From the IMG/VR virus record IMGVR_UViG_3300026274_000001: 64,000 bases of DNA; one strand, written 5' to 3'. Made by a program: the position numbers and the translations under genes. Positions 1-64,000 of this stretch are shown here, one piece after another; within the stretch, counting starts at the first letter, position 1, and each line of letters opens with the position of its first letter. The stretch comes from a virus (lineage: Duplodnaviria; Caudoviricetes). The notes under the pieces were generated by a model. That model was not told the origin of the DNA. It saw nothing but the letters and a program-made list of their open reading frames with translations, and did not search any database.

Positions 1-41
1 CGGAATAATCCGGCACTCTTCTCAGAAGAATAAGAAGAAGA

Positions 42-1571
42 ATGACAGTCATTTTGAGAATCGAGGACGAGGTCAACGTTAAATTCATTGACCTCGACCC
101 CCACACGCGACGCAAGGTCGTAGAAGCACTGAAATACTTTATACCGCAAGCACGTCACACACCAGCATATAAGCTTGGTCGTTGGGACGGCACGACTAGC
201 TTCGCTACCGTCGGCGGAGCCACTTACTTTAATCTACTTGATCGAGTCCTGCCTATTTTGGCTGAGAACGGTTATGACTTGGAGCGCGATCTTGAAATTC
301 AAGATATGCGTCAAGTATGGGATTTCAAGTTTGATGAAATTGACGAAGAAGTCGTAGCTGACCGTGTATGGCCCAAAGGTCACCCAGCTGAAGGTGAACC
401 AATCATGCTTCGAGAATATCAAGCTGATGCCATCAACACATTTCTGAAGAACTTACAAAGTATTCAAATCCTGCCAACTGGTAGTGGTAAGACACTTACT
501 ACCGCGGTCCTTAGTATCCAAGTAGAGAAATATGGCAGAAGCTTGGTTATCGTTCCAAGTAAAACCTTAGTAGTGCAAACAGAAATTGACTATAAGAATT
601 TAGGTCTTGATGTTGGTGTATACTACGGTGATCGTAAGGAAGTTGGGCATACTCATACCGTTTCAACATGGCAAAGTTTGTTGGCTTTGATTAAGAAAAC
701 CGCAGCCGGAGAGGCTGAGGAATATGATATCTCGGACTTAGTGGATGGCGTTGTATGCGTTATCAACGATGAGGTACATACTGCGAAGTCAGATCAACTC
801 AAGCAGATGCTTACTGGTGCTCTGGCGAATGTTCCAATCCGTTGGGGCTTTACCGGTACTATCCCAAAAGATGATATTAGCCAAGTATCAATCTTGGTTG
901 GATTGGGACCTGTAGTCGGGGAATTGAAAGCTAGCACCTTGCAGGATTTGGGTGTGTTGTCACGATGTAAGGTTAACATCGTACAGATGGTTGACGATCA
1001 CGTTGAATATGGTAGCTATGCTGAAGAGCATGACTATTTGGTTAACGATAAGCGTAGATTGGAATGGTTATCGAAGTTTATCGAGAAGACAAACGAAACT
1101 GGTAACACTTTGATTCTAGTTAACAACATTGAATCTGGCAAACAGATTACAAAGTTGATTCCTGATAGCGTGTTTATTAATGGTTCAACCAAGAATGCTG
1201 CCCGCTTTGAACAGTTTGATGAAGTAAACGAAGCAAGTAACAAAATTCTAATTGCCACCTATGGTATTGCGGCAGTTGGTTTGAACATTCCACGTATTTT
1301 CAACTTGGTACTGTTTGAGCCTGGTAAGAGTTTTGTACGTGTGATCCAGAGTATTGGTCGTGGTATTCGTGTAGCTAAAGACAAAGACTACGTGGACATT
1401 TATGATATTACCAGTACATTAAAGTATAGTACACGACATCTTGCAGCTAGAAAGACCTTTTATAAAGATGCGGAATATCCATTCGAAACATTCAAGGTTG
1501 ACTACTTGAAAGACATAGCAGGTTCGTCATTGGAATTGGCTAGCAAAAAAACAACTAAGAAGAAGAAATGA
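42..1571 (+). CDS. uvsW: UvsW-like SF2 DNA helicase
   Basis: Walker A LPTGSGKT, DExH (NDEVH), FTGT motif III, QSIGRGIR motif VI; T4-like replication context. Confidence 0.85.
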   Translation: MTVILRIEDEVNVKFIDLDPHTRRKVVEALKYFIPQARHTPAYKLGRWDGTTSFATVGGATYFNLLDRVLPILAENGYDLERDLEIQDMRQVWDFKFDEIDEEVVADRVWPKGHPAEGEPIMLREYQADAINTFLKNLQSIQILPTGSGKTLTTAVLSIQVEKYGRSLVIVPSKTLVVQTEIDYKNLGLDVGVYYGDRKEVGHTHTVSTWQSLLALIKKTAAGEAEEYDISDLVDGVVCVINDEVHTAKSDQLKQMLTGALANVPIRWGFTGTIPKDDISQVSILVGLGPVVGELKASTLQDLGVLSRCKVNIVQMVDDHVEYGSYAEEHDYLVNDKRRLEWLSKFIEKTNETGNTLILVNNIESGKQITKLIPDSVFINGSTKNAARFEQFDEVNEASNKILIATYGIAAVGLNIPRIFNLVLFEPGKSFVRVIQSIGRGIRVAKDKDYVDIYDITSTLKYSTRHLAARKTFYKDAEYPFETFKVDYLKDIAGSSLELASKKTTKKKK

Positions 1572-2068
1572 AAATATTATTGCCAGAAAACCATTCGTTT
1601 GACATGAACGACATTCCCGACGAAGTGGATGACCTACGCTACTGTGTTCTTGACTATAGCAACCAACAAGATGTGGACTTTTTCTTTATGCCACTTATCT
1701 TCTTGGATAACTTCCCACGACCAGCAGCAGACTTGCAGTTAGGCCCATACCGTGTACAAATGCCACTTGATTGGTCAATCATGATCGTAGACAAGATAAG
1801 CGGTGCTATGGAAATTTTGGAACTGAAGAATATCAATGATCGTGAATTTACGGCGTTTGCCATGAATCCAATTAATGGTTACATGCCACACTTCCTAGAT
1901 ATCACCATCCTAAATATTTACCCAGATGTAAACTGGTATTTCCCCAAGCTGAAGTATGGTCATATATTGGCCGTACCTCTTGAAGATGGAGATTCACCAC
2001 TGTGTGTGTTTTTCGTAAAAGACACCAATAAGCTCCCAGAAGTTTTAGACATTACTAAGATATTCTAA
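1568..2068 (+). CDS. hypothetical protein
   Basis: 166-aa ORF, ATGA overlap with uvsW stop. Confidence 0.75.
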   Translation: MKILLPENHSFDMNDIPDEVDDLRYCVLDYSNQQDVDFFFMPLIFLDNFPRPAADLQLGPYRVQMPLDWSIMIVDKISGAMEILELKNINDREFTAFAMNPINGYMPHFLDITILNIYPDVNWYFPKLKYGHILAVPLEDGDSPLCVFFVKDTNKLPEVLDITKIF

Positions 2069-2207
2069 AAAGAGGAAACCCCGAAGAAAGACACCTCTCT
2101 TCGGGGTAACCAACCTGTGCGTTTGGGGAGACTCAGGTAAAAATCATGGGACATATTGTTGTCCACTACAAAAATATTTATCATAAATCTCAAAAGAGAT
2201 AGGGTTA

Positions 2208-2738
2208 ATGAGCGAAACACCAAAACTAGATATTTTCGACGAGATGGCGCAAGCTGACCTGCGCAACAAGGATTTCTATGCCAATCTCGATCCGGATTTA
2301 CAAAAACAATTTTCACCCATTGTAGCAATGCGTTGGTTGAGTGCAGTGCAAGACAGTTCAGTAATGAAAGACTGGTATCTCATCATGGTAAATGACGTGG
2401 TGAATTGGCACTTTTGGGAAATACGAGATCACCCAGAACTGCAATGGAAGCTTATGGCCGCCGCCGGATGTGGTCAGAAGCAGAGACATGCTTGGATCCC
2501 CATGGCGAAGCGGAAAAAGATCGGCAAGATAGCCGAATACATGCTGCGTTGGTACCCAAGTTACAATGACCAAGAACTAGCAATTATTATGGCAGGGATG
2601 GATAGAGATGGATTCGAGCAGTTTGTTAAATCAACCGGCGCAGACGATAAAGAGCTCAAAGAGCTCCTCAAAGACTACGACACCGAAAACGGAACGAGTG
2701 CCCCGAAAAAAGCCAGTAAAAAGCGAAAAGCCGATTAA
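2208..2738 (+). CDS. probable clamp-loader small subunit (T4 gp62-like)
   Basis: HPELQWKLMAAAGCGQKQRHAWIPMAKRK resembles the gp62 segment ([21 protein letters not shown]); similar size. Confidence 0.5.
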   Translation: MSETPKLDIFDEMAQADLRNKDFYANLDPDLQKQFSPIVAMRWLSAVQDSSVMKDWYLIMVNDVVNWHFWEIRDHPELQWKLMAAAGCGQKQRHAWIPMAKRKKIGKIAEYMLRWYPSYNDQELAIIMAGMDRDGFEQFVKSTGADDKELKELLKDYDTENGTSAPKKASKKRKAD

Positions 2739-3408
2739 ATTTGAATGTGAGTTTTGTAAAAAATCATTCTCACGTGAAAGTACATTGGCTGTTCATCTTT
2801 GCACCAGTAAGCAACGTTGGTTGAGTAGAGATGAAAAGAATGTGAAAGTCGGGTTTATGGTCTACAAGAAGTTCTATGATCTAAACTATCGAAATGCGAA
2901 ACCACGCACGTATGATGACTTTATGAAAAGCTCACATTACACGGCATTCGTAAAGTTTGGCAAGTACATGATGGATATCAATGCAATCAATCCTGAGTCG
3001 TTTATTGAGTTCTTGCTAAAAGCACAAGTACCGTTGAAAAACTGGGAAATGGCATTTGTATATGAACAATATATTCGTGAACTGAATAAGCGTGAGCCCG
3101 CAGATTCTGCTTTTGAACGAAATGTGTTACTGATGGAACAATGGGCTCGAGATAGTGATGCTGAGTGGACTGACTTCTTTAAGAAAGTGAACACCAATAT
3201 TGCAACAAAGTGGATTATTGGTGGACGAGTAAGTCCTTGGGTATTGTATGCCGCAAGCACCTCGCAAAATCTATTCGAACGGCTTAGTGATGAACAATTG
3301 AAGATGATTGAGCAAAGTGTTGATCCACGCTTTTGGACTCGAAAGTTTGAACAACAGCCTGATGACTTTAAGTTTATCAAGGAACTATTAAGGGAAGTAG
3401 GAATATGA
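2698..3408 (+). CDS. protein with N-terminal C2H2/C2HC-type zinc finger
   Basis: FECEFCKKSFSRESTLAVHLC; GTG start at 2698 inferred (track start 2608 overlaps upstream gene heavily). Confidence 0.7.
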   Translation: MPRKKPVKSEKPIKFECEFCKKSFSRESTLAVHLCTSKQRWLSRDEKNVKVGFMVYKKFYDLNYRNAKPRTYDDFMKSSHYTAFVKFGKYMMDINAINPESFIEFLLKAQVPLKNWEMAFVYEQYIRELNKREPADSAFERNVLLMEQWARDSDAEWTDFFKKVNTNIATKWIIGGRVSPWVLYAASTSQNLFERLSDEQLKMIEQSVDPRFWTRKFEQQPDDFKFIKELLREVGI

Positions 3409-3728
3409 TAACGGCCGATCAACGAGCCAGAATGTATGGTCCAAGTACTGATGCACCACCCAAGCCCCTCGTGGATGTAAACAATCCATTAGGATTAGCC
3501 ATGGAGCCAGCTGGTAAATCGATTACTCTGAAGATCAAAGATATGACACTCATCGCCGCATCGGCGATGCACGTTGCTGAAGTGGAAAAAGAAGTAGAAA
3601 AACTGCAACGAATAATCAAGAATCTTGAAAGTACTCACCGGAAATTAGTGAATTCATACAACCGACTAGCCATGAATGTTCGTAATTTGGAACTAGAATT
3701 GGCCAATAAAGTGGATAAAATATTCTGA
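3405..3728 (+). CDS. hypothetical coiled-coil protein
   Basis: heptad-like C-terminal half; ATGA overlap. Confidence 0.7.
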   Translation: MITADQRARMYGPSTDAPPKPLVDVNNPLGLAMEPAGKSITLKIKDMTLIAASAMHVAEVEKEVEKLQRIIKNLESTHRKLVNSYNRLAMNVRNLELELANKVDKIF

Positions 3729-4204
3729 TGGCAACTTCTTGTATCATTATCGATCATACCCTACAGTCTCGCCAATCCTTGTTTTTCAAACAAGTAGATT
3801 TTGATGCGATGCTTAAAGCTTGGGACAATGAAGACACTTTGTTGATTGAGTTATCCAATGCTATTGACATGTTTTCTGGTAGAACCTCATGGGGTAAATT
3901 AGATCCGTTGCATTGGCAATTTATCGTTACTACCAGTATTCGTGCGGTCTCAGAATTGTCCCATAAGGAACAGGAAGATCCCACAAATGAAGTAGTTCGC
4001 AGTTTGCATTTGATGATTATGGGATTTGTTCTTTGTCTAGAACAACGATGTGGCTATGCTACTATAGAAGCGTTAAAGATAACCAGATTGGCAGAACTCG
4101 ACTGTTCCTTTGACTTCAGTATTAGTATGGCGACCGTACGGGTAGCCGAAGAAAAACCAAAGCCAACATTCTCAGTGATTGTTGACAATACCGATAAAAA
4201 ATAA
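3728..4204 (+). CDS. hypothetical protein
   Basis: 158-aa ORF coupled to neighbours. Confidence 0.7.
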   Translation: MATSCIIIDHTLQSRQSLFFKQVDFDAMLKAWDNEDTLLIELSNAIDMFSGRTSWGKLDPLHWQFIVTTSIRAVSELSHKEQEDPTNEVVRSLHLMIMGFVLCLEQRCGYATIEALKITRLAELDCSFDFSISMATVRVAEEKPKPTFSVIVDNTDKK

Positions 4205-4205
4205 A

Positions 4206-4814
4206 ATGAGTGGTCAGACAGATATTGACATGGATTTTGCTGATCGCAACGAAGCGCTCAAACATTTGCTCCATATTCCAGCTTCAATGCATGGTCGTGA
4301 TGGGAACTACGTTAGGCACAATTCTGGCGTTTATTTTCAGAATATTCCAATTAACCCCTTTACTCAATTGGCTAGTATCCCATACGAAGAAGCGGATCAA
4401 CTTGGTTACTTTAAGTTGGACTTTTTGAACAACAGCATCTACGCCCATGTTCGAGATGGTGCACATCTTGATGAATTACTTGCTCGAGAACCAGAGTGGT
4501 CATTACTTGACGATCCTGAGTTTGTGGAAATGCTGGCTCATATCCATAATCACTTTATTGTGGTGGATACAATTAAACCCAAAAATGTTACTGATTTGGC
4601 TGTCTGTTTGGCGCTAATTCGTCCAGCAAAGAAACATCTACTAAATAAAAGTAGAGCAGAGATTGACAACAACATCTGGGTTCCACCCACCGATGATACG
4701 TACTGGTTTAAGAAAGGGCATGCCCTTTCTTATGCACTTTCAATCACTGTTCAGATGAACCTAATCGTAGAGCAGGTACTAAGCAGTGGAAACGACGACG
4801 CAGCCCCGCTTTAA
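4206..4814 (+). CDS. stand-alone minimal DnaE/PolIII-alpha-like catalytic domain
   Basis: DIDMDF (DxD), HNSGVY, GYFKLDFL (third Asp) and FKKGHALSYA appear in DnaE order. Confidence 0.75.
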   Translation: MSGQTDIDMDFADRNEALKHLLHIPASMHGRDGNYVRHNSGVYFQNIPINPFTQLASIPYEEADQLGYFKLDFLNNSIYAHVRDGAHLDELLAREPEWSLLDDPEFVEMLAHIHNHFIVVDTIKPKNVTDLAVCLALIRPAKKHLLNKSRAEIDNNIWVPPTDDTYWFKKGHALSYALSITVQMNLIVEQVLSSGNDDAAPL

Positions 4815-5217
4815 CACAAATCTATGTGTCACAAACAAGGTTGGCAAAACAAAGCCACATCTTGGTGTGGAAATAATGAGCAATGGTGGTGTTCTATACA
4901 CTATCTTTTTGTTCGAAATTTACGATCACGAAATGAATCTCAACTCTGGTAGATTCGTAAATTTTAATCAAGCTACAAAAGACTATCAAGCTTCATGTGT
5001 GGCTGAATCAACTAATAGAACCATTTTTGCTGGTCTGGAATTTGAATCTATTGGGCATTTGGTTCAGAAACAAGTGGAATGGTGTGCCGAGACCACATTC
5101 AGGGATCCTAGCCACTGGAACTTATCATTAGATCCACATCATGTTAGCAAGATTGGTATCAATTTCTTCTTTGACGACGTAACTACTGCCGTAACATTTA
5201 AACTACTCTGGTCATGA
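4786..5217 (+). CDS. FKLxW-family protein (dispersed copy)
   Basis: C-terminus FFFDDVTTAVTFKLLWS; start uncertain. Confidence 0.7.
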   Translation: METTTQPRFNTNLCVTNKVGKTKPHLGVEIMSNGGVLYTIFLFEIYDHEMNLNSGRFVNFNQATKDYQASCVAESTNRTIFAGLEFESIGHLVQKQVEWCAETTFRDPSHWNLSLDPHHVSKIGINFFFDDVTTAVTFKLLWS

Positions 5218-5456
5218 GTAGGTTGCTGTGGGGCACGGCTCACAATCCTCCCTTCAATACCTTACTAGTTAAGGTATCACCCAAAAATCCCGTAACGTTG
5301 AAAGAAGTGGCATATATGTATGCCTGGTGTAATTTGAATTCCACAAGATGGAATTTGCGAGTTGAAACTTCAAATGATAAGAAATTTGAAGTAACGTTCG
5401 CGTTTGATGATGAAGTAGAAGCCCTAGCCTTCAAACTTACTTGGGCCTTCAACTAA
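5214..5456 (+). CDS. FKLxW-family protein (dispersed copy)
   Basis: C-terminus FAFDDEVEALAFKLTWAFN. Confidence 0.75.
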   Translation: MSRLLWGTAHNPPFNTLLVKVSPKNPVTLKEVAYMYAWCNLNSTRWNLRVETSNDKKFEVTFAFDDEVEALAFKLTWAFN

Positions 5457-5457
5457 T

Positions 5458-5841
5458 TTATTTGTCGGCTGGAAGGCGTCTAACTAATGTAATTTGGCGC
5501 TTGCGTATGCGACGTGAAATTGTCTCTTGCAAGCTTACCGCATGTCCCGACACTAGGTTAAAATCTTTACGACTGAAGTGGCGTAAATATGGTCGAAAGT
5601 GTAAAAACTGTTCCTTAAAGAATATGTTGATTGGGATTTGGCGATTACTACCCCACCACCATTCTTCACCGTACTTGAGGAACTGCATTCTCAATGCTTC
5701 GTCTGGGATCATATCCAGTACATACATTGACAATAGTGAGTTATCGGAATTCTGTATGATTCCGATATATTCCCGGTCACTGAACAGGCCGTAGCTCAGA
5801 AAGGGAAATGCTTCTAATATTTTCGAGATGTTTTCGTTCAT
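5458..5841 (-). CDS. hypothetical protein (only convincing minus-strand gene)
   Basis: 127-aa ORF filling the gap, GGAG-free but protein-like; overlapping plus-strand ORF looks like a shadow. Confidence 0.7.
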   Translation of the reverse strand: MNENISKILEAFPFLSYGLFSDREYIGIIQNSDNSLLSMYVLDMIPDEALRMQFLKYGEEWWWGSNRQIPINIFFKEQFLHFRPYLRHFSRKDFNLVSGHAVSLQETISRRIRKRQITLVRRLPADK

Positions 5842-5931
5842 GAACAGTTCTTGTTACAAGTGTGTGAGTATTTAGCTCGACAAAATTTAGGAGTCATAGA
5901 TGCCTTCGTCTGACTGTTACGCCCAAGGGTG

Positions 5932-5939
5932 TATAAATA
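5932..5939 (+). promoter_or_regulatory. T4-like late promoter TATAAATA
   Basis: exact T4 late consensus 27 nt upstream of a structural gene; related (A/C/T)TAAATA boxes at 9747, 16914, 17482, 19791, 22306 and 25980. Confidence 0.6.
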
Positions 5940-5965
5940 ATCTATAAAGCGATAAGGGCTGGCTC

Positions 5966-6940
5966 ATGGCAAATGTTAATCTGTACCACTATCCACAAGT
6001 AGTTCAACTTTCTCAACCGGGAGCCATTAGTTCGGCTTCCGTGATGAATCGCAGTGATTTCAGTATCTTCAAAAACGTAGATAACGACGTAGAATTTCTA
6101 GTCAAAACTTATGATAATAAGCCAATTGACCTAACCGGAAAGACTATTACTATTTACGTTGTTGATGCCAGGGATGATGCGTTAAAGATACAAAAAGAGC
6201 TTAGTTACAGCCCAACGATGGCAAAAAAAGGCCATGCGCGTTTGACACTAGTGCTAACCGATATTGCCGAGATAGATCCTGGATACCTCTATTACAGCGT
6301 ATCTGTTACCGATATATCAAATAAAGAAATTCTTTTGTATACTGATCATTCAAGAACAGTACAAGGATTCTTTGAGCTGCAACCCGGTCCACTTCCTGGT
6401 CCACGTAAGGCTATAGTTATTTTACCTGATGACTTTTCACAACAGTCATGGGGTTCTGATACGTCAGTATCCAATTACTTAGTTGCCCAGCCATATCCCG
6501 GCGCTGCCCAAAGTGATAATAGAACAGGTGTTCATACTGTTGCAGTGTACTGCGACAACTACAGCGGCTATTTGAATATACAAGCCAGTTTGGAAAATGC
6601 TCCACCGTCAGCAATGGTGGAATGGTTCAATGTTGATATTGGTAATGAATATCATTATGACTGTGGACGTTGCTTTCCAGTCGATCCAAACTGTCCGCCA
6701 TTACCTAGCTGGATTCCAAGCAATCCGCCAACACCACCAACACCACCAGTGGTACCGTGCCCACCAGGCCCACCGGCACCATGCCATGAGCATCGATTCC
6801 ATCAACCTATATATAAGTTTATATGTTTTACTGGAATTAAGCAGTTTAGTTTTGTAGGCTCTTATATGTGGCTTCAATTTATTTTGAATGCCAGTCCTAT
6901 CAATCACGGTAGCGTTACAAAGATTTTGCTTAAGAATTGA
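5966..6940 (+). CDS. probable virion structural protein with Pro/Cys-rich insert
   Basis: late promoter, beta-rich composition, internal CPPLP...PPTPP...CPPGPPAPCH segment. Confidence 0.6.
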   Translation: MANVNLYHYPQVVQLSQPGAISSASVMNRSDFSIFKNVDNDVEFLVKTYDNKPIDLTGKTITIYVVDARDDALKIQKELSYSPTMAKKGHARLTLVLTDIAEIDPGYLYYSVSVTDISNKEILLYTDHSRTVQGFFELQPGPLPGPRKAIVILPDDFSQQSWGSDTSVSNYLVAQPYPGAAQSDNRTGVHTVAVYCDNYSGYLNIQASLENAPPSAMVEWFNVDIGNEYHYDCGRCFPVDPNCPPLPSWIPSNPPTPPTPPVVPCPPGPPAPCHEHRFHQPIYKFICFTGIKQFSFVGSYMWLQFILNASPINHGSVTKILLKN

Positions 6941-7004
6941 CGGTGTAAATACCAACCCATACAATATGGGAAAGGTACATCGTCAACTATGCAAACAATT
7001 CAAT

Positions 7005-7034
7005 TGATAAAGGCCACATATGTGGCCTTTATCA
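7005..7034. repeat. perfect 30-bp palindrome (bidirectional terminator-like)
   Basis: TGATAAAGGCCACAT|ATGTGGCCTTTATCA. Confidence 0.75.
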
Positions 7035-7062
7035 TCTATACATCACAATCGAGGAGCGTTTA

Positions 7063-8130
7063 ATGGCCTTGCTCGAACTAAGAAATGCACTTATACAGGG
7101 AGGTCATGCCGCAGTTCATGACCCTGAACTTCTAATTAATACGATTAGAAAGAGTATTGTTGGGCCAATTAAGCGCAACAGTAATGGTATCAATATTAAT
7201 TGCCCTATGTGTATCTCAAGAGGTGAAGCTAGACCGGATACCAAATTTAGATGTGGATTACGATTCTTCCCTGGTGGTAGTATCGCTATTAACTGTTTTA
7301 ACTGCCACCTATCTACACGTTGGAGCCCTGGTCTATTGTTGAATGCCAATATTAGATCATTTCTGATTAATCTTGGGATAGACTCTGCCCAAGTTAAGCA
7401 AGTGGTAATGAATGCTTTATGGTTGGCAAGAAATGCCGAAACACAATTTGTATCAGAAAGTCCTATCTTTCTTCCACAATTTCCTGAAGTAAAACTGCCC
7501 GACCGGGCAAAGACGATTTCTGAATGGGCACAAACTGGCGAATCCAGTTTGGACTTCCTAGAAGTCGCACAATATCTCATCTCACGAGGAGATGACGTGT
7601 TTAATGCTAGTGACTATTACTGGACACCAGATATTAAGCATAGTATGAATAGGCGTGTTATCTTGCCATTCATACATAAAGAGAAAATCGTAGGTTACTC
7701 TGGTCGTATTATCGATGAAGGCTTTAAAGGCCCGAAATACTATTCAGATGTACCTGCGCATTACTTGTTTAACAATTCTATGATAGAACGACCACGCAAG
7801 TTTATAATACTTGTGGAAGGCGTGTTCGATGCATTGGCAATAGAAGGTGTGGCCACACAGGGCGCTAAGCTCTCCGAGCAGCAAGCGTATTGGCTAAAAG
7901 AATCAGGCAAACAAATTATTGTGCTCCCCGACCGTGATGCGGCGGGTCAGAAGCTCATCGATCTTGCTTTACAGCATGATTGGATGGTTAGTTTGCCAAT
8001 GTGGGATTCTGGCATTAAGGATGCTAATGATGCAGTTAAGACATACGGCAAATTATATACCGTAAGGACTATCATCGACTCTGCAACTAATAACAAGCTA
8101 AAAATTAACCTAGCTAGAAAAAGATTTTAA
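7063..8130 (+). CDS. DnaG-type primase (T4 gp61-like)
   Basis: Zn ribbon CPMC...CFNC; YSGR; TOPRIM motifs LVEGVFD and DRD. Confidence 0.85.
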   Translation: MALLELRNALIQGGHAAVHDPELLINTIRKSIVGPIKRNSNGININCPMCISRGEARPDTKFRCGLRFFPGGSIAINCFNCHLSTRWSPGLLLNANIRSFLINLGIDSAQVKQVVMNALWLARNAETQFVSESPIFLPQFPEVKLPDRAKTISEWAQTGESSLDFLEVAQYLISRGDDVFNASDYYWTPDIKHSMNRRVILPFIHKEKIVGYSGRIIDEGFKGPKYYSDVPAHYLFNNSMIERPRKFIILVEGVFDALAIEGVATQGAKLSEQQAYWLKESGKQIIVLPDRDAAGQKLIDLALQHDWMVSLPMWDSGIKDANDAVKTYGKLYTVRTIIDSATNNKLKINLARKRF

Positions 8131-8132
8131 GA

Positions 8133-9722
8133 ATGGATAATAAGAAAAAAGAAAAAGACGAGATCAAGAGCTATCCAATTGAAGTACAAGAAAACTATTT
8201 GAACTTTATAATGAGTGATCCGGTTGCATTTACAAGATGCCAAAACATCTTGGATGTGAATCATTGGAGTGATCGACTGAAGCCAGCAATACGGTATATG
8301 TTGAAATTTGCTGACGAATATCGTGCATTGCCAACGCCAGAACAAATCAAAGCGGAAACACACGTAGTCATTACCAAAGTAGATGGGATTCAATCACAAC
8401 ATACTGAATGGTTCTTGAAAGAGATCGAGGGTTTCTGTCGCCATCGTGCCATGGAGAATGTAGTGTTTGATGGTGCTGATTTGATTACAACTGGTCGATA
8501 CTCAGAACTCATTGATCGAGCTAAAGAAGCTATTACTATTTCGCTGCAACGAGATCTAGGTACTGACTATTTTGCTGATCCAAAAGCTCGTATTCAAGCT
8601 GTGCTTGATCGAAGCGACATGATGTCTACTGGGTGGCGCGACTTTGACCAGAAGCTCTACGGTGGGTTTACCAAGGGTGCATTGAACATTTTTGCGGGTG
8701 GTTCTGGATCAGGCAAGTCATTATTCCTCCAAAATTTGGCATTGAACTGGGTGTTCATGGGTCTTGACGTGATCTATATCACATTGGAACTTTCCGAAAA
8801 CTTAGTGGCTGCACGTTTGGATGCAATGGTGGCAAACGTTAGTACCAAGGATGTATTTCGTAAGATTGACGACGTTGATCTGAAAGTGCGTATGCGTGGT
8901 AAGCAATCAGGTGGTAGTTTGACTGTGAAGAAGATGCCAGAAGCAGGTACTTCAGCCAACGTCATTCGTGCATATTTGAAAGAATACGAAATTCAAACAG
9001 GTAAGAAGCCCGGCGCATTGGTAATCGACTATTTGGACTTGATGTATCCAAACAATTCAAAGATTAATCCAAGTGACATGTTTGTTAAAGATAAGTACGT
9101 AGCGGAAGAGATGCGTGCATTGTTTAGCGAATACCACGTGCTTGGTTGTACGGCATCACAGTTGAACAGAGCTTCGGTAGAAGCACATGAATTTGATCAC
9201 AGCCATATTGCTGGTGGTATATCAAAGATTAATACTGCGGATAACGTGTTTGGTATTTTCACATCAGCAGCAATGCGCGAGCGTGGTGAATATCAGATTC
9301 AATTCTTGAAAACACGTTCGTCATCAGCAGTTGGTCAGCGTATTGACTTGAAGTTTGATGTATCGTCTTTGCGTATTACCGACGTTGAAGAAGGCGAACA
9401 AATGATGCAAACTCGTGACTTGCAAAGTATCGGGAAAGACATCAAGGGGCAAATTAAAAATCTTGGTGTGAAGGTTGATATCAAGTCGAATGCGGCAGTC
9501 GATAACGACAAAGATGGTGAGTCAGCTTCCTCACAACGGTTTGCAATTCCGAAACCAAAAGTGGGACAAGAAATTGATAATCCAAACCGGGTAGTACATG
9601 ATCCTCGTAAAGCAGCAGGCGCAGCATCACAGACGCCATCAGTCTCTCAGGAACCACCAAAAGCGTCTGCCGTTCAGGCAAATATGCTGGCGATCCTGAA
9701 ACGAGTGCAGCGTGACAACTGA
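8133..9722 (+). CDS. DnaB-like replicative helicase (T4 gp41-like)
   Basis: GGSGSGKS, ITLELSE, VIDYLDLM, TASQLNR, KTR; low-complexity C-terminal tail. Confidence 0.9.
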   Translation: MDNKKKEKDEIKSYPIEVQENYLNFIMSDPVAFTRCQNILDVNHWSDRLKPAIRYMLKFADEYRALPTPEQIKAETHVVITKVDGIQSQHTEWFLKEIEGFCRHRAMENVVFDGADLITTGRYSELIDRAKEAITISLQRDLGTDYFADPKARIQAVLDRSDMMSTGWRDFDQKLYGGFTKGALNIFAGGSGSGKSLFLQNLALNWVFMGLDVIYITLELSENLVAARLDAMVANVSTKDVFRKIDDVDLKVRMRGKQSGGSLTVKKMPEAGTSANVIRAYLKEYEIQTGKKPGALVIDYLDLMYPNNSKINPSDMFVKDKYVAEEMRALFSEYHVLGCTASQLNRASVEAHEFDHSHIAGGISKINTADNVFGIFTSAAMRERGEYQIQFLKTRSSSAVGQRIDLKFDVSSLRITDVEEGEQMMQTRDLQSIGKDIKGQIKNLGVKVDIKSNAAVDNDKDGESASSQRFAIPKPKVGQEIDNPNRVVHDPRKAAGAASQTPSVSQEPPKASAVQANMLAILKRVQRDN

Positions 9723-9778
9723 TACCATATCATCCGGCGGCGCGAAATAAATAGATACATATTGTGAGAGCCATCATT

Positions 9779-10051
9779 ATGGACGCACGCCCCATTAGAA
9801 AATATATTGAAATCACCGAGTCGTTGATGACCAAAATACCACAGGAATTGATTCCTCAACCTGTGGTTTTTGAGCCACAGGTGCTTGATCCACAGCTTGA
9901 CGCAGACCTCGAGAAAAAGCTCGAGAGTCTAATATTCAAGCTCAGTAGCTATCAAGACCCCGACATGGGTGAATATTCTGCAGGAGTTGAAGCTGGTATG
10001 TCTCGTGCCGCTGATATGTTGCAGAATTTGTTGAATCGTTTAAAAGGCTAA
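9779..10051 (+). CDS. late hypothetical protein
   Basis: follows ATAAATA box; IEITES motif. Confidence 0.7.
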   Translation: MDARPIRKYIEITESLMTKIPQELIPQPVVFEPQVLDPQLDADLEKKLESLIFKLSSYQDPDMGEYSAGVEAGMSRAADMLQNLLNRLKG

Positions 10052-10054
10052 GAA

Positions 10055-10303
10055 ATGGAAAAACAGTTCCGTACGATTATTGAAGCGTTAGGTACCATTG
10101 TACCAACTAACAACAAGGAACTTTTTATTGAAAGTCGGGCACAGCAGGTGATTGCATCTGCTCGCCACCTCATTCAATTGCTTGAAAATTCTTTCCCGGA
10201 CGAAGTGTCCGATGATCTAACAAAGAGACTTCTCCTCGCCATCAAGAATGATGACAGCGAAAAGTTCTGCCGAAAGATGCGACAGCTTCGCGAAGGAAGA
10301 TAA
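10055..10303 (+). CDS. late hypothetical protein
   Basis: 82-aa ORF coupled to next gene. Confidence 0.7.
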   Translation: MEKQFRTIIEALGTIVPTNNKELFIESRAQQVIASARHLIQLLENSFPDEVSDDLTKRLLLAIKNDDSEKFCRKMRQLREGR

Positions 10304-13281
10304 TGTCAAAGAAATTCACTACGATTGAAGAACAGTTAACCGAAGGGTTCTGGGACGCGATCCTCAATAAAGCAAAAAGAGCTGGTCTGGCAGCAGGCGC
10401 CGCTCTAGGTAGCAACCATACTCGAGGTAAACTCGATGCCAATACCTTTGCCACTGAACTGTATGACAAGTTCAAATTGTGGCAAGGCCAAACGAACATG
10501 CCATCAGATATGAGTTCTGTTGCTATGTTTTTGAAAAAGCAAATCAATATGGATTCTCGTTTCATTAAATCTGAAACTGGAGTTGATATTGGTGGCTCGA
10601 ATGGCAATCAAGGACAACAGCAAGCTCAGCAGGGATCTAGTCAAGGTGGTAATAGCCATGATTTTGAAGATCCGTTGGGTCATGTTGGTGGCAATGCCGG
10701 TAGTCAAAACGGTAATGGTGGCAATGACGCGCAATCAAATTACAAGCCAGAAGGAAATGACTTTAAACCAGTCATGACTGCGGTTGGCGAATTTATGCGT
10801 TACGGTCAATATGGGGCATTCAAACGTGCCCGTGATGCTACTGGGTTCGATAAGAACGCTACTAAAGTATATACCACTCCGTTCGACGGCTCGTTTATCT
10901 TCTCAGTTGGAACTGACAAGAACACTGATTTGGAAGAATTGCTGAAACAAGCTGAAGCAGAAGGAAGTGATATTGCTGACGTTGTTACTGGATTGAAGGA
11001 TATGTTTGGTACTTGGGAAGACTTCAAGAAGTCTGTTCAAGGTGGCGACCGTATTGAGAAAAATTCCAAAGATGAAGCAGACTTGTTCCGTCAAGCGGTT
11101 ACGCAAGCTTCAAAGTTGTATCATTACAACTTCCCAAAGAATTTGAATCGCTTTGTTTTGGCTTCTCCACCGCCAGTACCAGATAAGCAAGCAGCTCGTA
11201 AAGAACTGTTCTTTAATGATGGTGATCCAACAGCAAAGACTACAGAATCCGTATTGAATACCGACGATGTATTGATGGAAGCTGGTGGTATTTCGGACGG
11301 TCAACTTCGTAAGCATTTCATGCAAATTGCACAACATGCATTGCGTGACGGCGAATTTAAGATTGCCGCCAATAATACTATTCACATGTTACAGGGTGAT
11401 AATGTAGTTGGTAATGCAGTTCAAACCAATGCTGGCAATAACGGTAACACTGGTGATCAAAACGGAAACAGTCAACCGACTACTGGTTCAATCCTGAATA
11501 AGGCTGAATCACTGGGTCATGTACTTGGTATTGATATCAACGAATTTACATTGTTGAAATTCAAGAAAAAGGATATGAACACTTATCGTGAATTCATGGG
11601 ATTCCTGAATAAGCAAAAGGGTGATAGTTTTACCGATCCGTTCTTGACATATGCGAAAGAAACATTGGAGCCATACTATGACTTCAGTGAAGCAAAGCCA
11701 GATCCAAAAGCAAATAAAGACGTGAACGGTGCAGAAAATGCCCCACAAGCGAATAAGACTGCAGATGGTGCCAATTCACCGGTAGCAGATCCAGTAGCCA
11801 CCGATGAAAACGGTTTGAAGTTTTACGACATCGATCGTCGCCAGATGGCTTGGGATCCAAAAAATGAAATGTTACTTGTTCGTTCTACAAAGAATGGCAA
11901 AGTCAACGAACGTACTTACAAGCGTACTGACGATGGTTGGGTGAACGACCGTGATGCTGCGGTTCAGGAAAAGAATATTAAGCTGGTTGATAGCTGGTAT
12001 GATCGAGTTATGGCCAAGTCTGGTGGGGAAGCTGCTCAAGATACACAACCAGCAACACCAGCTAAGGTTGATCCTACTGTTATTCCAAATGGTGCAGTAG
12101 TCACTAATCCGAAAAACAAAGGTGAGTACAAGTTTGATGGTAAGTCATGGCGTGCTGGTAACGGTGCGGAAATCCCTGAAGGCCCAAGTGCTGATGCATT
12201 GACTAAGTTGTATCATGAACAACGTGGAACAACACCAAAGAGCACAGCACCACAAGCAAATACGCAAGCAGCAGATAAGCAACCAGCAAATCAAGGGACT
12301 AAGCCAGCAAGTCCAGCAGTCGAGCCAGGTCAGAATACACCAGAACGCGGTGCTAAGGTTACCGTTCCTTCAACTGGAGCTTAATATACCTTTGACGGTG
12401 CTGAGTGGGAAGATGCCAAGGGTGATGCTGTTATGGCTCCTTCAGGTCATCACAAAGATACCAATGGCGACGATTACTCTTCACAGAAATATCTGACTCG
12501 TTTGTATAACTTTGAAAAAACTGGTGGAAATGCTGAAGACTTCACTGAACCAGTAACTAGTCGTCTGAAACTGGACGCCCCAAAGGCTCAAAAACCGCCC
12601 GCTGCTGATCAACCGAAACAGCAAGAACCACAACCAGCTACGCAACCAAAGGACTTGACTACCGATGAAGAAGATGCGGTAGTCAATAGCAAGCCAGAAG
12701 CTAACGTTGGAAATGATCCTGTGCCAGTAGATGCCAAGTTGTCGCATGATGGCAATACGGCTCGCAAGTTGAAGCGTGGTGCTTGGTGGAATGAAACTAC
12801 CAAGAAGCCATATCCAGACGATAAGACTCAAGAGATTGATAATTTGTATCGTAAATCACTTGCTGCTAAAAATGGTGCTGCAATTCCACCGGCATCAGCA
12901 AAGGCTGATGCACCAGACGGTTCAGATTTTAAGCTTGGTGGTGGGGTTCAATACAAGAAAGAAAACGGTCAATGGAAAAATATGGCACTCAACAAGCCAA
13001 TTACCGATCCCAAGACTGCACAACACTTGGAAATTGAATTCGCAAAGCAGAAGGATAAAAAAGGCTCCGGTACTACATTGACCAAAGCCGCCAATGATGA
13101 CAGTGAATCAGCTGCTCCAACTGGTGCTAAGTTCAAGCAAAACGATAAGGGTGTTGAATACACACGTACCAAGGATGGATGGGTTGATCCAAACGGTAAG
13201 GTAATCGACAATGAATCACAAGTGGCACTGATGGATCGTGGTTATAACAACGCGAAAAATAAGGGTGGTCTAGCCGCCTAA
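10303..13281 (+). CDS. large low-complexity repeat protein (probable internal head protein) interrupted by in-frame TAA at 12382-12384
   Basis: ORFs 10303-12384 and 12433-13281 share a frame; sequence after TAA reads YTFDGAEWEDAKG and completes a repeat module. Confidence 0.65.
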
Positions 13282-13302
13282 CAGTTACACTGTTACAAAA
13301 CC

Positions 13303-13328
13303 TGGCGAGGGAATTCCCTCGCCATTTC
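13303..13328 (+). terminator. intrinsic terminator
   Basis: perfect palindrome TGGCGAGGGAATTCCCTCGCCA followed by T-rich run. Confidence 0.7.
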
Positions 13329-13389
13329 TTTGAGCCTTGTGCTCACATCAATCTTACTATATAGTCACGCCAAACAACTGGCAATCTAT

Positions 13390-14430
13390 ATGGGTATCCC
13401 ACATTTTTCAGCTTTATCTGACAAGCGTAAAAAGATCTTTCTGGCTAATCCTGAAGAATTCATGGTACAGGAAAAGATCGACGGTAGTAATCTCAAATTC
13501 AAGCTAGACGAAACATTCCCTTGGGCCATGCGTAAGACCGTAAATGGCAAGGTGTACACCCAACCAGATGACTGGGGTACTGACTTCTGGGTGACTGGTT
13601 TCCGTGCCGCTCACCAAGCAATGATCAACGTGCGTCATATGCTGGTTAAGCCCTACATGCCAGTATCGCCGTATAATGGCGGTGAAATACTTGACATGGA
13701 ACTGTTGTTTGCCGATAGTCCCAACACCATAATTTACAGTAAGAACAACAATAGTATTGTGGTGTTTGCACCAGATCGAGACACTAGTTTTGTTACTTGT
13801 ACTGATGTGACAGTGAACGATGTACCATACACTATTGACGGATTTGAAATCAAGCGAATGTCTAAGACGTATGGATTTACGGTCATAAGTTTGGACCGAG
13901 AACGTGCTGACATTGAATTGGTTACTGAAATGGAGCCAGACGCTCTTATTGATCAAGCTCGTCTACTGCCTCTGGATACTGTTGGTGATTTTCTGGTACA
14001 GGAGCTTGCTTGTGGTCCCAGCAGCTTTTCTAGTTGGAACAGAGAAAATATGTCCGACCCTCCAGCACGTAAGGAAGGACTGGTATACAAGCATGATAGT
14101 GGATGGATGTTCAAACTGGTAGATAAGCAGTGGTTCACAGCACAGAACACCAAGAATTATGAAGTTCGCCACTGGTTGTTCAAATCACCCCGTGGTCACA
14201 AGAATTCAGTAATGGATGCCTTCTGGGTACATATCGCTAATGGCCATAGTGTTGATTCTGCCGTCACATTGGCTTTGAAGAAACTCGATGATGCTTGGAA
14301 TTGCTACCATCCAGCTATGCAAGATACCCAAGAACCACATATTCATATTCGTAACCTAGAAGCGTTCGCTAGTATCCGACATCAATTGAATCAATATGCA
14401 CTGAATGGAATACCAGATGACAGCAATTGA
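13390..14430 (+). CDS. covalent nucleotidyltransferase (RNA ligase-like)
   Basis: motif I QEKIDGSN, motif III-like DMELLF, motif IV KEGLV, motif V FKLVD; ATG at 13390 chosen. Confidence 0.65.
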   Translation: MGIPHFSALSDKRKKIFLANPEEFMVQEKIDGSNLKFKLDETFPWAMRKTVNGKVYTQPDDWGTDFWVTGFRAAHQAMINVRHMLVKPYMPVSPYNGGEILDMELLFADSPNTIIYSKNNNSIVVFAPDRDTSFVTCTDVTVNDVPYTIDGFEIKRMSKTYGFTVISLDRERADIELVTEMEPDALIDQARLLPLDTVGDFLVQELACGPSSFSSWNRENMSDPPARKEGLVYKHDSGWMFKLVDKQWFTAQNTKNYEVRHWLFKSPRGHKNSVMDAFWVHIANGHSVDSAVTLALKKLDDAWNCYHPAMQDTQEPHIHIRNLEAFASIRHQLNQYALNGIPDDSN

Positions 14431-14770
14431 ACAATGGCTTGAACAGTACAAAGAACGACTTGCTGCTGGGTATAACATCGAACCGGAGCTTATTGCCACT
14501 TGGCCATACTTCATTGTTGACTACATCCGTTCGTCACTGCATAAAGCACCTGGAAGATTGCCCAATTCCACCATCTCGAAGCTTGGTGCGAAATTACAAA
14601 AGGAAGTGTATGCAATCAGAAAGACGTCGACCAAGCCAGATTTATATGCATTGTTGAAACCATGTAATGCAGATCACTATATGTTCGTCATTGCCACCTC
14701 CACACCAGAGGAGTTGGATATTCTGGCTAAGGGTTTTGCCAACAGCACTGCTTTTACGGTATTTTTCTAA
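14417..14770 (+). CDS. hypothetical protein
   Basis: ORF coupled between neighbours. Confidence 0.6.
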   Translation: MTAIEQWLEQYKERLAAGYNIEPELIATWPYFIVDYIRSSLHKAPGRLPNSTISKLGAKLQKEVYAIRKTSTKPDLYALLKPCNADHYMFVIATSTPEELDILAKGFANSTAFTVFF

Positions 14771-15111
14771 TGACTACTGTAAAATCGTGGATGGAAGAGC
14801 GTCAGAAATATTTGTCAACCGATACTTTATATAAACAAGTAACGGAGCACTGGCCTCATGCGAAGATTGCATACGTCAGGTATGATCACATTCATTATTG
14901 TCATCCTCATGAGTTGGCTGAGCGACTAGAATTTATCCTTGAAGCTTGCAAGGAACAGATGTTTTGCCATGAAGATGATGTAATTGCGATGGTCCCTAAA
15001 TATTTTGCTGGTGAATTTGCTATTGTATTCACGCATGACTATCATGCTGTTCAATTTAAACTTCTGGCAGAGCCAGATCCTTACGTACGAGTAGACTTAT
15101 ATGGGCGGTAA
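14770..15111 (+). CDS. FKLxW-family-like protein
   Basis: IVFTHDYHAVQFKLLA near C-terminus. Confidence 0.6.
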   Translation: MTTVKSWMEERQKYLSTDTLYKQVTEHWPHAKIAYVRYDHIHYCHPHELAERLEFILEACKEQMFCHEDDVIAMVPKYFAGEFAIVFTHDYHAVQFKLLAEPDPYVRVDLYGR

Positions 15112-16120
15112 AGCTTTCCTCAATGTAGAACCTGTTCCACTAGCAGCAATCAACACTCTGTCGGCCTGGGTGGCATCCATCTTTGAACTTCGAGATAGTT
15201 CTAACCTCAACCAGATTCACGAGTTCTATCTGGGTTTGGTATCGTCCATGAAGGGTGGTAACCCTGACAACGGTAATAACCTCAATGAATTATTCGTGAA
15301 GAATGGACTACGATGGTTAGGCTCTACGGGTAAGAAGTTAGTGAGTGGAGACATTGACATAGCGGTATCTAGTGAGGATTGGACGTATGATTCGTTACTG
15401 GAGTTCTTAACGGATAGATTCCCTCCTAACTGTGTTAATGGGAATGCTAGTCTTAACCAGATCTATACCAAGATGGAGTATCATACATGTGATGGATCTG
15501 CATGGCACCAGATTGACTTTATGGTTGGTGAGGTTGATCTTCTTTCCTTTACTCATTGGAGTCCTCGTCCTGGTTCGTCTTCTTGGACTGGTAGTCACCG
15601 TACTGAGTTAATCAAGACTGTGGCTAAGGTATTGTCGTCGTGGACTTTGTTTGATGATAATGGGGACATGATTGGGCGGATTGGTTACACTTTGAATCAT
15701 GATAAGGGATTAGCGCATGGTGCTCGTTACGCTACTGCTAAGAAGGATGGCAGTGGTTACGTGAAGAAGATGGTCCCTGTGACTAAAGAGAATCTTGAGG
15801 ATTTCGTTGACACTGCGATGGATCGTGAGTGCATTCAGACGGGGAAGTTTGTTTCTCTGGAGAGTGTTCCAGATAAAGATTTGGTGACACGGACTTATAC
15901 TGACCCGTTAGTTATTGCTGCATTGTTGTTTGGCGTGAACACCAGAATTGAGTCACTAAATAGTTATGAAGAAGTCGTGGATGTCATCTTGGCAAATACT
16001 GAACTTCGTAAACACATTGACCTGATTTGGAAGTTGTATGTCCAGAGACTAAACCAGATAGGTCAGCCAATTCCGTCGCCGACCATCAATGAACTATTCG
16101 TTATTCGCGGACTTAACTGA
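15101..16120 (+). CDS. Pol-beta-superfamily nucleotidyltransferase
   Basis: GSTGKKLVSGDIDI (GS...DxD) and a downstream QIDFM third Asp. Confidence 0.7.
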   Translation: MGGKAFLNVEPVPLAAINTLSAWVASIFELRDSSNLNQIHEFYLGLVSSMKGGNPDNGNNLNELFVKNGLRWLGSTGKKLVSGDIDIAVSSEDWTYDSLLEFLTDRFPPNCVNGNASLNQIYTKMEYHTCDGSAWHQIDFMVGEVDLLSFTHWSPRPGSSSWTGSHRTELIKTVAKVLSSWTLFDDNGDMIGRIGYTLNHDKGLAHGARYATAKKDGSGYVKKMVPVTKENLEDFVDTAMDRECIQTGKFVSLESVPDKDLVTRTYTDPLVIAALLFGVNTRIESLNSYEEVVDVILANTELRKHIDLIWKLYVQRLNQIGQPIPSPTINELFVIRGLN

Positions 16121-16718
16121 AAGCAAGTTAATCCCTAGTTACTGGCATGTCAGTGCTTTTACTGCTGAGCAGCTTGGCAATATTGCCTATATGTATTTCA
16201 TGGGGCTGTATGTTTTAAGTACAGATCCCATGACCAAGAAATGGGCTAGTGATTACGCCCGCCGGACCAATTCTCTTGGTCCCTTCACACAGAAGATCAA
16301 TACTGCAAATGACCTTTACGTGGCTTTGTTTGCCTTGAAGGGTGGTGTTGGTTTCAAGGATAAAGTAGCTTCGTTCAAATATCTGAATGGTATCAGGATT
16401 GAATGGTCTAAGCTTATTTCGTTCCTTCATGATCTTGATGCTAGTCTACCTAGAAACCACCGAGCGTTCTTATTAAACCTGGATGCTGGTTTGAATATCT
16501 CAGATGCCACCTTGAAGTCTATTCGCCGCCAAGTTATGGATTGGCCGATGCTTGATGCTTCTGAGAAGTGTCTGGTAGTCACCAGAATGCTTTCTGAGCT
16601 TACCAAGATAGCTCCTAAGGCGGAGCTAGTTACTGGTCTCAAGCAGCTAGCCAGAACGCCTGTAATCGCACCGAGTGTAAATACGAATCTAACTAGTTTG
16701 TTTAAGGGGTTTTTATGA
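16089..16718 (+). CDS. late hypothetical protein
   Basis: N-terminal DLTES motif; helical. Confidence 0.7.
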   Translation: MNYSLFADLTESKLIPSYWHVSAFTAEQLGNIAYMYFMGLYVLSTDPMTKKWASDYARRTNSLGPFTQKINTANDLYVALFALKGGVGFKDKVASFKYLNGIRIEWSKLISFLHDLDASLPRNHRAFLLNLDAGLNISDATLKSIRRQVMDWPMLDASEKCLVVTRMLSELTKIAPKAELVTGLKQLARTPVIAPSVNTNLTSLFKGFL

Positions 16719-16906
16719 GATATGCAGATTTTAGTAGTTTGAAAGAGAATGCGAGCAGTGGTGCTTCGTCCTCTGCCAATGTAGCTTCTATGGCTGCGCC
16801 ATTCTTTTCATCCGATCCTAAGGCAACTGCGGCTCAAAGCATTTACGGAGCACAGCCTGGCACAAAGAAATCTAAGAAAAAGCCGGTGGTTATTCGCAGA
16901 ACTTGA
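16715..16906 (+). CDS. small late protein
   Basis: SLKENASSGASSSANVA with basic tail; ATGA overlap. Confidence 0.65.
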   Translation: MRYADFSSLKENASSGASSSANVASMAAPFFSSDPKATAAQSIYGAQPGTKKSKKKPVVIRRT

Positions 16907-16956
16907 TGCGGAAGATAAATAAAAATAGAAACCCTTTCTTTTAAGGAAAAAATATC

Positions 16957-17418
16957 ATGATTACATCACCAAATAAGAATGCATTTGCTGGCCTGTCATT
17001 GGGCTCAAAGCTTGACTTCTTCACAGTAGAAACAATGCAAGACTTGGTTGGCGCAGACGGCGAAGCAGCTCAATCAGCTCTGAACGTTCTGATCGAAACT
17101 ATTGCTCTGAACGGTCAACCAGTTATTTCAGCATTGTCAACTGGCGCTGCTGTTGCAACAGGTTTGACAGGTACAACTTCAACATTGAAGTTTGCAGTTG
17201 AGCACACAGGTGCTTGGACAGCAGCTACATTGTCACAAGCTATTGCTGCTATTACAGTTGGCGAAGCTGTTGAGACAGAAAATGCAGGCGGTGCTTTGAC
17301 AGGTACAACTTTGAACCCAGCTCCTACAGTTGTGTCACCATTCGTGACTAACGTATCAGCTACAGGTGCAACAGTTACTGTCGGTATCAACACAGTGATT
17401 ACTCTGAACACACTGTAA
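16957..17418 (+). CDS. probable abundant virion protein (decoration-like)
   Basis: own late promoter, AAGGA RBS and UUCG terminator; strongly biased codons; Thr/Ala/Val-rich. Confidence 0.65.
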   Translation: MITSPNKNAFAGLSLGSKLDFFTVETMQDLVGADGEAAQSALNVLIETIALNGQPVISALSTGAAVATGLTGTTSTLKFAVEHTGAWTAATLSQAIAAITVGEAVETENAGGALTGTTLNPAPTVVSPFVTNVSATGATVTVGINTVITLNTL

Positions 17419-17445
17419 TTTTACGGTAGTTTAGTAGTTCCAAAT

Positions 17446-17473
17446 AAAAGGCTCGTTTCGACGAGCCTTTTTC
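17446..17473 (+). terminator. intrinsic terminator
   Basis: AAAAGGCTCGT-TTCG-ACGAGCCTTTTT. Confidence 0.85.
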
Positions 17474-17518
17474 TTTGCCTGCTAAATAATTAAAGACGCA
17501 GTTACAACAGGAACTATC

Positions 17519-18781
17519 ATGCAATCTAACCTTATTGATGACATCAGCAAATTAACTGGTGACGATGCATCAGGCATTCAAGACACCATTAGTAAATTGT
17601 CTCTTGACGAACTTTACCAACTTATGGATCTCGTTAGCAATAACGACATATTGGGTGTTAAGCAAGTGCTTGACGCTTACACTCCAGAATCAGTTGCTAC
17701 CACACCAGCCACTGAAAGTATTAATTTGGCTATTGTTTGCAAGAAAACAAAAATTTACGAAGCCGTACTTGAGTGGCTTGAAGATAATAGTATTCCCCAT
17801 ACTTTCCGTCCTGGCAACACACTCATTGTTTCATGCCAGAATAACGCACAAGCTGACTATCTAGTAAAGATGGTTGAAGATGCTAGTGCACGTAAACCAA
17901 AGAAAGAAGTAACAGAAGATAAAACCATGAGCGATAAAATTAAAGTTCCTGGCACAAAGCCTCGCGATCCTATGGCACGCGAACTTACTAAAGGCCAGTA
18001 TCAACCAAAGGTCACGCCAAATAAAAAGGCAAGATTGGCTAAAATGGACAGCAAACACAAGTCAAGAGGACTCGATGAGTCTTCTGACTCTGTTGGTTTC
18101 TGGGTTGATAATGCAAAGGCTTATGATACTATTCTTGAAAGCTTTGGTAAATCAATCACTTTTGATGGTACCGCATTGGATACTGATGCTAAGACCTGGA
18201 AGCAGATTGCAGAATCATTAATTACTGGTGGATATAAGCCAGGTACAGATTTCGGTAGAAATAACATGACAAAGAAAGTTAAAGAAGGCGTACTCGGCAT
18301 GACCCAAATGCCAGGATTGCGTCGCATGATGGAATTGGCTGGTATGCCATCTGATCAAATTGATCAAATTGGTGCTGATACTAGTCTGCCAGTAACCACA
18401 GATATCTCCCCATCAACTGATATGGATGATGCTGCTCTTGGTATTGACGATTTGGCACTTGACAGTGACGACCTCGACGATGTAGGTCTTGACGATCCAG
18501 CAATGGCCGGCGATTTTGCTGATGCTGTTGATATGGACGACCTGGGTGATGACGGCATCGACGATATGGATGTTGATCTGGACATGGATGCTCAAGGTTC
18601 TGGTGCAGTAACAATGGGTAGCGATTCTAGCCCAGCATATAACTTGATTAGCGATGCATTGGCTAGCATTCAAGGTAGTTTGCCAGATGTTAAGATTAGC
18701 GAATACAAGACATTGATTCAACGCTTGGAAGAGTTGACTAATCAGCTCCGTCAAGTTGGTCAGAGTTACTTGGGCGAGTAA
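17519..18781 (+). CDS. acidic probable prohead/internal protein
   Basis: late promoter; Asp-rich tract; multiple x-x-E motifs. Confidence 0.65.
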   Translation: MQSNLIDDISKLTGDDASGIQDTISKLSLDELYQLMDLVSNNDILGVKQVLDAYTPESVATTPATESINLAIVCKKTKIYEAVLEWLEDNSIPHTFRPGNTLIVSCQNNAQADYLVKMVEDASARKPKKEVTEDKTMSDKIKVPGTKPRDPMARELTKGQYQPKVTPNKKARLAKMDSKHKSRGLDESSDSVGFWVDNAKAYDTILESFGKSITFDGTALDTDAKTWKQIAESLITGGYKPGTDFGRNNMTKKVKEGVLGMTQMPGLRRMMELAGMPSDQIDQIGADTSLPVTTDISPSTDMDDAALGIDDLALDSDDLDDVGLDDPAMAGDFADAVDMDDLGDDGIDDMDVDLDMDAQGSGAVTMGSDSSPAYNLISDALASIQGSLPDVKISEYKTLIQRLEELTNQLRQVGQSYLGE

Positions 18782-19011
18782 TGCGCTATTTTGAAATTGC
18801 TGGTGGGCTACGTATGCCAGTTAATGAAGAAGAACAGGAAATTCTCACTCTTATAACCGAGAGTGAGCATACTGTTGATGATTCAAATCTAGATGAAAGA
18901 CAACAAGAAGTAGCCAGAACAATGGTGTCTCGTGGTCTATTAAATAGACTTCATAAAGATGGCAAAATATACTATGAAACTAATGGTTTGCCCGATATTT
19001 GGAGATTTTAA
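18781..19011 (+). CDS. small late protein
   Basis: coupled ORF beginning MRYFEI. Confidence 0.7.
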   Translation: MRYFEIAGGLRMPVNEEEQEILTLITESEHTVDDSNLDERQQEVARTMVSRGLLNRLHKDGKIYYETNGLPDIWRF

Positions 19012-19767
19012 ATGGCCCCTGTAGATCCACAAAGCGTTAATGAAATGAAGCGTCTTATGGAAATGTTTAATGGCACTTCCTCTGGAGTAACAACTCCAGT
19101 TGCGCCATCGGCACTCCCACCAGGCTTCGAACCACCTCCGACTTTTGAATATGATATGCCGGAAGGATTAGATGGTTATGACAATAGTTATGCGTCTCTT
19201 ACCGAGAGTGCATATACTCCATCACCAGCCCCGATTCCATCAGTTCCGGTATCGGCTTCTGAAGCTGATCATATGAAGAGTATTCTTGCTCGTTTTTACG
19301 AAGCAACCAATTCTTCGGTGGAACGTATTCAAGAGCGTGCTGAAACAAATCCACGTCTTAAAGAAGCATTGGCAACAAAGAAAACACCGAAGGGTGTTCA
19401 AGTTGGTTCATGGGAAATTCGTGTCCACGAAGATTCGCCCGGTTCTAAGACTTACGATGTTGTGAATGTGCATACTGACGAACCAATCGCACACGATCTC
19501 AGCTTGTATGAGAGTGCATTGAGTTTGACCAAGATGCTGAATCAGAACGTTGGTATCAACAATCCACGCATTCACGAGATCCTGCGTCTCGAGGATGAAT
19601 TCACTCGCCAGCGTACTGATGCGTCTACGTTTAAACGTAAGATCAATCGTATGATTAAAGAAGGCGATGAATTCAGAGCACACATTGCTGAAGATCGTTA
19701 CAATGAATGCAAAACACAAGCGGTTAGTCTTCGTAACCAGCTTATTATTATTTGCAAAAGTTTGTGA
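19012..19767 (+). CDS. late hypothetical protein
   Basis: 251 aa, SLTES motif, C-terminal coiled coil. Confidence 0.7.
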   Translation: MAPVDPQSVNEMKRLMEMFNGTSSGVTTPVAPSALPPGFEPPPTFEYDMPEGLDGYDNSYASLTESAYTPSPAPIPSVPVSASEADHMKSILARFYEATNSSVERIQERAETNPRLKEALATKKTPKGVQVGSWEIRVHEDSPGSKTYDVVNVHTDEPIAHDLSLYESALSLTKMLNQNVGINNPRIHEILRLEDEFTRQRTDASTFKRKINRMIKEGDEFRAHIAEDRYNECKTQAVSLRNQLIIICKSL

Positions 19768-19826
19768 TGGTTTTTCGGAAACGTCGTGCAGATAAATAAA
19801 GTAATAAGTTATTGCACGGTATCAGT

Positions 19827-20114
19827 ATGAACGTTTCAGATTTCAAAGCCGGCTCGGAAGAAAAGCTCAAGCAGTTTAATTACATGCTTGAGCAGCTTTA
19901 CGGCCTCAAGATTGACTTCGATGCATCCGAAGCCCATTTGCGCGAAGTGTTTGAACACTACAGCGAGCGCAAGTCTCTTTATCTTAAAGAGCACACGTAT
20001 AGCATTAGTAGTCCTGAATTTAGCAAGTTAGTATTGATTACCGAAGCTATTCGCATCTTCCTTAAAGAGATAGCGCCAAAGCGCAGAAAGAAATCCCGGA
20101 GAACCACCAAATGA
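19827..20114 (+). CDS. late hypothetical protein
   Basis: follows GATAAATA box at 19791. Confidence 0.65.
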   Translation: MNVSDFKAGSEEKLKQFNYMLEQLYGLKIDFDASEAHLREVFEHYSERKSLYLKEHTYSISSPEFSKLVLITEAIRIFLKEIAPKRRKKSRRTTK

Positions 20115-21055
20115 CAAAGAAAATTATCCTGAGCGAGAGCTTGGTATCCCTGTTTGAAGACGAAATGGATCGTGCAGAGTTAGTTCTTGCCGCGAAAGCT
20201 ATTTTGGACAAACTTCAAAAGATGGCTGAAGAACTAGCTAAAGTTGAAGCCGACGACGTATTGCCACTACTTGATGGTATTCGCTCAGAATTCGGTCCGC
20301 AATTTGCAGACCAATTGAACGATGCAGCCACAAACGGTTTGCGTCAAGCATTGGAAGCAGTTAAGACATCAAAAGAACAAATTGGTAACGCCATTAACAA
20401 CATGCAAGGTGTTGTAACTGGTGAAGGCAGCAACGACATGGCCCAAAGCGACGACGCTGGTGTGCAAACTCCAGATGCAGTTGGCGGTGATGCAGTTGGT
20501 GCTGATGACTCTGGTTTGTCAAGCGATGATCTTAGCGATACGGACAATACCGCATCTGGTGATGACGAATTGGCAAGTGGCCTGTCAGATCTGTTAGGTG
20601 GTGAAGAAAACAATGCTGACCAAGGGCCAGAAGGCCGTACTAAGAAAGAATCAGTATATCCAACTGGTGCGATCATTAGCGAAGCAGCAAAGAAATTGAT
20701 GGAACAAGAGAACCCAGAAGAGTTCTTAGCAAAAGCTACTTTGTCCTTTGCTCGTGCAAAGAAGATCACCACTATGGAATCAGCAACTAAAGTCGCTGCT
20801 TACTATGGTATTGATGTTGACGATATCGTAGTTGCATTGCGTGAATACGTTGAAGCACTGAAGATGGATAAGTTGCTGTCAGAAGACGCAAAGCGTTGGG
20901 CGAAGCAAGCTTTGACATTGAAGCTCGCGGTTAAGGAAGGCAAGGACATTGGTACCCTGGGTAACTACTTGACTCCTGATCGTTTGAAGGCAGCTAATGC
21001 ATTTGCTAGTGGTAAAATCACTGAGTCACAATGCATTAAGCTTGCAAAGATCTAA
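20111..21055 (+). CDS. probable prohead core/scaffold protein
   Basis: helical N- and C-terminal parts around an acidic linker; late cluster. Confidence 0.55.
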   Translation: MTKKIILSESLVSLFEDEMDRAELVLAAKAILDKLQKMAEELAKVEADDVLPLLDGIRSEFGPQFADQLNDAATNGLRQALEAVKTSKEQIGNAINNMQGVVTGEGSNDMAQSDDAGVQTPDAVGGDAVGADDSGLSSDDLSDTDNTASGDDELASGLSDLLGGEENNADQGPEGRTKKESVYPTGAIISEAAKKLMEQENPEEFLAKATLSFARAKKITTMESATKVAAYYGIDVDDIVVALREYVEALKMDKLLSEDAKRWAKQALTLKLAVKEGKDIGTLGNYLTPDRLKAANAFASGKITESQCIKLAKI

Positions 21056-21057
21056 TA

Positions 21058-21414
21058 ATGCGTTATCACGAAATTATTAACGAAGATGACGGTGTTATGG
21101 ATCCAGTCCGTAATGCTGTTATTGATATTTTAACCCCCCTAGCATCCAACGGTGTTCAGTTTGTAACTGTTCAACAAGTTATGGATCAACTTAGCAATGC
21201 CGATACTGGTATTGCTATTGACCGTTCTTTGTTGATGACAATTCTGGATCCTGATCAAGTCAAAATTGTAAAAAGCATTGAAGGCGATCGCATCAATTTG
21301 AATACTGGCAACAACGGTTCACAACGTGCAGTTACACAAAAGCAAGAAAAAACTGAACAGGACAAAATCAAGAGTACCGCCGCTGATCAAGCTAAGAAGA
21401 ATATCACAAGTTGA
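21058..21414 (+). CDS. late hypothetical protein
   Basis: begins MRYHEIINED. Confidence 0.7.
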   Translation: MRYHEIINEDDGVMDPVRNAVIDILTPLASNGVQFVTVQQVMDQLSNADTGIAIDRSLLMTILDPDQVKIVKSIEGDRINLNTGNNGSQRAVTQKQEKTEQDKIKSTAADQAKKNITS

Positions 21415-21480
21415 TAAACTTGTCAGTCACCCTTATGGATAGACTGTCTAGGCAAAGCTAATTCAAGATACGTTAAATAT

Positions 21481-21515
21481 AGGTGGTAGTAAGAAAATCT
21501 TACTACCACCTTTTT
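21481..21515 (+). terminator. intrinsic terminator
   Basis: AGGTGGTAGTAAGA-AAA-TCTTACTACCACCT followed by T run. Confidence 0.85.
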
Positions 21516-21520
21516 CTTTA

Positions 21521-21549
21521 TTGGCATTTTCAGACAACTTTCATATAAT
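21521..21549 (+). promoter_or_regulatory. sigma70-type promoter
   Basis: TTGGCA-N17-TATAAT. Confidence 0.6.
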
Positions 21550-21555
21550 CAATCC

Positions 21556-22239
21556 ATGACAACAATCAATAAACGATATCCGTATTTCACACTAGAACGT
21601 GAAACACAGCCAACTGGCGAACGCATGTATATGACACCAGATGGCCCCCTGCCAAGCGTTACCACCATCCTCAGTGCTACTGCTGATACTAGTGGCCTAG
21701 ACGCTTGGCGAGCTTATGTAGGGGAAACCAAGGCAAACCAGATACGAGACGAAGCTACTGGATTGGGCACTTTGATGCACGAGCATTTAGAGTGCCACAT
21801 CCAAGAAATTGATAGGCCTAGAGGTTCGAATATTGTTCGACAGATGGCAAAAAATATGGCTGATACCATTATCAATCGTGGATTGATTCATGTTGATGAA
21901 GTCTGGGGTTTTGAAATTCCATTATATTATCCAGGGCTATATGCTGGTACTGCCGACTTGTTGGGTCAATGGAACGGACAGCAAGCGGTGCTCGATTACA
22001 AAACCACAAACAAAATGAAAACTAAAGAACAGTTGACTGACTATGCATGTCAACTATCCGCGTATGCTATGGCACACAACGAACTCTTTGGTACAGAAAT
22101 TAATACTGGTGTCATTTTTATGGTCAGTCGCGACCTGAAATTTGAAGAGTATGTGTTTGATGTAGATGAAATGAAAGCAAAAACGCAAGAATGGCTAGGC
22201 CGTGTCGAAAAATATTTCGCTATGCAGCAAACTAGTTAG
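21556..22239 (+). CDS. PD-(D/E)xK exonuclease (RecB/lambda-exo/Cas4-like fold)
   Basis: PSVTTIL, GTLMH, AGTAD, LDYKT, QLSAY. Confidence 0.85.
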   Translation: MTTINKRYPYFTLERETQPTGERMYMTPDGPLPSVTTILSATADTSGLDAWRAYVGETKANQIRDEATGLGTLMHEHLECHIQEIDRPRGSNIVRQMAKNMADTIINRGLIHVDEVWGFEIPLYYPGLYAGTADLLGQWNGQQAVLDYKTTNKMKTKEQLTDYACQLSAYAMAHNELFGTEINTGVIFMVSRDLKFEEYVFDVDEMKAKTQEWLGRVEKYFAMQQTS

Positions 22240-22246
22240 TACTCCC

Positions 22247-22271
22247 AAAGCCCCACACGTTGGGGCTTTTT
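22247..22271 (+). terminator. intrinsic terminator
   Basis: AAAGCCCCA-CACGT-TGGGGCTTTTT. Confidence 0.8.
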
Positions 22272-22335
22272 AACGACTAAATTTTTGGCTCACTAGTAGT
22301 GCTTGCTAAATACTTGATTAACAGGGTAGTTTACT

Positions 22336-23004
22336 ATGTCAACTGATTCAATCGATTTCACTGGTCCGTTTAAACTTATCGCTCGACAAGGTCTTGCGAT
22401 TGAATTACCAGGTCAACCTCTTTCCAGTCTTGCCCCAACACCCGTAGGTTTGGATGCTGGGGAACTTGGTCTTACCGTAGATACTGGTGACTTGTTTATT
22501 GGACTTGATCCAAATTATCAAATTTTTGGTGCCGCCCGTCTAGCCGTATATCCATACGCTAATATTCGAGTGCTTACCGAATCGGCTAGTTCAGTAGCGT
22601 TCATCCAGAACATTATTGGCCAAACCCAAACTCAATTCAGTACGATCGTCGCTTCTGCTAACACAAATGCACCTGTTGGAACAACTGATTTAGTGTGGAA
22701 CACTGCACAAACAAATGTGGCAGAAATTCGATATATGTTATGTTTTGAAAATGTTCCTACTGCTGTTAGAAAAGGTACGCTTTCGATAGCTATGAATCAA
22801 TCCGAAGCATCTATTATAGATGATCGTGTTGATGTTGGTTTTGAGTTTTTCTCTTACACCGACCCTATTGCTTACGAAAACGATACGGTGTTTGAATTTG
22901 CCGTTTCAACCAGTGCTGGTGTTGCCACTATGACATATGCCAATAATAGTAGTTTCAATGTGAAACTATACTATTCAGTAGTATCCTTTAACGCACAATT
23001 CTAA
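22336..23004 (+). CDS. probable tail/neck structural protein
   Basis: LDAGELGLTVDTGDLFIG resembles the Mtd N-terminal-type motif; late promoter at 22306. Confidence 0.5.
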   Translation: MSTDSIDFTGPFKLIARQGLAIELPGQPLSSLAPTPVGLDAGELGLTVDTGDLFIGLDPNYQIFGAARLAVYPYANIRVLTESASSVAFIQNIIGQTQTQFSTIVASANTNAPVGTTDLVWNTAQTNVAEIRYMLCFENVPTAVRKGTLSIAMNQSEASIIDDRVDVGFEFFSYTDPIAYENDTVFEFAVSTSAGVATMTYANNSSFNVKLYYSVVSFNAQF

Positions 23005-23006
23005 AA

Positions 23007-23462
23007 ATGAATCCATTCATGTTAATGCCGTCTGAACGGCTTGACGAGTGGACAACCTTTCGTGATGGGTTGCCTTCGCTCTCAGAATCAGAACAATTAA
23101 GTCAAGTATGCCGTTGGTGGGGATTGGCCCCATTAAACAAACGTAGCCTTGATCCACAAGATCCAAAATCATGGATGACCGTATGGGAAATGTTACATAC
23201 TGGTGACATGTGTCAAAACTCAATTGCCATTGCTATGGAATCCACTCTTCGTCTTTCTGGGTGGGATGCCAGTCGATTAGCATTACAGATGGTTAGGAGT
23301 GAAGAAGAGAATGCGGAATTTTTAGTAGTTAAAATTGACGATGAGTATCTGCTCAACTATAGTTACGCAACACCAGTAAACCTTGATGCGACAATCCGCA
23401 ACGACATAACGATAGAATTCGAAATTCAATATTCGGGTCGAGCATACAAGTTTAATAAATAA
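23007..23462 (+). CDS. hypothetical protein
   Basis: 151-aa coupled ORF. Confidence 0.7.
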   Translation: MNPFMLMPSERLDEWTTFRDGLPSLSESEQLSQVCRWWGLAPLNKRSLDPQDPKSWMTVWEMLHTGDMCQNSIAIAMESTLRLSGWDASRLALQMVRSEEENAEFLVVKIDDEYLLNYSYATPVNLDATIRNDITIEFEIQYSGRAYKFNK

Positions 23463-23495
23463 ATTTCCACGGAAATTTAAAAAGAAGAATAATAA

Positions 23496-25946
23496 ATGGA
23501 ACAGAAAGTTTTAAAACGTAATGGCGACTTAGAAGCAGTCAACCTTGATAAGATTGTAAACTCGATTAAACGTGTTTGTCATGACCTTGGTGAATTAGAT
23601 TTTCTAAAGATCGCGATCAAGACTGTTGGTGGCTTGTACGATGGTGTACCAACAAGAGAATTGGATCTACTTAGCATTCAAACCGCACTGGGCTTCATGG
23701 TTGAAGATCCTGCATACGGAAAAGTTGCCGCCCGCTTGATGGCCAACTTTATTGATAAAGAAGTAACAGGCCAAGAAGTTCATAGTTTTAGTCAAAGTAT
23801 TCAAGTTGGTTTTGATACTGGACTGATCAGTGAAGAGACTTATAAACTGGTGATGGACAACAAACGTAAGCTTAATGCCGCAATTAAGCCAGAACGTGAT
23901 AATACATTCGAATACTTTGGTATTAAGACTGTATATGATCGTTATTTGTTGAAGCATCCGACAACTCGTTTCGTTCTAGAAACACCACAATATTTCTTCC
24001 TTCGCGTTGCTTGCGGTTTGGCAGAAACAGCACAAGAAGCAGTTGAATTTTATAACTTGCTCTCAAGTCATGATTATATGACTTCCACACCTACGTTGTT
24101 CAATTCAGGAACGCGTCACAGCCAGATGTCATCATGCTATCTGCTTGACTCTCCAATGGATGACTTGGGTGATATTTACAAGCGTTATGGTGATGTGGCG
24201 AAACTGTCGAAGTTCGCAGGTGGCGTTGGTATGTCATATTCGCGTGTACGTTCGAGTGGATCACTGATCAAGGGTACAAATGGTAAGTCAAACGGTATTA
24301 TTCCTTGGTTGCATACATTGAGTGGTTCCGTTGGTGCAGTGAATCAAGGTGGTAAGCGTAAAGGTGCATTAGCCGCTTATCTGGATACACATCACCCAGA
24401 TCTTATGGAGTTCTTGGAACTCCGTGACAATTCTGGTGAAAAAGAAAAGCGCGCCTACAATCTGAATTTGGCCAATTGGATTCCTGACGAATTCATGCGT
24501 CGTGTAAAGGCTGATCAGAACTGGTCAATGTTCGATCCATCGTTTGCACCAGAACTGAACGACTTGTTTGGTGAAGCATATGAAAAGCGTTACTTGGAAC
24601 TTGAAGCAGAAGGCAAGGCAACCGTAGTTACTCCAGCCCGTAAAATCTTCGCTCGTATGATGAAGACTCTTGCTGAAACTGGTAACGGATGGATGAATTT
24701 CCGTGATGCAGCAAACAAGAAGTGCAACACGGCGGTAAATGGCTACGTTGTTCACTTGTCAAATTTGTGTACAGAAATTCTGGAACCAACAAGCGCTGGT
24801 CAAGAAGTTACTTTCTCACGTGAATCATTCGCAAAGCTAACTAAGGAAGAAATTCTCGAGAAGAACATCAATATTATCGGTACTGACTCTAACGGCGATA
24901 TCGTTGCAATCGTGGGTTCAGAAGTTGCCGTATGTAATTTGGGTTCAATCAATGCTGGTCGTTATGTAAAGAACGGCAAGTTGGATATTACAAAGCTGCA
25001 TAAGAACGTTGATACTGCTATGAAGTTCTTGGATCGTGTTATCGATCGTAACTTCTATCCAATTCACGAAGCCAAAGCATCAAACAACCACTGGCGTCCA
25101 GTTGGTCTGGGATTGATGGGTCTTCAAGACTTGTTCTATCAATTGCGTTTGCCGTTTGAAAGCGACGAAGCTATTGCGATGTCAGCTCAGATTCAAGAAG
25201 AGATTTATTACCAAGCACTTAAGACTAGCTGCGAATTGGCCAAGGTTAACGGTCCACACCGTGACTTTGAACACACGCATGCGGCAAAGGGCAATTTGCA
25301 GTTTGATCTTTGGAATGTAACTCCAAGCGACGTAACTCGTTGGGACGCATTGAAGAGCGATATCAAGAAGTACGGTCTGCGTAACAGCTTGACTATTGCT
25401 ATTGCTCCAACGGCAACCATTGCTTCAATTACTGGTGCTCAAGAATGTACAGAACCTACCAAGGAAAACCTGTTCAAACGTGAAACACTTAGTGGTGAAT
25501 TTGTTGACGTAAACCGTCACATGGTTGAAGATCTGAAGAAACTGGGTCGTTGGAACACAGAAACGATTAATCAGTTGAAGAGTTCGCAAGGTTCATTAGC
25601 TGCTGTGCCAGGATTGCCTGCTGATTTGTATGCTCTTTACAAGACAGTTTGGGAAATCTCACAGAAGAAGCTTATTGAACATGCTGCCGCTCGTGGTCCA
25701 TATATTGACCAAAGCCAGTCGTTGAACTTGTTTCTTGATATCAACAAGATCCCAGAAGAAAAGCGCATTGCAACATTGTCCGCAATGTACATGATGCTGT
25801 GGGAAAAGGGTCTGAAAACTAGTTACTACCTCCGTGGTAAGCCAGCTACTAAGATTGCCAAGACTACCGTGCAAACAGCCGCAGTGGAGACGGTCAGTAA
25901 TGATGCCAATCCACCAGAGCCAGAAATTTGCGAATCGTGCACCTAA
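23496..25946 (+). CDS. nrdA: ribonucleotide reductase class Ia alpha subunit with ATP cone
   Basis: ATP cone, STPTLFNSG, SSCYL, NLCTEI, VCNLGS, IAPTA, C-terminal CESC. Confidence 0.95.
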   Translation: MEQKVLKRNGDLEAVNLDKIVNSIKRVCHDLGELDFLKIAIKTVGGLYDGVPTRELDLLSIQTALGFMVEDPAYGKVAARLMANFIDKEVTGQEVHSFSQSIQVGFDTGLISEETYKLVMDNKRKLNAAIKPERDNTFEYFGIKTVYDRYLLKHPTTRFVLETPQYFFLRVACGLAETAQEAVEFYNLLSSHDYMTSTPTLFNSGTRHSQMSSCYLLDSPMDDLGDIYKRYGDVAKLSKFAGGVGMSYSRVRSSGSLIKGTNGKSNGIIPWLHTLSGSVGAVNQGGKRKGALAAYLDTHHPDLMEFLELRDNSGEKEKRAYNLNLANWIPDEFMRRVKADQNWSMFDPSFAPELNDLFGEAYEKRYLELEAEGKATVVTPARKIFARMMKTLAETGNGWMNFRDAANKKCNTAVNGYVVHLSNLCTEILEPTSAGQEVTFSRESFAKLTKEEILEKNINIIGTDSNGDIVAIVGSEVAVCNLGSINAGRYVKNGKLDITKLHKNVDTAMKFLDRVIDRNFYPIHEAKASNNHWRPVGLGLMGLQDLFYQLRLPFESDEAIAMSAQIQEEIYYQALKTSCELAKVNGPHRDFEHTHAAKGNLQFDLWNVTPSDVTRWDALKSDIKKYGLRNSLTIAIAPTATIASITGAQECTEPTKENLFKRETLSGEFVDVNRHMVEDLKKLGRWNTETINQLKSSQGSLAAVPGLPADLYALYKTVWEISQKKLIEHAAARGPYIDQSQSLNLFLDINKIPEEKRIATLSAMYMMLWEKGLKTSYYLRGKPATKIAKTTVQTAAVETVSNDANPPEPEICESCT

Positions 25947-26032
25947 TTGAACGCAGCACTTAAATAGTACTGAATTAGCCATAAATATTGGATGCGAGGG
26001 ATTTTCCCTTGTATTCAATATGAGGTTCAATT

Positions 26033-26317
26033 ATGGACACAATTATTAGTTTTTTCAGCAGCGGTTTGTTCTCCCATACAACACTGATCGTTTTATTGGT
26101 TGGTATGTTTATTGGTTGGAATATTCCACAACCTGCTTGGGCGAAGGCTTTGTGGTCAAAGATCACTACAAAGGCTCCAGTAGTAGAAGTTGCGGCAGAA
26201 ACAGCAGTCGCAGCTGAAACTACCATTGCTACAGAAGTTGGTGCAGTTGTCGATACAGTTGCGCCAGCAGCTATCGCAACAACAACAACAACAACAGTGG
26301 CACCAGCTACCAAATAA
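26033..26317 (+). CDS. small membrane protein with Ala/Thr/Val-rich tail
   Basis: N-terminal hydrophobic helix; GAGG RBS; TAAATA box upstream. Confidence 0.65.
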   Translation: MDTIISFFSSGLFSHTTLIVLLVGMFIGWNIPQPAWAKALWSKITTKAPVVEVAAETAVAAETTIATEVGAVVDTVAPAAIATTTTTTVAPATK

Positions 26318-26320
26318 AAC

Positions 26321-26833
26321 ATGTCGCAAAGCACTGATAATACAGTGACACCCGGGGGAGAAGCTTCCCCCGGTTTGTATGTCGCAGTAAAGTTTCAACA
26401 AGAAACCATCGATAATATCGTAGCGTTTCAAACTAAAAACAACATTCCAAACCCTGTCCCATCAGAAGACCTGCATTCTACGATTGTGTACTCACGAGTA
26501 CCCATCGAATGGATTCCTGAAGGCCATATTAACCTACGGGTAAATACAGATGCCTCGGTACTAGAAACCTGGGAAACTAGGGGTGGCAGTAGTTGTTTAG
26601 TATGGCACTATTATAGCCCTTTCCAGCATAAGCGATTCAAAGACGCGATGGAACTAGGTGCTACGTATGACTTTCCAGAATATAAATGCCATATAACCCT
26701 TAGCTATGACTGTGGTGATGTAACCGCCGAAGCTATCAATAAGCCAGACTTTCCTATTCTGCTTGATCACGAATATGTTGAAGTATTAGACGCTCCGAAT
26801 AATGATTCGAGTGGTCCTTCCAACGTAGAATAG
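26321..26833 (+). CDS. acb1: anti-CBASS Acb1-like 2H phosphodiesterase (T4 57B)
   Basis: GLYVAVKF...IPNPVP..DLHSTIVYSR...GATYDF..YKCHITLSY; two HxT motifs matching T4 57B. Confidence 0.85.
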   Translation: MSQSTDNTVTPGGEASPGLYVAVKFQQETIDNIVAFQTKNNIPNPVPSEDLHSTIVYSRVPIEWIPEGHINLRVNTDASVLETWETRGGSSCLVWHYYSPFQHKRFKDAMELGATYDFPEYKCHITLSYDCGDVTAEAINKPDFPILLDHEYVEVLDAPNNDSSGPSNVE

Positions 26834-26890
26834 AACACACGCCCGATTTAGATCGGGCAACCTAATTAGAAAAATAATATAAAGGTCACA

Positions 26891-27898
26891 ATGCCAATTC
26901 TAGATCCCGGGTTCAATCACACCTTGCGCCCGATGAAATATCCAAGTTTGTACAATCACTTTGTTGATGCACAAAAGAATACTTGGACAGTACAAGAAAT
27001 CTCGTTCTCTACCGACAAAGAGCATTTGCGTGACAAACTTACCGATGCGGAAAAGCATGTGGTTAGTCGTGTAGTGGCGTTCTTCGCAACTGGCGATAGT
27101 ATCGTTGGTGAAAATGCTGTATTGAATTTGTATAAGCATGTGAATTCTCCAGAAGCGCGATTGTACTATTCGCGTCAGATATTTGAAGAAGCCTTGCATG
27201 TTCAATTTTACTTGACATTGCTCGACGAATATCTGCCAGATCCTGATGACCGTGTAGCTGCATTTACTGCATTGGATAACATTCCAAGCATTAAGGCAAA
27301 GGGCGATTTCTGCTTTAAGTATTTGGATCAGTCAGCCAAGCTTGATCGTTTGGAAACAGAAGATGACCGTCGTACATTCCTGTTGAATTTGATTACGTTC
27401 GCCGCAGCTATTGAAGGTTTGTTTTTCTTTGGTGCATTCTCATACGTTTATTACCTCCGAAGCAAGGGATACTTGCATGGATTGGGTAGTGGTACCAATT
27501 GGGTATTCCGTGACGAATCAGGACATATGAAGGTTGCTTTCGAATTGGTAGATACTATTCGTGAAGAATATCCAGAACTGTGGAATGATGAATTTGAAGC
27601 ACTCGTTGATGGTATGATTGACGAAGCAATTGCTTGTGAATTGGCATTTGCTGAAGATGCCTTGTCATTGGGCGTTGCTGGTATGTCCAAGGAACAAATG
27701 GGTGAATATTTGAACTACATTGGTGATGCTCGCCGTGTACGTTTGGGTATGCCAGCAAAGACTAAAGCTCAAAATCCATTCCCATTCATGGAATTACAGG
27801 ATTTGAGTAGCCATACAAACTTCTTCGAACGTACGGTTGCCGACTACTCTGTGGGTATTTCTGGTGATGTTAGTTTCGATGACGACATGGACTTCTAA
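26891..27898 (+). CDS. nrdB: ribonucleotide reductase class Ia beta subunit
   Basis: FFATGD, EEALHVQFY, IEGLFF, RDESGH, NFFE. Confidence 0.95.
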   Translation: MPILDPGFNHTLRPMKYPSLYNHFVDAQKNTWTVQEISFSTDKEHLRDKLTDAEKHVVSRVVAFFATGDSIVGENAVLNLYKHVNSPEARLYYSRQIFEEALHVQFYLTLLDEYLPDPDDRVAAFTALDNIPSIKAKGDFCFKYLDQSAKLDRLETEDDRRTFLLNLITFAAAIEGLFFFGAFSYVYYLRSKGYLHGLGSGTNWVFRDESGHMKVAFELVDTIREEYPELWNDEFEALVDGMIDEAIACELAFAEDALSLGVAGMSKEQMGEYLNYIGDARRVRLGMPAKTKAQNPFPFMELQDLSSHTNFFERTVADYSVGISGDVSFDDDMDF

Positions 27899-27987
27899 TT
27901 AGCTTCTACGTTATTGAAAAGGCTAGGTATTTTGAATACTTGGCCTTTTTCTTTTATAATGATCTCATAACTAAAAAAGGAAGCATA

Positions 27988-28320
27988 ATGCTTATCAATA
28001 AAACAAATAATAATTTCACACCACGTGACGTGTTGGCAATTAAGTTTGGTAACGGTGAAGAAATCATTGCTACTTTGGTTGAAACTGATGGCACCACAAT
28101 GACAGTAACTAAGCCAGTTATTATGCAACTGGTACATGCTGGCAATGGTCAAGGAGCGGTTCAATTTGCCCCGTTCATGCTTGGTGTGGATGACGACAAA
28201 CATTATACGTTTACGCTATCGTCACTGTTGGTGGCTCCAATTATCGCTCGGAAAGATGCGGCTTCTCAATATATGAAGGCAACATCAAGTCTTGATCTGT
28301 CAGCTGGCGGATTGCTGTAA
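27988..28320 (+). CDS. small beta-barrel (Sm-like) protein
   Basis: IKFGNGEEIIATLVE...TKPV pattern. Confidence 0.5.
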   Translation: MLINKTNNNFTPRDVLAIKFGNGEEIIATLVETDGTTMTVTKPVIMQLVHAGNGQGAVQFAPFMLGVDDDKHYTFTLSSLLVAPIIARKDAASQYMKATSSLDLSAGGLL

Positions 28321-28321
28321 T

Positions 28322-29371
28322 ATGCCAAACACCGCACGCCTTACCGATATGCATAGCCATGGTGGTCAGATCATATCAGCCAGTCCAGATCGTCAAGCTA
28401 ATGGCTTGGGGGTTGCTCGTATTGGTGATATGGTTATGTGTCCTCAACATGGACTAGTGACAATCATTAATGGTTCGAGCGGTGTTCAAACTAATGGTTT
28501 GGCAACTGCTCGTCTGGGTGATATGCTATCATGCGGCGCCACTATTATCATGGGTTCTCCTGATATGGATACTGGTGATACCGGCCCTGGTTCTGCGGTA
28601 CAAGGACCAGTGATTCTATATCCAGCACCAGATGGCGGTGCACCATTAGTTTATACTGAACAAGACTTGGGGCCTGAATACGACGATCCTCCAAGCAATA
28701 GCGCTGGATTATCAATCTATCCGCCAATACGCGATCGTGCACCAACAGCAGCAGAAGTAGCTCGCAATGATGCGTTGGTGGGGACCGCTCCTGCTCCCAC
28801 TCCGGTATCTACAGAAACCACGGCAGCAACACCACCAGCCAGCCAACCGGTTGATGCTTCGGGGATTACATCTCCGATACCTGACTCTTTACAGTTGTCA
28901 CCTAATTTTACAGTAGGTGATCTTTCCACTAAAGCCTTGTGTGCTCATAAGCTACAAGCACAGCATGGATTAACTGATGTTCAAATTGCCACTAATCTCA
29001 AAGCATTGTGTGTAAATGTTTTAGAGCCGTTTGCAGCCAAGTTTGGTAGAACTAATATGGTAATAAACAGCGCCTTTCGTCCCACAGGATCTTCCGTAGT
29101 TGCTTCAGGCTATAGTCAACATGAAAGTGGATGTGCTGCCGATATTCGATTTGTAGATCAGAATCGTGGCTCTATTTCTACTGATGTTTGGTGGGATCGA
29201 GTGCTGTGGATTAAAGATAATCTCCCGTATGATCAAATGATTGTCGAATATATTCATAATAAACCCTGGATACATCTTTCCTTTGCTCCCACATTGCGTC
29301 GACAGTTGCTGACTGCGGTGTTGAGTGGCGGTAGGGTAACGTATCCACATGGACTTCAGAAATTAGTATGA
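28322..29371 (+). CDS. PAAR domain fused to M15-type Zn peptidase
   Basis: ARLTD..SHGG, ARIGD..CPQHG, ARLGD..SCGA; Pro/Thr linker; LSPNFT, NSAFR, SQHESGCAAD, WIHLS. Confidence 0.8.
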   Translation: MPNTARLTDMHSHGGQIISASPDRQANGLGVARIGDMVMCPQHGLVTIINGSSGVQTNGLATARLGDMLSCGATIIMGSPDMDTGDTGPGSAVQGPVILYPAPDGGAPLVYTEQDLGPEYDDPPSNSAGLSIYPPIRDRAPTAAEVARNDALVGTAPAPTPVSTETTAATPPASQPVDASGITSPIPDSLQLSPNFTVGDLSTKALCAHKLQAQHGLTDVQIATNLKALCVNVLEPFAAKFGRTNMVINSAFRPTGSSVVASGYSQHESGCAADIRFVDQNRGSISTDVWWDRVLWIKDNLPYDQMIVEYIHNKPWIHLSFAPTLRRQLLTAVLSGGRVTYPHGLQKLV

Positions 29372-30834
29372 GCTTTACTGTACCTAATATTATACCGTTT
29401 ACTTTACCGGCAATTCCACCACCATCGGTACTTTCGGCCACACTTACTGGTTTGGTTCCACCGGTACCTGATGCTGCCTTTTTGAATAAGGTATTGGATA
29501 TTTCCAGTACTGATTTCGTGCAGAAGACCGATGGTTTGTTTACCAATCCGTTGTTTGATCATATGAAGGTAGTCGATCAAGCTATTTCAAGTTTGAGTCC
29601 GCTGACTAGTTTGGCATCTGCTGCAGATGCTTTGCCAGGTGCTCCTGGTGGGGCATCAACCGCTTTGACTACCGTTGTGAGTCACATGAAAGATCTGACT
29701 ACTATGTTTAGTAATATGGCTACAAACATAGTACCAGTACAGCTTCCCATGAATCCATTGATCAAGAGTGCAGTTGGCTCCATGAGCAGTATTGGTTCGC
29801 AATCAGCAGAAGCAATGAAGAGTGTTACTCCGTTTGTTCAAAACCTTGGTATTCCGAGCATGGGCACGGTATTGAACCAAGCGAATTCTGAATTCAGCTT
29901 GAATCAACTTAGAGGACAAGTTGATGCCACTAACCCAGCACCATTGCTTGGTCATTACTCAGCGATGTTGAGTAGTATGGCGTCTACTGCTATGAACTTT
30001 TTGAAGACGGTCGAAAGCGCTATTGCCAATGTTATCACATCAGCAGTTACCGCATTCCATTCAGCTATTACTGGATTGTTGTCAACTGTGGAAAGTTCGA
30101 TTACTGCGTTTGCTGCCCCGATTGCCAGTTTTGGATCTGAAATGTTTAATTCTATTAAAACTCAGATGGCAACTGGGTTGTCAACCATGTTGCGACATAT
30201 GACTGAAGTTAATCCTACTTTGGCATTCAATATTACTGGTATGATTCCAACTATTCCAGGTGCTACTAATTTACCAAGTATTCCAACCACATTAGGTGGA
30301 TTCAGTGGATTAGCTACTGGAACTTTAGCAAGCACTTTGTCCCAATTTCCTAGCCCAGCAAAACAAGCCGCCACGTCTGTACCAGCACCAACACCGGTTA
30401 CTAATGCGGTGGTTACCGCGGTTGCTAAAACATCGCCTGATGCTACCGCCACCCAGTTACAAGCCATTGCCGCCCAAATTACTTTAGCAAAAAATGATGC
30501 CACTGCGGCATCGGCAGTGGCAGAAACGGCAGCTCAGGCCTTACAAGCGTATATGAGTGCTCAAAATTATGCGGCAATTAAGAATGCGCAATTTGACAGC
30601 CCCATTGCAACCGCCGCATATCAAAATGCGAAAACTGCACTGTTGGCTAGCCCGCAATATATTGCACTAGATGCAGCCAATAAAGATTATGAACAGAAAC
30701 GTGATGCATATGGTCAATTGATTGTAATTCAGGGCTATATGCAACGAAATGGTCCTTATCCTAGCAATCCAAATGGACCCTGGTACGCCAATGGTGCATT
30801 GCTTGTTTCACCACCTACCAATCCTGTTCTTTGA
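29368..30834 (+). CDS. Ala/Ser/Thr-rich helical protein, probably baseplate or tail associated
   Basis: 488 aa, ATGA-coupled to the PAAR gene. Confidence 0.6.
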   Translation: MSFTVPNIIPFTLPAIPPPSVLSATLTGLVPPVPDAAFLNKVLDISSTDFVQKTDGLFTNPLFDHMKVVDQAISSLSPLTSLASAADALPGAPGGASTALTTVVSHMKDLTTMFSNMATNIVPVQLPMNPLIKSAVGSMSSIGSQSAEAMKSVTPFVQNLGIPSMGTVLNQANSEFSLNQLRGQVDATNPAPLLGHYSAMLSSMASTAMNFLKTVESAIANVITSAVTAFHSAITGLLSTVESSITAFAAPIASFGSEMFNSIKTQMATGLSTMLRHMTEVNPTLAFNITGMIPTIPGATNLPSIPTTLGGFSGLATGTLASTLSQFPSPAKQAATSVPAPTPVTNAVVTAVAKTSPDATATQLQAIAAQITLAKNDATAASAVAETAAQALQAYMSAQNYAAIKNAQFDSPIATAAYQNAKTALLASPQYIALDAANKDYEQKRDAYGQLIVIQGYMQRNGPYPSNPNGPWYANGALLVSPPTNPVL

Positions 30835-30877
30835 ATATTTGCCAATTGTGTAGTACAATTGGCAAATCAATAAACGC

Positions 30878-31156
30878 ATGAAAGGAAATATGGCTGACAA
30901 CAACGACAACGATTTGCTGGCGAGGATTAGAGCTACCATTGATTTGATGGTAGCTATTACCAATTCTTACGAAGAAGGTGATATCACTCGTGAGGAAGCT
31001 GCAAAACAATTGACTGAATTGGAAGCAGACGTGAAAGTGTTAGATCCCAACTTTCCGATTCAAAATGCAGCAGCCACCCTTGATGATGTTGATCTTCGTA
31101 TTTCTGGTGTCAGTGACTATTACGAGTCATCTGAATACTTGGATGATGGTGAATAA
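30878..31156 (+). CDS. acidic hypothetical protein
   Basis: ORF after TTGAAT-N17-TACAAT promoter. Confidence 0.7.
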   Translation: MKGNMADNNDNDLLARIRATIDLMVAITNSYEEGDITREEAAKQLTELEADVKVLDPNFPIQNAAATLDDVDLRISGVSDYYESSEYLDDGE

Positions 31157-32085
31157 TGATGTTGCTGATCGGATCAAGAGCTGCCGCATACTGGGACGAC
31201 ACTTTTCGTAAACCGAAAGATGTCGACTTGATTGCACCGCTGATCGATATTCATAAGTGGGCAATGCTGAACAAAGATCATATTGAATATATGGTCCCGA
31301 CTTCACGTTGGAAGTTTAAGTGCAAGCTTAAGGATGGATTTCAAATTGAGATCGAAATTGCGGAAGAGAATCCAAGTTCGCAAATGTTATGGGACGATAG
31401 AGATTCGTTTCCAACAATATTGTTGGTTATTGGTAAGTTGCGATTTGAAGTAAAGGTGCCAACACCAGAAGTCCTTTACTGGATCAAGCGTAGTCACATT
31501 TACTGGAATGTGCATTGGTACAAGAATATTGCCGACTTGCATGAGCTTAAAGCTAGCTGCGAACGTGACGAATTGAATTACTGGGAAAAGATTTACACTG
31601 CAAGGCTGGCTGAAAATGAAGCAAAGTTTGGCCCTCGATTCACTGCGAAGCTTAATCAGCCTAATGATAAGTTCTTTGCCAAGTCAGAGAAATCTCTGAA
31701 ACGTCAATTTGAGCACGATGACTTGCATGAAATTGTGAAGTATTACGATCGTCCATTGTATGAACAATTCAAGGATGACAAAAGTAAGGCGATCATGAAC
31801 GTAGTTATGTTTCATAATGCAGATTATGAGAAGAAGCTTCGTTGTGTACGGGAAGAGGCGATGGTGATCGCGCTTGAACGTTACGTCATACCTGGCAATA
31901 TGTCAAATCCTGTAACGGCGTATCAACAAGCGCTGCGTCGAATTTGTACCAATCTCACTTCTGGTTGGTTTAGGGAATTTGCAATTGATCATTGGAATGA
32001 AATTAACGTACCAGATGTACCGTATGTGACATTGATGGAATTGGCGAAAGAGAAATTGAATGCGAATACTGCATTGGCATTATAA
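31156..32085 (+). CDS. putative Pol-beta-fold nucleotidyltransferase with helical C-terminal domain
   Basis: LIGSRA...KDVDLI (GS/DxD); KRSH; HDDLHE. Confidence 0.6.
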   Translation: MMLLIGSRAAAYWDDTFRKPKDVDLIAPLIDIHKWAMLNKDHIEYMVPTSRWKFKCKLKDGFQIEIEIAEENPSSQMLWDDRDSFPTILLVIGKLRFEVKVPTPEVLYWIKRSHIYWNVHWYKNIADLHELKASCERDELNYWEKIYTARLAENEAKFGPRFTAKLNQPNDKFFAKSEKSLKRQFEHDDLHEIVKYYDRPLYEQFKDDKSKAIMNVVMFHNADYEKKLRCVREEAMVIALERYVIPGNMSNPVTAYQQALRRICTNLTSGWFREFAIDHWNEINVPDVPYVTLMELAKEKLNANTALAL

Positions 32086-32359
32086 CGATGGTGTGCAACA
32101 GCATTATGATCTGCGATTGGGTGATTGGGTAGTAGAACCAGAAATTGAACAATCTGAAATTGGTTGGCATTGTTGGGTGTTTATGTCAAGTGACGAAACA
32201 CAGTTTTTCAATGACTGGTTGCAGTTACATATACGCAAGGGTTACGAAGCTATTTCTAGGTTTAATAGTGGCGACCCTATGACCACATTACAAATTGTTG
32301 ACGAAACTGAATCATTAAAATTTAAAGAATATTGGAGCGAATATTTTGACCCCTATTGA
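32060..32359 (+). CDS. FKLxW-family-like protein
   Basis: DWLQLH...QIVDETESLKFKEYW. Confidence 0.6.
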   Translation: MRILHWHYNDGVQQHYDLRLGDWVVEPEIEQSEIGWHCWVFMSSDETQFFNDWLQLHIRKGYEAISRFNSGDPMTTLQIVDETESLKFKEYWSEYFDPY

Positions 32360-32747
32360 ACGACATCACTTCGACTGTGACTGTGGTAGTGACGAACATA
32401 CTTTTAAATTTGCGTATGATCCAGATGATGGTGACTTGTATTTGTCAGTGTATCTGGATCAATATCGTACTTTCTTCCAACGTCTTGGTACTGCTATAAA
32501 GTATGCGTTTGGATATACTAGCAAGTGGGGCCATTGGGATACTACTATACTTTCACGTGACGATGCGGCGCGCCTGGCGGCACTCTGCCAGCGTTCTATT
32601 GTAGCTCGAGATGCGTATGTAGCCTCGCATACACAAGCTTCCAAAGCGTCTGTAGACGCGGCCGTAAGTGACGAAGAAATTGATACGCCCGACGCTGAAA
32701 ATCCACGTGGCTTTAATCGCATAGTGATCCCGGAAGTTCGAGGATAG
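32346..32747 (+). CDS. hypothetical protein
   Basis: CDCGSDEH motif. Confidence 0.7.
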   Translation: MTPIERHHFDCDCGSDEHTFKFAYDPDDGDLYLSVYLDQYRTFFQRLGTAIKYAFGYTSKWGHWDTTILSRDDAARLAALCQRSIVARDAYVASHTQASKASVDAAVSDEEIDTPDAENPRGFNRIVIPEVRG

Positions 32748-32766
32748 TAAACAGTAACACTGTTAC

Positions 32767-32792
32767 AAAAAGCCACCGTAGGGTGGCTTTTT
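32767..32792 (+). terminator. intrinsic terminator
   Basis: AAAAAGCCACC-GTAG-GGTGGCTTTTT. Confidence 0.8.
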
Positions 32793-32859
32793 ATTTTGCC
32801 AAACATTTGACATTTGGCACATTGAGCATAGAATATGTGTCTGGCAACCAGGAGACAAC

Positions 32860-33093
32860 ATGCATGATCAACAAGACTTTCTCATCGCGCACGGATGTAC
32901 AACGACAGAAGAATATGATCGCAAGCGATTCTTCGAATGGGTCGATGCTCTGGAAGACGAATACGGTCGTAAAGAGCGAATGGTTGTCCCCCGTCAAAGA
33001 CACCAAGGTGTCATCATTCAACCGATCGAATCAATCGTTCGCCGCAAGCCGAAAAAAGTAAATCACCCAGTACAACGATCAGCCACACAATGA
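32860..33093 (+). CDS. hypothetical protein
   Basis: GGAG RBS; TTGACA-N16-TAGAAT promoter at 32807-32834. Confidence 0.7.
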   Translation: MHDQQDFLIAHGCTTTEEYDRKRFFEWVDALEDEYGRKERMVVPRQRHQGVIIQPIESIVRRKPKKVNHPVQRSATQ

Positions 33094-33123
33094 TCAATAG
33101 TCAGTACCACATGACTAACGTAC

Positions 33124-33152
33124 TTGACATATCGCCATTGTTATAGTATTAT
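33124..33152 (+). promoter_or_regulatory. sigma70 promoter for tmRNA
   Basis: TTGACA-N17-TATTAT. Confidence 0.75.
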
Positions 33153-33158
33153 GTTTCC

Positions 33159-33477
33159 TTGATGCTGTTGACCTTTAGTGGAATAGATTGTTTGGACGGC
33201 GGTTCGATTCCGCCCATCTCCACCACAACAGCCTTTGTAGTTTAGCAATAGACAGGTCTAGGCGGCGCATTGATAAAGCGCATGGGTGCATGATCGAAAG
33301 GGCTGTTATGATGGGGATGACCAGGTTTCGACAGGCGATGACAAAGACTAAACTAGGTATCCGTTGAGATGACGCTCGTAAAGCGCATAAATTTGTAAAT
33401 GCAAACGATAACTCGTTCGCCATCGCCGCTTAAAAACCGGTAAGGCTGAGGGTGGTCCCCTTATAACTGAATAACCC
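33159..33477 (+). ncRNA. ssrA: circularly permuted (two-piece) tmRNA
   Basis: acceptor piece ending GGCGG-TTCGATT-CCGCC-CATCTCC-ACCA (33225) precedes coding piece starting GGGGATG (33313); G3:U70 pair; tag ANDNSFAIAA-stop at 33401-33433; outer ends approximate. Confidence 0.92.
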
Positions 33478-33501
33478 AAAAGACGCCGCAAGGCGTCTTT
33501 T
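33478..33501 (+). terminator. intrinsic terminator after tmRNA
   Basis: AAAAGACGCC-GCAA-GGCGTCTTTT. Confidence 0.85.
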
Positions 33502-33610
33502 GCCATGTGGCAATTGAACCATTTTGTTAAGTAGTTGCGCATTCAAGTTGGCTATGTAGAATGGGAACTCCCGAAGTTGATTGGGGAAACGGTACAACTA
33601 GGAGAAGTCA

Positions 33611-33775
33611 ATGACGAATCAACAGCAGTCAGGGCAGAACCAAAATCCGAATCAAGATCCAAGCAAGCAGGACCAGTCTGGTCAACAACAGCAACGACCG
33701 GATCAACAGCACGAAAAGAGGGATCCGAATCAACAACAACCCAACCAGAAGCCGGGCCAACAAGAAAAGATGTAA
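33611..33775 (+). CDS. 54-aa Gln/Asn/Pro-rich hydrophilic peptide (not in ORF track)
   Basis: GGAG RBS; MTNQQQSGQNQNPNQDPSKQDQSGQQQQRPDQQHEKRDPNQQQPNQKPGQQEKM; hairpin at ~33801-33828. Confidence 0.65.
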   Translation: MTNQQQSGQNQNPNQDPSKQDQSGQQQQRPDQQHEKRDPNQQQPNQKPGQQEKM

Positions 33776-33860
33776 CCACTTACTGATGTAAGTTGATGAC
33801 GAGCCTCCGCTGTTAGGGGGCTCGTTTGCTATCACGTTTCATAACTGCAAGGTGTAATCG

Positions 33861-34337
33861 ATGTTGGCATCAGCTTATGAGCGAGTATTACAGTTGAATG
33901 ACACGATTGTTGATATGCAATTATCAACATTCAAAACTATGTTCAATGCAATTAACTTATGGACTTGTGGCACGCTGGGGCCTTGTGCTCCGGTAATGGA
34001 TAAAGTATGTGAGCTTTATGAAGTATCGGTTCGTAGTTCTACTACCATGTTGATGCGCGCTACCCCGGGCACTGTTCGCCCGTCTAGGAGCGTAGACCAA
34101 GTAGTCACGCAGGAAGAACAAGGCCCCCTTACTACGGAGAACGCTATTATGCCAAGACCAACTCATGACTATTCCAATCTTAGAGCAGCAACGCAGGACG
34201 ATCATGCGCAAAGTATCATAGACAATGATGCTTATTGGAATAGTGGTCTTCAGGGCTCAAATGCGAAATCACCAAATAAGATGGGAACTGATCGAGAACG
34301 AACTAGATTTGACCAGCTGTTGAACAACGAGGAATAA
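33861..34337 (+). CDS. helical protein, paralog of 34484
   Basis: QLSTFKTMFNAINLWTCGTLGP aligns with QVSAARAIFNLSNIWTLGSLTP. Confidence 0.65.
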   Translation: MLASAYERVLQLNDTIVDMQLSTFKTMFNAINLWTCGTLGPCAPVMDKVCELYEVSVRSSTTMLMRATPGTVRPSRSVDQVVTQEEQGPLTTENAIMPRPTHDYSNLRAATQDDHAQSIIDNDAYWNSGLQGSNAKSPNKMGTDRERTRFDQLLNNEE

Positions 34338-34483
34338 CTAAGTTACTGATTGTCAAAAGGTCGTGTAGTTTTCGGCCTTTTAACTTATGTGGTTGTAACC
34401 ATTAGGTGTAAACGTTGCAATTTCATATTGATTATATAGAGTAAGATTACCGCTAATGTTGGCGGTGCTATTGGAGAATTGAT

Positions 34484-34912
34484 ATGAATCAACAAAGCCA
34501 TCAGCAAAACAACCAACAAGCCAATCAGCAAGGTTTTCAACAAAACCTTGATGAGAGTATAGAAACTGCTCAGCAATTGAGTCATGAGGCTCGTACCATT
34601 GCTCAGCAGATGGCATCTGCTCAAGTTTCTGCTGCTCGTGCAATTTTCAATCTTTCCAATATTTGGACACTAGGCAGCCTAACACCATTGGCTAGTCGGT
34701 TCGAAGAAGGGTTGGGTCTCTATGCTAGAACTTTAGAGCAAGTACACGATACAACGCAGCAAACTATTGATCAGCATGCGACGCAGTACAAAAATACGGC
34801 AAAACAGGGTGCTAGTTGGGCTGCATCAAATTCACAACAGCCGCAATCAGAACAAGGTCGCACCGGGGAACAAAAAGATGCCAGCCGGCTTTACGAACGT
34901 CAAACTTCATAA
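34484..34912 (+). CDS. Gln-rich helical (phasin-like) protein
   Basis: GGAG RBS; amphipathic helices; terminator at 34948-34978. Confidence 0.65.
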   Translation: MNQQSHQQNNQQANQQGFQQNLDESIETAQQLSHEARTIAQQMASAQVSAARAIFNLSNIWTLGSLTPLASRFEEGLGLYARTLEQVHDTTQQTIDQHATQYKNTAKQGASWAASNSQQPQSEQGRTGEQKDASRLYERQTS

Positions 34913-34990
34913 AGACTATCGCTGCACCGCAGTATTGTAATTAAATGAGCGAGCTGCTATTATGGCAGCTCGCTTTTCATTGGAGCTGAC

Positions 34991-35209
34991 ATGTCAGTTA
35001 GAGTTATATACCCTAAGGGTGATCGTGGTAAGCTAGATACTGCATGGGTTCAAGACTACGAAGAGAGCGATTGGGCGATAGCCTCTCGCCGGACTTTCAC
35101 CGAATATGAGGCGGCGAGGGAATACGCTATTGAATTAGCGACGCTGCATAACCTCAAATATGTGGGGGTAGTGCCCGCTGGTTGTAAACTACACGATTAC
35201 TTGGATTGA
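34991..35209 (+). CDS. hypothetical protein
   Basis: GGAG RBS. Confidence 0.7.
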   Translation: MSVRVIYPKGDRGKLDTAWVQDYEESDWAIASRRTFTEYEAAREYAIELATLHNLKYVGVVPAGCKLHDYLD

Positions 35210-35652
35210 CTATGGAACTAACAATACAAGAAGAACGAGGACAGCGTAACTCATGGCAAGGTGAAATCCTGCTGATGCATGGTGACGCTGACGTATTTGA
35301 AACTCTGTGGATCATGCTAGCCAATGAAGAAGAGGCTCGTTTGCTAGTTCGATGTTTCAATGAAATTCTGTACAACTACGCTGCTGGCTGGCATGATCCT
35401 GAATGTCATTTGGAAGATATTGCTGCTCGACTATCAGCATTGTTGAATGAACCGCAAGCCGATATTGAAGCATTGCTTGAACACTTCTGCTATGAAGACT
35501 TGGGGTTTAATGGTAGTGGATCAACTGCCCCCGTTATTCGTCTGCGCTTGCATTACTTTGACAAGCATGGCGTGCCGCATAGAGTTATTATTGACGGGAA
35601 GGATGAAATCGTCGATAAAAAAGCCAGCATAGCTTCATATTCACATAGATAA
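35206..35652 (+). CDS. hypothetical protein, paralog of 35697
   Basis: LRLHYFDKHG...IDGKDEIV. Confidence 0.7.
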   Translation: MTMELTIQEERGQRNSWQGEILLMHGDADVFETLWIMLANEEEARLLVRCFNEILYNYAAGWHDPECHLEDIAARLSALLNEPQADIEALLEHFCYEDLGFNGSGSTAPVIRLRLHYFDKHGVPHRVIIDGKDEIVDKKASIASYSHR

Positions 35653-35696
35653 AATCTAGCTATGGTTGCACCAAAATAATTATAACGAGACTACGA

Positions 35697-36158
35697 TTGA
35701 TGAAATTTGATTTGACTCCATTTACCGCTACACCAGAAACATGGCAAGCTGAGTTGTTGTTTAAGTATGATCGCCCGTATCAAATGTGCGACACCCGATT
35801 TTACCTGTTTGAGACTGAAGATCAAGCTTTGGTATTTGCAAAAGTATGTGAATATCTCATCAAGCACCTTTACTCAGTTGCAGAAGATATTGGTTGGGAC
35901 GATGACCATCGAGACCTGTATACTGAAGCCATTGCAACAGCTACAATGTTACAGCATGAAGATGTATGGCAGATTTTCCAGAATTATGACATGCGACCTG
36001 CAATTGGTGACTACGATGATTCATATCCTATGTCACGTTTGCTTCGCCTCAAGATGCATTACTTTGATGAACACGGGCATCATCAAGCAGTATACATTGA
36101 TGGACAGACTGAGATAGTTGGTAATTTTTGTCCCCCAGAAATTAGCAGCTTTCAATAA
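35697..36158 (+). CDS. hypothetical protein, paralog of 35206
   Basis: LKMHYFDEHG...IDGQTEIV. Confidence 0.7.
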   Translation: MMKFDLTPFTATPETWQAELLFKYDRPYQMCDTRFYLFETEDQALVFAKVCEYLIKHLYSVAEDIGWDDDHRDLYTEAIATATMLQHEDVWQIFQNYDMRPAIGDYDDSYPMSRLLRLKMHYFDEHGHHQAVYIDGQTEIVGNFCPPEISSFQ

Positions 36159-36220
36159 GCAATAAGTTGCTTGAATAGCCATATGAGTTTATCATATGGC
36201 TATCGCTATTTGGAGGCTAT

Positions 36221-36679
36221 ATGGAACAACTTGATGCAGACATTCAAGCATTACTTGATGAGCGAGCAAGAACGATGCTCGACTTTACTGAGGATCACCG
36301 GCCCCTCAACATGTATGCAATCTATCGCGCTGATCTTGAAATGACAGCACCAAAGCTCGCTGCGCAAACCGGACACGCGTTTCTCAATGCCTGGGTCAAA
36401 GCTAGTAAACAACGTCCTGAGATTGCAAATGAGCTTACGTACATGGGAACGGGCGAAGGCACGAAGATTCTCATGTACGCGAAGAATCTTAATCAATTGA
36501 TTCGTGCATATCGTGACTGCCAAGCAGCAAATATTCCGCATGCTTTGATCATTGATCGTGGGCATGTCATGCTTCCGCATTTTACTGGTAAGCCTATCAT
36601 TACTGCTTTGGGTATTGGCCCTGCTTATCGTGATGAGATAGCTCATATCACGAAGCGTTATACGATGGCAAAAAACTAA
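36221..36679 (+). CDS. Pth2-type peptidyl-tRNA hydrolase
   Basis: YRADLEMTAPKLAAQTGHA, TKI, IIDRG, TALGIGP. Confidence 0.8.
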   Translation: MEQLDADIQALLDERARTMLDFTEDHRPLNMYAIYRADLEMTAPKLAAQTGHAFLNAWVKASKQRPEIANELTYMGTGEGTKILMYAKNLNQLIRAYRDCQAANIPHALIIDRGHVMLPHFTGKPIITALGIGPAYRDEIAHITKRYTMAKN

Positions 36680-36742
36680 CGCTTGCTCCTATTGCCATAT
36701 GAATATATCATTATGACATGGTAAACAACTGCGGAGAAACAA

Positions 36743-37144
36743 ATGACGGTGAAGTTCACGGAATTCAACAACGCAAATCTCTCGTTCTTGCGTGATGATA
36801 TTAATGCTGAATTGAAAGCACTTGGTGAAAAGTACGGAATTACACTTCATGTCGGAAACGCAAGATTCTCTCCGACCGCTAGCACGTTCAAACTTGAAGT
36901 GGCTATTGATGGTGAAAAGACACTCAAGGCAGCCAGAACCGAAAATATGCTCGACCTTTACGGCGACTTGTATATCAAGAATTTTGATAGCAAAGCAACT
37001 TATAGCTTCAAGGGCATTGGTGACTTCCAGTTTGTGGGATACAATACGCGAGCACGTAAGAACCCTTTCGAAGTCAAGCAACTCAGCAGCGGTAAGATTT
37101 ACGTATTGACTACCGATCAAGCATCTATGGCAACAAAGAAGTAA
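36743..37144 (+). CDS. hypothetical protein
   Basis: GGAG RBS; promoter-like TATCAT upstream. Confidence 0.75.
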   Translation: MTVKFTEFNNANLSFLRDDINAELKALGEKYGITLHVGNARFSPTASTFKLEVAIDGEKTLKAARTENMLDLYGDLYIKNFDSKATYSFKGIGDFQFVGYNTRARKNPFEVKQLSSGKIYVLTTDQASMATKK

Positions 37145-37220
37145 CTAGGCAACTTGCCACTTTATCAGTAGAATGACCTCTATAGAAACCCTATAGAGGT
37201 TTCATTTTATTGGAAAAAAG

Positions 37221-38210
37221 ATGCATTCAAAACTTATTATCGTGGGAAGTGGTCCCGCTGGTTGGACTGCTGCTCTGTATGCGGCTCGTGCAGGCTTGAA
37301 ACCATTAGTTATTACCGGTCATGAAAAAGGTGGTCAGCTTATGACAACTACCACAGTTGATAACTGGCCTGGTGATGTTGCTGGTCTCATGGGTCCTGAT
37401 CTGATGCAACGATTGGAAGATCATGCGGTCCGCTTTGGTGCAACTGTAGTCCTGGATCAAGTGGTAGATGTGCAGTTCGCTACAAAGCCCTACACCTTAG
37501 TGACTGAAACGGCCGACGTTTACACCTGTGATGCAATGATCATCGCAACTGGTGCATCGGCACAATATCTCGGATTGCCATCAGAACAAGAATTCTTGGG
37601 ACGTGGGGTATCTGGATGTGCAACATGCGATGGTTTCTTCTACGAAGGCCAGGAAGTTGCCGTTGTGGGTGGTGGTAATACTGCCGTGGAAGAAGCAATT
37701 TACTTGTCAAACATTGCCAGTAAGGTGCATTTGATTCATCGTCGTGATAAGTTCAAAGCTGAACAAATCATGATTGACTTGCTGATGGATAAAGTAGCCA
37801 GCGGTAAGATCGAATTGCATTTGAATGAAAATGTTGTAGAAATCGTAGGGGATGACACTGGAGTAACAGGTGTTGCCTTGCGTGGCACCAGCAATCTTGT
37901 TCAAGGATTCAATATTCTTGATGTCAAGGGTGTGTTTATTGCTATTGGTCACAAACCAAACACCGACTTGTTCAAGGGTAAGGGTAAGGTATACTTGGAT
38001 AGTTTTGGGTTCATCCTGACAACTAAAACTATGGCATTCCAAACAGGCACGGGGCAACCTGGTGTCTTTGCTTGTGGTGATGTAGCAGATCCAACTTATC
38101 GTCAAGCTATCACCAGTGCTGGTAGTGGTTGCCAAGCAGCTCTTGATGCTGCTCGATACTTGGAACAAGAATCAGGCTTTAATGTATCAACATTGCAACG
38201 AATGAAATAA
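37221..38210 (+). CDS. trxB: thioredoxin reductase
   Basis: GSGPAG, GGQL, CATCDG, GGGNTA, HRRD, GDV, QAITSAG. Confidence 0.95.
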
Positions 38211-38299
38211 ATAATTGCACAACGGGAAGTTTCATGCTAGAGTACAAACACTGCATGAAACTTCATGTAGCCCGTTTTAAATTAACTGGAGAATCCAAA

Positions 38300-38738
38300 A
38301 TGAACACAGCTATGCAGTAGGTTCTGTAGCCCCCTCGAATTTCATACTCCCACGGAGAATGAAGAGGATCCTTATCGTCTGATTGCCGTCATTCGCGGTG
38401 ACCTCGATATGCCGTCCGGTAAGCTTGCATCTCAAGCTGGACATGCGTATCTCAATTCCTTTTTAAAATCGCAACAAGAACGTCCTGATATCGCTGAATT
38501 TTACCAGCGTGATGGTATTGGCACGAAGCTTTGTCTTGAAGCCAAGAATCAAGACGCACTCTTGAAAGCCTACCATGCGGTTCAAGCTGCTGGTATCCCC
38601 TGTTCGTTGATCATCGACGAACATCATGTTTTACCTCCCCACTTCGATGGAAGCCCAATCATTACCGCACTCGGTATTGGTCCAGCTCGCAAGCACGAAG
38701 TTCATCAAATCACGAAGAGGTTCAAATTATGCCAATAA
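38300..38738 (+). pseudogene. second Pth2-type peptidyl-tRNA hydrolase with apparent frameshift just after the start codon
   Basis: YRLIAVIRGDLDMPSGKLASQAGHA lies upstream of track start 38409; the RBS-linked ATG at 38300 is out of frame by one base. Confidence 0.6.
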
Positions 38739-48165: not shown

Positions 48166-49056
48166 ATGTCAAGCGTATTACAAAACTTACAAAAGCGTCA
48201 ACTGATTAACGCCCCTGCTTACGTTGTTTCGAATATTCAATATGAAACAATCATGGGCTCGGAATCGTACGGCGTGGCAAATGATGATAGTGATCGGGAC
48301 GTATACGGTTTTTGCTTTCCGCCAAAGGATATCATCTTTCCGCATTTGGATGGTCACATCAACGGATTCGGCCCAGAACCGCAGAAATTTGAACAGTGGC
48401 AGCAGCATCACATCATTGACAAGGAATCCCGTAAGGAATATGATCTGTCGATCTACAGCATTGTGAAATATTTTTCACTGCTGATGGAAAACAATCCGAA
48501 CATGATCGACAGTATCTTCACCCCACGTCGTTGCGTGTTGCATTCGACCAAGGTTGCTGAAGTAGTTCGTGACCGACGCAAAGAATTCCTGCACAAGGGT
48601 TGCTGGCACAAGTTCAAGGGCTACTCGTTTGCACAATTGAGCAAAATCAAGAACAAGACCAACTCATCCAACCCAAAGCGGGCGGAATCGATTGCAAAGT
48701 TCGGTTACGATGTCAAGTTCGGCTATCACGTTATTCGTCTGTTGAACGAATGCGAGCAGATCTTGATGACTGGTGATCTTAATCTTGAACAGAATCGAGA
48801 ACAATTGAAATCCGTTCGTCGTGGTGAATGGACGCTTTTGCAGATTGATGAATTCTTTGAGAGTAAGCAAAAGACACTTGAAAACTTGTATGCTTCAAGC
48901 ACGTTGCAACATTCACCAGATGTGGCAGTATTGCGTGAACTGCTGTTGAACTGCATCGAAGAACATTACGGCAAAGTTAGTGCTGTGGTAGTACGTAACG
49001 ATTCCATGGGTAACCTGATCGGTGACATGGAACAATTATTGGCAAAATACAAATAA
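48166..49056 (+). CDS. RlaP/YcgL-like Pol-beta nucleotidyltransferase
   Basis: MGSESYGVANDDSDRDVYG; KFKGY; YHVIRLL. Confidence 0.8.
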   Translation: MSSVLQNLQKRQLINAPAYVVSNIQYETIMGSESYGVANDDSDRDVYGFCFPPKDIIFPHLDGHINGFGPEPQKFEQWQQHHIIDKESRKEYDLSIYSIVKYFSLLMENNPNMIDSIFTPRRCVLHSTKVAEVVRDRRKEFLHKGCWHKFKGYSFAQLSKIKNKTNSSNPKRAESIAKFGYDVKFGYHVIRLLNECEQILMTGDLNLEQNREQLKSVRRGEWTLLQIDEFFESKQKTLENLYASSTLQHSPDVAVLRELLLNCIEEHYGKVSAVVVRNDSMGNLIGDMEQLLAKYK

Positions 49057-49544
49057 TGAATGAATTGTATCTATACACCCCAAAACCATATTGGAGTTTT
49101 GAGGTTAATAATATTGAAGAGCGCCGTAATTGTAAGTATGTAGGTGACTTTGCAATCAAAGATCGTAATGGTAATTGGGGTGAAGTGCCTTGTGCTATTT
49201 TCTGGCAGGAGCAACCACCAGTAGCTGGCTATTCACATTATTTTGCTGTGTTTGCGAAAGCTGGTGATAAGAATGCGTATATCACCAGTGCTGCATCAAT
49301 TGAAGATATGGTGATGACGGGAATGGTTGCTGATAACGGTGAAGTAATTTATAGTCGTTATCGTCATGACTGCGTTTATAGTACTGATGGGACAGCAATG
49401 ATCGACGGTGGGCGAGATTACGTTCGTTCGCTGTTTCCGTGCAGACCAGTAAACGTTAAGCTGGTAGGTCCCAATCTAGTGATCGAGGAGGTGCCTCTTG
49501 ATGAACCAGGAACTGACGACCAAGTTATTCAACAAGTATCCTGA
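49056..49544 (+). CDS. hypothetical phage protein
   Basis: YSRYRHD...IDGGRDY. Confidence 0.75.
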   Translation: MNELYLYTPKPYWSFEVNNIEERRNCKYVGDFAIKDRNGNWGEVPCAIFWQEQPPVAGYSHYFAVFAKAGDKNAYITSAASIEDMVMTGMVADNGEVIYSRYRHDCVYSTDGTAMIDGGRDYVRSLFPCRPVNVKLVGPNLVIEEVPLDEPGTDDQVIQQVS

Positions 49545-50016
49545 ACTGTTTGCAAGACATACTGATCCCAAGTCAGATATGTCACATGGTATCTTTTGTG
49601 ATGACGGTTGGTATCAATTGATTGAAACCACGTGCAGAACGATTCAGAAATATATCAATACTGCTCATTTGTTTCAAAGCGGTCGGATCAATATGCCTGA
49701 GTCAGTAGCGCAAATTGAGTTTGACAGCGTAAAAGAGAAATTCGGGAAGTTGCGCTTTAGCGTGTGGGAATGTCCCGATCCATCAATTCTCAATATGATG
49801 CAATTGATCGAAACACTGTCCGGTCATGTATGCGAAGTGACTGGTAATGTCGGTGAGACCTATTTGATCGATGGTCGGCAAGTGAAGACTCTTTGCAAAG
49901 AAGAGGCGGAAAAGCGTGGTGCGGTGTTGATGGAACACAGTCCGTTCCATGATGACTACGGGCTGGAAGCGCTTCGCCTAATTGCAGCCAATCCAGCTGA
50001 CTATAAGAAAGATTAA
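49501..50016 (+). CDS. hypothetical phage protein
   Basis: CDDGW...KEKFGKLRF...CEVTG. Confidence 0.75.
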   Translation: MNQELTTKLFNKYPELFARHTDPKSDMSHGIFCDDGWYQLIETTCRTIQKYINTAHLFQSGRINMPESVAQIEFDSVKEKFGKLRFSVWECPDPSILNMMQLIETLSGHVCEVTGNVGETYLIDGRQVKTLCKEEAEKRGAVLMEHSPFHDDYGLEALRLIAANPADYKKD

Positions 50017-50031
50017 GAAACCAAGTTTTAA

Positions 50032-50059
50032 AAAGGCACAAGTCAAGGCTTGTGCCTTT
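50032..50059 (+). terminator. hairpin terminator
   Basis: AAAGGCACAAG-TCAAGG-CTTGTGCCTTT. Confidence 0.7.
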
Positions 50060-50106
50060 CGCCATTCGAGTGTATCATATGAATAAGCTAAAACACCGGA
50101 GAATAT

Positions 50107-51333
50107 ATGAGCACGTTTGCCGTAAAAGTTCGCAAAATCAAACTGATGCCCCACCCGAAGGCTGACCGCCTAGATATCGCAGTAGTCGATGACTACCAAT
50201 CGTGTGTTCGCAAGGGCGACTTTGCTGACGGCGATCTGGCGGTTTATATTCCAGAGGGCGCCGTTCTCCCCGACTACGTTCTCAAAGAAGTTGGTTTGTG
50301 GAACGAAGCAGAGAACAAGGGTATGGCTGCTGGCGAACTGGGCGACCGTATTCATGCTGTGCGACTCCGTGATGTGTTAAGTCAAGGTGTGCTGCTGAGC
50401 ATTCCAGGTTTCTGGCGTGTGGGTGACGCACTCGAAAAACAAGACAAACTCACTGCTGAACAGATAGTTGATTTCAACTTTTACCATCAAGCTGGTATGA
50501 AAGAAGGCGAAGACGTTCAGCATCTAATCAATGTGATCAAGTACCAGCCTGAACTGCCTCCCTTCATGGAAGGCGATATTATGGAATTGTTTGATCATAC
50601 ACGACACTTTGATTTGGAAGATGAAAAGCGTTTTCCCAATGCGCTCATCCCCGGCGAAGAAGTAGTTATGACGGAAAAGCTGCATGGTTTATTCTGCCAG
50701 ATTGGTGTTATTCCCAGTCTCAAAGATGAACGACTGCTTGATGGTCATATGTTCGCCACCAGCAAGGGCTTTGCTAATGACGGTATCGTGTTCGAAAATA
50801 CTGAACGCAATACCATCGTGAACGTGTACCACAAGACCCTTCTGCGTTTGCAAGATAAGTTCAAAGCGCTTGCGATGCGTGTGAGCAATATTGAAGTGCT
50901 CAAATTGATGCGTGATAGTGATACCATTGTTGAAGATCAGCAAGTGTTTATTCTTGGCGAAATCTTCGGCATGGGCTCTGGTCAGGATTTGCATTATGGT
51001 CTGACTGAAGTTGATTTCCGAGTATTCGACATTTACGTTGGTCCACCAACGCAAGGTCGATATCTTGATTACGATGAAGTTGTGGTGGGATGCAAAGACA
51101 TTCTTGAAACTGTTCCGCTGCTATACCGAGGCCCGTACGATAAAGCTACTATTCTCAAACACCGGGAAGGTAAAACTACGTTCGGTGCCGCTAATGTGCT
51201 GGAAGGTGGAGTAGTGAAGCCCACTACTGAACGGCGTGATCTAGAACTTGGTCGAGTAATTTTGAAGTTTATCAACCCAGACTATTTGACTCGTAAAGGT
51301 AAAAAGGGGCAGCAGGTAACTGAATTTACCTAA
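50107..51333 (+). CDS. Rnl2-like RNA ligase with N-terminal OB/tRNA-binding-like domain (DRB0094 family)
   Basis: HPKADRL...RLRDVLSQG; TEKLHG; GEIFG; EGGVV; LKFINPDYL. Confidence 0.85.
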   Translation: MSTFAVKVRKIKLMPHPKADRLDIAVVDDYQSCVRKGDFADGDLAVYIPEGAVLPDYVLKEVGLWNEAENKGMAAGELGDRIHAVRLRDVLSQGVLLSIPGFWRVGDALEKQDKLTAEQIVDFNFYHQAGMKEGEDVQHLINVIKYQPELPPFMEGDIMELFDHTRHFDLEDEKRFPNALIPGEEVVMTEKLHGLFCQIGVIPSLKDERLLDGHMFATSKGFANDGIVFENTERNTIVNVYHKTLLRLQDKFKALAMRVSNIEVLKLMRDSDTIVEDQQVFILGEIFGMGSGQDLHYGLTEVDFRVFDIYVGPPTQGRYLDYDEVVVGCKDILETVPLLYRGPYDKATILKHREGKTTFGAANVLEGGVVKPTTERRDLELGRVILKFINPDYLTRKGKKGQQVTEFT

Positions 51334-51398
51334 ACGCGTATAATCTGTAATTCTATACCGTAGATCATAAGGCAATTCCATTCTTTTTGGAGCATGCT

Positions 51399-51758
51399 AT
51401 GAACCACAGCCCGTATAAGATTACAGTTGTTACGAAGAAGGCGAAATCAAAGAAAGATGATTTGATGCATCACCTGGTTTATTCTGATCAACTTGAATCG
51501 TTAGCTACCACGGTTTATAGCACGCTGAAACAGTTTGAGATCTACGGTGGGAATGATGAAGAACTGTACGAGATCGGAAATATGCAGCCGGGTGCTCTTG
51601 CTGGCGAAGATTATGAAACACTAGAAGGTGATTGTAAGATTCGCAGTGAATGCTTTATTGATGACGTACACGTATTGTTGATTGATTTGATTTCAAAGGG
51701 TGAATTGCCCGCTGGTCAATATCATGTTCGAGTGAGGAAACCGCATCATGCAAGTTGA
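51399..51758 (+). CDS. hypothetical protein
   Basis: GGAG RBS. Confidence 0.7.
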   Translation: MNHSPYKITVVTKKAKSKKDDLMHHLVYSDQLESLATTVYSTLKQFEIYGGNDEELYEIGNMQPGALAGEDYETLEGDCKIRSECFIDDVHVLLIDLISKGELPAGQYHVRVRKPHHAS

Positions 51759-52029
51759 CGACGATTCAGTTGACAGTTCCATTCTCACAGATCTGCGTAA
51801 AGCACAGCATCGAGAGTGGAAAGACGAAAACCTGGACGTGATACGATCGAGTCGTATTCCATATCGAAGCACTAACAACGGTGAGTCATTGTTGTTTCGA
51901 GAACCAGGTAAACCGAAAGTTGATTTCTTTCCATCAACTGGGCGGTGGCGTGTAGTTAGCGGTAATGCAAGGACTATGGGCGGGCATGCCATGAAGTTTC
52001 TTGAGTGGTATGCTGAGCAAACGGTGTGA
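51748..52029 (+). CDS. hypothetical protein
   Basis: VDFFPSTGRW. Confidence 0.7.
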   Translation: MQVDDDSVDSSILTDLRKAQHREWKDENLDVIRSSRIPYRSTNNGESLLFREPGKPKVDFFPSTGRWRVVSGNARTMGGHAMKFLEWYAEQTV

Positions 52030-52310
52030 AGAAATTACTTAGTTATTCCATTCAACAGACTGATGATTGGATTTATGTCAATCTAATTGGGTACACGTTC
52101 AAAGACTTTTACTATTGCGAAGATCAATTAAATTGGCTCGCTGACTATTATGGTTCGCCAACTTACGAACAAGCAAATATGAAAGTGTTTGGTGGTAACT
52201 CGGCCTTCATCACACTAGTGGATGGAAAAACAAAAGAAGATGATCCCGTATATCGCTTTGGTTTCAAACAATCAGCTGATGCGGTGAATTTCTATTTGAC
52301 GTTCATGTAA
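52026..52310 (+). CDS. FKLxW-family-like protein
   Basis: QLNWLADYYG...FGFKQSADAVNFYLTF. Confidence 0.6.
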   Translation: MKKLLSYSIQQTDDWIYVNLIGYTFKDFYYCEDQLNWLADYYGSPTYEQANMKVFGGNSAFITLVDGKTKEDDPVYRFGFKQSADAVNFYLTFM

Positions 52311-52401
52311 CTGATTAAAAATAGTTGTTGCCAGTTCACACAACTGGCAATTAGGTGCTACAATTGCGTTGCCGTAAATACAAACCACAAAAGGCAATGA
52401 T

Positions 52402-52674
52402 ATGAGTATCCTAAAATATTGGCGTATTTTTGCAACAATTATTGTTATTGCTGCTGCTACGCTGGTAAGCAACATCGTAAGTGGCATTTCTGGCACGCTT
52501 TCTGGTGCTATCGCGGTAAATCAAATGAATGGTGGGAATGCAGGTTACATTGCTGCACGAGCGGCAAATGGCCCATCATTCGCAATCGAACTCTTAGTTA
52601 CGCTGATGGTAGTGTTGCTAATGATCGCAATCTGGGCCCCTGCTGTAAAGCGGTTGGTCAATAACTCAAAGTAA
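52402..52674 (+). CDS. two-TM membrane protein
   Basis: two hydrophobic helices upstream of the SPFH gene. Confidence 0.75.
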   Translation: MSILKYWRIFATIIVIAAATLVSNIVSGISGTLSGAIAVNQMNGGNAGYIAARAANGPSFAIELLVTLMVVLLMIAIWAPAVKRLVNNSK

Positions 52675-52691
52675 AGGTATCATCTAGCATC

Positions 52692-53687
52692 ATGAAAAAG
52701 CTTATCACGCTTTCGGTCGCACTCGCACTGCCATTCTTACTCGCTGCTTGTGGTCCCCCAAATCTTGAAGAAGTACATGAAATCAAGCCGAACGAAACTG
52801 CATTTTTGATTCAATTGGAAGGCAATGCTAACCAGCAGAAACTCCCAAGCGAAGAAATGTTGCAGAAGAATATGGTTGCAGCAAAGCGTATTTCCATTCC
52901 ACACCGAGAGTTGGTAACTGGTCGTGGTATGGGTTCCTACGAATGGATCCCAACAGCACGTTTGATCGTTGTTGATCGTTCGCCAATTACCCGTGAATGG
53001 ACATCTACTGATCGCAGCGCAACTAAGCGAGATCAGATGATTGGTGTTGAATCGTCCGAAAGTATTGGTTGGCATATGGGTGTTACTATCACGGCTTCCA
53101 TTCCAGAAGATATGGCAGCAAAGTTTTTGTATAACTTTGGTGGCAAAACTCTTCAAGATGTGGCTGATAACAACATTCGTAACTTTGTGCAGTCACAACT
53201 CAGTACTGAGTTTGGTGAGAATCCACTTGACTACGATACGAAGCACAAGAAAGAAGTGTTTGCCTCCGCGGAAGCTGCTACTAAGAAGTTCTTTGGTGAT
53301 CGCGGTGTAGAGATTGATAATCTTGGCTATACGGAAGGTATGGTATACGACAACAAGAATATACAAGATTCTATCGATGCAAACTTCCAGAAGGAAATGA
53401 GTATCACTGCTGCACAAAATGAAGCCAAAGCGCAAGATCAGCGCAATGGTATGAAAATTGCAATGGCAACGGCCGATCGACAAGCTGCTGAACAGTTTGC
53501 TCAAGCGCAAGCTGCTGGTGAAGCTAAGTTCGATATGGAAACTCGTCGTATGTATGCCCAAGCTGCTCTGAATATCTCAGAGAAATGGCAAGGTGGTGTA
53601 CCACAATCCATCACAACTATGGGTGGACCAGGTGGTGGAGTAAATCCGCTGGCTATGTTCAATGTTAACCCACAAGCCAGTAAGTAA
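52692..53687 (+). CDS. SPFH/band-7-like lipoprotein
   Basis: lipobox LAAC; SPFH-like core; Ala/Gln-rich coiled coil; KWQGGVP end. Confidence 0.7.
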   Translation: MKKLITLSVALALPFLLAACGPPNLEEVHEIKPNETAFLIQLEGNANQQKLPSEEMLQKNMVAAKRISIPHRELVTGRGMGSYEWIPTARLIVVDRSPITREWTSTDRSATKRDQMIGVESSESIGWHMGVTITASIPEDMAAKFLYNFGGKTLQDVADNNIRNFVQSQLSTEFGENPLDYDTKHKKEVFASAEAATKKFFGDRGVEIDNLGYTEGMVYDNKNIQDSIDANFQKEMSITAAQNEAKAQDQRNGMKIAMATADRQAAEQFAQAQAAGEAKFDMETRRMYAQAALNISEKWQGGVPQSITTMGGPGGGVNPLAMFNVNPQASK

Positions 53688-53703
53688 TTTAGAGAAGTAA
53701 ATA

Positions 53704-54240
53704 ATGATGGCTGCTAATAGCAGCCATCATTCATTCATAAAAATGCTAATCCACTTCATTCCCTTTTTCGTAATCGCTGCTGTCTTTGCATCATACTGGG
53801 GCGGTGTAAAGTATCGTCAACATTTATCCCATGTAAGACATACTGATTGTCAACACATTTTACTTAACGAAATAAATCACGACACTACGGTCACCGTAGC
53901 TGCCAATAGTGGCATTGTCCTGATACTCGAAGATATTCCAAGCACTGGGTATCAATGGTTCATGGTCAATGCAGCCAGTTCTATTCTCACGTTGATGAAT
54001 GATGGGCAACACACTCCATTGGAAGGTTCTGATCCATTTGGTGGTGAATTATCTGTTGGTGGTGGTGGCACAATGCTGTGGCGCTTCTGGGCGAACAACA
54101 TTGGTGTCGAGACTCTTAAGCTACGTTACCGTCGGCCCTGGGAGTCTTTTGATCAAACACACACCGACTATAACGTGACTATTGCAGTGGTACCTGAAGC
54201 AAAAGTAGCCAATAAAACTTTCAAGTTGAAAATTTGCTAA
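53704..54240 (+). CDS. membrane-anchored chagasin/I42-type cysteine protease inhibitor
   Basis: N-terminal TM; LEDIPSTGYQW, VGGGG, LRYRRPWE. Confidence 0.75.
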   Translation: MMAANSSHHSFIKMLIHFIPFFVIAAVFASYWGGVKYRQHLSHVRHTDCQHILLNEINHDTTVTVAANSGIVLILEDIPSTGYQWFMVNAASSILTLMNDGQHTPLEGSDPFGGELSVGGGGTMLWRFWANNIGVETLKLRYRRPWESFDQTHTDYNVTIAVVPEAKVANKTFKLKIC

Positions 54241-54335
54241 CTGGCAATATATTGTGCTTGTATATGTTGCCATATTGTGTAGAATTGGTTTGTGGCAAGT
54301 AACACATAAACCAACTACTCCGAAACTCAGGCACC

Positions 54336-55001
54336 ATGCAAGCACTCCAAGCAATTAACTTTTCGCAAGAAGTTTTCAAAACCATCGTTCAGTACGGCCC
54401 TATCAATTATGCGGCAATCGCAAGCCAACTCGAATCGACCTCTTCAGTAGTAAGTAAAACCGTGTATGAGCTGGTTAAACGCGGGTACGTTGCACGCACT
54501 GAAGACACCTTCGGTAACATCACGTTTACCGCGCTTGTTGAAGAACAAGATGTGACGTTCTACGTCAAACGTAAGCCAGCTGCTACGTTGTTTGCTGGTC
54601 GTGCGCTTAAAGCAAAGCAGACTACCAATGCAGTGGCAACAGTAGCCAAGGCGCAAATCACGCCAGAGAAGAAAGTCACACAACTTGAAGAAATTTTCAA
54701 CTATATCGCAGACTTTGCCAAGCCCAGTCTGAACCCCACCGAAGTGCATGATGCATTTCCGGAATTTACATACAGTATGGTTTCCAGTGCTATGTGGAAG
54801 CTAGTCAATAAGCACAAGTATCTGATCAACAATGACGGTCAATACTCGCTGGCTATCAAGAAAGCAGATGCGGTGTTTAGTAACGGCGGTCGGCCTGTAG
54901 GTTCATACAAGAATGTGATTAATGTGAACGGTCAGGAAATCAAGATCAAAGCCACGGAAGCTATTCGTCTGTTCAAGCAACTGAACAAGCATTACGGTTA
55001 A
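54336..55001 (+). CDS. tandem winged-HTH DNA-binding protein
   Basis: two wHTH-like units (VSKTVYELVKRGYV; VSSAMWKLVNKHKYL). Confidence 0.65.
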   Translation: MQALQAINFSQEVFKTIVQYGPINYAAIASQLESTSSVVSKTVYELVKRGYVARTEDTFGNITFTALVEEQDVTFYVKRKPAATLFAGRALKAKQTTNAVATVAKAQITPEKKVTQLEEIFNYIADFAKPSLNPTEVHDAFPEFTYSMVSSAMWKLVNKHKYLINNDGQYSLAIKKADAVFSNGGRPVGSYKNVINVNGQEIKIKATEAIRLFKQLNKHYG

Positions 55002-55060
55002 TACTTGAACGTTATTTCTGGCGCTATACTGACAGGCAGACAAACCTCTCGGAGCGCCAG

Positions 55061-55291
55061 ATGTATACCATGGATGAAAGCACTTGGGTACGATGTGATC
55101 GAGTTCCCAATGAAGCTGGTTGGTATGAAGTGACTAGATTTTGCGAAGACGGAACTCGGTATAAAGTACAATGCAAGAAGCTTTATTGGTGTGTATCCGG
55201 TTGGTTTTATGATGAAGATTGTTGTGTACCTGCCGCAATGAATTCAGAAAACCAAGATTCCTGGCTGAGCAAAAATCGTCCATTCATGTGA
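55061..55291 (+). CDS. hypothetical protein
   Basis: GGAG RBS; P...GWYEV...LYW. Confidence 0.65.
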   Translation: MYTMDESTWVRCDRVPNEAGWYEVTRFCEDGTRYKVQCKKLYWCVSGWFYDEDCCVPAAMNSENQDSWLSKNRPFM

Positions 55292-55473
55292 CTTCGCTAC
55301 CTGAAATAAACGCAATACTCACCCTAGTTGCATTCTCATTTGGAATGGGGATGCTGTTTGCCTCATGGTTAGTGTGGCGTTCATCTAGGTATGTCCCACA
55401 CTTCGCATTCAATGCAGGGTTGCTGTTCGTCATCTATGCAGTAATTTCAATAATAGCATTTATTGCATCCTGA
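55288..55473 (+). CDS. small membrane protein
   Basis: two hydrophobic helices; GTG start inferred. Confidence 0.5.
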   Translation: MTSLPEINAILTLVAFSFGMGMLFASWLVWRSSRYVPHFAFNAGLLFVIYAVISIIAFIAS

Positions 55474-55505
55474 TTTACCCGCTTCACCAGTCAAAAATAA
55501 TAATA

Positions 55506-56075
55506 ATGAAAACGGCTGAACTACGATACTCCAACGTCTACGATTCACTTGAATATAGAGCCATCAAGAATTTCTATGGCAAGCGAACTGCTGAACGTAG
55601 CCAAGTGCCCTTGATTCATCATATACTTGAAGGGTGTAGCATTATGCTTGCTATTGGTGCAGACAGTGATGCGTGTAATGCATATATGCTACACCCCCTG
55701 TTTCAAGCTGATGCAGAACTCCATACAGTCGGTTACGACTATGCACGATATGCCACGAACGCAGTACCAGTCGCACTAGCGTTTGAGTATCGCATTTACG
55801 CAAATGCTTGGTTGTCAGATAAGGTGATCCGTCAAGGAGCCAGTCTGATGCAAATTGGAAAACCAACACCAGGTCCCAATCCGTTGATCAAGCAAATGTT
55901 GATTGCTGATAAGGTTCAAAACAAGAAAGACTTTGATTTGTATCACAAAGGCAAGCATGCACGTTCGGATGAATTGGAATGGTACTTCAATGAATGGTTG
56001 AATGTTCTAGATATCGACCAACAAAAATACAACGAATTGGTTGCCATTGCATCTGCGGTTACACCAGTTCTATAA
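55506..56075 (+). CDS. HD-like metal-binding hypothetical protein
   Basis: HHILEG, LHP, ADKVQN, H..S. Confidence 0.55.
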   Translation: MKTAELRYSNVYDSLEYRAIKNFYGKRTAERSQVPLIHHILEGCSIMLAIGADSDACNAYMLHPLFQADAELHTVGYDYARYATNAVPVALAFEYRIYANAWLSDKVIRQGASLMQIGKPTPGPNPLIKQMLIADKVQNKKDFDLYHKGKHARSDELEWYFNEWLNVLDIDQQKYNELVAIASAVTPVL

Positions 56076-56108
56076 AGTAAATTACAATAAGTCACTGGCA
56101 ACTAATTC

Positions 56109-56786
56109 ATGCACACGATAACAAGCGGAAACGAAGGCATCATCAGGTCTTTTAACACAGCGATCTCAGAGTTGAGAGAGGTTTTAGAAGAGTCAGGAGA
56201 ATTCATGCTTGCCAAATCAGTTGAAACTATTAATCTTACAATTGCTAATCTACAGAGAACAGTAACCAATTTAACTGGTGATGGATATATAGCTAATGAT
56301 CGCATCGAAGATGTGTTGGATGCCTATGGCATGGCCGAAATGACCTTGGATGACATTAAGAATATGGCTGCTCGATATTCTTACTCCTTTCCTGATGGTC
56401 AAATTAGGGCAATCCTGCATATCATTGGGCATTCCAGCACCATAGTCACAGTGCCACAAGGATGGATGGTGGTACCGGTTAGACTTAATCATGCAATGCG
56501 TACCGCAGCAGTAGAAGCAAGTGATGCAGATGACGGTATGGGTGACTTCTTCGATAGCGTCTACGAAGCAATGCTCGCAGCGAGTCCTAATCTGGGACAG
56601 CTGGTTGACAAACGATCAGCAGGCAAGATGGCTTTATTGGTAGGTGCCGAACCAGTGTATGATCTTACCGGAAACGGTCCCCAATCCAGTAACTCACGAT
56701 TTCTCCCAATCGAATCAGTTACTTTTACCGCTAAGCAACTGGATTTCTTTGTTGATGCGGTGGTCGGGTTAGATCGTGTGAGTTGA
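56109..56786 (+). CDS. hypothetical protein
   Basis: 225-aa ORF. Confidence 0.7.
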   Translation: MHTITSGNEGIIRSFNTAISELREVLEESGEFMLAKSVETINLTIANLQRTVTNLTGDGYIANDRIEDVLDAYGMAEMTLDDIKNMAARYSYSFPDGQIRAILHIIGHSSTIVTVPQGWMVVPVRLNHAMRTAAVEASDADDGMGDFFDSVYEAMLAASPNLGQLVDKRSAGKMALLVGAEPVYDLTGNGPQSSNSRFLPIESVTFTAKQLDFFVDAVVGLDRVS

Positions 56787-56977
56787 TGTTCAGAATACGA
56801 TTATGGATACGTTGGTGGCAATGTGATCGAGCAATGGCAAAGTTGCTCCGAGATTATCCGTATGACAATGCAGAGACAGGTCTTGTTGAACTATATTACG
56901 TGCTTCACCGAAAAATGAATTTGATCGACGAATTGCTTGGTCGAGTGACAATAACAAAATACAAATACTGGGACTAA
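56786..56977 (+). CDS. hypothetical protein
   Basis: coupled ORF. Confidence 0.6.
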   Translation: MFRIRLWIRWWQCDRAMAKLLRDYPYDNAETGLVELYYVLHRKMNLIDELLGRVTITKYKYWD

Positions 56978-56981
56978 TGCA

Positions 56982-57407
56982 ATGTTCGATAACAAACTGT
57001 TCAGCGTCAATGGGCGCGGTGTTGGTACCTTGGCAAAAGCCCTCGAACTTTCATTGTATCAGGAATTCGGTGATGACAAAAGCTACGGTGGTGGAAATCA
57101 CACATTTACGGGCTTTAAGTTTAGCCCAACGGCAGGTCTTATACTTACGACTACGTTTCACCCAGATCCATCCAAGTATAGTACCTTCAACACACCATTG
57201 AATTGTCAAGATACTGCAGAATTCATTCATCACTGGCTACATGGTGCAGATGCGAAATCAGTACCTTTGGGAAGTTGGGAAGATGATTGCGATCACGATG
57301 GTCATAACACAATCGGCTGGCGAGTTTATGTGGGCGATTGGGGACAAATTGATGACTGGCATGGATTCATTGCGGTCAAACGCGTCTACCTCTGGCATGG
57401 AAAATGA
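56982..57407 (+). CDS. hypothetical phage protein
   Basis: DHDGHNTIGWRVY...W.GK. Confidence 0.7.
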   Translation: MFDNKLFSVNGRGVGTLAKALELSLYQEFGDDKSYGGGNHTFTGFKFSPTAGLILTTTFHPDPSKYSTFNTPLNCQDTAEFIHHWLHGADAKSVPLGSWEDDCDHDGHNTIGWRVYVGDWGQIDDWHGFIAVKRVYLWHGK

Positions 57408-57775
57408 ATATACCCTTTTACCTTATTGCAATTATTACATTCGCGGTGTTTTTCACATTAATGATGACACCAGTGATGTTCACCTCATGGGTCTGCAAGT
57501 ACCACGAACGATTTAAGCTTGCAAAATTATGCTTTGATTGGTACTTTACCTATGAGCATCTGATTACCACCAAGACCGCAAGGATCATTGGTGCCGTTGG
57601 TATTGCTTTTGGTATATTGACTATGTTTGGAGCTAAAATTCAACAGTATTGTGGTGATACCACAGCAGTAATATTTGCTAGCTTGGGACTAGCTCTCATG
57701 ACTATCTTTGCTGCAACCACTGCACTTGTCATGGCTCAAGCTGAATTAATAACCAAGCGTCGCCAAGGCTCTTGA
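57404..57775 (+). CDS. three-TM membrane protein
   Basis: three hydrophobic helices. Confidence 0.7.
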   Translation: MNIPFYLIAIITFAVFFTLMMTPVMFTSWVCKYHERFKLAKLCFDWYFTYEHLITTKTARIIGAVGIAFGILTMFGAKIQQYCGDTTAVIFASLGLALMTIFAATTALVMAQAELITKRRQGS

Positions 57776-57976
57776 TATTCAAATATAACTGCTAGTACTA
57801 AGTTAGGCTACCATCCTGCCAGAACGTCTAGTAGCCAGCGGTAACAATAAAAGGAGAGCGTAATAGTTCTCCTTTCTACCAACCACCGTATGATAAATTC
57901 CTGGTAAGGTACTAACTCTATTCGTCTTCTTATAGATACAGTACAACTAACCACCTCATATCATCACGGAACAATT

Positions 57977-64000: not shown

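Follow-up and report, generated by a model that had tools for sequence, protein, structure and literature searches.

On the evidence of its sequence, the 64-kb window (the whole stretch of DNA analysed here) carries a phage-borne, circularly permuted (two-piece) tmRNA gene; the gene has a promoter of its own, its tag frame is complete and its identity is that for alanine. At 33133-33524 ARAGORN predicts a permuted tmRNA with the tag ANDNSFAIAA and a stop, and two Rfam models match over their full length: beta_tmRNA (RF01850; 125.6 bits at 33110-33505, gathering threshold 84, E = 7.5e-38, model positions 1-331) and tmRNA_permuted (RF04321; 123.2 bits at 33163-33433, gathering threshold 47, model positions 1-213). 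Detection by RF01850, RF04321 and ARAGORN lies far past chance. RF01850 is the top-scoring subtype model over threshold. The order is permuted, in that the 3' half of the tRNA-like domain comes first and its 5' half follows after an 87-nt intervening segment. Across the whole window at gathering thresholds, Rfam finds this tmRNA and one tRNA only, and no riboswitch. An earlier note, made from the letters alone, had described such a gene; all the elements it listed are found at or adjoining the places it assigned to them, and both ARAGORN and Rfam call a tmRNA there. We consider it likely that this is a functional permuted ssrA gene of a giant, lytic-type, uncultured soil phage, inherited within the phage lineage and used for ribosome rescue and tagging during infection.

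The gene is encoded on the plus strand. A sigma-70-type promoter (-35 TTGACA, 33124-33129; 17-nt spacer; -10 TATTAT, 33147-33152) gives 11 of 12 matches in a promoter scan. The earlier note had also proposed a sigma70 promoter, and the one found lies just 5' of 33159, where that note began the gene, in agreement with the likely transcript start. The RF01850 alignment likewise places its promoter-like 5' region over 33124-33152, and TTGAC is kept at the same position in two orthologues from giant phages (loci L138 and L140, described below). The acceptor piece (33159-33225, with its 5' end set from the promoter) contains the 3' strands of P2 (TTTAGT, 33174-33179; ATTGTTT, 33187-33193), the T arm (33198-33214), the acceptor 3' strand CATCTCC (33215-33221), and a discriminator A with an encoded CCA (33222-33225). 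The intervening segment (33226-33312, 87 nt) is predicted to be removed on maturation. It holds no gene-length reading frame and no small gene, and base pairing between its edges adds about 12 bp to the acceptor stem, an extension that is present in the minimum free energy (MFE) fold of the precursor.

The coding piece (33313-33501) opens with the acceptor 5' strand GGGGATG (33313-33319), which pairs with CATCTCC in a 7-bp acceptor stem that includes G3:U70, as had been claimed; the GGTTTCGAC motif is the D-loop analogue. The 5' strands of P2, AGGCGAT (33333-33339) and ACTAAA (33347-33352), pair with 33187-33193 and 33174-33179, respectively. The two pairings between the pieces that had been read off earlier (AGGCGAT/ATTGTTT and CTAAA/TTTAG) are thus correct, the same strands being located in the sequence. 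An unconstrained bimolecular MFE fold recovers the acceptor stem and not the P2 helices, so we rely on the comparative pairs for P2. An H-type pseudoknot, PK1, can be read off the sequence at 33365-33388 upstream of the resume codon (stem 1, 33365-33368 with 33375-33378; stem 2, 33369-33374 with 33384-33388, A33372 bulged); support for its presence is modest. An A/U-rich linker leads from PK1 to the tag reading frame (33401-33433), which runs from the GCA resume codon to GCC GCT and the stop TAA (33431-33433) and encodes ANDNSFAIAA. A 3' hairpin region separates the tag frame from a terminal G+C-rich hairpin, AAGACGCC-GCAA-GGCGTCTT, at 33480-33499, followed by four T to 33501. This hairpin is seen in the MFE fold, aligns with the terminal hairpin of RF01850 and is a probable intrinsic terminator. 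The terminator reported earlier is therefore upheld as a hairpin and falls short in its T run, since with four T it does not qualify in a terminator scan whose rule asks for at least five.

The pattern of substitutions indicates that the tmRNA structure is under selection. In an alignment of 10 sequences (the window gene, two giant-phage orthologues, six IMG/VR copies and one bacterial copy), double compensatory changes occur in 19 of the 37 consensus pairs. All sequences keep G3:U70, and covariation is seen in acceptor pairs 4-6 and T-arm pairs 2-4. The helix formed by the edges of the intervening segment (columns 72-84 with 267-279) also shows many compensatory changes; column pair 77/274, for instance, is CG in four sequences, GC in four, AU in one and UA in one. 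Because this edge helix occurs even in a 30-nt bacterial spacer, it is a general feature of the precursor and is not phage-specific. Between the window gene and the L138 and L140 orthologues, compensatory changes fall in acceptor pairs 4-6, the T arm, P2b and stem 2 of PK1. P2b reads TTTAGT/ACTAAA in the window, TCTAAC/GTTAGA in L138 and TCTAAT/ATTAGA in L140, and the PK1 pair 33369:33388 is A:U in the window and G:C in both orthologues, a compensatory change.

The permuted order is correctly assembled. An independent soil DNA run spans the gene in the identical order, three metatranscriptome runs give contigs that cover 32994-33450, or extend from before 31500 to 33454, without differences, and over 32860-33620 the window is matched at 100% identity by two JGI contigs from other samples. 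The DNA and RNA runs are all from 2017 soil samples and may share one campaign. A misassembled one-piece gene, which the earlier note had allowed for, is refuted by this agreement, and an assembly or binning artefact of any kind, be it a scrambled one-piece host gene or a join of host and phage DNA, is excluded, with nothing found in its favour: the same order is present in the independent DNA run, in three RNA-library assemblies and in the two identical JGI contigs, the flanks are phage genes on the same strand, and an orthologue lies inside a complete 524-kb genome with direct terminal repeats.

The gene is also present in RNA libraries. One RNA contig runs from the upstream genes through the whole tmRNA gene, including the intervening segment; as an assembled contig it shows neither strand nor RNA ends nor expression level, and precursor RNA, read-through transcription or DNA contamination could each account for it. 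Of the RNA-library contigs, one breaks off at 33450, where it runs into adaptor sequence, and another at 33454; in three RNA runs contigs restart at 33584-33588, where the DNA run is continuous. Real RNA ends are at best weakly hinted at by this pattern. The stretches uncovered in the RNA libraries (33455-33583 and 32743-32993) are no evidence by themselves.

Variation among strains avoids the mature RNA almost entirely. Over the roughly 345 gene positions in the runs compared, there are no differences in the tRNA-like domain, P2, PK1 or the tag. Three differences lie in the intervening segment (33252, 33287 and 33296), one lies in the linker between PK1 and the tag (33392), and seven lie just 5' of the -35 box (33099-33119). 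In the variant RNA-run contig X6, all three within-gene differences sit in the intervening segment. An RNA contig from run X5 (depth 5) matches 32994-33094 with five differences and then continues into 250 nt of unrelated sequence. The break, at 33094-33095, falls exactly at the start of the tmRNA promoter region, and this contig may come from a related strain with something else, or nothing, at the tmRNA site.

The window is phage DNA. One strand carries nearly all of the genes, GC varies little (40-45%), and the encoded proteins include two helicases, both RNR subunits, a PAAR-lysozyme protein and a thioredoxin reductase; no integrase was found among the window proteins scanned. By the DnaB-like helicase, the nearest isolates are Sinorhizobium phage Phosso (469 kb, 55% identity), Agrobacterium phage Atu_ph07 (490 kb) and Pseudomonas phage PA5oct, that is, phages of 287-490 kb. 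At the DNA level, megablast of positions 30-37 kb of the window against the phage collection gave no match, a distant search of that collection with the tmRNA gene returned only a 40-nt match to the T arm, and the PK1 block of this lineage had 0 matches in metagenome contigs. The tmRNA lies a few genes downstream of the PAAR gene, and the small genes next to it belong to no known family. The PAAR protein itself (28292-29371) has an N-terminal PAAR motif and a C-terminal half that matches an endolysin PHROG family.

The 18 kb that follow the tmRNA on its 3' side contain genes for translation and RNA repair, namely a pair of Pth2 genes together with a tRNA, a class-I W/Y aminoacyl-tRNA synthetase, RlaP and an RNA ligase. 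The two paralogous Pth2-type peptidyl-tRNA hydrolases (36221-36679 and 38409-38738; PF01981, 68 bits each) lie 2.8 and 5 kb 3' of the tmRNA; the match of the second begins at profile position 13, which places its N-terminus upstream of the first ATG. The remaining genes form a cluster at 45171-51333, in which the tRNA (anticodon CCT, by ARAGORN) lies directly 5' of the W/Y synthetase, followed by a NUDIX protein, the RlaP 'RNA repair pathway' nucleotidyltransferase (48166-49056) and an OB-domain RNA ligase (50107-51333). This cluster looks like a kit against host nucleases that cut tRNA or mRNA.

Other giant phages encode related permuted tmRNAs. In a 290-kb IMG/VR viral contig, locus L138 encodes one with the tag ANDNVYSMAA 1.1 kb downstream of a DUF7275 homologue; a DUF7275 gene precedes the window tmRNA too, so synteny is shared. 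Locus L140 belongs to G001 (IMGVR_UViG_3300037418_001546), a complete 524-kb genome with direct terminal repeats, and its permuted tmRNA has the tag ANDNVFAMAA. Both loci share with the window gene its leader, the spacer edges, an internal spacer hairpin, P2 and PK1, and are thus orthologues. Their intervening segments (8131-8335 in L138, 1928-2125 in L140) are about 200 nt long, against 87 nt in the window. A conserved hairpin of about 45 nt is common to these longer spacers and missing from the 87-nt segment; it contains no gene-length reading frame and has no Rfam match.

Phosso (PV764938.1) also carries a permuted tmRNA, at 349596-350198 (locus L137, 1458-2147, minus strand; RF04321, 113 bits; alpha_tmRNA, 108 bits). 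Its intervening segment measures 410 nt, and a PAAR gene lies two genes upstream of the tmRNA. The GenBank record leaves this stretch unannotated, and ARAGORN does not detect the gene. A tmRNA search of Atu_ph07 and PA5oct found none, so the gene is dispensable in this phage group. The result for Atu_ph07 agrees with Table 1 of PMC11242549, a 2024 paper that counts 0 tmRNAs for that phage and 1 for the related Sinorhizobium jumbo phage AP-J-162.

G001 encodes a full-length SmpB as well (192 bits, 151 aa; locus L142, 1495-1947; G001 330541-330969), 147 kb from its tmRNA. With this protein as the query, tblastn found nothing meaningful in the 64-kb window. An SmpB search of IMG/VR viral contigs gave about 19 loci, several of them on contigs of 296-524 kb and none from the samples of the window phage. 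Inheritance of the permuted tmRNA within a giant-phage lineage would best explain the shared sequence features. The independent permutation that the earlier note had entertained finds no support, as existing permuted models are matched over their full length with the same break point, and orthologues occur in related giant phages.

Two-piece tmRNAs in phages are already known, and the view in the earlier note that phage tmRNAs are one-piece is outdated. Buchholz et al. (2022, PMC9004378) described the two-piece tmRNA of the Methylophilales phage Melnitz and counted 53 two-piece forms among 133 unique tmRNA structures from 18,146 phage genomes, mostly aquatic. We found the same permuted layout in 116 IMG/VR contigs, 113 of which ARAGORN calls permuted, with tags mostly of the AND..(A/L)AA type. 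Al-Shayeb et al. (2020, PMC7162821) report tmRNAs and SmpB in huge phages. Given these studies and the IMG/VR contigs, the window gene is a new example of a known form.

Like the two-piece tmRNAs of Melnitz, pelagimyophages and some cyanophages (PMC9004378), the window gene is a permuted ssrA in a lytic phage with a host-type early promoter and a complete tag frame, and the role proposed for those tmRNAs, maintaining or exploiting the hijacked translation machinery, is the one that we propose here. Those phages are marine, T4-like and about 140-170 kb in size, with an alpha-type gene, whereas the window comes from a giant soil phage whose gene fits the beta model best. The Melnitz gene further includes a glutamine riboswitch in its 3' part, whereas Rfam at gathering thresholds finds no riboswitch in the window. 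Phosso and AP-J-162 belong to the same giant-phage group as the window, the DnaB-like helicase of Phosso being 55% identical. The Phosso tmRNA lies near a PAAR gene like that of the window; it differs in its alpha type and in its 410-nt segment (87 nt in the window). The AP-J-162 paper (PMC11242549) counts '1 tmRNA' and does not describe its form. Like the huge phages of Al-Shayeb et al. (PMC7162821), the window phage is giant and rich in translation genes, and G001 is equipped with both tmRNA and SmpB; the available part of that paper makes no mention of the permuted form.

Among bacterial systems, the betaproteobacterial two-piece tmRNA (RF01850; Sharkady and Williams 2004, as cited in PMC9004378 and PMC11915505) resembles the window gene, which matches the full model, and both have AND...AA tags. 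The tRNA-like domain of Gallionellaceae copies and of many viral copies is identical to that of the window. In contrast, the bacterial copies that we found have intervening segments of 25-40 nt, and the P2 and leader of the window align only with the giant-phage orthologues, which themselves fail the beta threshold. For the two-piece tmRNA of Caulobacter (Keiler, Shapiro and Williams 2000, likewise as cited in PMC9004378 and PMC11915505), one precursor is cut by tRNA-processing enzymes into base-paired acceptor and coding RNAs. That gene is chromosomal, alpha-type and experimentally proven, whereas the mechanism outlined next for the window gene is drawn by homology only.

From the observed anatomy, covariation, assembly and RNA-library presence, we infer processing, charging, use of SmpB, tagging and a benefit to the phage, as follows. 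Host RNA polymerase would read the near-consensus sigma-70 promoter, and the precursor would fold with the edges of the 87-nt intervening segment lengthening the acceptor stem. The tRNA-processing enzymes would then release two pieces, with RNase P predicted to cut before G33313 and 3' trimming to halt at the encoded CCA (33225). The acceptor and coding pieces would be held together by the acceptor stem and the P2 helices, and G3:U70 would direct charging with alanine. SmpB, either that of the host or one encoded by the phage as in G001, would bring the RNA to ribosomes stalled on broken mRNAs. Translation would resume at GCA and append ANDNSFAIAA, marking the product for host proteases and freeing the ribosome. 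The likely benefit is that ribosomes are kept available while host mRNAs, and also phage mRNAs, are cut in the course of infection. The more specific role suggested in the earlier note, upholding rescue once the tmRNA of the host has been cut, is speculative.

Other functions for the gene can be envisaged. The RNA could act against the host by competing with host tmRNA for SmpB and ribosomes and imposing a phage tag, which would alter the fate of tagged proteins or blunt a host response that depends on trans-translation. Such a use would fit the tag, as ANDNSFAIAA occurs in no scanned bacterial species genome and differs from the nearest Burkholderiales tags, and it has parallels in an RNA of phage DS6A consisting of the TLD only, reported as a tmRNA inhibitor (PMC4131195), and in bacterial second-copy permuted tmRNAs whose tags do not end in AA. 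We nevertheless regard it as distinctly unlikely, in that the tag retains the canonical AND start and the C-terminal Ala-Ala required for a degradation tag, the tRNA-like domain nowhere departs from the commonest beta-type sequence, and the SmpB of its relative G001 fits added rescue capacity better than blocking. The RNA might instead serve as a sensor or timer, in which the load of stalled ribosomes is read through the tagging of a phage regulator and so tunes development or the timing of lysis, along lines proposed for phages that depend on tmRNA. This idea is raised for huge-phage tmRNAs in PMC7162821, which cites a review, and the gene's own host-type promoter does suggest early expression. 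Nothing at the locus indicates a regulator as the target, however, the neighbouring small genes being without known family, and the window belongs to a lytic-type giant phage with no integrase among its scanned proteins; we hold this reading to be very unlikely.

A further reading, disfavoured and highly improbable, is that the phage picked the gene up from a bacterium and carries it as a decaying or neutral passenger of no use to it. Atu_ph07 and PA5oct do without it, and its RF01850 score of 125.6 bits is below those of other viral beta-type copies (128-188 bits). Against decay, no stem is broken and the stems differ from those of the orthologues by compensatory changes, promoter and tag frame are likewise whole, and strain differences avoid the mature parts except at 33392 in the PK1-to-tag linker. 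The gene is moreover found at the same position in the 290-kb viral contig and is present in the complete 524-kb relative. Ribosome rescue and tagging on behalf of the phage, with the gene inherited in its lineage, accordingly remains the reading we prefer.

The earlier note took the permuted form as a possible clue to the host, a suggestion that is only weakly supported. Rfam types both L138 and L140 as alpha_tmRNA (78.9 and 96.1 bits), with beta below threshold in both, and the Phosso tmRNA is likewise typed alpha and fails the beta threshold. Since orthologues are typed alpha and the window copy beta, the Rfam subtype does not mark descent here. The permuted form itself also says little about the host, because four of five betaproteobacterial genomes checked have a full-length standard tmRNA as well, with the permuted gene as a second copy. 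The tRNA-like domain of the window gene equals the commonest beta-type sequence (32/32 and 23/23 positions). Two other features lean towards one class. The best 80 bacterial relatives of the G001 SmpB are almost all from Betaproteobacteria, at 65-72% identity. ANDNSFAIAA resembles the standard tags ANDNSYAQAA, which occurs in Herbaspirillum and Duganella, and ANDNSYALAA; the ANDNSYA[L/Q]AA form, found in 11 of 401 sampled Burkholderiales genomes, is the nearest among Burkholderiales tags and differs at Tyr6 and position 8. Among the bacterial species genomes and IMG/VR contigs scanned, not one contains the exact ANDNSFAIAA coding pattern, and the thioredoxin reductase, considered as a further clue to the host, has no close bacterial relative. 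Together these sequence features are suggestive only, and weakly so, of a host for the window sub-lineage that is probably a betaproteobacterium.

It is also conceivable, though on balance unlikely, that the permuted tmRNA is ancient and has passed vertically within a clade of giant phages from soil and rhizosphere with hosts across bacterial classes (Sinorhizobium for Phosso and probably Betaproteobacteria for the window sub-lineage), and that phages move permuted genes between bacterial lineages. If so, the beta-type second copies of Gallionellaceae, Herbaspirillum, Duganella and Pseudaquabacterium would be phage-derived, and three 'independent' bacterial permutations would not be fully independent. 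A search for the permuted layout with an encoded CCA in bacteria gave 0 matches with a 65-95-nt spacer and 17 with a 15-45-nt spacer. The surroundings of the bacterial second copies differ, with housekeeping genes around the Gallionellaceae copy and a tRNA and an integrase close to the Herbaspirillum copy, and the evidence that such copies are mobile elements is mixed.

Taken alone, the window gene adds little: one more phage with its own ribosome-rescue RNA. The retention of the gene in very large soil phages beside translation-repair genes, together with SmpB in G001, supports the view that giant phages protect the translation machinery. The change between alpha and beta among clear orthologues means that subtype alone is unfit for inferring a phage host or the origin of a tmRNA. 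The Phosso tmRNA is absent from the GenBank annotation and could be added.

The bacterial second copies show several features of their own. In the Gallionellaceae MAG UBA12482 (L249), a standard one-piece tmRNA at 97-466 (tag ANDEKYALAA) and, after a gap of about 280 nt, a permuted one at 749-1080 (tag ANDENFAMAA) stand in tandem, a layout that resembles the duplication intermediate expected for gene permutation. Genomes of Herbaspirillum, Duganella and Pseudaquabacterium contain both tmRNA forms, on different contigs. In Duganella and Herbaspirillum, the tags of the second-copy permuted tmRNAs (L117, L121, L123-L126 and L133) end in ...YGT, ...VGT or ...FGT, as in ANEPQFVAYGT, and perhaps do not act as degradation signals; in these genomes the standard tmRNA has the tag ANDNSYAQAA.
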